Assembly (NCBI GenBank): GCA_964270895.1
Contig: OZ185440.1
DNA: 64,000 nt
Strand: one strand, 5' to 3'
Origin: Podarcis filfolensis
Lineage: Eukaryota
Below, in pieces: positions 1-64,000 of this stretch. The notes below the pieces were generated by a model. That model was not told where the DNA came from. It saw only the letters and a program-made list of their open reading frames with translations, and searched no databases. Within the stretch, counting starts at the first letter, position 1, and every line of letters starts with the position of its first letter. The translations under genes and the position numbers were made by a program.

Positions 1-2500
1 CAATTCCAGGTTATGCGATTTCTAAATCATGCTGAGTTATTGGATTCTGTTACTTTTCCCTCTCTTCATTTATTGTGTCTTCCCTTACCCGAGTGTAATA
101 CAATAGCACATATTCCTTTCCTATAAATGACAATGGTCATATCTTCAGTTGGAAGAATTTTTTGAACTTCTGATAGGCTTCTTGCAACATAAACTGTCTG
201 GTGTAATGCCTGATTATATGCATGACAATTCACATTTCCTTCTATAAATCTGTGGTACTACGTCTCACCCTAACCCTATCTTCAACACCTTTCTTCTGGT
301 TGACTACCAATTTGCACAACTGTATACAGTATAATACTTATATTACTCTAGAGATACTGTCTGATTTAAACAGGTATGTTTTAGCAGGAGACAATGCTGC
401 AGATACCATGTGTGAATTGATTCCTGTTAAAAACATGCAAGTTTTATTTGGAAAACACTGGGTGAAATATGAAGACTAAGTGTGCGCTAGAATGCAAAGC
501 ATGGTTTTCATAGCTATGTTGACACAAAGAAAAATGCTAACATACCTTCTTGTAAAAAAAGAAAAGAAAAACCTTACCTTGTGATGCAGGCATGACATGA
601 GCACAAAGGATTGTTATGCTGCCTCAGAATCCAAGACATGACTGTAAACATAGCTAAAACATCCAATAAAACCTACATTGCCATTCTGCCTCTGTTCCAT
701 GAACTTCCTCTGGTCAAGGAGTAATCTTCCAGCGAGTGCTAGACTCCAAAAGTCCCTTGGTGAGATGGTTTGTCAGCAGTGGGTTGTTCAGCAATCTTCT
801 CTGATCAGGACAACATCCTTATGGCATGTTCTCTAATTACATCTTCTGAAGTGACTGTGTGTGCATGCACCATGGGAAAAACTTCTCACCTGAGGGCAGC
901 ATTGCACCATTGTGGAGCAAAGACTGAACTATTAAGGAGTGTTTTAAGCACCTGTCAGAGGAAGATCACTCCTAGCTACCTAATAATTATCAAGAAAGAT
1001 TGATTCACATCCGCTGCCATTGTCGGAAGAATTAGTGATGGACATACGGAAGAACATGGGATATGAATGATTTAGGAATTGTAGGCATGCATATTATTAA
1101 TTAGTTCATAGAAAGCATTACAGGTAGCTTACTCTGAAGAGCATCTGTCTTGTTAAGGACTCTGCTGATCTTCTAAAAAAGTTTCTAAAGCAGTTATAGC
1201 AACTACCCATAACATAGGTTAGTGGTGAATTTCAGAAGGCTTTTGATTCGTAAATGCAAATAATTAAGAGAATAGTGAAACTACTTGACCCAGGGTGCTG
1301 CAGAGTCTTGTTCTGATAAGTCAGGGAGGAATAACTTGAAGGGTATAGCTTATCACCAGCGCACCATAAATTGCTGAAGTGCTTTTGCTTTGTTGCCTCA
1401 TGGAGGACAGAAAACAAATGGTTGTGTTGTGAAAAGGATACGCGTTACTAAGGAGATTAGATTACAGAACAGTCAGTGTCGGTATCCGAAAAGCAGAAGG
1501 CATATTATTGTTGCAAACACAGCCAGCCAGTTTTATTGCATTTTCACTGGCTGTCAATATGCTTCCAACTTCCATTCAAGGCCCTGATGCTTACCTATCA
1601 AGTCACCTTATCTACCAACACAAGCATATCATGGCAAGCATCAGTTGCCCCAAGTTGGAATTCCCCAAGGTCCATTATTCTCCCTCTCTATTGGCATTTG
1701 GTGTGCATATGCAAATAGATTTCTGTTTAGCCCTCAGTTCAGCCGACAGGTTTGTTTGTTTGTTTAATTAGATATGTTTATTTTGTGCTTTGCAGATTTT
1801 GTGTAACTGGTGTATCTATTTTTTTTAACACACACAGATCTTTGTACAAATGATTTAAATAAATATATTTATCATTACTATCTAACACTCATGGGGATAG
1901 TGGGTCCTTCTTTCCCTTAGTATCTCCCATTTAGCATTATTCACACACTGTCAAAAGGTTTGTCACATTCGTGTTAATAGTTAGCAAGATATATTTGAGA
2001 AGAGAGATATAGGGGTGAGGGGGAAGGATTGAGGACTCCTAGGTTGGGTGTGTGAGTGAGAGAGATATTGATCAAGTAAGTAGGTTCACACCTGCAGTCA
2101 GCCATGCACAGACTTACTGTTCTGCAAATAGCTGGAAAAGCAACTCAGAACAGAGCGATGGATCTGCCACAGAGTGTACCAACAGGGTCTCAGGTTCATC
2201 AATCAAAGTTTTGCTGCCAATGGGAAAAGATGCAGGCAATCCTTTATTTCCCAGACTAGCCCAGGGGACAGAGAATGTGTAGAGTTGAGACTTTCTTGCA
2301 TCAGTGCTAGGCACAAGGGTCCTGTCTCCAACAGGATTTTTGCTTTGAGTTGAAACAGAGCTATGCTGTGCGGTAGAGATATGGCCTCACCTATGAGCAG
2401 CCAGCTTTTTCCCTGGTGCTCTGCATGTTTTTTCACTTGTTTCTCCTGTTTGGAGACTTGCAACGTATTAGCAAGAGGCAGACAAATCTGGTCTGACCTG

Positions 2501-2506
2501 TTTATT
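2501..2506 (-). terminator. Candidate CFAP57 polyadenylation signal (AATAAA on minus strand)
   Basis: First canonical hexamer, about 130 nt after the TGA at 2637-2639. Confidence 0.45.
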
Positions 2507-2636
2507 GTTTCATTTCCCTATCCAGAATCAGAGGTGCTAAAACAAAAACAAAGAACCCAAAGGGTCAGGGTAGGAGTGGGTCCTTGCTCTAGAGATGCAG
2601 AGAAGATTAGCTAAGTTTGGGTGTCTTCTGCACATG

Positions 2637-5600
2637 TCAATGTGATTGTCCACCGCTGCTTCTGTCCAGTTCTAGCAAGGGAAGTTTCGAACCTGATGTA
2701 GGCCGAACTGCAAGAGCTTTTTCCTGCCCTTGCATTTGGTCTTGGAGGTACTTGATTTCCAACCGCTGCATTTCAATGATCCTCTCCGTTTCCTCCTCTG
2801 GATTCAACCGTAGGATGGTTGGAGTGTGCCGTTCAGGGGAGGGAGCTGGAGGAAATGGAAAAATCACATTGCTTGGTTGTAACTGTAGAAAATACCCCAA
2901 AGAGATGAGCCAGGATGAGGGTTAGCCATGAACACAACAGAAAGGACAAAAGGAAAACAGGGGTTGGAATTATTGGGCAATTTCCAAGGTCTACAGCAAA
3001 GAACAAGGCCCACTGACAGTTCCTGGACACTCCACGACACTCCTGGACACTACCTGCCCCCTCTCTAAGCAGTAAGAAAGCAGTGAGATGAGCTAAAGAA
3101 CCTCTGCATGTTTTTATCCTCTCTACCTCTCTCTAGGAGGTGTTTGGCTAACTTAGGGAGCAGGGGCTCACTAAGAGAATCTTGTTCAATCCTCCTTGCA
3201 GAAAAGTAGAACTGAAACTTAGGTTTCTGCTTTGCTCACAACCAGTTGTTTTGCAAAGACAACTGTTACTGTGTTAATCCCAGAGCAATATGACTATAAA
3301 GTACATAAGGTGCCTTTTTAAATTGGATCAGCATCCACAACAGCAGCAGAACATAATCTTTTAGATAATACAAAATACCAAAGTGAGTCTAGAACATGAG
3401 GGACTTACACATGCCAGCCAACTTTTGATCAACCCCTCCCACTGGCAATACAGCACCACCAACAGCTGCATGTTGCCCTTGGGAACAAAACAGTTGCTCA
3501 CCCCTGTTCTAGGGAAAAGGGGCCAAAAGGAAAGAAATGGAAACATTTTCTGGGAAAGAGCAGAAGGGGAAAGTGAGCTGAATAACAACTTGGTTACCTA
3601 GGGATTGTGCTGGTTGCTTCTTGCGTTTCATAAGGAGCCCCAAGGTTGACTGGAGGTCAAGAACTTGAGTACGGGTGACCTTCAGTTCTCTCCGCAGCTC
3701 ATTTATTTCCTTGATGAGGCTCACATTTTCCTACAGAAACAAGATGTAGCATAGCTAAGGTGATAGGAAATTTACTGTCTATACACCAAAAAGATATTGC
3801 TGACATTGTGGAAAAGCATACTGATATGCAGAACAAGACCAAGAGCTAAACAAAGCAGATGCTTTGGGGTATAAAAGAATGGAGGATGCCTCTTGTGTTC
3901 TCCATATTTGCCAGGTATGCACTGCCTATATATTAAAATAAAACAGGGGTTCTCCTGAGCTCCGCAGAGCCAATTTAGGGGGGCACATGGGAAAGCCCAG
4001 TTGTGCCAGCAGAAGTTCTTGTGTAGGGCTTCTGCTGATGGGACTCGTTAGGTGAATCCCACCCACAGTACTTTTCAAATCCACATTTGAAATTCATTAT
4101 TTAAACTGAAATTTCTGGACCTGGGAATGGAGCAAATAGAACTTTTTTCTTATAGCGGTTTAGAAGAGTGGACCTGCCCACTTTCCCTCACAGTGCTAGT
4201 ACCTGCATGATGCGCACATAGTCTGCACGATGTACCTCGCCTTCTTTTATCACCTTCTTTTTCAGTGTTGCCAGGTTGCGCTCAAGATGCTCTCGCTGCC
4301 GTGTGTACTCTTGATGCAAGTCTGTGTCAACGCCAACAATTTCCACCTGATGGAGCAAATGAAGTGAGCTCAAAGGAAATATGGTGGGTATCTGCTGCTG
4401 AGAGAGAAGAACTTTCACTTACCATATCTGCCTTCTGCACATACTTTTCATAGATATCCCGGATGCTCTCCTTCAGTTTCTTGGGTTCCTGGATGAGGCC
4501 TACACAGTTGTGAAGATCTGTTTTAAATCGCTTGACAAGTGCTTCCATGTCTCGTTCCTGCAGTCAGAGGAACACCAAAGCTTGATGCAGCAGAATACAT
4601 TGCCTGTTGGTGAGGCTTCCTTGCTCTGGCTCAAATTACATCTCACAAATTGTCTGTGGGACAAATACTGGCCAGAGGTTACCCAACCTATTGGGCCAGT
4701 GGTAGTGAAATAATGTGAAAGCCTGAAATGAAATTGTTGTTTTACATATGCAAGTCATCAAGTCATGGACAGGCATGTGCGGAGTCACCTATTAAATTAT
4801 TACATTAGAGCAGCCCCAACACATTTGTCATTACCTTGCTTTAATGTGAAATTTAAAACTAGATTCAGTGGAAGAAAATTTCAATTACCATTACAGAATC
4901 ATAAAGATGGAAGGAAACTTTAGAGCTCATCTTAGTCTGTATATGACACCCTAAAGAAGGACCAGTTATAATTTGGTGTACCACTTTTTTCAGCTGCCAT
5001 TTGACACACCTTTTGCATCTCTTTGTGCATCTCCCGGTCTGTGGCTTTCAGTTTTAGCCGTAGCTCTGATATGTTCAGTTCCAGTTGTGTGTTCTGCTTG
5101 TGGAAACGTTCCAGCTCTCCTTCCATCTGCACAGATGCATGAGAAGAGGAGAAGTTTTAAAGGAGGCCTGTGGCCTGCTATGGTCTTCAAGCTGGCCCAG
5201 CTTCAGGGCTGGAAGTGGGCTGCCTAATCTGCTCTCACCTCCTGGATCTGCTCCTTCATAGCTTTGATATCATTCTCACGCGGCTCTATTTGCTTCTTCA
5301 ACTCCTTTATTTTATAATCTAGTACAAATTTGAACTTCTCCAGTTCCTGGTTTTTTTTCTTTAGATCGTAAATTCGCTTCTCCTGGGACAAATAAAATAG
5401 AGACATGAGGTGAGCGGTGTCTAAAGAGACAGAGGGATCTCTTACAACTTCAGCCCTACATCAGTGGAGTCAAGAGACAATGTGTGTCAGAAATATCAGA
5501 GAAGGGATAATGAATTCTAAGTTCCATCCTTCAGACTGGGAGGCAGATACAGAGAGGCATTGCTTAGTGGGTCAGAGCCTTTGTAGATTTGGACGGCAAA

Positions 5601-8600
5601 ATCCAGCTAGGGGTAGAGGGGTGGGAAAGGAGCATAGATCCAAGCACCTCACCTTGTCTTGAATGGTCTCATCTCTTTCTTGAATCTCTCTCTTCAGCCC
5701 CTGGATGTCCTTCTCTAAGGCTTTAATGATTCCTTGCAACTTTTGCTGCTCCACCTTCATTGCCTCAATGTCACTGCAGCGCTCTTCAATCTCTTTCTGC
5801 AGACTGTTGAACTAGAGAAAAAAGCACAAGGTATCTTTCAGTCTGAAGCCAGTGTCTCACCCAGCAACAGTTCCATGAGAACTGCTGACAGGAATCAGTG
5901 AAAGCTACCAGGAAGCAGAGTTGATCATGGCCCATCAACTGATGGACAGTGAGTTCAAACCTGCAGGATTGGCTGTGCAACCAAATCTCTAATGGGAAAC
6001 TCGGTCAAACAGCTGATCCTTGCAGAAAGGAGCTTTGCCAACCCTATACTGGGTGCCTGGAAAATGCTGAGCATGCCAAGCACTTTACACAGAACTTCTC
6101 AAACACCTAATAGGCAGCTGGATATTGGGAAGCACTGCATAAGGGAGTTGGACAGGTGGGTGGGATGACCCACCTCTCAATCATCTGACAATTCAAGAAA
6201 ACAAGCATGCAAGGGCCATTTGTACAATTAACATAACATTTAATTCAGCCCTTTGCTAGCATTCCAACCTTTAGAGAAAACCTTGCATTTTAGGAAATAA
6301 TTTTATATTAGATGTAAAACAGATTTTGGTTGACATTTCTGTGGCACTGTTTCAATAGACAATTGGGTATTAAAATTTGTGTTGCTTTTTATAATTTTAA
6401 TCTACTCTTATTACCTATTTTATTGTCATTTTGTTGACAGAGAAAGTGGTATATACATCTTGAAATAAATGATCACAAACCAGAAATCTGATAGTCTGAA
6501 ACAGGCGAGCATACCTTCTTCCTCATGATTCCTGTCTCCCCTTTTAGCCGCAAATTTGATTCTCTTTCCTCACGAAGTCGCCTCTCATACTTAATTTTTA
6601 TGTCCTGGATTTCTCGATCCTCATCTTCTTCAATTTGTTTCTTAGTTTCCTCAAATTCTCGGAGCTGAGTTCTTGATTCATCTTGAGCCTGAAAGTTAGG
6701 AAGGAGAAAAGTAAAAAAGAGGAGTTAAAGGAGCCAGACTGTTAAGGGACCAGACTGAAATGATTGCCTGGGAGAGGCAAGACCCTGGGCTAGTTTGGAG
6801 ATGAGGCAGATTGATACAAGCTCTCCGGAGATGACAATGCAGCAACATGATGTTACAGTGCTGGAGGCTTAATTACATGTTACAAAAGCACTGAATGACC
6901 CAGTTCATAAATTAGTGGTGGGTAAGTGGATCTGACCAGTGCATCAGATTTTTACCTCCACCAACCTTGCAGGTGAACTCTGACAGGTGGGCGAGTCTGG
7001 ATATAAAAAAGTATATGTATGGAGAGGTGAATGACAGAAACATCCAGCTACTTATGTCACTCTGAGTACAGTAAGGATGGAAAAATGAGAGTTTGGAGCT
7101 GTCATTGACTTCAGCCAGAAAGGACAGGTGTGTAGGGTTGAGCATAATCTACTTGAAGAGTACTTTAAATTAGAATCTCTGTAGCTGTGAAACTTACTTA
7201 GTAGGATCCAGTACAGTGGCTCTTTTTTTGGGGGGGGGGTGTTATTGGAATGTTGTTTTTATTTTAATTATATATTTTGTGGTTTTTACGTTGATCTTTT
7301 CTGTGAACCAGCTTGAGACCTCCGGGTAAAGGGCGGTAGATAAATCCAATAAATAACCTGCCATATACAAGCTTCAATATACAAGCTTCTGGACAATGAT
7401 TAAAGAATACTGTTCCTTTTGTTTCAGGCACCATATTTTTCGCTCTATAAGACGCACCAGACCATAAGACGCACCTAGTTTTTGGAAGAAGAAAACAAGA
7501 AAAAAAAAATCTGAATCCCAGAAGCCAGGACGGTAAGTGGGATCGCTGCGCAGCGATCCCACTTACTGTCCTGGCTTCTGGGATAGCCGTGCGTAGCCTC
7601 TCCCGGCTGGGGTGGCTACGCACGGCTAAACAAGAAGCCAGGACAGCCAGCGGGATCGCAGTGCAGCGATCCCGCTGGCTGTCCTGGCTTTTTGCTTGTC
7701 CGCGCGCAGCCACTCCCGTGCAAGGGGAGCCTTCATCCCCTGCCCGGGAGAGGCTGCGCATGGCTCCGGCTCCCCCCAAGAGTCGCACTCCCTTTAAAGA
7801 GCGCATAGAGTGTGTGTGCAGCTCTTAGGGGCTTTTCTCCAAGGAGGGAGAAGGGCAACCCTTCTCCCTCCTCGGGGAAAAGCCCCCAAGACACACGCTC
7901 CATGCGGCTCTTTAAAGGGAGTGCTGAGCAGAGCCTCCCGCCTGCATTCGCTCCATGAGATGCACACACATTTCCCCTTACTTTTTAGGAGGGGAAAAGT
8001 GTGTCTTATAGAGCGAAAAATACAGTATGAATGTTGTCATACAGAGACTTTTTGTTGGCATGGTTTACTTTTACTTTTTGAAATATGGCAATCCTATCTA
8101 AGCCAGAAACAGGTCAGCCTGCCTAGGGGTTTTATCTGAGCGAACTGTAAGTTAAACGCACTAACATGTGGCACTCAGGGAAGAAGAAGACTGGAAAGAT
8201 CTGTGTTTGGGATGGGAGATGGTTGCCTAATCAGGAGGGGCAAGTACAAGAGTGTACACAGATCAGAGCTCAACTTCAGAGCACAGCTAGTGGAAGTCAG
8301 AAGAGCGATGAAGGGCTGAATAAGTAGTAACTTCAAGCATAGTAGAACTGTGCCCATCCTTAAAAATAAATAAAAATGAAACCATCACTGCTCATACCTC
8401 TTCCAGCTGAGTGGTTTTCTCAAGCAGCTTTGCCTCATAATATTCTGTCAGCTCCTCCAGCGCCTGGTTTTTGTGCTCTTCCATTTCATGAAGCTGCTTC
8501 TCATAGTCCTCCTGCATGCGTTGGGATTTCATCTGAAGCTCCTGGTACTTCTCAAACTCCAGCAGAAGCTTCTGGTTATTGCCAGATTCTGACCCAAAGA

Positions 8601-11600
8601 GAGAGTAAAAAACAAATTAATGTATGTGTGGGGTGGGGGGATGTATTACAGAGTAAGGTATGTCTTGTTCTCTTCCAGATATCCTTAGTCTTAGGGAGCC
8701 GTTTTAGACCCACATCTTGGTGCCTGCTCACATCTCTCTCCTCTAGCTCATACTATTCCTCAATCACTAGCTTTGAAGCCTCATTTGCACACTCTTTACA
8801 GGTGCATCTACATCAGAGCTCCATACTCATTAGTTCTGGCTCCTTAGGCACAAAAGAAAATACTGGGGGATTAACTTCTGTATGCCATCCCCCCAAAAGT
8901 GGGAATGATGTGACGTGCATAATGCTGTGCAGATGCTAAGATGATACAGACTACTCCACTTGTGGTGGCTTTGCAATGACAGTAATATGCCGATGGCCAT
9001 GGAAGAAGTGCGCAGTAAAACCTTGTTTCTGGGTGGCTTGCAGAGATAAGATGCTTTAAAAAGGTATCTCCAGTTTTCAGAAAGTTACCTACCTTACTAT
9101 GCCCTGCTTATCTACTGCCCCTTTATGTTCTTCTTTATTAGGTTTGCTCATTTCTTCCTGCCTTTATTGGCAGGAAGATATAATTATAATTAAAAAGATG
9201 AGTTAATTCCAGTTACATTCAAGCAAATTATTGTCAATATGCCTATGTACTCAGTCCTCTAAGTTGCGCCTTTGCCATGACCGACAAACACTCAGCACGG
9301 GAAAACTTTTCTTTCTTCATCTTTCACCATAGGGACTGAAGCCCTTTCTCACAGTCTGCAGGAAAGTGTGACTTAAAGTCCTCCTAACCTAGGTCTTGCA
9401 CCTCTCTTGCCTGCTTCTCTGTTAGTTCTGCAACTTGTTCCTGGTGCTGTGCTTCCTGCTTTTCTTTATCTGCTTTCAAAACCTGAAATACATAGAGATG
9501 AGAATTACACCTGAAACTAGGCAGACCAACCTTCAACTCCCTCAGGTGACTGCATGTTGGGAAAAAGAAGTCACAATAATGCTGAGAGTTGTCGTTATTG
9601 CTGGACCCTCACCTGGTTTTTGGTTTTCAGTGATTCCATTTCCTGGATGAATTTCTCAGTTAGTTCTTTAATCTTTTCATTATAGTTCATGTCCTTGAGG
9701 CGCAGCTGGTACTCATTTTCCATCTTCAGTTCCTCTACACGTGTTTTTAGTTCTAACATTATCTGAGTCTGCAGGGTAAGGAATCATAAGAAAAGAAATT
9801 GGTGGCAAAACATTCAGACATGCAAATTAAATAAAAATCTACTGTACATAGTATCTTGCCAGATCTATATTTTAGGGCTGTTTCATATGTTAAATTTGTC
9901 ATGGATACACACAAGGCATTTCAGGTGGAATTCAAAATGGTCGCCTTCAAATTGTTCCATTAGTGCAAGCATTCTAGCACGCCAGGCGGAACAATGCCCG
10001 CTCTCTTCCCCCTGAATGCTATTCTGGGGGTTCTCCCAACCCCCACCGAGCCCATTTCAAGCAGGTGGGGGAAGAAGCCCTACTGCGCAAGCAGAAGTCC
10101 TTGCACAGGGCTTCCACTGATGGGTGCCAGGTGAATCCTGCCCTTCACATTTATCTGAAAAACTATCATATATAAAGACAGCATATATTGTATCTGGCCA
10201 TATATATGCATTTCCTATAACATGTGAAGTAGGTTTCAGGACAGGGAGCAATGTAGCTCATGAGCTACATTTTCAGTGTACAATGTTTGATTCTTGTATT
10301 ATAAGGCTAATTCAAACCTGCTGTCACCTCTCTACTAGGGCCATGATATGTACTGGGTAAGTGCTGCCCCCATGGAGATAAAGCGCATTTGGGTTAGTTG
10401 ATACAACGTCTTCTGATGTGTTCTCTTCCCACTTCAAAACTCATCCGTACTGACCTTCTCTTCCATGTCTGTTCTAGTGATCAATACTTCATCAGAGTAT
10501 GGCACATCTCTCTCCCTTTTCAACCCCCGCCCTTCTTTGTCATAAACTTTCCAGATAAATATACAGCCATCCTCTGCAGATGTTAGTAGGAACTGATCAT
10601 CAGCTGTTATGGACATCTGTGGAGAAAAAAGGCATACTGAACTCCAATAAAACACAACTGGAGAGTCAGAGAAAAGAAAGGGCAGTTGGCAGAATCAGAA
10701 GAAGATGCTCCAGTTGGATTAATAAGGATCAATTATTTTAAAAATATATCCATCTCTTTGCCTCTAGTGATATCTCTTCTCTTCTTCTCCACTTTCCCCA
10801 TTACGCTCCAAGCATTCCCGTTGCCATTTGTCAGGCTGCTGTCCATTCCTCAGAATCCATTTAATTAACAACTTGTCCTTGTTTTCAGTGGCTTTTCCAT
10901 TCGCTCTCATTATAAATCTCAGTCTTATCTTTTTAATGAGGCACAGTAGTAGACTGATTTTAAACATGACACCAAGAAGCACAGTCACCCTCACACCCTT
11001 GCTCTCAACATTACTGGAACCTATGGTGAAAGTATGTGATAAACAAGCCTTCTGGATGAAATAACATTTTAAAAATAGTACTGTACAGCAACAATGTTGT
11101 ACATGTTGCACTCCAGCGTCTGGGAAGTTAGCAACCCAGAGAGATTTCCCCTACACTCTCCCAGCTACATACACTCAGCTACATACACTCAGCTTGGAAG
11201 ACTCAGAAAAAGAAGGGATAAATAAAGGCTGTGGCAATTAAGTTGACCTGGAGACTGACTTGGCCTTTACCTTGGTGACTGGACCAGCATGGGCTTGGTA
11301 TTCATTGTATTCCTTGTGCACAGGTAGTGGGTATTTCATGGACCGAATGGTCCCTGCAGAGGTTCCGGCGAACACCATGCGTCCAGAATGAGATACCACT
11401 ATGAAAGTGTAGGCAACTTCAAAAGTGGGCACTTCTCGCAGTATCTGAAAGAAAGGACACCGACCACGCTTTTAGCAAGTCACTCAGCAAGGATTAAATT
11501 TGCACTGGAAAGTGGCAGAGGGTACACAAATCCATCATTCATTCTCTCCACTGTGAATGTCCTGTTATCCTCTCAACGCCTCAAGAGTCATGAATTCCCC

Positions 11601-14600
11601 TCTCAACTTCATAACTGGGAAGAAACCCACAATTTTTGGCAACCAAGGCAAGGTATAGATTCCATAGATAGCTATACTCTTATAGAGGAGAAGAAGGAAA
11701 CTATGAACACAACTGTCACTACATGGGATAGGCAACCACTGGTGTTAAAAGCTGGAGGGGGGGATGGGACTGCAAGCCACAGCTACTGGCGGAGGAAGAG
11801 GAGTGCGGGGGGAGTGCACCGCCCCCGGCAGTGCAATCCCAGTAGGGTGCCATTGCGGCTGCCCCCCCGCCCCCGCTCCCACTGGGCACCCCGCCTGCTC
11901 TCCGCCCCCCGTTGCTGGAGTATGAAGCTCTGCCACTGGCTACAGCACTGGGTTCACTGAGCTTCACTTTCTTCTGCATTGTTTGCTGCACTTTGATCAG
12001 CTCCATAAGTGTCTGCACATGAGCTCACCGCAGAATCACAGATCTCCTTGATGCTATGATCAGATCCGACAGCAAATATGACTTTTGCATCGGGTGATAT
12101 TGCCACTCCATTGTAGCTGCAGGACTTGAGCACACACTCGGATTCTCTCTTGCCATTCTGGAGGTTCCATTCATATACTGCCCCATCTGTGCCACAGGAG
12201 ACCAGTTTATAGTCATCCATGCTCCACGCCACTGCGCGTACCTGGAGGGGCGAGTGAGAATATATATAGAATGCTCAGGCAATCCTTACTTAGGCACAAG
12301 AGACAGGTTGCTGCTTGGTACTCTGCCTGTTTACCTGGTGTCATTGCATCAAACCTTTTACATAAGAGACTCACAGAACACAGCCCCTTTTTACCCTGTG
12401 TCCTTTGTGCTCACAGTTTACCTGTAAGCAGTTAAGATAAAGATTCCCATTATAATCCAGCAGGTCAGGCTAAGAGGGTCAGGAATTATGTTCATGAACT
12501 GAATTCCGAGTTATAACAGCTCACACATTTGGTCTCCAAACACATCATAGCTAATAGCCAGTGGCAAGGAAAGGCCTGCAGATTACCATCTGTCCTTGTA
12601 GCTCCTCAGGTTTTGTCCTCCCCTGCTCAAAGTTCTATGCCTTTTTTGACAAATCAATAAAAAGTGAATAACAAAAAACATGCTCTGTAGTTTTTGAACC
12701 CATACATATTTCTAATAACTCAGTTAAAAAGGTATTCGCTTCATTTTCACATTCACCTTGCTCTCGTGTATATTGTAGTAACTTAAAAATGTTTATAAAT
12801 ACTGGAGTCAATTATAAAATTATTTATGAAACTCTCCCAAATTATAATAAATTATCTGCCTAGTTGCCTGGAGGCAATTCTCGTCACATAAGAGTGGCTG
12901 TTTACAAACTTGCTTTATTCTGTTTAACCTTTTCCCTTATTGCTAATAAGTCTTATCTCATTCCATCCCAGATAGTTCCCTTGCTTTCCTTAGCAAAGCT
13001 TCAGCTTCTTTCACTATAAATTGGACTCATGAGCACAAAATGGTGAGATAAGAGGGCACTGAACTGCTGTAGGTAATCATGGGTGGAACTTATGGAGCTA
13101 TCTCAAAACATTTCATAAGCTTGGAATTTACCTATTTGTGATCACTAGGGCATCAAAGCAGGGCTGATGACAGTTCCAGAGGAATCCACTTGCTCCTTAA
13201 AATTCATTGGGTCAAAGTTCTTAAATTCAGGGTATTTCAAGTCTTTTTTGCACTGATATTTGGGAGGCCAATTACAGCAAGGGAGGTTGGAGGGAATGTC
13301 GTCTCCACAGTCATCTAACAGGTTGTTGGCAATTCAGTAAACAAACATTAAATAATATATCTGTTTTCTTGATAAGCCGAGCCCAGACAAACAAAAGTAC
13401 TTTTAAGCCCTACTGTTTCAGCAAGAGAAATTTAAGCACATTCCTATTAAAATCAGTAGTTAAGTCCCACTGAGTTCAGTTGGACTTACTCCCAGCTACG
13501 TGTGTATAGGATTACAAAGTACTGTAAAAATGCTGGCTTTCTTTTAACCTAAGCTATCGCACATAACAGAGGAGAAAGCTGATTCCACTGTTCGTAAAAA
13601 GTGATCCAAATTATATCTGCACTGCCAGAGAACTATACTCAGGAGCACCTTGGAGTATTTTTAATCCTTCACTCCTATTCTTTAGTTTCTAGTGCCTTTG
13701 TAATAAAAAAATAATTCAATCATAGGCAGAGCCTCAAAACAAGCTTCTTGAGAAATCCTGTTCTTTTGGCATTTCAAATATATTCAGTTTAATGTACTAT
13801 TTTACTTGTATTGTAGGCATCACTTACTGACCTTCCCATTGTGTCCTTTCAAGTTAATGATGTTTTCAAAACTTATGGCAGAATAAATGTGAATCACATT
13901 TCCATTTACTGCTGCAAACAGATGACCTCCTGTACTGAAGGCACACTGTAGACAGAAGCAGGAGACAGCATGAAGCAATGAGACTTCACATAGGTAACCT
14001 CTTTGTGAAGGTACCAGATATCCATAATTTGGAGGCCATGCAGAAAACAGCCTCTAATCATCCTTCATCACAACCAGATGCATCTGTTGTCAGAGAGTGG
14101 TATTCTGCTATTTTGTGCTCCTCCTTTGGCTCCAGATTTTGTCTGGGAAAGTGAGCTATTAAGGACGTACCAAACTAGGACAAAGTTACTTGAGGGTCCC
14201 ACTGAACTCTATTGAAATGGAAAAAGGGCTGTCCGCACACTATACAGTGGACGTAACTTTGGGTAACGTAACGTAACTTTAGGGTTGCGAACACGGCAAA
14301 CCCGGAAATGTATACTTCCAGGTTTCGCTGCGCGTGCATGCGCAGAAGTGCTCTGCACACCGTGTGTGTGCAGAAGCGCTCAATCGCGCTGCGTGTGCAG
14401 AAGGTAGCCTCCGGCTACAAAGATTTCAGGATACAGCCGGGCCTCCGGAACGGATCCCATTTGTAACTGGAGGTACCACTCTATACTGGCATAAGACCTT
14501 CTGAAATGCTTAAATGTTGAATCTTCCTTCAAATCCTAGCCTAATTGATTCGCAACAGAGAACCCTGAGACTTCAGGTGTCTGTACAAGAAGTATCCTAA

Positions 14601-17600
14601 ACTCTACCTAACTCGAAGACTCTCCTTATTCCATAGGAAGAAGGCAATAGTCTTTTTGTATGTACCTGGAAATCACCCTTCTGGAATCACACCCTACTCT
14701 GTATTCCAGCAGAATGTGGGGAAATTCCTCTAGCATATTTGAGCAAAATCTCCCCCAGAATTTGTGTTCTGGTATGGGTTATTTCCTGAACACAGAAAAA
14801 TAGTCTGTCGATGTGTAGGGAGAGACCTGTTCCAAGCAAACGTGGTAACACAACTTACTAGTCATAAAATGCCTGTGCCACCTCCCAATCTGGTGTTCCC
14901 CATTCAAGCTCCTCCACCAGTTCCTTCCCCTGCACTGCTCACCTCTCTGCACCCTCGTACAGTGAAGTCCTTGAAAGTTCGGATGTCATCAATAAGCAGA
15001 TTCATAAGTCGGAGTTTGTCAGCAAAACCAACCAACACATACAGTCCACTAGGGTGAAGGGAAAGTGCATATGCCTCTTCTTGGTATTCCTTGTACAGGT
15101 CCAGTGTGCTGCAGCAAGAGCAACCATGGCAATCAAAGCACAGACCACGCTTCTGTGCAACTAAGTTGTACCTAGTGCTATTTTTGGTCACAGTTCCCCC
15201 AAGGAGGTCAAATGCTGGGGAACAGTGAACAAAGGGGAACAAAGACAACTTGACAGCGTCATACATATACCAGTCCCTTTCAATGCATACATCAGGGCAG
15301 CAAAAATAATTTTTCACATGACAGGCAGTTCATACTGTCAGGCAACCAAATTAATTCAGCATCACATGAGAATCAATTTGTATAACCAGAACTAACAATA
15401 AAATTGCCATTTTTTAAACCTAAAGTTGATAAAAGAAATAGGCTTTCTAATTTTGATAGCTCCAGATTTTTAATGGATTTTTCTGGATTTGGAACTAGGG
15501 TTATGTTTCAGTTACATACACAGGAGTCCCATGAAGAAGTACAATTATGTATCTGAACCTTGCCTATCAACTGATTTCTAGAGCAACCACCATCTCTTAA
15601 TATTATTTTTTTCTCTGAGTAAATATATGCAGTTTCTTTTTATCAGAATAGGACTGACACTTGCCCTGATGATTGCCTGGGGCTCTGTAGTGAATTGCCA
15701 CTCACTCATGGTCTGAGTACAATTCATAGTCCGAGTACAAATCAAAAGGCTGTGCAACAGATCATGTCCCCTTACTTGTTTTCATAATTCCAGATGCGGA
15801 CAGATTTGTCCAGTGAACAGGTAGCAACGAGGGGCTTGCGAATGCAGGTATCCAAGCCAGTAATGGAAGCAGAATGTATTGGGTGGTTCAGGTATTCAAA
15901 GTGAGCTGTCTCCCCCTAGTGAAATATCACAAACATGTTAGCTAGAGCTGCTCATGTGATGGTGTAACACCAGGCAACACTGAACTTCTCTCCATAGCAA
16001 AAAGGAGGCATTTAATATGTACTAAATTTATCAAAGCACTGGAAAGTCTAGTGACAAATAGGGCATTTGTAGAGAAGTACACCAGCGACTATAGAAAAGT
16101 ACTCTGAAGAGGTCCAAACAGAAACAGCCACTACTGGAAATTTGACTGGAGAACAGACCTTACAAATCTTAGGGAGATTTTCCGCAAGAGGTATTTAAGA
16201 TAGCTGAAATGTGTCCTTGCTGTCTCGCAGGAGAACATGACATTTTGAATTGTTTTGATGACGATTACACCAACATGTCTATGCACCAGGGCAAAGGAGG
16301 TTGCAATAGGAAAGGCTGCCACTCTCTATCTCCATAAATTGATACTGGCTATGGTCCGGATGGAAATACCAATGAAAGGCCTAAGTGCCGTGAGTTGTGT
16401 GGTCATGATATTGCTGAATGGTTATTGGTGCTTTCAATGTGAAGTTGCTATAGGAGTTATTCAGTGGTGATATCATGACTGGTGAAGGAACTGTGCAATT
16501 GAGAGTATTCTTTATGTTGCTGGTTCTCCTTTCAACACATTTTTTTAGGGTTGCTGAGTAATTGATTTGATGCAATCATATTACCAGAATATCTTAGTTT
16601 CTTGTTTTCATTCTGTTCCTTGCAGCACAAGAATATAAAATTACTTTGAACACCACATTTCCGAGTCGTTGCTCAGAACACAGTGCTCTTAATGAACTCA
16701 CCTTGCTTATCTCAGCTGCTGATATAGAGAGGAGATAGAGCTGATTCTTAGTTGTGCTGATTAGAAGTGTTTCCTCTGCAGGACTGAAGGCAATACACAC
16801 AACATCCTGTTTGTCCGACTGGTTTGGATCATTGCTGCACTGGTCTTGTGGAATCTATGAAATAAAGCAGCTTAGTTAACCACTTTCCTAGATACATACT
16901 TTCTAGTTCGGTTTTGCAGCAGAGTAATAGATAATATTCCATAAACAATGGCAGCAAGATTACCTTAATAAAGATTTTCACCTTTAGAAGCACAGAGCCA
17001 AAATGGCACATGGACGAAAAATGGGCAGTTCCAGGGCAGAGAGGGTTTAGTCCATAACCTAAATTGCCTTAACCCCAATTCTGACCCCTATGTTCACAAT
17101 GTTATGCTGGTAAAATAGGGGATATAAAAGAAAATTTTGAACTGAACGTAATATCCACCCCTACCTTACATTGTCAAAAATTCTTCAGCCCTTGTGTTTT
17201 GAGGGATCATAGAATCTTAGAGTTGGAAGAGACCAAAGGGTCATCTAGTCCAACCCCCTGCAATGCAAGAATCTCTGCTAAAGCATCCATGACACATGGC
17301 CATCCAACCCCTGCTTAAAAACGTCCAAGGAAGGAGACCTCTTGTGGGGGTCTGTTCCACTGCTGAACAGCTCTCACTATCAGTCTGGGCAGTGGAGCAG
17401 AAGAAATAGTGGGGCAGCGATGTCCTTCCAGCAGCAGCAGGATGAAGTGGTGGTGGTGAGGTTGGGGAAGCATTGGGTTGGTGCCATTGGCCCTGCAGAC
17501 AGGTATACACCTACAAGGGTATTTCCACCATGGAGCTCTCCCAACCTCACTGCTGCCACCTAGCGTCATCCTGATGATCTCATCACTGCAGCTGCTGCAA

Positions 17601-20600
17601 GGATGTCCCCACCCCATGATTCATAAGGGCTAATGAAGATTACAGTCAACACAATCTCTTATTCAAGGCTCTTTCTTAGCTCGTCAGAACCCTCTGTAGG
17701 GTGGAGGGGGCTGGAGCTGGGGATGGAGAATGGGCTGTTTAGCTGGAACCACGTACTCCATTTTTGCTACTATGACTCAGCAACATTCTCTTCCATCTAT
17801 GAGCTCCAGTGAAGGGTGGGGGCAGGCTCCATGCAGCTCACAAGCTCACTACTGCTACAGTGATAATTCAGACGGCATAGGGTGGGCAAATAACAAGGTC
17901 TGCTGCAGCAATAACCCGCAGGACTGGCAATCAATTAAACAAGCAGAGCAGGGAACAAGTACAGCAAGGTGGGATGATAGTGGCTGCAAGATGCAAACAG
18001 CAACCTGGGTGTGTGAGAGCAGCCAACTGGAATGTGAATGCTTCCCCTGATTGGCTTTGGCACCTGTAGGTGTGTGAGGACTTTCTCCAGCAGTCCTCAC
18101 AATATCATATCCAAAGCCTGAACCTGAGACCTCCTGTATGCAAGACTTGTGATGCACCACAGGGTAGGGTTTGTCATTTAGCCACCTTGGATCTCATTGA
18201 TATGGCTGGGTCTGTTGGTTGGGGATCAGCAAATGCCTCATCATGTGTTTGTCTCCTACCTGCGGCTGGGGTTGAGTGGTGTCTGGCGCAGTGTGGGTTC
18301 TACTTCTGCTGAATCTCCTCCTTTTGCCTCCAACATTTATATTGTTGGTGAGCTATGCAATAAATCAAGCATTCCATGTCTCAGACATCTTACCTACCCG
18401 TATCTCTCGGCTTTCTCTGTAACCTTCCTTCTCATCTGACTTCTCAAACAGTAGAACAATCCCGGGACCAGCTGAACAAGCAAATCCCTTGGAATATGCA
18501 GCAATAGCAGAGACCCGAGGTAAAAATGCTTGCTGCTGTGCTTCAGTTTCACAAACCACCTCAGTGGAAATCTCAGGGGAATTGTGAGCAGGAAACTCAA
18601 TAAGGCTTTAAAAAGAAATTCATCAATCAATCAGCAGCAAACAGAGAAGTCTAACAAGTTCCAAATGTCAGTTGCATGAGGCGTAAAAAAATTATTGTTG
18701 TTCATTTTAAACTTGTTTTTTCATTTCAGAGACGCCACATAGTCCTAGTATCAACATAAAGTTTCCCCTATTTGAACTTTTGTACACATATATTAGGACA
18801 TACGTCTCATTGAACTTGGTATAACATTTCGAAGTCAACATACTGAAGGGTTTAGGGAAGATACTAAAGCTGTGCACACACTCACATTTACTCTGCATTC
18901 AGTGCACTCTCACTACTGGTTTCTGAAGCCATGTCCATGCAATGTTAGCCACAATCCACACCTGTCCTGTAGTTGTTTGTGAAATACTGTGTTTTTATGT
19001 TTCTTGCCTCAATCCAGTGTCAATCTGGATTGAATGCACCCATGAATGCACCATGCCCCCCTCTGCCCACTGATGTGGGCAGACGGCATGTGACTTGGAA
19101 ACATATCCAACTGTACTGAGGTGTACAAGGGCATGCCTATGCAATTCAACATGCAGCAGAGGAGCAATGACCTTGCTGCATTTTAAGCCAGTAATGTATA
19201 CAAAGCCTAACACTCCAATCCTAAGCATGCTTCTTGAATTTAATTAGCGCTTTACACAAGCTTTTAAACGATATCTTATAAATTTCAGTTATCCATCCTC
19301 CAACAAGTGTGGCAGATCATGATTAGTCCCATATGACAGTGGGACAAAGGGTACAATCCTGTGCATGTCTATGCAGAAGTTAAGTCCCACTGCGTTCAAT
19401 GGGACTCACATTCTGGAAAGTGTGTATAAAATGGGTGGACTATAAAATGGGCTTTTCAAGCCTGAGGGCTGCCTCAGAGGCAATAACTTTTCTCAGAGAG
19501 GCAATACAGTCATGACCATGATACCATTTGTAGATCATTGTAAAACTCATTATCTGCTGGAGCACATTGACCACTCCAGTGTCAATAGTTTGAAGGCAGT
19601 CTCACCTCTCTGAATCCTGTTGTGGTTCCTCCTTATCTACTTCAGAGACTATCTCTTTGCGCTCAATACTTGTCTCCCAGCGAAGATCACCAGAGTCAAA
19701 TAGGTAGATCTTGCCTGTGTCAGTGCCCACAACCACCTTCTCTTCAGAAAGCCAGGCATGAGACAGGTAGTTTTGAGGTTCCCCTCGCAAGAAGTTGGTC
19801 TGTTTTAAGGTTCCTTCTGTGTATCTAAATAGCTTAAAAATGCCATATCCTGTAACACAGACTTGGGTGTTATCCTGTGGATTGAAGCTCACCTGGAAAG
19901 GAAAACAACATAAAATAAATGATTACTTGATGAGCAACATGAACAATTGATTAAAAAAATTAAGAGCAAAGGTCACCAGAGTGTTACAATATAAAATATG
20001 TAAAAATAAAGGAAACAAACAGAAACAAAAATCATAAATATTTAAACATAATACTTCAGAAAAAAGGCCTCCATGATAAAACAAGGAGTAGAGTAGGGAA
20101 TTTGTCCCGTCCTTCTTTGTAACTGCACAGTTCTGCCTAAGCAACCTAAATAAGAAACCCGACTCTAGCTAGGAGCCACGTTTAGGACACACAGTTTGTG
20201 AAATAAATAAGAATGTTACACTGCAGTACAATTCTCAACCACTTGTTGAGACAAGAGACAATGGAGTGCGCCTCCAGGGGTGAAGTCAAACTGCTGTGTT
20301 AACAGCACCGAAGTGACCTCCCCAGAGCACAAGCCTGTACAGTGTGTATGGAGGTCCTGGGCTGCCCAAACAAGATCCCCTTCTTGGTCTTACTGATGTG
20401 GTTCAAAGGAAAGCAGAGCAATACGTTTGGCACCAGCCTGGCTGAAGGATTTGCCAGAATGAGAAGCACAACCATCTTAGGGACTCCACCCTGGATTTGT
20501 GTAGGGTTTACTCCTTAGCCTTTTCTTCACCCAAAGATACCCTCCAAAAGGCAGCAGAGGTTTAAGATCTCCTAGATGGGCTACTTTCCCAGGTTGACAA

Positions 20601-23142
20601 ACCCCATCTACCCCTCATTTCCCTCTACAGCATGCGCAGAAAACACCTTCTTGACTGTAGGACCCACTATTGGTCTCATCTGCTCTGAACTGTCTTCACA
20701 TACAGAGGAAGCTCCTACCTGACTAAGCTTTTGAGACCCACCACCTGGTTTAGCCAGCCAGTTGAAGACATTTCCCAGGGTGTGGCTGCTATCACATGCT
20801 GACAGCTTCTAGGAGCCAGAGGTGACAGGGTGGGGACCAAAGATAGACAAACTACCTCAGAAGGAGCACAATATGTTTCCCACCAGAAGTACTACCCCTC
20901 CCCTAACACTCCATACACCCTAACCACCAGTATCTAACAAAAGTATCTGACAAAAGTATCTAAAGTATAATTGCAGATCTGCAATGCTTGTATACCCATT
21001 CAATCATGCAAGTTCTGTGTCTCAGACGTAAATGTAAATGTGTGAATGTGAACAGAAGATCTGAGATTTCACACTGAGTCTATCTCCATATGGCAACTTT
21101 TCTCACAGGTCTCCAATGGTGGAGACAGAGCCTTTCTCTTTGAGGCAATGACAAGTGGCGATAATTACCTCATGTACCCAAGTACTATACTGATGCATGT
21201 GGTGCTTCTTTTCTATGTTACCTGATAAAGAGGATTGTTCTGGACATCAACCTTGATAATTGCCATTGTTCTTTGCTTTTCCCACATCCAGTAGGCAAGG
21301 TTTGATTCTGGAGGTCCTGTCTGTGCCACTAGATATTTGGAATCAGGGGAAAAAGCTACACTAATAAATTCTTGGACTGCAAAATCAAAACTGTTCAAGA
21401 TCTTCCGCTTCTTGCATGGGACAGATGACAGTTCATAGATTGTGATGGTAGGTTTATCCTGCAGTATCTCTGAAATAGCCAGATAGCGTCGATTTGGACT
21501 AATTGCCAGGGCTAGCATCCCTTGGCTCTTTTCTGAGCCTATAAAGCACAGAGAAAAAGCTTATGTGAGCTTCATGTAGGAACATTACATTTTCAGGAGC
21601 CAAGTCCAATATCAAGGTTGCCCATGTGGGCTTCACCTTTTTTCAAAGACTTCAGGAAATAACTACATATTACTGAGATTAAACAGTTATAAGGATGATA
21701 ATCCAGGAAACTGAAATCCCAATAATTTCCTTGTTGTAGAGACACTGGCTCAGTTCACACATAACATTAAGCCAAACTATGTATTAGCATAGTTGAATCT
21801 ATGTATTAGCATGAATGTGTCACCATGCAGGTTCTCAGAGAGGGGATTGCAGTCACTTTTCTCCTTTACAAAAACAAGCCAAGCTTCAAACATTGGTTTA
21901 CAAACTTGGCTTGTTGCAATAAACAATAATTAAATGTTAGGTAACTGGAAACATAGGCTAGTGCTTCCAGTCTCCTCAACACAGCCACCCTAGAGGAGAG
22001 AGAAGCATACAAGAGCAAGGCCCATGGAATCATAGAATCATAGAGTTGTAAGGAACCTCAAGGGTCATCTAGTCCAACCCCCTGCAATGAAGGAATCACA
22101 TGACAGGTGGCCATTCAACCTCTGCTTAAAAACCTCACTCAGGTTCATTCACAGGATGCTAAACCATAGTTTCCTGAACATCTGTTTTGTTTATTTATGA
22201 CATTTTAATACCACTTAATATAATCACTATCTAAGAAGTTTATACAAAAACATTCCAAGGATACTCAGATGAATTGTTCAGCAATGCTTGAACGTAACCA
22301 TCTCTAAAATATACACCTAATGGGAAGTTGCATTTTAAAACAGCATAAGCAAGAAGTGAAAATGTTTATATTTCACCTAAATCTAGACAGAACATAACAA
22401 TGGGCAGAAGCCACTTTGCAACCAAGTGTCAACAACATTGTTGTGAAAGCATATAAAAACAAATACTGTAATTATTTTTTGGAAACCATGAAGCATGAAG
22501 TTTCCTACCAGCTTCAATCATGCTTTCCAACTTTAATGTGATATGTGGGTTCCGAGCATAGCTGTCAACCTTCCCTTTTTTTGTGGGAAATTACCTTATT
22601 CCAGTGCCATTTCCCGCTGCTTCCCGCTGCTATCCCGGATTGTTAGATATCCCATAGACTGTCCCCGGGACAGGTGAGTCTGCTGATCCCTTATTTTCAA
22701 ATCTGAAAGTTGACAGCTATGGTTCCGAGCCTGAATCTTTAACACTGCAACTATTTAAACCCAGGTGGCTACTTTATTAGTAAGAAATAGCACAAGTATC
22801 ATGTCTAAAATCTGAAAGGGAAGGGTCGGCAGCTAGGAATGCAGACGAGGCCTTGCCTATTTAGAAGACTGATATTTTAGGAGGGTGGCTGCACCTTCCA
22901 GCTTCCTTTCCTAAATTTCAGCCTTGGCAGTGAAGGGACATGGGAGAGCGGGGTGGGGAGAAGGAAGAGGAGGAAGCTGATTTACCTGGGATGAACTTCT
23001 GCCATTTCTGCTCAATGTGATATTTCACACAGCTATTCCCCGCAGGGTACACTATGATCTGTTCATCGAAGAAGCAAATATTATTTGCCACCCGAGACTG
23101 GAAGCCAAAGATATGGAGGGCTTGCGCCACAATCACCGACAT
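2637..23142 (-). CDS. CFAP57: Cilia- and flagella-associated protein 57 (WDR65): WD40 propellers plus long coiled coil; 22 coding exons, 1248 aa
   Basis: Exons (plus-strand coordinates, transcript order): 22986-23142, 21222-21538, 19606-19892, 18398-18605, 16702-16854, 15776-15915, 14943-15108, 13832-13945, 12029-12241, 11271-11444, 10455-10616, 9613-9768, 9389-9482, 8398-8588, 6515-6688, 5653-5811, 5239-5382, 5010-5126, 4423-4557, 4203-4346, 3598-3730, 2637-2845. All introns are GT-AG, phases are consistent, total 3747 nt. Peptides such as [45 protein letters not shown] and [36 protein letters not shown] match human CFAP57 as I recall it. An acceptor 5 nt before the ATG implies an unmapped non-coding first exon. 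Confidence 0.97.
7431..8025. mobile_element. Tc1/mariner(pogo)-type MITE in a CFAP57 intron
   Basis: About 27-bp terminal inverted repeats (ccatatttttcgctctataagacgcac ... gtgtgtcttatagagcgaaaaatacag), TA after the right end, GC-rich interior with palindromes, no transposase. Confidence 0.8.
11737..11939. mobile_element. GC-rich non-autonomous DNA-transposon (MITE-like) fragment
   Basis: Abrupt GC-rich island in an AT-rich intron ending in ctctgccactgg (cagtggc-type terminus). Family and left boundary are uncertain. Confidence 0.4.
14245..14481. mobile_element. Tigger-like MITE
   Basis: TA-flanked termini (tacagtgg ... gaggtaccactcta) and a CpG-rich interior (ccggaacggatccc) typical of squamate Tigger-derived MITEs. 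Confidence 0.65.
15934..15997 (+). repeat. 64-bp direct duplicate, copy A (CFAP57 intron 5, branch-point region)
   Basis: 62/64 identical to 24276-24339 by manual alignment. Confidence 0.9.
17205..17383 (-). mobile_element. CR1 LINE 3' fragment
   Basis: catagaat tail followed by agagttggaagagacc...ggtcatctagtccaacccc, the characteristic CR1 3' end read on the reverse strand. Confidence 0.75.
20241..20920 (-). mobile_element. LINE fragment, probably the 5' region of an RTE-clade element
   Basis: Contains ctcctagatgggctactttcccaggttgac and gagacaatggagtgcgcctccagggg, segments I recognise from a common lacertid RTE-like repeat. Clade and strand are from memory. Confidence 0.5.
22027..22136 (-). 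mobile_element. CR1 LINE 3' fragment
   Basis: gaatcatagaatcatag tail plus aagggtcatctagtccaacccc; same family as 17205-17383. Confidence 0.75.
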
Positions 23143-23957
23143 GGCGCCTGAGAGTCAGCAAACTTTGCTGGAAAAAGAGAAAAAAGCGTTAGGAAGATTT
23201 CCCAGGTGGGGTTGTCGTGCTCCTTCCCCAGCAGGCGCCCAGGGATGGGGCCCCGCCCCGCCAAGCCGTTTTGCTTGCTCGTCCCGGGTCTTGCTCTTCC
23301 CTAACTACCCAGACCTCTCTCCCCTGTGGGGTCCCGCTCAGCTCAACTGCTTCTCTCTCTCTCTCTGGCCTTAAGGTAAAAAGAGCAGAAGAAAAAAGGA
23401 AGTCGAGGCTGGTTGCTATGGAGACGGCGTCCTGGTCGCACGGCGAGCGGGCGGGGGAGGTGGGGAACTCTAACCGGAAGAGGAAATACACGGAAACCGG
23501 AAGTAGCTTTGTGCCGTTCCGCGTGGTTTCTGAACCAGCGTCTGGCTGGAGTCGTGGAAGGGGCCGCCAGAAGAGGAGTCGTGGTAAGACCAAGTCTATA
23601 GTAGTACGTACGGTTTACGTGGGAGTAAGCACTATTGAATACAGCGGGGGCTCCTTCCGAGCAGGATTATAAAACGCGAGGCGGTTTCTAGGCAGGGAAG
23701 AAGCCCCAGGTTCGGCTTAATGCAACGTTAGGAATGTTTTGGGGGGGCAGGTGGAAGTTCAACAGGTGAAACATTCCCGGAATTTAAATGTATGCCGTTT
23801 CTCCGTCTTTTACCAGCCTGGCCGCGGGGAGGCGGGGAAGCAATACCAATCTCTCCAGTGGAGAAATTGAAGGTGGAGCGCACTTTCTGTGTCTCCCCCC
23901 CCCCCCCGTTCTTCGTGTAGCTCGGTGGATTCGAGGCGCCCCAAAGCACAGTGTGCA
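23143..23957. promoter_or_regulatory. CFAP57/EBNA1BP2 bidirectional CpG-island promoter
   Basis: 815 bp between divergent ATGs, CpG-rich. RFX X-box GTTGCTATGGAGAC 23412-23425; ETS/GABP-type CCGGAAG(T) at 23474-23480 and 23497-23504; TATAAAA 23668-23674. Confidence 0.85.
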
Positions 23958-26900
23958 ATGCCTCACGTAGAGATGGAGGAGGGCTTCTCGTCATCGGATT
24001 CGGAAGAGTCTCTTGTCACTGACCGAGAGGTAAGTTTAGTGCTGTGATCATGCTGCGCTGGAGTGTGGGCAGGATGTTTGTTATGGCTGGTGATGTTTAG
24101 CTCATTTCTCTGTAGCCTGCCATGGAGGGCTACACTTCATTTCTTACAAAGGTTGTAGACAGGACTATATTTATATAATAGCAATACCTTAGAAAATAAA
24201 ATTTATATAGGGCATTTCCCTATATAAATATCTTTACTTGCATGTAGAAGCAACACAGGGACAGCAGGGCTAATCCATGTTAGCTAGAGCTGCTCATGTG
24301 ATGGTGTAAGACCAGGCAACACTGAACGTCTCTCCATAGTGAATTGTGTAGGGAGCTTCCACAACCCATTTCATGGGTTCATCATACATCACATACATTT
24401 TTTGGTGTTTTAAGTAATAGCCCTATATTATTGTTCATATTGTAAGTAAGCAGCTGAGGTGGAAAGAATAGCAGCTTGCCTAGTTGGTTTATGACTAGAG
24501 TGAAATTTGAGTTAGTAGCTTACCGACTCACACTCCTACCCACCAATGCCTGTTCACAGTAGCACGTCACAGTACAGTGTCAATTCAGCACCGAAAGCAA
24601 AGCATGCTTACATAGGGCAGATAGAGAGCTGCTTTGTCTAATCACTTGCAATTTGAGCACTTAATTTTAGGTTTCCTCTCACTTGTGCTCCTGTGTGCTT
24701 TGTTTCTTACTTTTTCCAAGGTTTCTATTATTAAGGGTTTGGGGTGGGTGAGCTAACATCCTTCTGTTTCAGCAATCTGGGATGCTGCTGATTTTATAAC
24801 TTTTCTTCCATATAGCTCCAAGACGCATTTTCTAAAGGTTCAATCAAGCCAGGCCTAAACGTTGTGCTAGAGGGACAGCCGAAAGCTTTCAACAACGTGG
24901 TGAGTGCTGTACGAACATGACCTTTGTGGGATTAATTTGTGTGGGCAGATTGAGCTTCATTTGGATGGGTATACCATTTAGCCAGAGTAAAATTGTTCAG
25001 CCACTCAGTTCAGTCTATCTGCTGAACTCATCCTTTAAACTGAATTCCTGGCATCTACAGTCCTTTTCAATTTTTGGAATGGCTTGGGCTTATTTATCTG
25101 CATGCTTGATGAGTCTCACCTTTTAGATTGGGCATCATCCACCACTTACATGGTAACTTGATGCTTTACTCATTTGGACCATCAAGACATGTTGGAGGTG
25201 GGGCAAGAAAAAAAGTTGACACTTATTTGACTACACTCTATCAAAATAAGAGTGGTACCATGTTCTGCAGGCTGATAAAATCCCTTAAGCTATTCAGTTT
25301 CTTTCAAATTTATAGGAGAAATTCTGTATTGGCCTCTGTTTGTGTTGTCATTGTTAAGACTGAAGCACTAGGAGGAGTTTGAGGCTCAAAAACCTCTGGC
25401 ATCTGTTTTGATAGTGAGCAGAAGACAATGCATCTTTTTGGGGTGGGAGTATCAGGACATGGTCTGTTTGGGGAGGAGAGATTCTAACATGGTTGGCATG
25501 TTAGTTATCGTGTAGATTTTGTGTTGCATTTAATACACAATTAATATGCTCTTTTCTAGGATGGATTGAAGCAGTGCTTGTCTGAATTCCAGAAACACCT
25601 GGCCTGGATTGAAAGGCTTGATGTTACCTCTCATTTGGAAACAAGTGCCACACATGCAGCTTCTAGTCAAACACTTGACAAAGATGATGTTGACCCTGAG
25701 GATGACTTCAAGAGAGAGATGAGCTTGTAAGTCTGTGTATAGGAAGTAGAGCTGCTTCTTATCAGCCTGGTGTGTTGAGCTTTTAGCTTTTTTCAGCCAT
25801 ATGCACAATGGAACAATACGTTAGTAGTTCAAGAGTTTTTTATTGTCCAATGGAAAAAGTAACAATTTACTAATGGTCCAATGGCTGCTTGCATATAACA
25901 TCTTAATACATTATCCTGTGTTTCCAGCTATCGTCAAGCCCAAGCATCTGTTTTAGAAGCTTTGCCTCGGCTGCATAAGTTCAAAATCCCTACTAGGCGG
26001 CCTGATGACTATTTTGCAGAGATGGCAAAATCTGATCAGCAGATGCAGAAGGTAAGGTGCATGGTTCCTCTTCTTTTCTCATCTGGCTGCTACAATGGAT
26101 ATGTTAACAGTTGCTGGTCATATACAAAATTGTGGCTCATTGGGTCAGGTATTTTGATGGTGCCTGATTGTAATGCATCAGCAAATGGAGAAAAAGAGCT
26201 CTAGCAAAGTTATTCTCAGTGCATAATGCTACAGATCATGAATTGTTAATTAAAAATTTGTTAATAAAAGGCCATAAAAAGCTTGTTTGTGAGCATTTTC
26301 AGTTTGTACTGAACTCTTAAGAAAGAGGGACTATAATGAAGATTGATTTTGTGTGGAACATAATGCTGCTATCACATACAACATTGGGTATGGGGCAAAT
26401 GTGTGTAGTTTAGGGAAACAGGTCTTGCAGACTCAGTTGGGACCTGTGCCAGGCCTAGGGGTCAGAGGTTCCCATGCCTGCTGCATATTGTCTTGGGCCT
26501 TCAGAATAAAGAATTAGCCTTGGATTCTGTAGCAGCTATTTGGCAGCAATATGTCCTTATCGAGCTCTTTAGAGAACTGTCAATTTTTTTCTGTATTAAC
26601 AAAATGATGCATCTAAGGCCATGGCTGCATTTTGAGGCATTAATAGTGAATTTGTGCGTCTGCTCTTGCCTCTCCCTTTGGTCATTTTGTATCCAAGAAA
26701 TAATGGTGGGTTATGAGTTTCTGGCATGATGCTTTTTCTTGTCTTGTGTGACCTTGCTGGAGAAAGACGGCAACTTTTGCCCAACAGTTATAGAGTCGGC
26801 ATAGTCCTAAACAGTTGAAGCAATTGTCAAAATTCACGTTTAGGAGTGCAGCACACTCTAAGCTGCTTTGGTTTTCATTTCTGAAATTAAAAAGAGCATC

Positions 26901-29900
26901 ATTGCCACAAACAAGCAGATTTTCATAGTCACAAATTCAGGGAACCTGCCTTCATCTGCATAAAAAGCACATCGGTTGCTCTCTCTCAATTAGATTCGGC
27001 ATAAGCTGAAGAGTAAACAAGAAGCAATGGAAAAGTCTGAAAGAGCCAAACAGCTCCGTGCCCTGAGAAAATACGGCAAAAAGGTGAGAAAAATAGTGTC
27101 AAAAACATAGAAGCCCCCTTGGAATGGAGGAAGCGGGAAAGACACACCCATTGTTTTGATTGGCAGTCTCAGCACTGGAATTCTTGGGCAGAAATATCTA
27201 GAAATATCATGAACAGGACTCCTAGGGTGTGGGAAGGATACATCTGTGTGCAAAAAAGGGGAGCATTTTGGAAAGGACTGGAGAATAGTGGAAGGAAAGG
27301 CTCACTTTTTATTTCTTGTTGGTAGGTCCAAACTGAGGTGCTGCAGAAGAGGCAGAAGGAGAAATCCACAATGCTGAATGCAATCAAGAAATACCAGAAA
27401 GGTGAGGCACTCCACTCCCACTTTATCCTTCACTACTCCCCCCAACCCTTTCTACAGCAGTAGAAAATTGTAGCCCTCTTCAGGCATTCCACTTGCATGT
27501 AAAAGCAACATGAGAGAGGGGATAAGTATGCTCAGCTCCATCACAGTCCCTCCACAAGTTGGGAGGGCACACTTCTGAAGCAGACAGCTTCCTGGGTTGT
27601 GGAAGCTCCCTGCATGATTCAGAGCCCTGCTGTCCCTGTGTTGCTTTTGCATGCAAGTAGAATACCTAAAGGAAGGCTTATGTGTAGTCCATGTTGCAAG
27701 AACTTGGTTTGTGGAAAAGCTTGTTGATACCTCCAGCCACTGCTGCATAGAAAATATAGAAATTATAATCTAGTACTTGAGAGTCTAAATCAGGGGTCAG
27801 CAAACTTTTTTGGCAGGGGGCCAGTCCACTGTCCCTCAGACCTTGTGGGGGGCCAGACTATATTTGGGGGGGTGAACGAATTCCTGTGCCCCACAAATAA
27901 CCCAGAGATGCATTTTAAATAAAAGGACACATTCTACTCCTGTAAAAACACGCTGATTCCCAGACTGTCCGCGGGTCAGATTTAGAAGGTGATTGGGCTG
28001 GATCCGGCCCCCAGGCCTTAGTTTGCCTACCCATGGTCCAAATGCTGCACAATATTCCTGTGCATAGATATACCCCTTTGGGTGATAAAGCAAGCCTTCC
28101 TGCAGTGTTTGTCCTGGAGTTTCTTTTCTGGCTTGGCATGCAGCTCATTTATTCTGTCTTTTATGCAGGTCTTTCAGACAAGCTGGACTTCTTGGAAGGT
28201 GAAAAAGCACCAGCAACTCAGGGAAAGAAGGCAGGGGCTGGAGGCCAGCATAAAAATAAAGGGTAAAGTCTGTGAAGTGCTGGGATGTCTACTAAAACTT
28301 GCATTTCTTTTGCTTTACCATGAATAAGTCTTTTATTGGATCAGTTTTGTTTTGTGTTTAAGTTCTAAGTCCTTCTAATAACAAAAGTCGATCCATTAGC
28401 AGAGCACTGGAGGGGGAGCGAGGCGGCAGCGATGGGGTTGGATTGGCCAAAGGTGTCCCTCTGCCCAGCTCTCTCTCTTTTTTTTTTTATTAAATATTTA
28501 TTGGCATTTTCAAGAAACACACAACAAACAAAAACAAGAAATACACAAAACAAAACAGAAAAAGAAAAAAACAACAACACAAAAATACATAATATTCAAA
28601 ACTAAACAAAAAAAAAGAAAAAAAATAGAAAAAACCACATAAAATTTCTGATACTTATTATTCTTAACCTTATTTCTCAGACCTCCTCACACCTCCCCTT
28701 CTTGTATTCCAATTTAAATTGTCAGTTCAGCAAGTCCTTAACTTATTTCTTTACCTTAACTTAAACATTTGTTCTAACATACTATTGTTTTACTTTACTT
28801 CTTTTTTCCATTTCCTCAATTTATTTCTAACAGCCTTATTTTCAATTAATTTAAAAAGAAAAAACCAATTTTACCTTATTAAAATCACACATCAATACTT
28901 ATACCTCATTAATTATTCTTAAGCCTTTTTCCTAAAGTCGACCAAAATTTCCCTTCCACGATTTACCCAATTTCCTTACCACTAACAAAATATAAAAAGC
29001 AAATTATCCTTATGTACCCTTTGGATTCCCAACCTCCACCCACCCTTCTCCTGGTTCCAGTCCCCAACCAATATCCATCAGTCTTTATGTTATTTATTTA
29101 GCCTGGAGATCTCACGTCCGAGGCCCTTATATCTCTCTCAGTTCCTTTCTGCCGGTCTCTTTGATAGTCCTTGATGTTAAGCCCCAAGTCTCGGGGGGGC
29201 TCCGGCCCAACAGACTCAATGTTGCTTCCAGCCAGTCCTCCATACTTAAAAACAAAGCCTATGGGGTACTCCAACTCTTGTTTCAAATTTCTTTCAGATC
29301 CATGTGTCCCCAAAGCTCCAGCTTTCACCTTCAACAAATTTGTAATCCTCAGGTCTTCAGATCTCCTCCAAAGGGGATCTCTCCATTTTCCAAAGTCCCA
29401 TTCAGACCAGGCTTTCCACATCCAATTTTTATTGTCCTTTTTTATCATCATGTCAGGCCTCATATTGTAGCTCTCCTTTGACTCCTGCAAATCTCCTGCT
29501 CCTCCTTCATTTTCTTCAAAAACAACATATTGCTCCATCATATCTACACTTTCAGTTTCATTTATTTGTTCAGTTGAATAGGCTTCCTGTTTCAAGTCCT
29601 TATCAGGCTCAAAACTGTTGTTTACTGTCCAGTGTAGTAATGATACCTCTGTAGACAAAGCATTGTATTCATCTTGCAAGTTTCCCAAGAGAACGAGTGC
29701 TCTGTCCAATTCTGCTTGGATTTTACATACTCCAGCCATTTTTGTGGTGTAGTGTCCCTATTACCCCTCTAGGGGGATTTTAATTCCTTAATGTTCCTTT
29801 CGGCTCAAAACCAAAAGTCCAGTTATTTTGTATCAGCCCTCCTTATTTTCAACAAGTTGTACCAAATAAACCAGCAAAAACAGCAGAAACAATGTTCTCT

Positions 29901-32076
29901 TTTTCCAGCTGACAGCTCACTTGACAGCTGTCAAAATCCTCAATACAACAGGCTTTCTCATAGGACGTTCCCGGGTCTCGGGGGGGGGTGAAATTTCAGC
30001 TCCCAAAATTCTTTTTATCCTCCAGTGAATCTTCTTATAGTGTCAAAACCGTGAAGTCAGGATCTTTAAACAAGAAACAAATTCTCTCGACCTTAGCTGC
30101 CCAGTCCTTTGCTTTAAATTGTTTACAAAGAGGGGGGGTGGACTTCCTTTTTAGCCCCTTCCCGCTCGTTCCAAATCCAAAATTAAAAATTTTTAAGATT
30201 CCAATCTCCGTATTACTCACGGGTTTATATTTTAGAGTCCAATCGGTCTTGGAAGAAGTTGGCGCTCTCTGTCAATGGCTTGCGGCTTCACTCCGTAGGC
30301 GAGGGAGTACTCTCAGCACCACGCCCCACCCTGCCTCCGTTCCGAAGCCTTTAAAAAGGCTCCGTCGCGGATTGGGGGGGCGCAAATGGTGCCCGCCGAG
30401 TCTCTGTGTTCACAGGCATCCGCACCTGTGATTTTAAGGGTCTCCGCTTCGCCGCAGCGGCCAGACCCAGACGCTACGGAGCCGATTCCCTCCAGAGCTC
30501 GGAGGGAATCCGCCATTAAACAATGGCGCCAACCCGGAAGTCCTTCCTCTGCCCAGCTCTCGCAGCTAAAGCAGCCTCCTGCTAGCTGATGGCAGATGGC
30601 AACTGAGTGGCATGTCATTCCACTGATGTGGCGCTGCCCCTTTCATTTGCAAATGCATGTGCACAAGTGTTGTCAGTGAGGTGCCTGCTGGTGAAAGTCA
30701 CTGAAATTCTCCAAAATGGTGTTTTGGAGGTGGGGAGGGGCTGAGCTGGCCAGTTGGATCCCAAGTTGATCTCACTGCCATCACACCAACAGCATTGGAG
30801 CCCAAGATAAAAATTTCACTTCTTTCATACCTAACATCTAAGACTAATGCCTTCAGAGCGCTTGATCGCTACAGCTAAACTAGCCTAGTAAGAATGAACT
30901 GTCTGAGACCTACAGCCTTAGAACTGTTGCTGTTTGGGTGCACCGAAAAAGCAAACTGACTACTGGCTTCCAGTGTTTCTGTTTGATGCTGAATGAGTAG
31001 CCTTTGCCATTAGGTGTCTGGCAAAGTGGGAAGCGGATTGTGAAGTGTCAGGATGGGGTGTGCGGTGCTGCTTAAAATAATAAAGTACTGAAGTTGGAAT
31101 AATTCCTTTTGAGGGCAGGGAGAGAAAGATAAAAATGTTTGCTGTGGAGCCGGCCAGTTTATTGGGAGAGAGATGGCTAAGTACCCAGCCGTAATTAGCT
31201 GGTTGTTTTTCTTTCAGACCGAGTGCCAAACGACGCTACAAGAATCAGAAGTTTGGTTTTGGTGGCAAGAAGAAAGGGTCAAAATGGAACACTCGAGAAA
31301 GTCACAATGATACGTCCAACTTCCGTGCTAGTGTGGCCCACCACAAGGGTCCTGGAAAAGCAGGGAAAAAGGGTGCCAATGTGAGTACCTACCATGAATT
31401 GTTTTTATTTAGACATTTAGTGTTAATAAACAGAAGTGGCTTATAATAAATTTCCAATGCATTCATTTAATTTGGAGGGATTTTAATCAGGCTACATTTC
31501 TTATGGTTTAGAGTGGGCTCTTAGTATTTATTTATGGCTGCTGTTTATTATATTGAGGGTGTGTGTTTGAGTTTTACTTACATTGCTTTATATATTGCTA
31601 TCTTCTTTTTTAGTGAGCTTTGTAAGGAGGGTATAAATTTATTAAATTTATAAGTGCATAAATTAAATGATTAAAATTTATCAGTGTGTCTTCTGCTGGC
31701 ATAAATAAAAATTAGCTAACAGCTGCCAACTGGGAAAATCTTGCTGTAATCTGGCTGCTAGTAGAGCATTTGCTGAGCTGGTTCACACCTCACATTAAGC
31801 CACAGTAACAAGTAAACCATGGCGTTCTGTGAATGAGCAACAAGCAGTCACTCTGCCCTGCGCCTGGACCCAGAAAAGCAACCCATAAGGCTTGGCTTGC
31901 CATTACATGTGAACCAGCCCATTGTGGTACACAACTCCCCCTCTCCCTCCCTGCCATCACCCTTTCCCTTGTACAGTATAGCTAAGGTGGTAAAATGATA
32001 ACATTCAACTTGTATCTCATTTTAGAAGAGGCCTGGCAAGAAGGTGAGGCAGAAAATGAAGAACCGTTCCCGATAA
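23958..32076 (+). CDS. EBNA1BP2: rRNA-processing protein EBP2; 9 coding exons, 306 aa
   Basis: Exons 23958-24029, 24816-24899, 25560-25726, 25928-26051, 26994-27083, 27326-27401, 28169-28262, 31218-31380, 32026-32076 (921 nt, all GT-AG). Motifs SLVTDRELQDAFSKG, DDFKREMSFYRQAQA, RPDDYFAEMAKSD and KRRYKNQKFGFGGKKKGSKWNT. Head-to-head with CFAP57 as in human. Confidence 0.97.
24276..24339 (+). repeat. 64-bp direct duplicate, copy B (EBNA1BP2 intron 1)
   Basis: 62/64 identical to 15934-15997. Confidence 0.9.
27791..28035. mobile_element. hAT-type MITE
   Basis: caggggtcagcaaac ... gtttgcctacccatg termini; 8-bp TSD gtctaaat/gtccaaat (7/8); same family as 57213-57526. Confidence 0.85.
28474..30545 (-). 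mobile_element. Non-autonomous L1-like (HAL1-like) retroelement, 2.07 kb, apparently full length
   Basis: Perfect 16-bp TSD cctctgcccagctctc at 28458-28473 and 30546-30561. On the minus strand: AATAAA plus an A11 tail (28478-28488), a CpG-rich 5' end starting AAGGACTTCCGGGTTGGCGCC, and a G/T-rich 3' UTR. No RT or endonuclease ORF. Confidence 0.85.
29098..29739 (-). CDS. Intact 213-aa ORF of unknown function inside the retroelement (possible diverged ORF1p)
   Basis: Uninterrupted ATG-to-TAA frame with strong Kozak context (AAAATGG), in element sense. Heptad-like N-terminus, acidic middle, Trp-rich segment. Confidence 0.55.
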   Translation of the reverse strand: MAGVCKIQAELDRALVLLGNLQDEYNALSTEVSLLHWTVNNSFEPDKDLKQEAYSTEQINETESVDMMEQYVVFEENEGGAGDLQESKESYNMRPDMMIKKDNKNWMWKAWSEWDFGKWRDPLWRRSEDLRITNLLKVKAGALGTHGSERNLKQELEYPIGFVFKYGGLAGSNIESVGPEPPRDLGLNIKDYQRDRQKGTERDIRASDVRSPG

Positions 32077-32712
32077 CAAGTAAAATGGGTGACCTTTCCT
32101 TCTTCGTGAAGTGTGACTCCCTACGGAACGTTGGCGTGAAGTGATGCTGACCTGGACAACATAGCCGTTCAGATTGCCATTCAGAGTCAGCAAGTGGTAC
32201 TGCCTGACACAGGGTGTACGCACTTCTCATACATAAATAACAAGCAGATGCTTCTGGTTGCCTATATTTCATACTGATTTGGTCTTTCTTGATCCTCCTT
32301 GTGCAAGATGGTGAATTAAAAAGTCTTGATAGCTTGATCATCCGTGTCAGGTTGGGAGAGATCCTTTCTAGTTTGCATTGGGTCTCACTAAATCCTTCAA
32401 TTTTTTTGGTACCTCATACATAACATCAGCCTGTGTTCTCCCTTGTCACCCAGCAGTGGTGCATGCAGAGTACTAAGCAACAGCTTTTGTATTTCTGCCA
32501 CTTTATGACTTTCTTTGCTAAGGGCATTGGGTCCTCCTCTTCCATTCAACAGCAGAAGCTGGTGGTCTACCAGCAAATAATCACATGAACTACTGTTGCT
32601 GCTCATACCACAACTTCTGGTTGAGAAACAGATTGTCCTATCCACCCACTATAAAAACTGATGACAAAATGAATATGGTGGCAGAAAGAATAGCAGGCAG
32701 TTTCAGGTCAGG

Positions 32713-32718
32713 TTTATT
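32713..32718 (-). terminator. Candidate CFAP144 polyadenylation signal (AATAAA on minus strand)
   Basis: Canonical hexamer about 175 nt after the stop. The convergent EBNA1BP2 has ATTAAA at 32315-32320. Confidence 0.5.
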
Positions 32719-32891
32719 GTAATACTAAATGTTCACATAACACAGGACTTTCCTATACCCACTGCCTTGCACCCTGTGTCAGGCCTCTGTCTTATGCTTT
32801 GCAATAATTAAAAGATGGAGCCCATGGAAGTCTGGAAGCCTAAATTTATGTCTACAGTCCTTCCCTTAAAGTCCTGCAATGCTGTGTTCCT

Positions 32892-35800
32892 TTATCGCTT
32901 ATCTTTTGTCATCCCCTTCAGGCGCCACATAGCAGCCATATATCTGGTGATTTCAGTGCTCCGACTTGGGAAGTATAGCCTGTTGTCATTCCGGTTTACA
33001 CTGATCTGTGAAGGAGAATATTACCATAGTATAAGAACATTTGGCATAAGGGAGGAGCTAGGATTTGAATATTTTCCCCAAACTATCTCCCCATTTGGTA
33101 AAATGTCTAGATTCTGATAGCCAACCAGGTACTCCCTACAAACTTTCAAAGCTTTCTCCATAGCTATAACAGCTTAAAATTATTTTCCTGTAAAGTCTGG
33201 ATTCTTAAAATGCCAGACAACTACACACACCTCCCCAGAAGCTCCTTAAAAACCCACTTACCAAAGGTGAGGAAAACCAGCCGATTTCTTGGCTTTCTGT
33301 TTGTGGTTCTGTGTATTTCTTGTTTGGTTCAAGTGCAGCATGATGAATTAGTTTCAGGAACTTAGCTATAGGGTTAAAGCATTGGCAATGAGACTTGCTT
33401 AGTGTAGACTGGGTGCAAGGCACTTAGATTGCACTGAAATTTTTAGATGTGATGATGCTACAGTGCTCTGTTAAATGCTTATACACTATCAATTTCAATG
33501 TTCTGCGTGCATAACTTATTAGCTTGCACCTTAAGTTTTTACATACATCATTAATTTCACAATGCATATGCTGCCTTTCATGGTCAATTCTCTCAAGTTG
33601 GCTTGCATCAAACAACAACAAAACGATACAACAAAATTAATCATATACCAATAATACCCACCACCTACCCCCTCAAAAAATGTTAGAGGAGTTGAACATG
33701 CTGTTGGTTCCTGCTGTGAATGAGGAAGGACAGCTGCTTTGCCTGTTATGTGAGCAGCATTGCAAGAAAGTTGATATCTTTCGTTCTGTGTGTGTCAAAT
33801 ATCTAGAAACAATGGCAAACCTAGTAAAAATGCAATTGAATTTTCTTTGTATTTCATGACAAGGTCATAGGATAGGATAGCCCACCCTTTGGCAACCTGG
33901 TGCCCTCTAGATGCTTGGGACCACAACTTCCATCAGCCCCAGCCAGTACAATTGTCCTGGTTGGAGCTGATGAAGAGTTGTCATTCAAAACAGCTGGAGG
34001 GCATGAGCTTTGTGAAGGCTGGGATAGCAGGTACTAAATCCTTCTGAAGAACACACTCTTAGCTTGTGTTATGGCTTTGTCTTGTTTCTCTTATTTTCAC
34101 TCGGGCCTAAATTACGTAACGAAAGTGGCATTTGCTTACCATCTTGTTTCCTAATATTTCCAGTAAGTCTTGTACCCTGGCCCTAATTCTAGAATTCCAG
34201 GCACTGCTCTTCTGCACAGAGTATAGCAACTGCATGCTGATGCCTATGCTGCCATGCTCTCACTCTGTAGATGCATGACAGGAGAATGAAGCTTGGAAAA
34301 GATTTTAAGTGAAGTTCACATCTTCTCTAAGGCAGATAGGAGGCCTGCATTGTTCTGGTAAAATGGGATGACTACAGTATTTTGTATAATTTAATAGAAG
34401 TTGCAGAAAACCTCAATTCCCAAAGACATGTCCTCTTGGCTGCTCTACATTTTACCCTTCCTAAAAAGGTTAGCTGTCACTGGCCTTAAGCTAACTTCAT
34501 TGTTGTCCCAAAAGGCTAAACTATATTACAACAGTATTTGCTGGCAATAATTCAAGTTACAAAAAGGCCACAAACCAGTGTCCATCCTGAAACCAATATC
34601 CTGGATAAAGGCATTTCAACATAACAAGCACCATCTAGGTCTCTCAGAACCCTTAGAAAGGTAAAGAATTAAAAAGATGAAATGGGAACTAATCTAGTTG
34701 TTACTTTTAATGAAATAAGATTAAGTTGGAAGTCAAATTTGATAGTATCTCTGTGTGGCTAGGTAAGTTGGGGTTTGTTGCTTTGAATATTGAAGCTTGT
34801 GCTTTTAAATATTTATTTGCAAAAATATATCATTATTAAGAAAAAAACATAATGGCAGTGACTTTTTTCTTAACTTGAAAATTTCAACACTCCAACATAC
34901 ATGGAAAGGAACTGATCCAATAAAAGATTGATCCCAAAAACAAGAAATACAAAAATTGGAGCTATCAGCTGTCTCTTGCCACCTTCCACTTCACATTGTA
35001 TAGTATAATGCTTTTTGGTTTACAGAGGGAGAAAGAGAGTGAAATTTGACGTTTAGACTTCAGTATGGTGCTACATACTTTGCCTTCTTTGATTCATGCT
35101 GGAAAACATTTCATAAATGACTCCTCTCTGTTTCACCAACTTAAATGTAACTGTTTAAAAACATGTGCTTACCATCTGCAGGTTCCTCTAAGTTATCATG
35201 CCAAGAGGTAGGCTTTCGAGTTATGGTGTAAACTAAAGGTAAAAGCAAGATAAGGCAAATTAATCACTAGATAACCTTAAGCAAGGGCAGAGGAAAACTA
35301 ACAAAGCTTAGAAATTTATCATTTTTCCCCCACACCACCCATCTTTGGCAGGAATTTAGGCCTTTTTCTTAAATGCAGGTTTTCAAAGAACCACAAGGAT
35401 ATTTGCATAACTTTTGGGGGTCCCACAGATAGCCATGGGAGACACTACAAAGTCAGTGCATCATTTTAGAGGAAAAGACTGGCACCTGGGATCAAAACCA
35501 GTGGAGAGATTTGTGTAATACGTCAGTTTCCAGAGGGGTAGGCCTGTTAGGGTATGTTTACATTAGTGGCTTAAAATGCAGCAAGGCCTTGCCCCTGCTT
35601 CTGTGTTTCAAGCTGCATTTGCACAGTGGTGTTCACATCGGAGACAGGGCGGGGTTGTCTTCCCACGTGTGAAATCTTTTCAATTTCTTGCCCCTGCAAT
35701 CCCCACCTTCCAACTCCTATTCATGAAGCTGTCATCTGTATAAGTGTGCTCACCTGGGCATGTGAGATAGCTGTCTCAAATGTTCACATTGCTGTTTACT

Positions 35801-36946
35801 CCCCACCCAGTTTTCCAGCTAGATTAAAGCTAAGTTGGGGGTGGATGGGAAATGCATCAAACAATAGTATTTGTCAAGATCAGTATGGATTGTGGCTAAT
35901 GTAGTTTCAATGCGGCTTCAAAAAGCAGTGGGTGCCCTGATGGGGAGTAAGCAGTAATGTGGAGTACGTGGAGGCAAAAGGATATTGTAACAAGCTTTTT
36001 TGATGTGTTTATGAAACGGCTCTTCATAAGTCTTATTGAGTTTTAGGACTGCAAATCCACGCACACAGAAAACTGCAAAGATGTTACCAACAAATGGCTC
36101 TATTCTATGAATCCCTCCTGAATTCAGTTTGGCACTGAGAATGTAGTTTAGGAATATAGGAAGCTGCCTTATACCGAGTCAGACTATTGGTCCATGTAAC
36201 ACAGTATTGTCCACACCAGCTGGCAACAGCTCTCCAGGATTTCAGGGAGGATTTTCTCCCAGCCTCACCTAGAGATGCTGAGGTTGAACTTGAGATCTTC
36301 CGCTTGCACTGAGCTACAGCCCCTCCCCTTTAGTTATTGCACCTAAACGACTCTGATCCTATGGAGATCTAACCGCTCATATTGCAGCTCATATTTCTGC
36401 TTGGGCATTTAAAGTGCAATTTATGTGATAACACAAATTGCTATTGCTGTGAGGGTCAGTCTGCATACATTTAAGGTCTAACTCAACTACCAATACTGCT
36501 TTTGCATTCCTTTCCTACTTGTTTCCAACCTTCAACTTTCCCTCCGTTACACAGATGTGTGTGTATGTGCGCCACAAACCTGTGGATCACACTCTTTAAA
36601 GTGCCACAAACCCCTCTGGTGGTGGTTTTTTGTTTCAGTTTGCAGCAAGTGACTTGATCTTCTAGAAACGTATGACAACCAGCACCCAAACACGGTGCAT
36701 TCGTGGAAAGGGGGAAAACTAGAGCTGGAGTCAAGAGACAGGGGACTGGGAAGCTCCGTCTGCCCGTGAGAAGGGGAGAAGTTTCTCCCCTCCCCCCGAT
36801 ACCCCCGTACCCGTCATCAGGGGGTTCATCGCGTATTCCGTCTGCAGGCGCTGGCATCGTAGCTCCTTCCGGACCGTCTCGCAGAAGATCTTGTTCTGGC
36901 TTACTGGGTCCAATGGTTCCTTTGGGACCCGCACGGCTCCTGCCAT
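32892..36946 (-). CDS. CFAP144: Cilia- and flagella-associated protein 144 (FAM183A); 4 coding exons, 137 aa
   Basis: Exons 36811-36946, 35173-35232, 33262-33365, 32892-33005 (414 nt). [27 protein letters not shown]...QTESQEIGW matches FAM183A as recalled; tail-to-tail with EBNA1BP2 as in human. Confidence 0.93.
36149..36328 (-). mobile_element. tRNA-derived SINE with CR1-like tail (squamate family)
   Basis: ataggaagctgccttataccgagtcagac...actgagctacagcccc. Related copies lie at 38519-38648 and about 56160-56250. Confidence 0.7.
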
Positions 36947-37359
36947 CTGCCGCTATCTGGGTGGGAGGCTATTTAGAACGTGCCCGGAGCGCCCCGAAAT
37001 GCCCTTCGTGTATGTTGCGGGCGGCGTTTCCCCACCTTTTCGTATCCTAGCAACCGAGCGGAACGTCGCAGCCGAAAGTTGCGCCGGGATTCTGACCGCG
37101 CCCCTTCTCTTTTTCATTGGCCGAGGAGTTAAATCTGCCGCAGCGCTGATTGGCTGCTGCGACCCCTGTTAAAGGTTTGAATCCGCTTGCAGCAGAAGCT
37201 AAGGCACGGCTGGAAGAGTTACTTAGGCACATGGGAGAAATAAGTGGCTGCCGAAATCAACGCGAAAGGGAAAGGCAGCAAGAAGTCGGCGTCTTTTCAG
37301 TACAGACATTTTAGCAGGTCTCGACTTCTGCGTTGCCTCCTCGTTTTCAGTCGGACGGA
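36947..37359. promoter_or_regulatory. CFAP144/PIF1 bidirectional promoter
   Basis: 413 bp between ATGs. X-box GTATCCTAGCAAC 37042-37054; inverted CCAAT boxes at 37116-37120 and 37149-37153 (33 bp apart); CHR TTTGAA 37176-37181; splice acceptor ending at 37350. Confidence 0.85.
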
Positions 37360-40300
37360 ATGCAACCAGGCTCCGAAGCGGACTGTCGGGTTCGCTGCAC
37401 CGTAGCGATCGAGCACCTGGGTGCTGCAGCAGCCCCGAATCGTGTGCTTCTCCGCGATGCTTGGGTCACGCTGGGCCGGGACGAGTTCCAGGAGCTGGTC
37501 CTGCAAGTGGCCAGCGCCGTCGGTCCGGGGCGCCCCCAGAACTTCCCCTTGCGGCGGGGTGAAGTGCGGCTGTTCACACGCTTCGTGAAGGAGGGGAAGA
37601 GCTCGGTGCAGCTCGGTGCAAACCACAATCACGTGCAGCTGCTGCTCTCTAATTGTCCTCCGGATCGGCTGCGCCGCTTCGTCCACACGCTGCGCATCAA
37701 GCACGCAGCCGCCCAGAGGGGAACCAGGCCTGTGGCCGAGCGAACGCGGCTTCTCGCTAGCCGACCGCGGACGTTTGACACGGTGAGCCCGGTGCAGACT
37801 CGCGACTTGCAGCAGGCGAGCGCCCGGCAGGCTCTGACTGACGTGACAAGCACCCCGCGGAAAGGTCAGCCCTTACGCTGCGCGTCTCGGAAGCGGATCC
37901 GGAGTGAGTCCATCGATGGGAAACAGGTGAGTCGGCTTCTGCCGGAAAGCATGATCTAGCTGGGAGTTGGATCTGCCCATAATAAAAGGATCTCTGGCCG
38001 TCCAGGTATTGTTGGACTCCATCACCCATGGTCTGGCAGTGCTGGCTGGGACTGCTGGGAGTTGGAGTCCAAGGATACCCGGAGGTTCCCCATACTTGGC
38101 ATAAGAGTGGTGGCTAGTTTCTGAGAAACCTGCTAATCCCAGATGCTGAAGTTGTGGTTATGCAAAGTGACAGATTCATGCACTCCTTAAGTACTTCAGA
38201 AACTCACTTAGCAAGTTTCATAACTGAGGCCCCCACAGAGTGGCCCTTTCTCCAATGCATTCTGGTCTTACTGGTAGATACTTGAGCGGAACCTCCAAAG
38301 TAGTATGGGCAAGGTCAAATTATTATTTTATTTGAGTGTAGGACTTCTTTGGTCCAATTGAAATTCAAAGAACTATCCCTCTGGATAAGAGGCATTCTCC
38401 TCTCTGGCTGCTGTAATCAAGAGAGATGGGATGGAAAGCTCTCATGAGCACTTTGGATTCAGAGGAGTTTGCCTTTTGGGGAATGTATTAAGTTCTGTTA
38501 TGCAGGCAGAATGTCATAGGCTCAACCCACATAATCTCCAGATGGGGCTAAAAAACACCCCTGTCTGAAGCTGCTCCCAATCAGTGGATACAGTACTGAA
38601 CAAGATGAGCCACTGGTCTGACTCAACATAAGGCAGGTTTCTGTGCTCTTTTCAGGTGGCTGAAAAGCAGCAGGTGAAGAAGACTTGGTCCATGTGCTCC
38701 CGAGCAAAACTCTCCCAGGAACAGTCAAGGGTGTTGAATGCAGTGCTGAGTGGGAAGAATGTTTTCTTCACAGGCAATGCTGGTGAGAGAAGAGGGTCAA
38801 GGAGGGTCTATGCGTTTGCAGGTTAGAGGTTGTAGTGGCTTCATCTACTATGGTGGGAATCTTGCATTCCTTCCACTGAACAAACCTGGGATTTAAGGTA
38901 TGTAAAGTTGGCGATTCTGATGTCTCTCTTTTTTGGGGTAGTGGCATGGGGCAGGTGGAGATTTATGAGAGGCAGATACCATTGAGTTGACTTTGATTTA
39001 CAATCTAGGTGTCACTTCTAAAACTGATCGAGTTTTGCATCTGCCTCTTGCCATTTAAATGGTTCCACTTTGAAGGGAAGTATGAATGGTGCTGGAGTAA
39101 TTGTAAAACTGAAATTTAGATTGTGTGCCTCTAAATACAAGGGTTCTCTCTGTAGGTACTGGGAAATCCTACCTGCTGAAAAAGATCATGGCCTCGCTGC
39201 CTCCAAACAGCACTTACGCCACAGCCAGCACAGGGGTGGCAGCATGTCAGATTGGTGGCACTACTCTCCATTCCTTTGCAGGTAACTGGGATCCTGGGAA
39301 AGGAGGGAAGTGGAAAAGGGCCTAGTGGTGGGTTACTGCTGACATACTCTTTCCCCTCTCCTTTGATAGGTATTGGGTCAGGAAAGGCCTCCCTACATCA
39401 GTGCATTGAGCTGGCTCAGAGACCCGGAATTCGGCAGCAATGGCTGAACGCCCGCCATCTGATCATAGATGAAATCTCTATGGTGGAGGGGGATTTCTTT
39501 GATAAACTGGAGGCAGTAGCTAGGTGGGTGGAGCCTTCCTTTTTGGGGATATTGCTGCACTTGCATTAATCCTGTGTGTACATGGCTTTGGGGAGGGTAT
39601 TAATAGGGCAGAATACAAAATATTGCATAGTTGTTTTAAAGTTCTGCCTAAGCAGGCACTTGATGCAATTCTGCAGCAAACAGTCTCACACTCACAGCTT
39701 TGCCCATGTATTCTCTTCAGTCTCACATCTAGTTTTGGTTAATGCTGTGGCCAGTGCCCACCCAGAGCCTCCAGACAGCATTGCCATCTCTGTGCTTCAG
39801 TCCTGTCTGTTTCCCATGCTCCTGTCCATGCACCATAGTTCTAATATGACTCCTTAAGTATAATGTGGTCCTAGAAGGGGGGTTTGCAGCCACAGAGAGC
39901 AGCAGAACTGAATTATATTTGTAACTCTGTCTTAGCGTAAGCAGAGCATGTGTAAGTGTTGCAAGGGAAACAGGAACAGGGAATCTTCCAGATGCAATTG
40001 GATTACAATTCCCATCAGTCCCAAGCAGCATGACCAACAGCCAGGCATCATGGGAACTGCAGTAGAACAACATCTGGAGGGCCACAGGCTTCTCATCCTT
40101 GGTCTAGGGTATTGCATTTATTTTCTCTTGGACCAGAATAAAATCAGCTCCCTGAAGGTGTCTCCATTCTCTTTTGGTAGAGCGGTCAGGAAATGTGAGG
40201 ATCCATTTGGAGGAATCCAGCTCATCATATGTGGAGACTTCTTGCAGCTGCCTCCTGTCAGCAAATCCTCGGAGCAGCCCAGGTTCTGTTTCCAGGTGTG

Positions 40301-43300
40301 CTGCTGTTGCTCTTTGTCACTGCATGCTCTTGTCACAGGCCGAGTTATAGTTTGATCAAAGGGTTTCCTTCACAGGCAAAGAGCTGGTGCAAGTGTATCC
40401 ACCTGAACATGGAGCTGACAGAGGTGCGGAGGCAGACTGACAAGGACTTCATTTCTCTTCTGCATACTGTCCGCCTGGGCAGGTGAGATGCCATCTTCCC
40501 CCAGCAGAATATCTGGCTGGGGAGATTCTAATCTCTTGGGGTGGAAGTCCTATGTCTAGAGAGACATCACCAAACATTTGAATGCTGATATAGCTGCTTC
40601 TGTCAAGTTGGCTGGCCTGCTCCAATACTTCCTTTAAACCCATTGCACTGATTGAAATTTGGGTCAAGTGCTCTTTGAGGAACTATGGAGAAATGCTGGG
40701 AGACACTGGGTTTGGAGGAATGGGGAATTTAGAGGTACTGTGTTTTCTGGGGTATTCCTTCACCTGCAAGCATCCTCGCTCACATACTAGCGATGCACAG
40801 AGTTGATCTCCATGTTTTGGTGCTGGTTACGGCCTCATGTTCTCATGGAAAGTAATTTGAATGGGCACAGTAGCAAGCTTGATAGTTCTTCTTGGTCTTT
40901 GATGTTTCTCATCAGATACAAATGTCTTCTTAATTTTAATTGTCCCCATTCAGATGCACAGAGGAGGTTACCAGGCAGCTAACTCTAACAGCTACCCATC
41001 GGGTGGAGAAAGATGGAATCTTGGCTACCCGGTTGTGCACCCACAAGGATGACGTGGAGCTCACAAATGCTAGAAGGCTGGATGAGTTGCCTGGTGAGAA
41101 TGCTGCAATGACTCCAACTGTGACAAGTAGCCCTTTCCTTTTAGAGACAGACTTTCAGCTAAGAGCTGGGAACCAGCACTTGGGAACTTGCCCTGCCCCT
41201 CTTCTTTCTGAATAAAACATCATGAGACCATTATAAAATTAGCCAATACATCCCACTGACACCAACAATTAGGTTTTCCAGTCCTGATATTCTTGCCACT
41301 GCTTTTTGATAGGTGAATACAAGGACACATTTATTTATTTTATAATATTTTCTTCTGTTGCTGATATCTGCAGAAATGGGAAACATATTATGATACGTAT
41401 TGTCTGGAATTCTGGAAGTTTACAGAATTATGCTTTCAGAATAGTGTGCAGAGCCCTAATACTTGGAGCTCACAACACCTGGGGCTGTGGAAGGATGAAA
41501 CAGAGCCCCCTACATGCAGCTCAGCTATTGGGAAGAAACCCTTTCAAAACACATCAGGTAGGAGGGATGCAAGTTTTTTACATCTTGTCTTCTAGGAGAA
41601 CGAAGGTCCTTCAAGGCAGTGGATAGTGACCCTGTACTGGTGAAAACTCTTGATGCACAGTGTCCAGTAAGCAGCAACATTGAACTTAAGCAAGGTGCCC
41701 AGGTGAGCATTGCCCAAGCGAGAGACAGTTCTTTAGTAGGCAATGGAATTTTGCTTTTTTATGGGGGAAAAGGTTTTTATGTTATCTACTTCTCACACTA
41801 GCGCCACGGACCTTTCCCATGGGGTCTCACAAAAGGGGTCCCCAACCCTAGGATCCTGGAGTTCTCTTGATGCAGAATATGACAGCATAAAGTGTTACAG
41901 GCAAATGCTGGCTGGATCTTACAGGAGCAGGCAAGCAGAGTAATTGTAAAATGAATGGTTTCTATAACAAATATCTATTATATAGCTTGTCTGAGGGAGT
42001 CATGGTGCCACTTACAGGTAATTGTTGACTGTAGCTTGGAATGTCAGAGCTATAGGCTTGGATGCATCTGCAAGCTATTTATATGTTCTCAGTATTTTGC
42101 CTGCTGAGTAATTCAGTTACTCCTTGCATTCTATTAATACTGATTCTCTCTTACAAATGCGTGGCTGGCTAGCACTGATTATAGCTTCTCAGGAATTGTT
42201 ACCTGCATTGCCATGGCTAGGTTCGACAGATCATCACATGACAGAACCTAGAGTATCAGCTGAGTGAAGTGATACTCTTATGGACCCTAGTGGCTGCCAT
42301 TTGCTTTCTTTGAGCTGGTTGTGCACTGCTTTCGATAACTTTTAAACCCTAAAACTGGGAAGTCAGCCCATGCCAAATGCCACAGAGTCCTTGACTTTTA
42401 AGAGCTGCACCCAGCTGTTAAATATGGGTGGGAAATCTGTGATGCTGTTTAACTGTGATTGTATTGTAACATTAAAGTTTAACTGAGGCCAGTTACCATT
42501 TTCAACACATTATTTACTTTATTAGATGGATTACTGGTTTTTTTCTGGTCTCATATGTATGTATTTAATATTTGACTCTTCGTTTGGTTATCTACCTTGT
42601 GTGCTGCCTTTTTGAAAAGCAGGATAAAAGTGTATACAATGAATAACATCCAAACAAGTATGAGGCTTTCCCTACCCGAGGAACAGGGTGGGGACATTCT
42701 TGTTTGTTTTCAGTGGCAGTTCTTGAGACTCTACTGTTAATGCTGACTATGTACAATAAAGTCGACTGACTGGACAGGTGAAAGCTAAGATGTTTTTCTT
42801 CATTAGTAATTTTTACATTCTTTCACTAGGTGATGCTTACTAAGAATCTTGATGTGTCCCAAGGTCTTGTGAATGGGGCTCGTGGAGTTGTGATTGGATT
42901 TGAAACAGAAGGAAAAGGTTAGTTTCTGACAGATGCACTTATCACCCATGACTGGGTGTTCTTCGGACTGTGTCTGAACTCTTCTAGATTCACAATGAAA
43001 CTTTGGTAGGTGCGTCTGCACTGTGCCAGAGGTGGAGGATTTTTTGAGACATAGTTGCTGTTCTTTGCCATCCAGTTTTTTGTACATGAGCTGCTATTCT
43101 ATTGGTGTCCCATTTACAGTAACTCAAGTGGATGAGCTCTAGGCTGCCTTGCAGTATCTCCTTAAAGAGAATAGATATTTGGGAGGTTACCTGGCCCTGA
43201 CTCCTGGGCATAGGAGATCAAAGTTCTGACTTGGCTCTCTTTCTACAGGGCTACCCAAAGTGAGATTTCTGTGTGGTGTCACTAATGTTGTTGGGTTGGA

Positions 43301-44909
43301 ACGATGGGTTTTTAAGGGACCAGCAGGAATTTATCTGAGTCGCCAGCAGCTGCCGCTGAAACTTGCCTGGGCCATTTCCATCCACAAGAGCCAGGTTAGT
43401 GATACATTGTGTGATATTCTGTACAAGAACTCAAGACAGTAAAAATGGTCCATAATGGGACGTCTTTAAGGAACTTGTGTTTATCTAGGTTTATCTGTAC
43501 TAAAGCTCCCACCAAATGTTGGATGTTACCAGTTGGACCCCACATCTATGCAGAATCTGTAAGAATCTGCTTATTTGTCGTCTTTTGCCCCAATTAATTA
43601 TAAGTCAGTGGAATCTAGGCAGACCAATCCTGTACACCAATCAAACTCAAGCTGTTTTCCTTGCAACATGTGGCTGTTCTAGAAACACTGGAAAATCACA
43701 CCACCCTGCAAACAAAAATATAAAGGGTGAGGGAACTGTGGAAATGTTGTTCAGCAGTGTTAATTCTTCCTATTTGCCTGGTACCCATTTTGCGGAATCA
43801 AGCATCATACATAACATATATAGGTCCTTTACTGTACTTGGGGTGCACATACTTATCAGAATAACTAGGGAGTATCTGCTTCCTGAATTTTTCTCTTTTA
43901 CTAGGGTATGTCTCTGGACTGCGTTGAGATTTCCTTGGCTCGTGTTTTTGAATTTGGCCAGGCTTATGTAGCACTTTCTCGAGCACGTAGCCTTGCAGGT
44001 CTTCGTGTTCTGGATTTTGATCCCAAGGTAGTGAGAGCCAATCCATATGTGTTGCAGTTCTACAGGCACTTGAAGAGAGAAAAATTTCTAACCCAGGTAA
44101 AGTGATAATCTGCCACTAGGCTACCATAACCATCTGCAACGTAGATATTCTGATTTTGTGTTGTATAAACTGCAAAGGGAGGAGGGTGGGAGAAAGGAAG
44201 GGCAATATAGGAGCCTGGAACAAGGGCCACAGGTGACTAATGGCATTGTGAATTAGGGATATCTGGCCACCATTGCTCTGTAACCCTGAAATAGACACAA
44301 TGCTCTCGAGCGATTATCTGTCTGCAGCCCTAATTGCTAAATGTATCTTCCCTACATTTCCCTCTCCAAAGAAAAATATACTGTTACAAGCCCATACTTT
44401 ATTAAAGAAATAAGTAGTGGAAGGTCATAGTGAATCCTTGCCCCTTCCTTCCATATGGCAGAAGTCTCCCCCCCCCCGGGAAGCCGATCAGGCACCTGGG
44501 GAAGCACACGTGCCTTGTGCCCAGGGGCGGGGCCAGCCAAGCCAGGGCAGGACGCTCTGTGGGGCCTCTGAGGATTCTGCCTGCCTCCTCCCACTCAGCT
44601 GCCCTACAGCTGAGGGAGAGGCGGCGGGCGGACCATTTGGGGCAGTGTGGCGCCCAAGCCATTGTGTCAACTCCCAGGAGACACACGTGGCTCAGGCGCA
44701 CTGCAGGCCCCGCGGTGAGTGCCGCCCGGCATTTTGTCACCCCCCTCAGTGGCGACACCTGGGGCAGCCCACCCCAACACACCCCTTCCTCCACCCCTGG
44801 GGGAATCATACAAAGTGTGAGTTGCTGTGTATAATTTGTTGCTTTTGTTCTTTAGGCTTTGCTGCACTCCTCTATTCAAGCTAATAAAGAAAATGAAGAA
44901 GCTGCCTGA
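37360..44909 (+). CDS. PIF1: ATP-dependent 5'-3' DNA helicase PIF1; 12 coding exons, 640 aa
   Basis: Exons 37360-37926, 38656-38782, 39156-39281, 39370-39523, 40181-40295, 40376-40482, 40954-41093, 41596-41702, 42830-42917, 43249-43394, 43905-44096, 44856-44909 (1923 nt). N-terminal PINT region, Walker [43 protein letters not shown] and [10 protein letters not shown]. Confidence 0.97.
38519..38648 (+). mobile_element. SINE 3' part abutting a PIF1 splice acceptor
   Basis: Reverse-complement match to the 36149-36328 family (ggtctgactcaacataaggcag); ends 7 nt before the exon at 38656. Confidence 0.6.
44440..44798. mobile_element. GC-rich MITE-like element in the last PIF1 intron
   Basis: GC island ending gcattttgtcacccccctcagtggcgacacctggggc...cccctg, a recurrent lacertid repeat end. 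The left boundary is approximate. Confidence 0.45.
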
Positions 44910-46478
44910 ACTTGACATATTTTTATTGCTCCTTGTACTTTTATTGAATCTACACCACTAAGTGGGAAACTTCTTCCACAGAGAATCAGCTCGTGGATTT
45001 TCTGCACTGCAGCTCCTGATACTTCCAGGATCATTCTGTTTTCTAGCAGTAGAACAACATCCTGGAAACATTTTCCATAGACTATCATAGTTCAAGAGAT
45101 GAACCTAAAAGTCATTTTTTTACCAAAATTTGTTATTAGAATGGCAGTAAGATGTTCTGCTATCATACCTTCAATAAGTCTTTTAATTCAAACATCTGCA
45201 TTGACAGTATTGTACCTATGGCAAGAGTTTGACACACTGAATAATAAAGAATGCACTTTATTTTTAAAGGACATAAAAGTGAATGAAATTGCTGCTCTCA
45301 GTGCAGCACATAATGCGTGTACGACATGCCAAGAGTCTGAGTTTACAAAGATGGCACACTAGTCTTCTAGGACTTGCCTGTTACTTACATTCTCTACAGG
45401 AGGCCTCTTCAAATAAAATAAATAAAGCAAAGATGCTAAATTGTAGTAATTTGTTAAACTATATATGCATGTTGCCAATTTAGGAGCTAGGAACTCCTTC
45501 CCAAGTTAACATGGTTCAGTTAAAATTCAGATTTTGAGAAGTGCATTTAATCTATGTTTGAAGTAATAATTACTTAAGGTGCTAGTTATGTTATGTTACA
45601 AAGTATGCTTTCTTTCCCCAGTCCCACCAGTTTATGGCAAATACTGCTATGAGCTGTTATGAGTCCAAGTATATCCATACTAATATCTCCTTAATAAAAT
45701 AAGTACTAATACTACATGGAGGGTTTACATTTTGACACAGGCTGCTGTAGCATTTATGCTTCTATGCTATAACATAGTAACTTTATCTTTGCATTCTTCA
45801 GTGCCTACAACTATAACAGTTCAGTATTGTGTTAGTGGTAGATGGGGGACATTTCTTCCAAGAAGATATACTGCATCATCAAGCATTGCTTAACAGTAAC
45901 ATTCCTAAGCATGTTATAAGTTAACTTTGCCTAGTTTATTTCGGTTAAAGCCTTCATGGCTTCTATAGCTCCTCAAAACGTATTGAAGGTAACCCCTGGT
46001 GAGCACGTTATAGGTAGAAGGCAAAAGGCACTTGGCAAGTAATATGAGATTATTACAGCTTTACAACTGATATTTTTCAGGTCCATATTTTTTTTTAATG
46101 GTTATTACAAAATAATTTGACTATTCTGTGACTCAGGAATGATATCCAACATCACTTATTATACTAACCACAATGATCTGTAGACCAAGGTCAAGATTAA
46201 CACTCAAGGCCATCTCTGAGCTGCTTCACAGCAACTGGCCAAATAAGATCTAGCAGCTGTCATGGAGTAGTAAGACCAGACTTCAGTGTACATATAATAT
46301 TAATACAAAACAAGTATACTCATGAGCCAAGGTGTAAAAGAGCAGGTCAGGCTGCTTAACCCCCATGCTATGATGAGGGGGATCATGGCTAAGGAAAGCT
46401 CAGCAAGCTTGTTTAGTCTTCCCTCACATGTTATGAGAGGACATAGTTCATTACTGGGCAGCACAGAATCCAGTTCCC

Positions 46479-49061
46479 TCAGTCAAAGCTTTCTTCTTTA
46501 CGTGCAAGGATAGCTAAAGGAAACAAGAATGGATTCAAAGGGCAGACACCCAGAGTCTTCCAGTCCATGGCAGAGGCAGAAGTTGCATCATCTTTGGAAG
46601 TGGTAGGAGAACTACTACTACTCTCCTGTTGTGGTAAGCCAGTAGTAGCTGGCTGCACATGTGGAAATAGCTCCCCATTATTGTTTACAGGCTGGTTGCC
46701 CTCTTTCATTCTGCTTCTTTCACCTGTGTAGTGGGTGTTCAACTCTGTGTAACATTTGTGCATGTGACTCTTCAGCTTCTTAAAGTCCAGAAAGCCCAGC
46801 TCTTCTGGCAGTGACAGTAGCAAATCTAGGACCACAGCTGACTCTGCAGAAAGCAAGCAAAATGTATGAGGAGAGTGGCTACACTCACTTTGGCAGAAAC
46901 ATAGGTTGGATTTTTTTATTGCCTGCTCTCCAGTTACAGATTCTGAAACTTCACCCTGCCTCCAACATGTGTAACAAATGAAGTAGTAAATTTTCTCACA
47001 TTAACAGCTAAGCTATTTTAGATTTTTAAAAATTACATCTTAGAGGTTAAGGATAACTTTCTATATAAGAAGTTTTATTTTAAAACCTGGAAATCTGATG
47101 AGAACCTTTTATCTGTTTTACATTATATGACAAGTTGCTGCTTCCTCTCACCTAGGAAAACTCTCCCTGTCTCCACGCTCACGGGCCACTCATATTTTCA
47201 CTGGGGGGTGGGGAGAAACATAACAAACAATTCCCTTCTGAAATGTTTTCCTTAGTCCCCCAAATCCCACCCATCATCCACAACAGTAACCTCAAAGGTT
47301 ACCCAACTATGCCCAGCAAGGTGGTTGTTGCTTTTAGTAGCACTAAATATGTTGGAAGTTTTGGCAGAAGGAGTACAGTTTTTGGCAGGACACATAGTGT
47401 TTCCAGTCCTAGGGGATGCTCCATTTCTGGGAAGCATTTTTAAGATTTAGTGTCCAGCCCTTCAGCTGAAATAGAACTCCACAGCAGATGACAAAAATGG
47501 CACAATAAAGAAAAAGCAACAGAATAAAAAGGAAGGGATGGAATGATTGCAAATAAAACTCAATAAGGCAGCTTCCATAAGGAGAAATGTTTTTGCCTGG
47601 CACCAAGAATACAGTAGGCATGCTGTAATAGATGTTTTGGTTACCTGGAGTCATATTCCAGTGCAGAAACATTTCTTCCAGTAGCTGCCTGTTATTTAAA
47701 TTCATCTTGGTCCAACACAAACGCCGACTTACCACCTGGTGGGAGTTCAGGTGCCTTACAGCCACGTGAGATCACAGAAAGGTACTTGTAGATCTTTTCA
47801 AAGTCCACATGGAACCCACTGTTTTCTGCAGGGGCTATTTCCTCTACATCTGATGATACAGTTGGTTCATGAGATTCTTCGTTGGATTTCCTACTCTCAC
47901 TATGAAGATTTTGGGATGAACATTGAGAATTCTTTATCTCCACTGACTTTGGAGGCACGGAATGGAGCAAGGTGAGTGGCTCAGTAGATGCAATTGTCCA
48001 AACCTAATGAGTAGAGAAAAAGTCACAATCAAGTATGGACTTTGTATGCCAAGCAGTCAGGGATTCGCTAGTAAACCAAATAAATTTCCCAGCATTAAAT
48101 CTATCTGAAAAGTTATAAAAGAACCAAGAGAACCAGGACAGAGCCATGTATTTCAGAGACATTTTGTCAGATATCTTAAATTACTACACCAAGAACAATA
48201 TCTATCTTATTAAGATCATGGAAAAGGTTACCTGGGAAAAAGCAGTTGCCACAGCATCCTCAAGGGGTCCTGTCAATTTCTCAGCTAACTCTGTCCATAT
48301 CTAAAAAAAAGGAAGTGTCAGTTGTGTGACTAACCCTTAGCTTATGTTGTGCCATATCACATTACCTACACTTTTAAAACTCTCATACCTCAATAGGTGC
48401 TGGAATAGGAGCATCCTTCTGTTTACGCTGGCGATACTGATATTGTTCCTTGACTGCTTCCTTTGCCACACGCTCTTTCAGGTGCTCCACAAATGCCATG
48501 ATCTGCAAGAGCAGCACAACTTAGGGGACGTACATGGAATGTTTTGGGAAAGACAGTATCCTACTTTCTGAAGAAATAAAAACTGAGTATTTCTTCAAGG
48601 CAGAAAGTTTGCAATTACTCCCCTTTAACTAGGACTTGCCAGGATGAATGTGTAGAAGGATTAAAAAAGGAGCATAGGTCTCTCCGAATTCATCCTCCCA
48701 AGTCGTCCCTTACGATTTATTTGCCAAGGCCACATAGCTCTCGTGGCTGACCAGAGATGGGAGTCCTCGTCTCCAAACCCTGCATGCTGGCCATCAGTCC
48801 GCCAACTCGTGGGGTTGTTAGGAAGCTCACAGCCCGACCAAGTTCGAATCCTGCCCTCCACCACGTGGCCACGCCTCAACCCACCTCTTCTTCATCCCTC
48901 GAAGGCAGGTACTTCTTCAACAGCTCGGGCCGCAGCGGACCCTGGCCGTGAGCTCTCAAGGCCCGAAGGAGGCGTCGCTTTTCTGGGTCCGTCCAAGCCT
49001 GGCTCGTGGGGGCCGTCCTGTAGCGAGCTGGGGCTGAACGCTGCCTTGAAGGAGGCTTCAT
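46479..49061 (-). CDS. SNAPC2: snRNA-activating protein complex subunit 2 (SNAP45); 5 coding exons, 331 aa
   Basis: Exons 48885-49061, 48389-48502, 48232-48300, 47733-48003, 46479-46843 (996 nt). MKPPSRQRSAPARY, PAPIEIWTELAEKLTGPLE, VDFEKIYKYLS, ESAVVLDLLLSLPEEL and GVCPLNPFL match human SNAPC2 as recalled. A non-coding first exon is implied (donor after 49219, acceptor before 49065). Confidence 0.95.
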
Positions 49062-49218
49062 GGTGCTGAGAAGAGAAAACAATAAAAAGCTAAGAACCTA
49101 AGAGGAGAAAACACGCCCAGGGGTGTCAATTGCCACCCGCCCAGCACCTATTCTCTTTAGCCCCTCACCTCTAGCCACCCGTTCCTGGCTTCTAATGCGA
49201 CACAACGCTGCTCGTTAC

Positions 49219-49502
49219 CTTCCGGTAGTCCTCACCTCAAACACAACGCCGCCTAGTTCGCGAAAAACCGTTGCTTCCTGGTTGTCGCAATCGGATGACG
49301 TATAAAAACGCGCGGACGGGGGCCGCCGAGGACCAGAAACAATCAGAGGCGTAAGCAACCTTAGCCGCGTCTTCCGCTGGGACAGTGGCGGAGGTGGGTT
49401 CTAGAATGCCTCGACGTCACGAAGGAGCTCTAGGCTGCGTAGCAACCGCATGGCTCTTGCAGGGATTCCGAAGACCCCTCCGTTCTCACGGGGGGCTCTA
49501 GA
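49219..49502. promoter_or_regulatory. SNAPC2/ZPBP-like bidirectional CpG-island promoter
   Basis: CRE-like TGACGTA 49296-49302 and TGACGTCG (minus, 49412-49419); TATAAAAA 49301-49308 facing the ZPBP-like gene; RFX half-sites AGCAAC at 49354-49359 and 49441-49446. Confidence 0.7.
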
Positions 49503-52500
49503 ATGGGACAGATCGCCCTTAAGTCTGGCTACATGTCTTGCTGGTCGGCCGGCGTCGCTTTGAGGATCCTAGTCCTATTGCTGTGCGATGGGCCCGGTAC
49601 GGAGAAGGGTGCTATTGAGGGCTCGGCTGCAGCCGGGTGTCTCCTGGAGGATGTGGTGGTAGCACATCAGAGCTGCAGTCGCTTGTGAAAAGAGCCAAGG
49701 GCACGGTCTCCTAAACGCCTGCCTGTTATACGAGTTTATTAATTCAATTAACATTCGAATCTGTCCACAAAAACGGATGGAATCGCCTCGCAGGCAGCTC
49801 AAAAACACAATATTCTGGACCGAAATGGCTCCTTGCATGGAGCTAGAGAGCTGGAGTGAAGTTCAATTTGAGACTCCTGAAACCGATTTTGTATATTGCT
49901 ATCATCCTGAGGTCTACCAAATGGTGTCAGGAGCAAGATCCTGGCTGGGGTGGGTGGACAGTACAGAGCCACATTGTAGAAAGGTGGCGGTGGGAACAGG
50001 ATTGGCACCCCCATTGTAAAGGGTAGTTCAGCAGGCTGAATTACTTGTTCCACCCCACAAACCATACATTGGAATAAACTACATACACAAATAAAATGTA
50101 TTGTAACAATAACTACATCAAAAAATAATATTAATAATTCAACATCTAAGTTACTGCAGTTTAGGGATTTTAACACAGAACTCTAAAACTGGCCAGCAGC
50201 AGCCAATAATGCAATCCTATGTGTACTCAGAAGGAAGTCCTGTTGAATTTACTAGGGCTTCCTCTTGGGTATGGTGTTAAGATTGCTGCCTACCTGCCAG
50301 GTGAGGAACACTGAGGCTGAGAGATAAGTGATTTCTACAAAGTCAGTAATGGCAGATATATATCAGTTTTATTTGCTGTTGTGGAAATACTCTGTGTCAT
50401 CCAGGGATTTGCCAGTATATCCCAATTTAACTTCAACTCTCCCTGGTCAAAACACAGGAGCTCTGAGGTGGGTTTCAGACTGCACAATGTACCATAAAGC
50501 TGGGAATTACCGCTTTATGAACACACAGATACAGCAGACAAGTCTGTAATGATACTTTCCAAAGGAGGCATCATGCTGAAGTCTTTGCTCCATTTCAGGC
50601 TGTGGACTTCACCTTGACTTGTCTGACAATGGAACTGCTGCAGGACTGGCACGTGTTAGAAAGACAGCTGGAGAGATGGGTGAGAATAATAAAGATCAGT
50701 TCCATTTAGCTGACACTGCACTAAGTAACATAAACAAGCAATAAATGGGGACATCATCTGATCAGCTCGATCCACTGTGGCCTTGTTTCATCCATCTTCA
50801 GTGGCCATCTGATCTGTGCCTTGAATCTATGGCCTTGGCACTGCACTCTGGCCACCTGAGCTAGCCAAGCGATAGATGATCATTCATGATTTGTGCCCAT
50901 TAACACAAAGCCCAACCAAGAACCTTGTTTTCCCATTGCCCTGTCACCAGTGCCAAATTGATTCTTCTGATTTATTCATTATTTACTAAATTTAAATCCT
51001 GTCTTTCCTCCAAAAAGCCCAAGCCAGAGTATACAGCTCTTCTACCTTCCATTAATCTTCACGGCAACCCTATGAGGTAGATTAGGCTGAGAGGTAGTGG
51101 CTGGCTCAAGGTCATCTAGGGAGCTTCATGGCCAAGGGAGGATTTGAACCCAGGTCTTCTTGGTTCTAGTCAGACATGCTAACCACTATACCTGCCTATT
51201 TTTTCAGACACCATCTTTGTCCACATTGGTGCCAAGGAAATTACTATCCCCTGCAAGTCTTCTGAGATGGATGTTGTGATTGGTATGAATCCCACCTACA
51301 ACTGGAGCCTGGAAAATGAAGGTTAGGCCTTATTCCTTGGGACTCTAGGATCTCTCAGTAGATGTCAGGGACAGATGTGTGAGGGAAAGAAGAGGATGGG
51401 TTACTTGGGAAAAGGACCTGTTGGTGTCCCAGGGCTGCCAATGTTTTTTCTAGAATGATCAGCAACAGAGATTTTTTTGCACCTCAGACTGATTTGAACT
51501 TTAGCACCCAAGATAATATTTCCCAAGCATTTTGTGTTGAGAATTAGTTTAGTCTTGCCTGTGCCCTCTGTGTCCTTGTGCCTTGGGCAAGAGCCCATGT
51601 TGTGTCACTCTTCCTCCTAATGACTGCTACAGAGAGGCCATTATGTGGCTAAAATTGGAGTGAGTGGGGATTGGGCCTTGTGGATTTCATTAAGGAGCCC
51701 ATGTTTACCTCTTATACCAGTTCAATCACTGAAGATGCATGAAAAGGTAACTTGCAAACACATCGATGCATCTGTTAAGCTTCCCAGATGTGAAACCAAG
51801 TTGACCTGAAACTGCCTGCCCAAATTAAAGTCTGGAGAGTTCAACAGATTATTCTTCACAATAGGCATATTGGCAAAAACATCAGAACTACTGGAAGTGA
51901 AATAGACCCAGAGCTCAGCTTTTTAAGGTTCCTGTTACTTAAAAGTTATGACTGAAGCAAGCTGTGAGACAACTTGCTTTTCCAAATCCAAAACTTGGTT
52001 GTAAAATACCGTAGTATCAGCATGTCACAAAATATTGACTAACTGTACCTGCCAATCTAAGCTATCCATATTACTATAATAAGAAAATACGTCGGGATTC
52101 AAGAAAGGTATTTTGTATGGGCATTCATGGCATAAGGGCAGCAGAAAATAATTAGACTCTCTCGATGCATCCATGTACCAATGAGCCTAGAGCCACATGA
52201 AGCTATAGAAGTATTAAAGGACGGGGTTTCTCTTGACCTCAGTATTGGTGCCTAAGCTGGTTGAAGCAGAACATTGTTCTTAGGCTGATTCTGCCCTCTA
52301 CTTTCAGGAACCCATCCCCTCAGTGGTGATGCTTCCCTGACTCTGCATGATTTTCATACTGATGACAGTGGACTGTATGTCTGCACAGTCTCCTACACCA
52401 CGGATGGCCAGCTCCATACTAAAACTTTCTATCACACAGTGGTGGGTGAGTGGATTCCAGATGTCTTGAAGGATAGTGAAACAAAGGGGACTGAACTATT

Positions 52501-55500
52501 TGACTAGATGGGTGATTGGCTGGAACCAGGAGGAAGCTAGTGGGGGGGGGGACGACATATATTGGGAGAAATGTGGGAGAAGTTTTGGCCTGTGGCCAGA
52601 CGCTGTGGCCAAACGTAGGTGGTTTCTCTCTGTTCTCCTGAGGATCCACTGTCTTTCTTAGGTAAAGGGACCCCTGACCATTAGGTCCAGTTGTGGCTGA
52701 CTCTGGGGTTGTGGTGCTCATCTCGCTTTATTGGCCGAGGGAGCCGGCGTACAGCTTCCGGGTCATGTGGCCAGCATGACTAAGCCGCTTCTGGCAAATC
52801 AGAGCAGAGCACAGAAACGCCGTTTACCTTCCCGCCAGAGCGGTACCTATTTATCTACTTGCACTTTGACGTGCTTTCAAACTGCTAGGTTGGCAGGAGC
52901 AGGGACCGAGCAACAGGAGCTCACCCTGTCACGGGGATTCGAACTGCCGACCTGATCGGCAAGTCCTAGGCTCTGTGGTTTAACCCACAGTGCCACCCGC
53001 GTGTTTACAATTTCTTTCCGTCCTCTTGAACTTCTTCATAGTGGACATGATGTGGAAAATGTGAGTTTTGCCGTCTTTTGAGCTCCTGTTTTTGTAGGAG
53101 AAGCTGCCTTCCAGATTCCCCTTCCTCTGCCTCTTTCCCCAGGCTACCACATACGTGCAGAGCTGCACGTCCTACTGCTTTTTCAGTGCAACTCTTGCGA
53201 TGAGGAATTGACACACGGATTCCTGAAGACCCTGCGAGAGCATCTGAGCGAGGTGGTGCACCACCTCCACTGTGAACTTCTGCTTGGCGCCATCAGCTGC
53301 TTCCCCACCATGGAGAAACCCTTGGATGAGTTCAACTTCCAGGTAGAGCTTGAAGGTCAGAGCCAAGAAATTCAGGGTGTTTCTAGAGGATGGCAGAGGA
53401 AGTCAGGTTGGCTGGGTTCAGTCACAGTTTGGGGAGGAAGTGAAGTTTGGAGCAGGAGAGGCTCGTGCAGAAAGGCAGGATTTCACCAGCTAGGACTGCC
53501 TACTGAAAACACCAGAAGTAAGTGTAGCCTCAGTATGTGTCTTTGCTGAGAACAGGCAGATTTTGGGTAAAGGTACATTCCCTTGGATTGGCTGGAGGAA
53601 CATTTCTTAAGCAGCAAGGGTGGCAATGGATATGTATCATGATCTGGAGGGTTGCGCTAAGTTGAATTAACATAATTAACTGCATTCACGCAAGCATCAT
53701 ATAGTGGATCTATTTTGCCATATCCTGGAATGAGGGTTTGGACTCTGTGTGCACTGATGGAAGAGCAAGCCTATTGGCAAAGGGACCGTAACATATTTGT
53801 CATTGTTTTCTAGTATCTCCTTTTGGGAAGGGCTGGGATAAATTCTGCTCCCCCAAGGCTGATGCACTGGAATTTGATTGTTATAATGGAGCTGTCTTGA
53901 GCAATCTGCAGCAGGTACGTCACCAAACCTCATCTCTCCCCTACCAGGAAATAAGTTTGCTGGGGTTTTGTACCTACATATGTTGTTGAGCTGCAAAGGG
54001 CAACCATATCTTTTATCTTCTGGAACAAGGCTAATGTGCATTGCTGCACATGGAATGGCTGGGGTTATTTACTTTGAGGCAATAAAAGCAAGAATCCCAT
54101 AGTTATGCATATTTTGAAGAAAGGATGGGTGCTTGCATTCTAGGCATTTACTATGGAATTGCCACATTTTGTTCACTCACTCTTGTGATGACCCTGCCAT
54201 CAGATTCTTATCCTTCTCTGTTTTCCCTGCACTCCTGTTTTCCTTCCTTTTTCAGAAAAACAGATCAATAACAAAAAGCAGACCTCCCAGTCTTCCTTCC
54301 CCCACTCTTGAACCACCCTATGCATCTCCCTACAGGCCGAGGAAGCAATAACCATATTCATGGAGAACAACAAACGTTTCCCCTTGGGAGAGGCGCCCAC
54401 CTCCCGCACCTCCTTTGTCAACACCTTTGTCAACTTCCTGGAGGGTGGAACATGCCTGGAAGGTTATGGACAGACCCCGGAGCTACAGGCACGCTGTCCC
54501 GACTGCTGTAGTGAGTGGAGCAGGTGATCCATGAGCAGCTGCCTCATCCCTCCTCAAACACTGCCTCCGGTCCCATAGGCTGCAGTGTTTGTTCACGCCA
54601 CTGGGAAGCCTCTCGCCACATTTGTTCTTAGCTGTCACCCCAGCCTTTGCAAACCCAGTGCCTTCCAGATGTTTTGGAACACAACTCCCACCAGCCCCAA
54701 ACATCTGGAGAGCACTGGGTTTGTAATGGCTCTCTTCTCTCTACCTTCCCTTCCTCTAGAGCAGTGTTTCGCAACCTTGGGTCTCCAGCTGTTTTTGGAC
54801 TACAACTCCCATCATCCCTAGCTAGCAAGACCAGTGGTCAGGGATGATGGGAACTGTTGTCTGAAAACAGCTGGAGACCCAAGGTTGGGAACCACTGTTC
54901 TAGAGTTTCACTGTAGCTCTGCCAGGTGCCATTGAGCTGTGTACACTTTAGTTTTCACCCCTTATGGAGCTATATTTCTCAGCACCCTTAACAAACTACA
55001 GTTCCCAATTTTTTTGGGGGGGGGGGAGTCACATGCTTTAAATGCATGGTGTGTACACAGCCCTTGGATCCGATCTGCAATTCCATCCAGTCAGAGCTAT
55101 TTTGTCCACCTGTTTAGCACATTGCGCTAAGCATGACTCCCTCGACTCCAGGAAGAGGCACCCTCTCCACAACTCCTTTGAGGAGCATGATTGAAAAAGG
55201 ATGCCTCTTGGGTAGGGCTCACATGGTATGTGGCCAGCTTTGAAATCCCTCTCTCCCTAAGCCCCCACCCTCCAGCTTAGCTGATGGAGGAATGAAACCT
55301 GTGTGCTGTCTGTATTTCAGGCTCTGCTCCTTTCGCTCCCCCCTCCATGCCTTTATCTGCCATTTTGCTTGACAGCCGCGTGCCCTCCTGGAACATATAG
55401 TGTGGCTGCAGCTGGAAATTGTGTTCCCTGCCCAAACGGATCATACAGCCTGCGCTATGGGGCAACTGTGTGCATTCAGTGCTACCACAACGGGTCAACC

Positions 55501-56948
55501 TTGCACCCTGCTGCCAGAACAGCTGCGGAGTGCATGAGCCCAGAAGGTATGTATCAGGTGGGAGACATGAGGAAGCGCTTCCTGAGAGACCTCTCTGGAT
55601 TTTCCAGCACTGGTTCTAGGACTTGGCATACTGAGAGTCAAGCTAGACACAACATAAAATATGTTCAAGGTTTTAAAAAAATGCACATAGCATCAACTGT
55701 GTGGCTGGGGCTGATAAGTATCATGATTGTAGGGGGTGAAGGGGGGGGATTTTAACTCTTTCCTTGCCACAGTCCTGAGAAAAATCCCTCCTCTGAAGTT
55801 GGGAAGATTTGCTGCAATGGGGAATTTCTTCCCAATAGAAATACTGGCTCCAGAGGAGGATTTACTTCAGTCCTGGATGCTGGACTTGAATTAGTTTCCT
55901 TGGTTCTGTATTTTATTTAAAAGGTGGCCCCTCATCTGGGTAATAGACAGAGTGATGTAGAAGTAAATTCTTACCACAAGATTCACAACAGGAGAGTTAA
56001 ATTTCACCTCCTGTGATCGTGTTAATTATCCATCTTCCCTAAGGTGATGCTCTGTATACTTAATGTCCCCTCAAACCTGTATGTTAAATCCAAAGACAGA
56101 TTTATCTTCAGATGGCTATGTTCCACCTCCACTATTGGCTGTTGCACTCATGTCCTACTTGCAGGCTTCCTGCAGACCTCAGTGAGAACAGGATGCTGAA
56201 GGAGGTGGCCCTTTGGCCTGATCTAGCAAGGCTTTTCTTGTGTTCTTAGGTACCTAAGAAACAGAGCTCCTTGACTGCAACCATATATATGAGCATCTAG
56301 TGAGGGAACAGTTCTGTGCATGTGTGAATTTGGTCCAAACAGTGTTTGTTTATACTGGCTGCCTATTTCCCTTTGGCCTTTCTTTCCACTGTGATACTTA
56401 AGCTGTGATCCTGTTTAACTTAATAGAGGCAGGTGCTACTGCTGGATAGGCAGCTTGGCTCTGGGTGCTGAGGAGAACTGGCACTCTTGAGTGATCTGTG
56501 TCTCTTTCCACACAGTCCCACCAACACATGGATTTCCTGCTCTGTTGGTGATCTTTCTCGTCCTGCTGCTTACTTGCCTCTGTATCATTGTGCCGTGAGT
56601 TCTGGGTTTTCTTCTTTCCTGTCTAAGCCCACTTCTGTAAAATTTGGTGGGCCAAAGAGATGTGTGGCTGGTCATTAAGTGAGGGCAGTGTCCCAAGAGA
56701 TCCTGAGAAATGACAGTGGCTGTGCAACCAGTTATCACAGATAATTGGGGGTGGGGGTGCCCAGGGAATGCCTCCACTACGGGATCATATATCTGCACCA
56801 CCAGTGCAGTGCAACTACCAAACTTTTAGAAGATATCTGAAGCCCTGTTTAGGGAAGCTTTTAATATTTAATAGGTTATTGTATTTTAGTGTTTTGTTGG
56901 AAGCCGCCCAGAGTGGCTGGGGAAACCCAGCCAGATGGGCGGGGTATA

Positions 56949-57030
<82 letters not shown>

Positions 57031-58224
57031 TTCCTGGCTTCTGGGACTAGAGTGCACCAAACAGGTATTGCTTTCATTCCACCTTTGCCCTTCCTCTGAA
57101 TACAGCCCCCTTGCATAGTTTCCCCACATGCCTTCTACAATTTGATTATTATCACTTTTCAGTAACCACCACCTGATCCTGGCCAGGATACCCCAACCAG
57201 CATACCCTAACCCAGGGGTCAGCAACCTTTTCCAGCCATGGGCCGGTCCACCGTCCCTCAGACCACGTGGTTGGCCGGACTATATTTTGAAAAAAATAAT
57301 AATGAATGAATTCCTATGCCCCACAAATAACCCAGAGATGCATTTTAAATAAAAGCACACATTCCACTCATATAAAAACACCAGGCAGGCCCCACTAATA
57401 ACCCAGATATGCATTTAAAATAAAAGGACACATTCTACTCATGTAAAAACACGCTGATTCCCAGACCGTCCATGAGAAGGCGATTGGGCCGCATCCGGCC
57501 CACAGGCCTTAGGTTGCCTACCCCTGCCCTAACCCAACAGAGTTCTTGGGCAAGGGGGATGTTACCACTTTCCTATGCATCTGGCTTCCATATTCCTTAT
57601 ATGTGTCCCTCCCTGTATTTTGCTCGTGGGGTTCTGGGCAACCAGAGCTGTATGGGAGGGGTGCCTACTAAGATCCACATGCCTTATGGTAATAAAGATT
57701 CCCTGTCTCTGTGCAGCTGCTGCTGGTACTTCCGTCGTAGAAGGAAGAAGAAACAGGATTCTTTTCCTAAAGGCGATGGTGAGACCAAGCAGGAAAAAGA
57801 TGTCACAGTCCTTGCTGTTCCGGACTCCCCAAAAGATGACTCTCCCCTGTTGCCTTCTATCACTTTGGAGAATCCTGACAAAGATGACTCTCCCCTGTTG
57901 CCTTCTCCCACTTTGGAGAATGCTGAAAAAGATGACTCTCCCCTGTTGCCTTCTATCACTTTGGAGAATCCTGACAAAGATGACTCTCCCCTGTTGCCTT
58001 CTCCCACTTTGGAGAATGCTGAAAAATATGACTCTCCTCTGTTGCCTTCTCCCACTTTGGAGAATCCTGACCAAGAAGGTGTCATGTTTCCAACTCCTCC
58101 CAATCCAGAGGAAGAGCCAGGTGGGGCTATTTTGCCACCCCTTTTTGAGCTAGAAGAGCAGCCTGTTATTGAAAATGTTGTGTTCCCATCATCCTCACCT
58201 GTCTCAGATTTTGAAAGTACATGA
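49503..58224 (+). CDS. Zona pellucida-binding protein (ZPBP/Sp38)-like type-I membrane protein; 10 exons, 557 aa (547 aa from the second ATG at 49533)
   Basis: Exons 49503-49596, 50599-50679, 51208-51321, 52308-52445, 53143-53355, 53814-53914, 54336-54510, 55376-55546, 56516-56594, 57717-58224; all GT-AG with an open frame. Signal-peptide-like N-terminus, Ig domain (C..W..DDSGLYVC), ZPBP-like Cys pattern TCLEGYG..CPDCCTACPPGTY..C..C..YGATVC, transmembrane helix, polybasic stop-transfer and repeat tail. Confidence 0.85.
50971..51192 (-). mobile_element. tRNA-derived (MIR/L2-tail-like) SINE
   Basis: caaccctatgaggtag...ggatttgaaccc...gctaaccactatacc, i.e. reverse-strand B-box and A-box. Confidence 0.7.
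52660..53002 (-). mobile_element. Full-length Sauria SINE (lacertid type)
   Basis: The minus strand reads gcgggtggcactgtgggttaaaccacagagcctagg...gttcgaatcccc...gatgagcacc...ggtccctttacct, the Sauria SINE head, body and tail. Confidence 0.92.
54762..54897. mobile_element. Hairpin hAT-type MITE
   Basis: Long inverted arms (cagtgtttcgcaaccttgggtctccagctgtttt / aaaacagctggagacccaaggttgggaaccactg); 8-bp TSD ctctagag/ttctagag. Degenerate relatives lie near 33890-34020, 37960-38090 and 54640-54720. Confidence 0.85.
56859..56950 (+). mobile_element. LINE 3' end (L2-like) with (AAT)n tail
   Basis: gaagccgcccagagtggctggggaaacccagccagatgggcggggtataaat directly followed by the AAT microsatellite. The clade is from memory. 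Confidence 0.55.
56949..57030. repeat. (AAT)15 followed by (ATT)13 compound microsatellite
   Basis: Read directly; forms a perfect 76-bp palindrome at 56955-57030. Confidence 0.95.
57213..57526. mobile_element. hAT-type MITE
   Basis: caggggt ... acccctg termini; perfect 8-bp TSD ccctaacc (57205-57212 and 57527-57534); internal duplication of the cccca..aataacccaga segment. Confidence 0.9.
57832..58071 (+). repeat. Coding minisatellite, 5 x 48 nt (16 aa), with a 96-nt higher-order unit
   Basis: Units KDDSPLLPSITLENPD / KDDSPLLPSPTLENAE / same as 1 / same as 2 / KYDSPLLPSPTLENPD; 57832-57927 is identical to 57928-58023. Confidence 0.97.
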
Positions 58225-61200
58225 CTCCCAGTAAATTCATGTCCAACAAACAGACCTGCTTCACATGTTGTTAAAGGTTGCTAATAATACTAACCACTCG
58301 TTCCCTTGCTCAAGGTCTGGGCCCTGCAAGGCCTCCTATTTTCTTGAGTTGGGTTCTGCATCTAGAAGATCAGAGAAGAACTGAAAACTTCTTCATCGCT
58401 AGCCATAGCTCACTGCACCTCAGTCTCCTAACAAAACCAGTGTTGGAAGTGAGCGGCCTGAAAGGAAACTGAGCTAATCTTTAATTTCCAGAGGGCATGG
58501 AGGGTTATGCTCAGACTAGGCAAGCAATTGCAGTGAAGCGGCTGAAGGCTCTAACCTAACAGTACCACAAATGAAGCAGCAAATGCTGCAGTGATTGTTT
58601 TGTGCTTCTGGCTATCACCCAACCGAGAAGATGTCAATATGTGGTGGCAGCACTGTGGGCTGACCTTTACGAATGGAAGTTGAAAAACCAAGCCAGTTCA
58701 TTTTGACTGAAACATCAAAAACAGCAGACTCAAACCCCTCTCCTCCTAGCTACCAAAGGCCTGAATAGATGCACGACTCCTTTATTATTTATGGAGGTGA
58801 ATTCAATTCAATTCAAAAACCTCAGGGCCACTACTAAGAAGGCCCTGCTCCATTCCACGGCAGTCCTGTTGAGCATAGGATACACGGGGGGCAGGGGGGC
58901 TTTCCTGATCATCTTAATTTTTTTTTTCCACCCCGGATCCTTTCCTGATCATCTTAATAGGTGAGGGAGCTCCTATGTGGAAGAGCGCTCTTTGAAATAT
59001 TGTAGAGCCTTTCCCTTGTCATTCCCTCCTGTAGTTAAATAACAGATTTAGGATCGGGGATTGCCTGGCTACAGGGACAGCAGCCATGGAGGCTCCAGGG
59101 CTACCTTAACAGCATCCCTCAGGCTCCAAAACACCGACTCTTGGTTCTAACTTTTACAACTGTTCAACTGTGTGGTGGGGCTTCTACCTCTTATAAGAAC
59201 ATCTCAGAATGCCCATAAGTTTTCAGATATTTAGAGCTCCCATGGAATGGGTAAATTGGCTTAAAGTCAAATACATCTACTTAATGCAATCTGATTAAGC
59301 AGATGTCAAGTCAATTCATTTTCTGTAGGTCACACGCAGAAGAAATCTGTTGCAATGCAAAATACAAAACAAAAGCAAAGCCTGAAAATTGCTGCTGTTT
59401 TTCCAATGTTTTGTGAGGGCCCTGATTTCCCAGAGCCTTGTAACCCCAACTCTAGGTATCTCCTCCCCACTTGTATTCCTTAGCAAATACCTGTTATCAT
59501 TCTAGCTCCCCTGTTAGTAGTTTTCACTATGATCTGGGTATGCTCTCTGGGCTCATCCCTATGTTTTTGTATTTGTTCAGCATAAACAAAGCAGTTCCAT
59601 CTTATATTGGTTGATGTAAAACATAACCTCAGATCAAAGGAGTTCAAAACCTTGCACATTATGTACTGCGACGTATGTGGGTTTAGCTGAGGTAATCAAT
59701 TTCAGGCACCGGCAAAGCAAATCAAGAGAAAATGCCAAACCTCAAGATGGAGAGATAGTGTACTCCTCATCAAGTGACATGAACACATCTTCAGGTGAAT
59801 GCATCAAGCAACCTGAAATGCTACTTGACTGAATGGTACTTGGCATTAATGGTGCACACACTCCAGGCAGTTAAGGCGTTACCCAACACAGCCCCATTGG
59901 GTGCTTACAAATGAGAAAAGTCACGTTGAAGGTAGACACGTACACGTGCACTGGAGTTTTAAGAGTACTCTTTTTACACTTGTATCATTGCTAACCAGAT
60001 TGCTCCAAAGTGTGCCCCAGAGTTTTTTGTGGGGCTCACTGTCTTAACCCAGAAATTATCTTCAGGGCACCTTGGAGGTCTCCTGCCCCTTTGACCTTTT
60101 GTTGGCAACAATAATTTTTATTTTTATTTTTTATGGCAGCAATCATTTGAAGCACATTTCTCCCCTCCCCCCAAAGAATCCTAGGAACTGTAGTTCAAGG
60201 GTGCTGCGAATTGTAGCTCTGTGAGGCGTAAACTACAGTTTCTAGAATTCTTTGGAGGAAGTCATTTGGGGTTGGGAATCTTGGAGGCAAAAAAACTACT
60301 GGGGGAGGGGCGGTAATAAATGGCCCACAGGTTTCCACCCCTGCCTTAGATCATTTGAAAATGAAATGAAAGCAATTGTGCAATCCATTGCGGTAAGAGA
60401 TTATTAATTTAAAACATATTAATGTTTCAAAACAAGGACTCATTAGTGCTTTCCATTAGGGAGTAAGTTTAAAAATAATAATCCATGCCATCAATATCAA
60501 GCTAACACAAGTCAGTTCTGTTTTCTAAAGGCTTATGTAAAAGATCTGTCTTGTGGCCACAGTGGACAGTGGGGGAGACTCACAATGTGACAGCCTCAAT
60601 ACTTATAAGCTGTACATCTGAAAGATATGGTTGGCTTGGCTGGGGAGCAATCACTTCAGAGAGGCTGTTTTCAATGTTACATCCATGACAAATGTAAACT
60701 GCTCTTTCCTTTTGTGTGGCTTGAATAAAGCCCAATTCAGGCTTACTATAGTTTGGGAAGACGGCTGTTTTTAAGTGCAAAGGTGTCCCAATGGGCCTGC
60801 CCACCTGGTTCCAAATTCTAGTTCCAAATGGCCCTGGAGTGGCATAGGATGAAGCCCACCAAGCAGGTAGTTGTGCTTCAAGCCCAAGTGGATGCACACA
60901 GGTAAGGCAACAGTGACATCTTGTGGCTGTGACCATTCAAGTCTGACCTTGGTTTGGTACATAGTTCACTGTGGAAGATTGCCCTTTGTGAACGGAATGG
61001 ATGAAGTTAATTCTGTTGTCTCTCCATACACAGGACAACCACAGTATTGGGGCTGACCGTGCCTGTTCTCCGCTGCAAAATGCAGATTGACATTGCAGAG
61101 ATAGCAGTGCATATGTGTTGTACATAGGCAGTATTAATGGAGGTTTGTCTCCCTGGAGACATTGCTTCAACAACAGGACTCAAATCCTTTTCATGAGAAG

Positions 61201-61286
61201 ACTCTGGACTCCATGCAAGACTCTTACCCATTCATTTATTTATTTACAGCTGTTTCCTGTGTATGTGTGCGTGCATAACTGGCATA

Positions 61287-61292
<6 letters not shown>

Positions 61293-61342
<50 letters not shown>
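61293..61342. repeat. (AG)25 microsatellite
   Basis: Read directly. Confidence 0.95.
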
Positions 61343-61348
<6 letters not shown>

Positions 61349-63134
61349 AGGGAGCTCACATCTCTTTCCTTGCAGCATAAGCTTATCAACAGAGCCTCCC
61401 TTTGCAGGAGTAGTCTACCCCTCCAACAACATGTTTCATTCCTATCAGTTTCCTTACTGCTCTTCACATGTAGACACAGGCAGAGACAAAGCAGGAGCTG
61501 TGCTGTATCCTTCTATTCCAAATAGCATACAGCTCCCTGCCCCACCTCTCTTTTGGTGAGTCAGAAAAAAAGCCAGCTGCACATTCAGCTCCATAAATTA
61601 TATGTACACACAGAGAGATGCACGCTCAGGGGAGGAAAGTTTGGGGTGCGGGTGGGGAAATCAGCAAGTACCTTTAAAAGAATACATTGCATGCCAGTTT
61701 ATTTGTCTCAAAAGGTATCATTTTTGGCATCATCGTTAAGTTATTGGGTGTAAAAATAATAACGCAGGGGTGTATGCATATATATATATTTATCTAACTA
61801 AGTTGTGTAGGTGTTTGATATGTGATGCCTATGTTGGGCATCAGCTGCTGTATTCCTAAATAAGTAAGAAGTGGGGAGGGAATGCAGTTAGTTGCTTCCT
61901 AAAAATTGAGATGATAGGGCCATGGGATTTCCACCAAAGAAGGGATCGGAAAAGGCAGCTACCCAGACAGAAGAGGGGCAGTTGGAGGACATTCTGCATT
62001 CATGCTGCACAGTCTACTCTGCCATCTCACTCTGCTGCATGCACAACCTTGGGCTCATCTTCATTCCAGGGATAGGGCCCTGGCTCCAGGGGCATTGCTA
62101 GAAGCTACTTAAAGGACTTGGGGCACAGGCCCAAGACACATTTTTTAAAAAATAACATTCACGTGTTAATTTATATGTATAGACACTACCGGGCAAATTA
62201 AGATGATGAGTACTGTGCTTTAGTGTAAGCAAAGTTATATATATCTAGAACTGGGGTTCAGGCCCACTGTCCTACCCTCTTACAAAGAGGTGGGGGAACT
62301 GTTTGGCTTCGAGCAGGACAGGTTAACTTTGACAGGTGGACGGAATTTGAGACAACTCATCTGTCAGTTGCATGGTGTCATTATGACATCACATGGTTGA
62401 TGGGTGGGATGTTGGGTGCTTGGGAACCACTGCTCAAGGGGTGCTGCCAGCCCTACGCTTGCTGCATTGGGAAGAGCCTAACACCCCACCCCAAGTCAGG
62501 CTCAGTGCCAGTTGCTCGCTCCCACTGATCATTTGTTCAGCCTACTCACCAAATGTTTGACTTTGAGTACTTGGTTGGCTCAAGTACCACTATGGGGCTT
62601 TCTTTTCTTTTTTTGTATGTGTGTGCATTTTACTTTTCTAGGAGAAGAAACCGAGCACACCTGTAGTTAGGCTGAATCTGACAGGCTCTGCTATTTTCCC
62701 CAAAGCTGACTGAGTTTCTGGGCAGCCATGATAAATACAGCCCCCATCTGCCAGCTCCTGATAAAGAGCTCACAGAATGTCTTGCTAATGGGAAAGAGGA
62801 TAAATGGGCCTGAACTGAGGCTCCATTTCAGACAAAATGCCCGATATTAATCTTGTCAACAAGGATAAGAAGGGAGGCAGGTTAACTGAGTGCATTGCTG
62901 GCAGACAATCAAGCAGCAGTAGTGTTTTGCACCACTGTTGTTCTGATTGCAGCCGGTGCTTAGATGTTAAACAAAATTCTCAGTTTCGGTAATATGATGA
63001 TGACACAGGCATTGGCCAACAACAGGGATGCAGAGGGCTCAGTAGATGACAATTTCATAACTGGAATCACAGATCCCCAAGATTCAGCTTTCAAGTTTGC
63101 CAGCTTCTTTGATGGGCTGCTGTCTCCCTAACAC

Positions 63135-63256
63135 AGGGACGGGCCACTTATGGCCCAACTCCCACCAGCCCTCGGCATTCCTGGTAACTATGATGGCTGG
63201 GGCTGAAGGAAGTTGGAGTCCAACAACATCCACAGGGCCACAGGTTCCCCATCCCT
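63135..63256. mobile_element. Degenerate hairpin MITE
   Basis: caactcccaccagccc ... ggctggggctgaaggaagttggagtcc inverted arms; same class as 54762-54897. Confidence 0.55.
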
Positions 63257-64000
63257 CCTTTGAGAGCAGTTTGATGTGCAGATAGCAGCAGGTACTATTG
63301 ATTTCTTTCTCCCAATGAAAGCCTTCCCTGCTGATTTCTGCAGATCAAGTGGCTGTCGAAAGCACACGAGCAAACAAAGCTGTTTTATCTGGCCAGCTGG
63401 CAACCCGGTCAGCACCCTCAGTATTGGAGAGCGGCTCATTGAGGGCCTGAGTGGAAGCATCAGTGATGTCCCCCAAAGGAAAGTGCTGAAATCCATACAG
63501 CTCCATGGAGAAGTTGCTGCTGATTTCAGCACAGCAAGACAGATCCCAAGTTGCACCGAGGCTGGCACAAAAGAAACCTGAGTTGCTGGGATTGTTACAG
63601 TAGCTCACTGGGAAAATATGCATGTGAAATGACCAAGGCCCCTGGTAATGACTATGTTAAAATACAGTCTGGATCAGATTGAGCTGGACCGTGCATGTCT
63701 AATATTAGGTTGAATTCAATGGCAGTTTTGCGGTAATAGAAAACACTTCTGCTTATGCAAGGCAGGAAAAACACCAGAAAACCATGAAACCCTCTCCAAC
63801 CTGCCAACCACCCAGCTTATATCACCGTGTTGAAGTGTTGGTTATGATAGGACTTTGTGTTGTCTCAGCTGCTCCTGAACTGGGCAAGAGTGGGCTTTCA
63901 CAACTGTTTGTGTAGCTGTAGCAGCAGCATATCCCTGCCCCCCAAAATGGTGTATAGGATTGCTCAGTTAAAGTCTCATTTAGTTCACCAGGAATGGTAA

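Follow-up and report, generated by a model that had tools for sequence, protein, structure and literature searches.

A third, membrane-anchored ZPBP-family gene predicted in Podarcis filfolensis and other sauropsids

A ten-exon gene beside SNAPC2

The window, a 64,000-nucleotide stretch of Podarcis filfolensis contig OZ185440.1 (assembly GCA_964270895.1), holds on its plus strand a gene of ten GT-AG exons (49503-58224), from which a splice-site model derives a 557-aa protein (Table 1). The gene lies head to head with SNAPC2, the two start codons being 445 bp apart. Its 557-codon reading frame runs uninterrupted from the ATG at 49503 to a stop codon ending at 58224, with consistent phases and canonical AG/GT sites at all junctions, which bears out the ten in-frame exons proposed by a sequence-only reading of the window; the motifs quoted in that reading were all found on the plus strand and in the order in which it listed them. 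The protein is collinear with isoform X1 of P. raffonei LOC128415914, annotated as an ‘uncharacterized protein’, from which it differs at five residues (552 of 557 identical). The suspicion that an uncharacterised LOC model might already exist was thus correct, and databases list the gene only as ‘ZPBP2-like’ or under LOC names.

Table 1 Coordinates and content of the predicted gene features in the window
Feature	Coordinates	Strand	Content	Basis
Exon 1	49503..49596	+	ATG and signal-peptide-like leader, hydrophobic core ILVLLLC	
Exon 2	50599..50679	+	Variable linker, one N-glycosylation sequon (NGT)	tblastn with P. raffonei protein, AG/GT sites
Exon 3	51208..51321	+	Ig domain, first half: first Ig Cys, YNW	AlphaFold strands 2-43
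Exon 4	52308..52445	+	Ig domain, second half: DSGLYVC	Pfam V-set, Sp38; Ig fold
Exon 5	53143..53355	+	Alpha/beta middle domain, first part: strand-helix-strand-strand; family-specific	
Exon 6	53814..53914	+	Loop with two invariant Cys, start of long helix	tblastn, AG/GT sites
Exon 7	54336..54510	+	End of long helix, start of Cys-rich module (C..GYGQ..CPDCC)	
Exon 8	55376..55546	+	Rest of EGF_Sp38_C, full Ephrin_rec_like module including CxxC..C end	Pfam Ephrin_rec_like, 36 bits
Exon 9	56516..56594	+	79 nt; stalk and transmembrane helix	Kyte-Doolittle 19-residue mean 3.48
Exon 10	57717..58224	+	Juxtamembrane CCWYF and RRRRKKK, acidic Pro-rich tail, C-terminal VFPSSSPVSD, stop	
Tandem repeat in exon 10	57832..58076	+	48-bp × 5.1, 16-aa units	Tandem Repeats Finder

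Exon 1 ends in a GT donor, its phase 1 fits exon 2, and 30 of its 32 residues equal those of the P. raffonei isoform. The segment encoded by exon 2 differs among orthologues and is missing from the turtle model, and the W/C/C/Y columns of exon 6 are invariant in the orthologue alignment. The further CxxC..C segment that had been described is present; it is the end of exon 8 and not an exon of its own. Another candidate exon (56112-56181, CPTC...), which fitted an in-frame nine-exon model, was rejected, as it occurs in no orthologue and the P. raffonei protein joins exon 8 directly to the transmembrane exon.

Exons diverge from P. raffonei by 0.8%, against ~3.2% for the surrounding locus, and have a pN/pS of ~0.26 on small counts (7 synonymous and 6 non-synonymous differences). 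A matching exon series is detectable in the alligator and in two bird loci, and 16 cysteines are invariant in 40 orthologues. Given this exon constraint and the recurrence of the exon series across species, the motif pattern is not due to chance; the ZPBP-like lizard gene is real and has ten exons.

Protein searches recovered orthologues from squamates, turtles, the alligator and ~60 bird entries; non-exhaustive searches gave none from mammals, amphibians or fishes. A single query protein, a profile of ten sequences and the chicken Cys-rich region (E up to 10) each retrieved this family only. The orthologue tree, confined to the membrane-anchored gene, agrees with the species tree. The gene is single-copy and sauropsid-wide, with the Podarcis region as its orthologue in that genus. 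Restriction to reptiles, as earlier envisaged, does not hold, with birds, turtles and crocodilians all having orthologues. For guinea fowl, tinamou and alligator, no genes were on record within 10 kb of the locus, and tblastx of the window flanks gave nothing convincing.

A ZPBP-like ectodomain with its own anchor and tail

Two cysteine-rich Pfam models are matched by all 40 of the 40 orthologues: EGF_Sp38_C (PF20626), which scores 27.6 bits with the full lizard protein and 29.9 bits with the ectodomain (cut-off 24) and covers residues 287-338, beginning in exon 7, and Ephrin_rec_like (PF07699), which scores 34-36 bits and aligns end to end (model positions 1-48 of 48). The Sp38 Ig model (PF07354) is matched by 36 of the 40 at E <= 0.01, with 16.6-17.8 bits in the lizard, under the cut-off of 23.1, 23.0 bits in the turtle and 28.7 bits in a bird. 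Exon 4 alone matches V-set (27.3 bits) and Sp38 (16.4 bits), and the Ig fold is clearly present (Z 10.8 against the Ig of IL-1RAcP). An exhaustive phmmer search with 66 aa of exon 5 matched sauropsid family members and three repetitive proteins only.

The AlphaFold model of the ectodomain (304 residues, pLDDT 84.8) was compared with Swiss-Prot using Foldseek. Its eight ZPBP1/ZPBP2 entries, and no others, take the first eight places (E 3e-18 to 6e-17), aligned over 296-309 columns with probability 1.00, TM-scores of 0.42-0.56 by query and 18-24% identity; the next, thyroglobulin (2e-8), is ten orders of magnitude weaker. PDB searches by sequence and by fold found no ZPBP structure. The EGF_Sp38_C score above the Pfam cut-off and the fold match along the full length uphold the proposed ZPBP/Sp38-family membership, and the modelled ectodomain resolves into a divergent form of the ZPBP (Sp38) module, in which an Ig domain is followed by a small ferredoxin-like alpha/beta domain and then by an EGF_Sp38_C/Ephrin_rec_like cysteine knot. 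Models of ZPBP1 and ZPBP2 stop at ectodomain residue ~280-285 of 304, inside the Cys-rich module. Unlike them, the lizard protein completes that module and continues into a short stalk, a transmembrane helix, a cysteine and Arg/Lys patch and a tail.

A type-I membrane form had been proposed, which the sequence supports; the gene encodes a predicted type-I membrane glycoprotein whose transmembrane helix has an equivalent in 48 of 52 orthologue models, the remaining four being truncated. Beyond the helix lie 168 aa counted from CCWYF; the acidic, proline-rich tail of roughly 160 aa described earlier corresponds to the 162 aa past the basic patch (net charge -21, 18% Pro). The exon 10 tandem repeat has 90% matches and no indels, and four of its 16-aa units carry DDSPLL, which fits [DE]xxxL[LI]. 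VFPSSSPVSD is a conserved C-terminal motif, and acidic FPxPP-type motifs occur in the tails of squamates, turtles and crocodilians. Tail comparison found no conservation between birds and squamates, so any tail-based mechanism would be lineage-specific; the cytoplasmic tail is fast-evolving and repeat-prone.

Putative role and alternative explanations

Taken as a whole, a third, membrane-anchored ZPBP-family gene is the explanation that we consider probable; the acrosomal role included in it is a tentative part, short of an even chance. By analogy with ZPBP1/IAM38 and ZPBP2, the protein would be made in spermatids and seated in the acrosomal membrane, with its ZPBP-like domain facing the acrosomal lumen, where the domain might help to tether the acrosomal matrix. 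After exposure of the inner acrosomal membrane, it could bind ZP proteins of the egg coat (perivitelline). The tail may act through short sorting or cytoskeleton-linking motifs, namely the DDSPLL acidic dileucines in Podarcis and the above-mentioned FPxPP-type motifs of squamates, turtles and crocodilians, and the juxtamembrane cysteines may be palmitoylated. ZPBP1 itself is described as a ZP-binding protein of the acrosomal matrix and inner acrosomal membrane, and its loss disrupts acrosome compaction (PMC7827414).

The alternative that survives best, and that we regard as somewhat unlikely, accepts a membrane-anchored ZPBP-family protein and assigns it a somatic job with no connection to gametes, for instance as a broadly expressed receptor of the secretory pathway, the endosomes or the cell surface. 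SNAPC2 is a general transcription factor gene, and its 445-bp head-to-head spacing may point to a promoter that is broadly active and common to both genes. The layout of an Ig domain, an Ephrin_rec_like/TNFR-like module and a transmembrane helix is common among somatic receptors, and there are weak matches to the TNFR-like region of ELAPOR1, to SCUBE and to Ig domains of the IL-1 receptor family; once Ig families are excluded, membrane mucins come out as the nearest Atlas clusters (score 0.74), which is no more than a lead. A literature search found no paper on a membrane-anchored ZPBP gene and none linking this gene to sperm. Against a somatic job, nothing positive was found for any particular somatic function, and ZPBP1 and ZPBP2, which alone among the full-length relatives have a known role, act in spermatids and the acrosome (PMC7827414).

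A bolder version of the gamete reading, which we hold to be improbable, takes the membrane-anchored form as the old ZPBP architecture, predating the cartilaginous/bony split and perhaps older, kept by sauropsids, lost by mammals and serving as an integral inner-acrosomal-membrane receptor of sperm. If this is true, bird and reptile sperm would hold the perivitelline ZP coat through the receptor after the acrosome reaction. Three AlphaFold-DB cluster representatives (A0A803THP3, A0A4W3JR19 and R7T448), which by accession pattern are presumably Anolis, elephant-shark and annelid proteins, can be aligned over the Ephrin_rec_like module right up to its end and continue for another 117-148 residues on the C-terminal side; they are the only hints of an old architecture.

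More doubtful still is the idea that the main product is secreted like ZPBP1 and ZPBP2, with the transmembrane exon skipped in most transcripts and the anchored form a minor product or an annotation choice. In both P. muralis and P. raffonei, a predicted isoform, X3, does join exon 8 to exon 10 and skip exon 9; skipping shifts the frame, and the +1 frame is open for 206 codons (57533-58150). That frameshifted tail is better seen as a by-product of the stop-free tandem repeat, where the minus strand also has long open reading frames, and the conserved C-terminal motifs occur only in the frame downstream of the transmembrane exon. Transmembrane helix, Cys-rich juxtamembrane patch and exon phases are retained together in the same 48 of 52 orthologue models, and sauropsid orthologues span ~280 million years.

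We give very little credence to plain orthology of the sauropsid gene with ZPBP2, or with ZPBP1. Many database names imply it (‘ZPBP2 protein, partial’, ‘zona pellucida-binding protein 1’), and ZPBP2 entries (21-24% identity) are slightly closer than ZPBP1 entries (18-21%). These values are equally low for avian and mammalian entries, chicken ZPBP2 being no closer than human ZPBP2, and a single Pogona gene is called ZPBP1, ZPBP2 and ZPBP2-like. The chicken orthologue of the lizard gene, A0A8V0ZRT0 (488 aa), has a transmembrane helix and is 37% identical to the lizard protein across the whole ectodomain, whereas the reviewed entries for chicken ZPBP2 (Q6PVW7, 352 aa) and ZPBP1 (Q6Q2W4, 320 aa) are 21-22% identical and end within the Cys-rich module at residue ~280. 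PMC7647744, citing Lin et al. 2007, likewise has ZPBP1 and ZPBP2 coexisting in birds. With ZPBP1, ZPBP2 and a separate orthologue all in one species, the lizard gene is orthologous to neither, as the sequence-only reading had proposed. Atlas clusters also place the lizard-gene group apart from the ZPBP1 and ZPBP2 clusters. The lizard locus adjoins SNAPC2, whereas the ZPBP2 locus at 17q12-q21 lies next to GSDMB and ORMDL3 (PMC3374122). On the basis of the chicken trio and the low identity, the gene is a third ZPBP-family member.

A prediction artefact or decaying pseudogene, for which we found nothing beyond one low-quality P. lilfordi model whose exon 7 is frameshifted, has a negligible probability against the intact reading frame with all splice sites canonical, exons conserved above introns and the invariant cysteines.

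Significance and comparison with known systems

ZPBP1 and ZPBP2 have been treated as a two-member acrosomal family without a membrane anchor, and we know of no account that settles how ZPBP1 is attached to the inner acrosomal membrane. A third member, conserved and equipped with a transmembrane anchor and a cytoplasmic tail of its own, occurs in all major sauropsid lineages, including the chicken. By analogy it would be a candidate, open to genetic work, for tethering the acrosomal matrix to the membrane or binding the egg coat in birds and reptiles. Dozens of bird ‘ZPBP2’ entries represent this gene and not ZPBP2, a misnaming that can mislead studies of expression and evolution.

Among known systems, SEA-domain mucins (MUC12/13/17) share the order of alpha/beta sandwich, EGF-like module, transmembrane helix and tail. 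For the middle domain there are weak structural alignments with a MUC16-like SEA domain (Z 5.9) and ribosomal protein S6 (Z 6.8). A SEA-like identity is not supported above background: a separate model (pLDDT 86.3) gave Z values within the range of unrelated models (best Z 7-8), and the domain had no Foldseek match at E <= 0.001 and no Pfam SEA match. Thyroglobulin, SCUBE1-3 and mastigoneme Mst1, with Ephrin_rec_like (GCC2/GCC3) modules, resemble the Cys-rich module by sequence and fold, but the match takes in no more than the final 50-75 ectodomain residues, and the rest of those proteins is unrelated.

ZPBP1/sp38/IAM38 (Q9BS86 in human, Q62522 in mouse, Q6Q2W4 in chicken) shares the three-part ectodomain and gives the top TM-scores (0.49-0.56); its described association with the inner acrosomal membrane and binding of the zona pellucida (PMC7827414) are the role that the lizard protein may have by analogy. 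Identity to ZPBP1 is 18-21%, and ZPBP1 models have no transmembrane segment, whereas the lizard protein carries both an anchor and a tail. ZPBP2 (Q6X784 in human, Q6PVW7 in chicken) is collinear through the Ig, alpha/beta and Cys-rich EGF_Sp38_C regions (Foldseek E ~4e-18, ~300 columns), but at 21-24% identity it ends at ectodomain residue ~280-285, with neither the completed Ephrin_rec_like end nor a transmembrane helix or cytoplasmic tail, and in the chicken it is a different gene from the membrane-anchored one.

Gene model and its neighbours

The sequence-only reading had described a membrane-anchored ZPBP/Sp38 paralogue encoded by ten in-frame exons, and all of its motifs were found on the plus strand in the order given. 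The final model, settled by tblastn of the full-length relative P0047 (Podarcis raffonei LOC128415914 isoform X1) against the window, confirmed the ten exons, with AG/GT at every junction and agreeing phases. The window has no N runs. The 557-aa product differs from P0047 at five positions. An in-frame nine-exon model, assembled from stop-free segments and splice sites, was rejected by the same tblastn as two exons short and including one false exon.

Exons of the ZPBP-like gene and adjacent genes
Feature	Coordinates	Strand	Basis
PIF1-type helicase gene, farther upstream	39500-44925	+	correspondence with L001
SNAPC2 first coding exon	48876-49082	-	Pfam SNAPC2, 34.7 bits
Exon 1	49503-49596	+	final model
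Exon 2	50599-50679	+	final model
Exon 3	51208-51321	+	final model
Exon 4	52308-52445	+	final model
Exon 5	53143-53355	+	final model
Exon 6	53814-53914	+	final model
Exon 7	54336-54510	+	final model
Exon 8	55376-55546	+	final model
Exon 9	56516-56594	+	final model
Exon 10	57717-58224	+	final model

SNAPC2 lies head to head with the ZPBP-like gene, and about 445 bp separate its probable ATG from that of the ZPBP-like gene, so the two may share a bidirectional promoter. Intron 9 carries a perfect (AAT)15 followed directly by (ATT)13 (56949-57030), and a 71-bp x 1.9 repeat lies at 57318-57452. Residue 21 (exon 1, 49563-49565) is Arg in the window and Gly in P. raffonei, P. muralis and P. lilfordi; it sits within the signal-peptide hydrophobic core and is followed by seven hydrophobic residues.

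Predicted isoform X3 models from P. muralis and P. raffonei (P0001 and P0014) skip the 79-nt transmembrane (TM) exon and read exon 10 in the +1 frame, giving a basic, Leu/Cys-rich tail. This frame is open for 206 codons (57533-58150) only because a 48-bp tandem repeat lacks stop codons, and the minus strand across the same interval holds ORFs of 139-170 aa.

Ectodomain, membrane helix and cytoplasmic tail

In Pfam searches, the full protein matched Ephrin_rec_like (34.1 bits, cut-off 23.1) and EGF_Sp38_C (27.6 bits, cut-off 24), both of which were matched in all 40 orthologues. Several Ig models each scored under their own cut-offs; the Sp38 N-terminal Ig model reached 16.6 bits on the lizard protein against a cut-off of 23.1 and was matched in 36 of the 40 orthologues. 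From the 40-sequence alignment, AlphaFold2 predicted the ectodomain with confidence (pLDDT 84.8, pTM 0.71) and in three parts: an Ig sandwich (residues 1-88; Z 10.8 against an IL-1RAcP Ig domain), an alpha/beta domain and a Cys-rich module. The middle domain, predicted in the order strand-helix-strand-strand-helix, reached pLDDT 86.3 when modelled alone; no significant Foldseek match to this model was found, and the generic ferredoxin-like matches (ribosomal protein S6, SEA domain) had Z of 5.8-7.3, within the tool's stated background.

The ectodomain is followed by a TM helix with a Kyte-Doolittle 19-residue mean of 3.48, an equivalent of which occurs in 48 of 52 orthologue models, the other four being truncated. 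C-terminal to the helix are CCWYF, RRRRKKK and then a 162-aa tail (net charge -21, 18% Pro) containing the 48-bp repeat in 5.1 copies, four units of which carry DDSPLL, fitting the acidic dileucine pattern [DE]xxxL[LI]. Comparison of orthologue tails (P0044, P0006, P0025, P0056, P0050) found poor conservation, with the expanded repeats differing from lineage to lineage. A C-terminal FPPSSPVSD-type motif is common to squamates except snakes, and acidic FPxPP-like motifs, which we take to resemble Ena/VASP EVH1 ligands, are common to squamates, turtle and alligator; the bird tail is different and lacks them. Independently expanded tandem peptide repeats were also seen in Sceloporus (FPPPVNE-type), Pogona (EHGPEEA-type) and alligator and turtle (LEDTSK..PY-type).

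Orthologues and their database names

When 66 aa of the middle exon, which is family-specific, were used as query in an exhaustive phmmer search, 13 proteins matched, two of them 100% identical across that exon. P0047 is named "uncharacterized protein LOC128415914 isoform X1", and sister models from P. muralis, P. lilfordi, Pogona, Anolis, Sceloporus, Rhineura, snakes, Varanus, turtles and alligator go under several names: "zona pellucida-binding protein 2-like", "1-like", "ZPBP1", "ZPBP2", "hypothetical" and "uncharacterized". Searching with a ten-ectodomain profile added about 60 bird proteins, each roughly 490 aa long, mostly named "ZPBP2 protein, partial" and including a duck protein and chicken A0A8V0ZRT0 (P0093). 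The labels "ZPBP2 protein, partial" and "ZPBP2" are attached to dozens of bird orthologues of the TM-bearing gene, which is not ZPBP2, and isoforms of a single Pogona gene are labelled ZPBP1, ZPBP2 and ZPBP2-like. The sequences are publicly available as automatic models with precomputed Pfam domains; no publication describing a membrane-anchored paralogue of ZPBP turned up in literature searches.

At the DNA level the window shares about 97% identity with the P. raffonei locus, which marks it as coming from a close Podarcis relative. Several comparisons point to a functional gene. Coding divergence is 0.8% (seven synonymous and six non-synonymous differences; pN/pS about 0.26), and the surrounding 17.5 kb diverges by about 3.2%. 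In the comparison of 40 orthologues the ectodomain has 44 invariant columns, 16 of them cysteines, and tblastx showed a matching exon series at the alligator, guinea fowl and tinamou loci. The maximum-likelihood topology for 27 ectodomains matches the species tree, separating squamates from alligator, turtle and birds and, within birds, palaeognaths, Galloanserae and Neoaves, which indicates a single-copy orthologue across the sauropsids sampled.

No mammalian, amphibian or fish orthologue was found in the 66-aa phmmer search or in the word-indexed protein searches. This is only a weak indication of absence from those groups, because the phmmer query was short, its bird matches were already near threshold and the indexed searches rely on shared 5-residue words; the latter also brought up no true ZPBP1/2 sequence. 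Three leads from an AlphaFold-DB cluster search, A0A803THP3 (430 aa), A0A4W3JR19 (364 aa) and R7T448 (465 aa), align with the ectodomain as far as the Ephrin_rec_like C-terminus at 20-24% identity and continue for 117-148 further residues, a hint that older long-form ZPBP-like relatives may exist outside this gene's clade.

Possible role and relation to ZPBP1 and ZPBP2

ZPBP1 is reported to be a spermatid-derived, zona pellucida-binding protein located in the acrosomal matrix and at the inner acrosomal membrane; acrosome compaction is disrupted when it is lost (PMC7827414). By analogy, the lizard protein might be a ZPBP module tethered within the acrosomal membrane, where it would anchor the matrix, bind the egg coat or do both, while its tail motifs would act in sorting; we hold this reading tentatively, at appreciably less than even chance. 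A role in somatic cells competes seriously with this reading. The significance of the gene would be higher only if the acrosomal-receptor or ancestral-form reading were true.

Membership of the ZPBP family is seen in the fold. In a Foldseek search of the predicted ectodomain against Swiss-Prot AlphaFold models, ranks 1-8 were taken by the full set of eight ZPBP1/ZPBP2 entries, which come from chicken, human, mouse, rat and pig (E 3e-18 to 6e-17, 296-309 aligned columns, 18-24% identity), followed by thyroglobulin at rank 9 (E 2e-8). The ESM Atlas clustered the ZPBP-like group apart from the ZPBP1 and ZPBP2 clusters. According to a passage in a turkey transcriptome paper (PMC7647744, citing Lin et al. 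2007), ZPBP1 and ZPBP2 coexist in birds. The lizard protein is no closer to chicken ZPBP2 (22% identity) than to human ZPBP2 (24%), and the chicken orthologue (P0093), which has a TM helix, is 37% identical to it; chicken thus has three family genes. We regard the gene as a new, membrane-anchored member of an established family, one that is widely mis-named ZPBP2. The ZPBP1/2 entries reach their own C-termini at ectodomain residues ~280-285 of 304, just past YGAxxC and in line with the sequence-only reading, whereas the ZPBP-like ectodomain continues.
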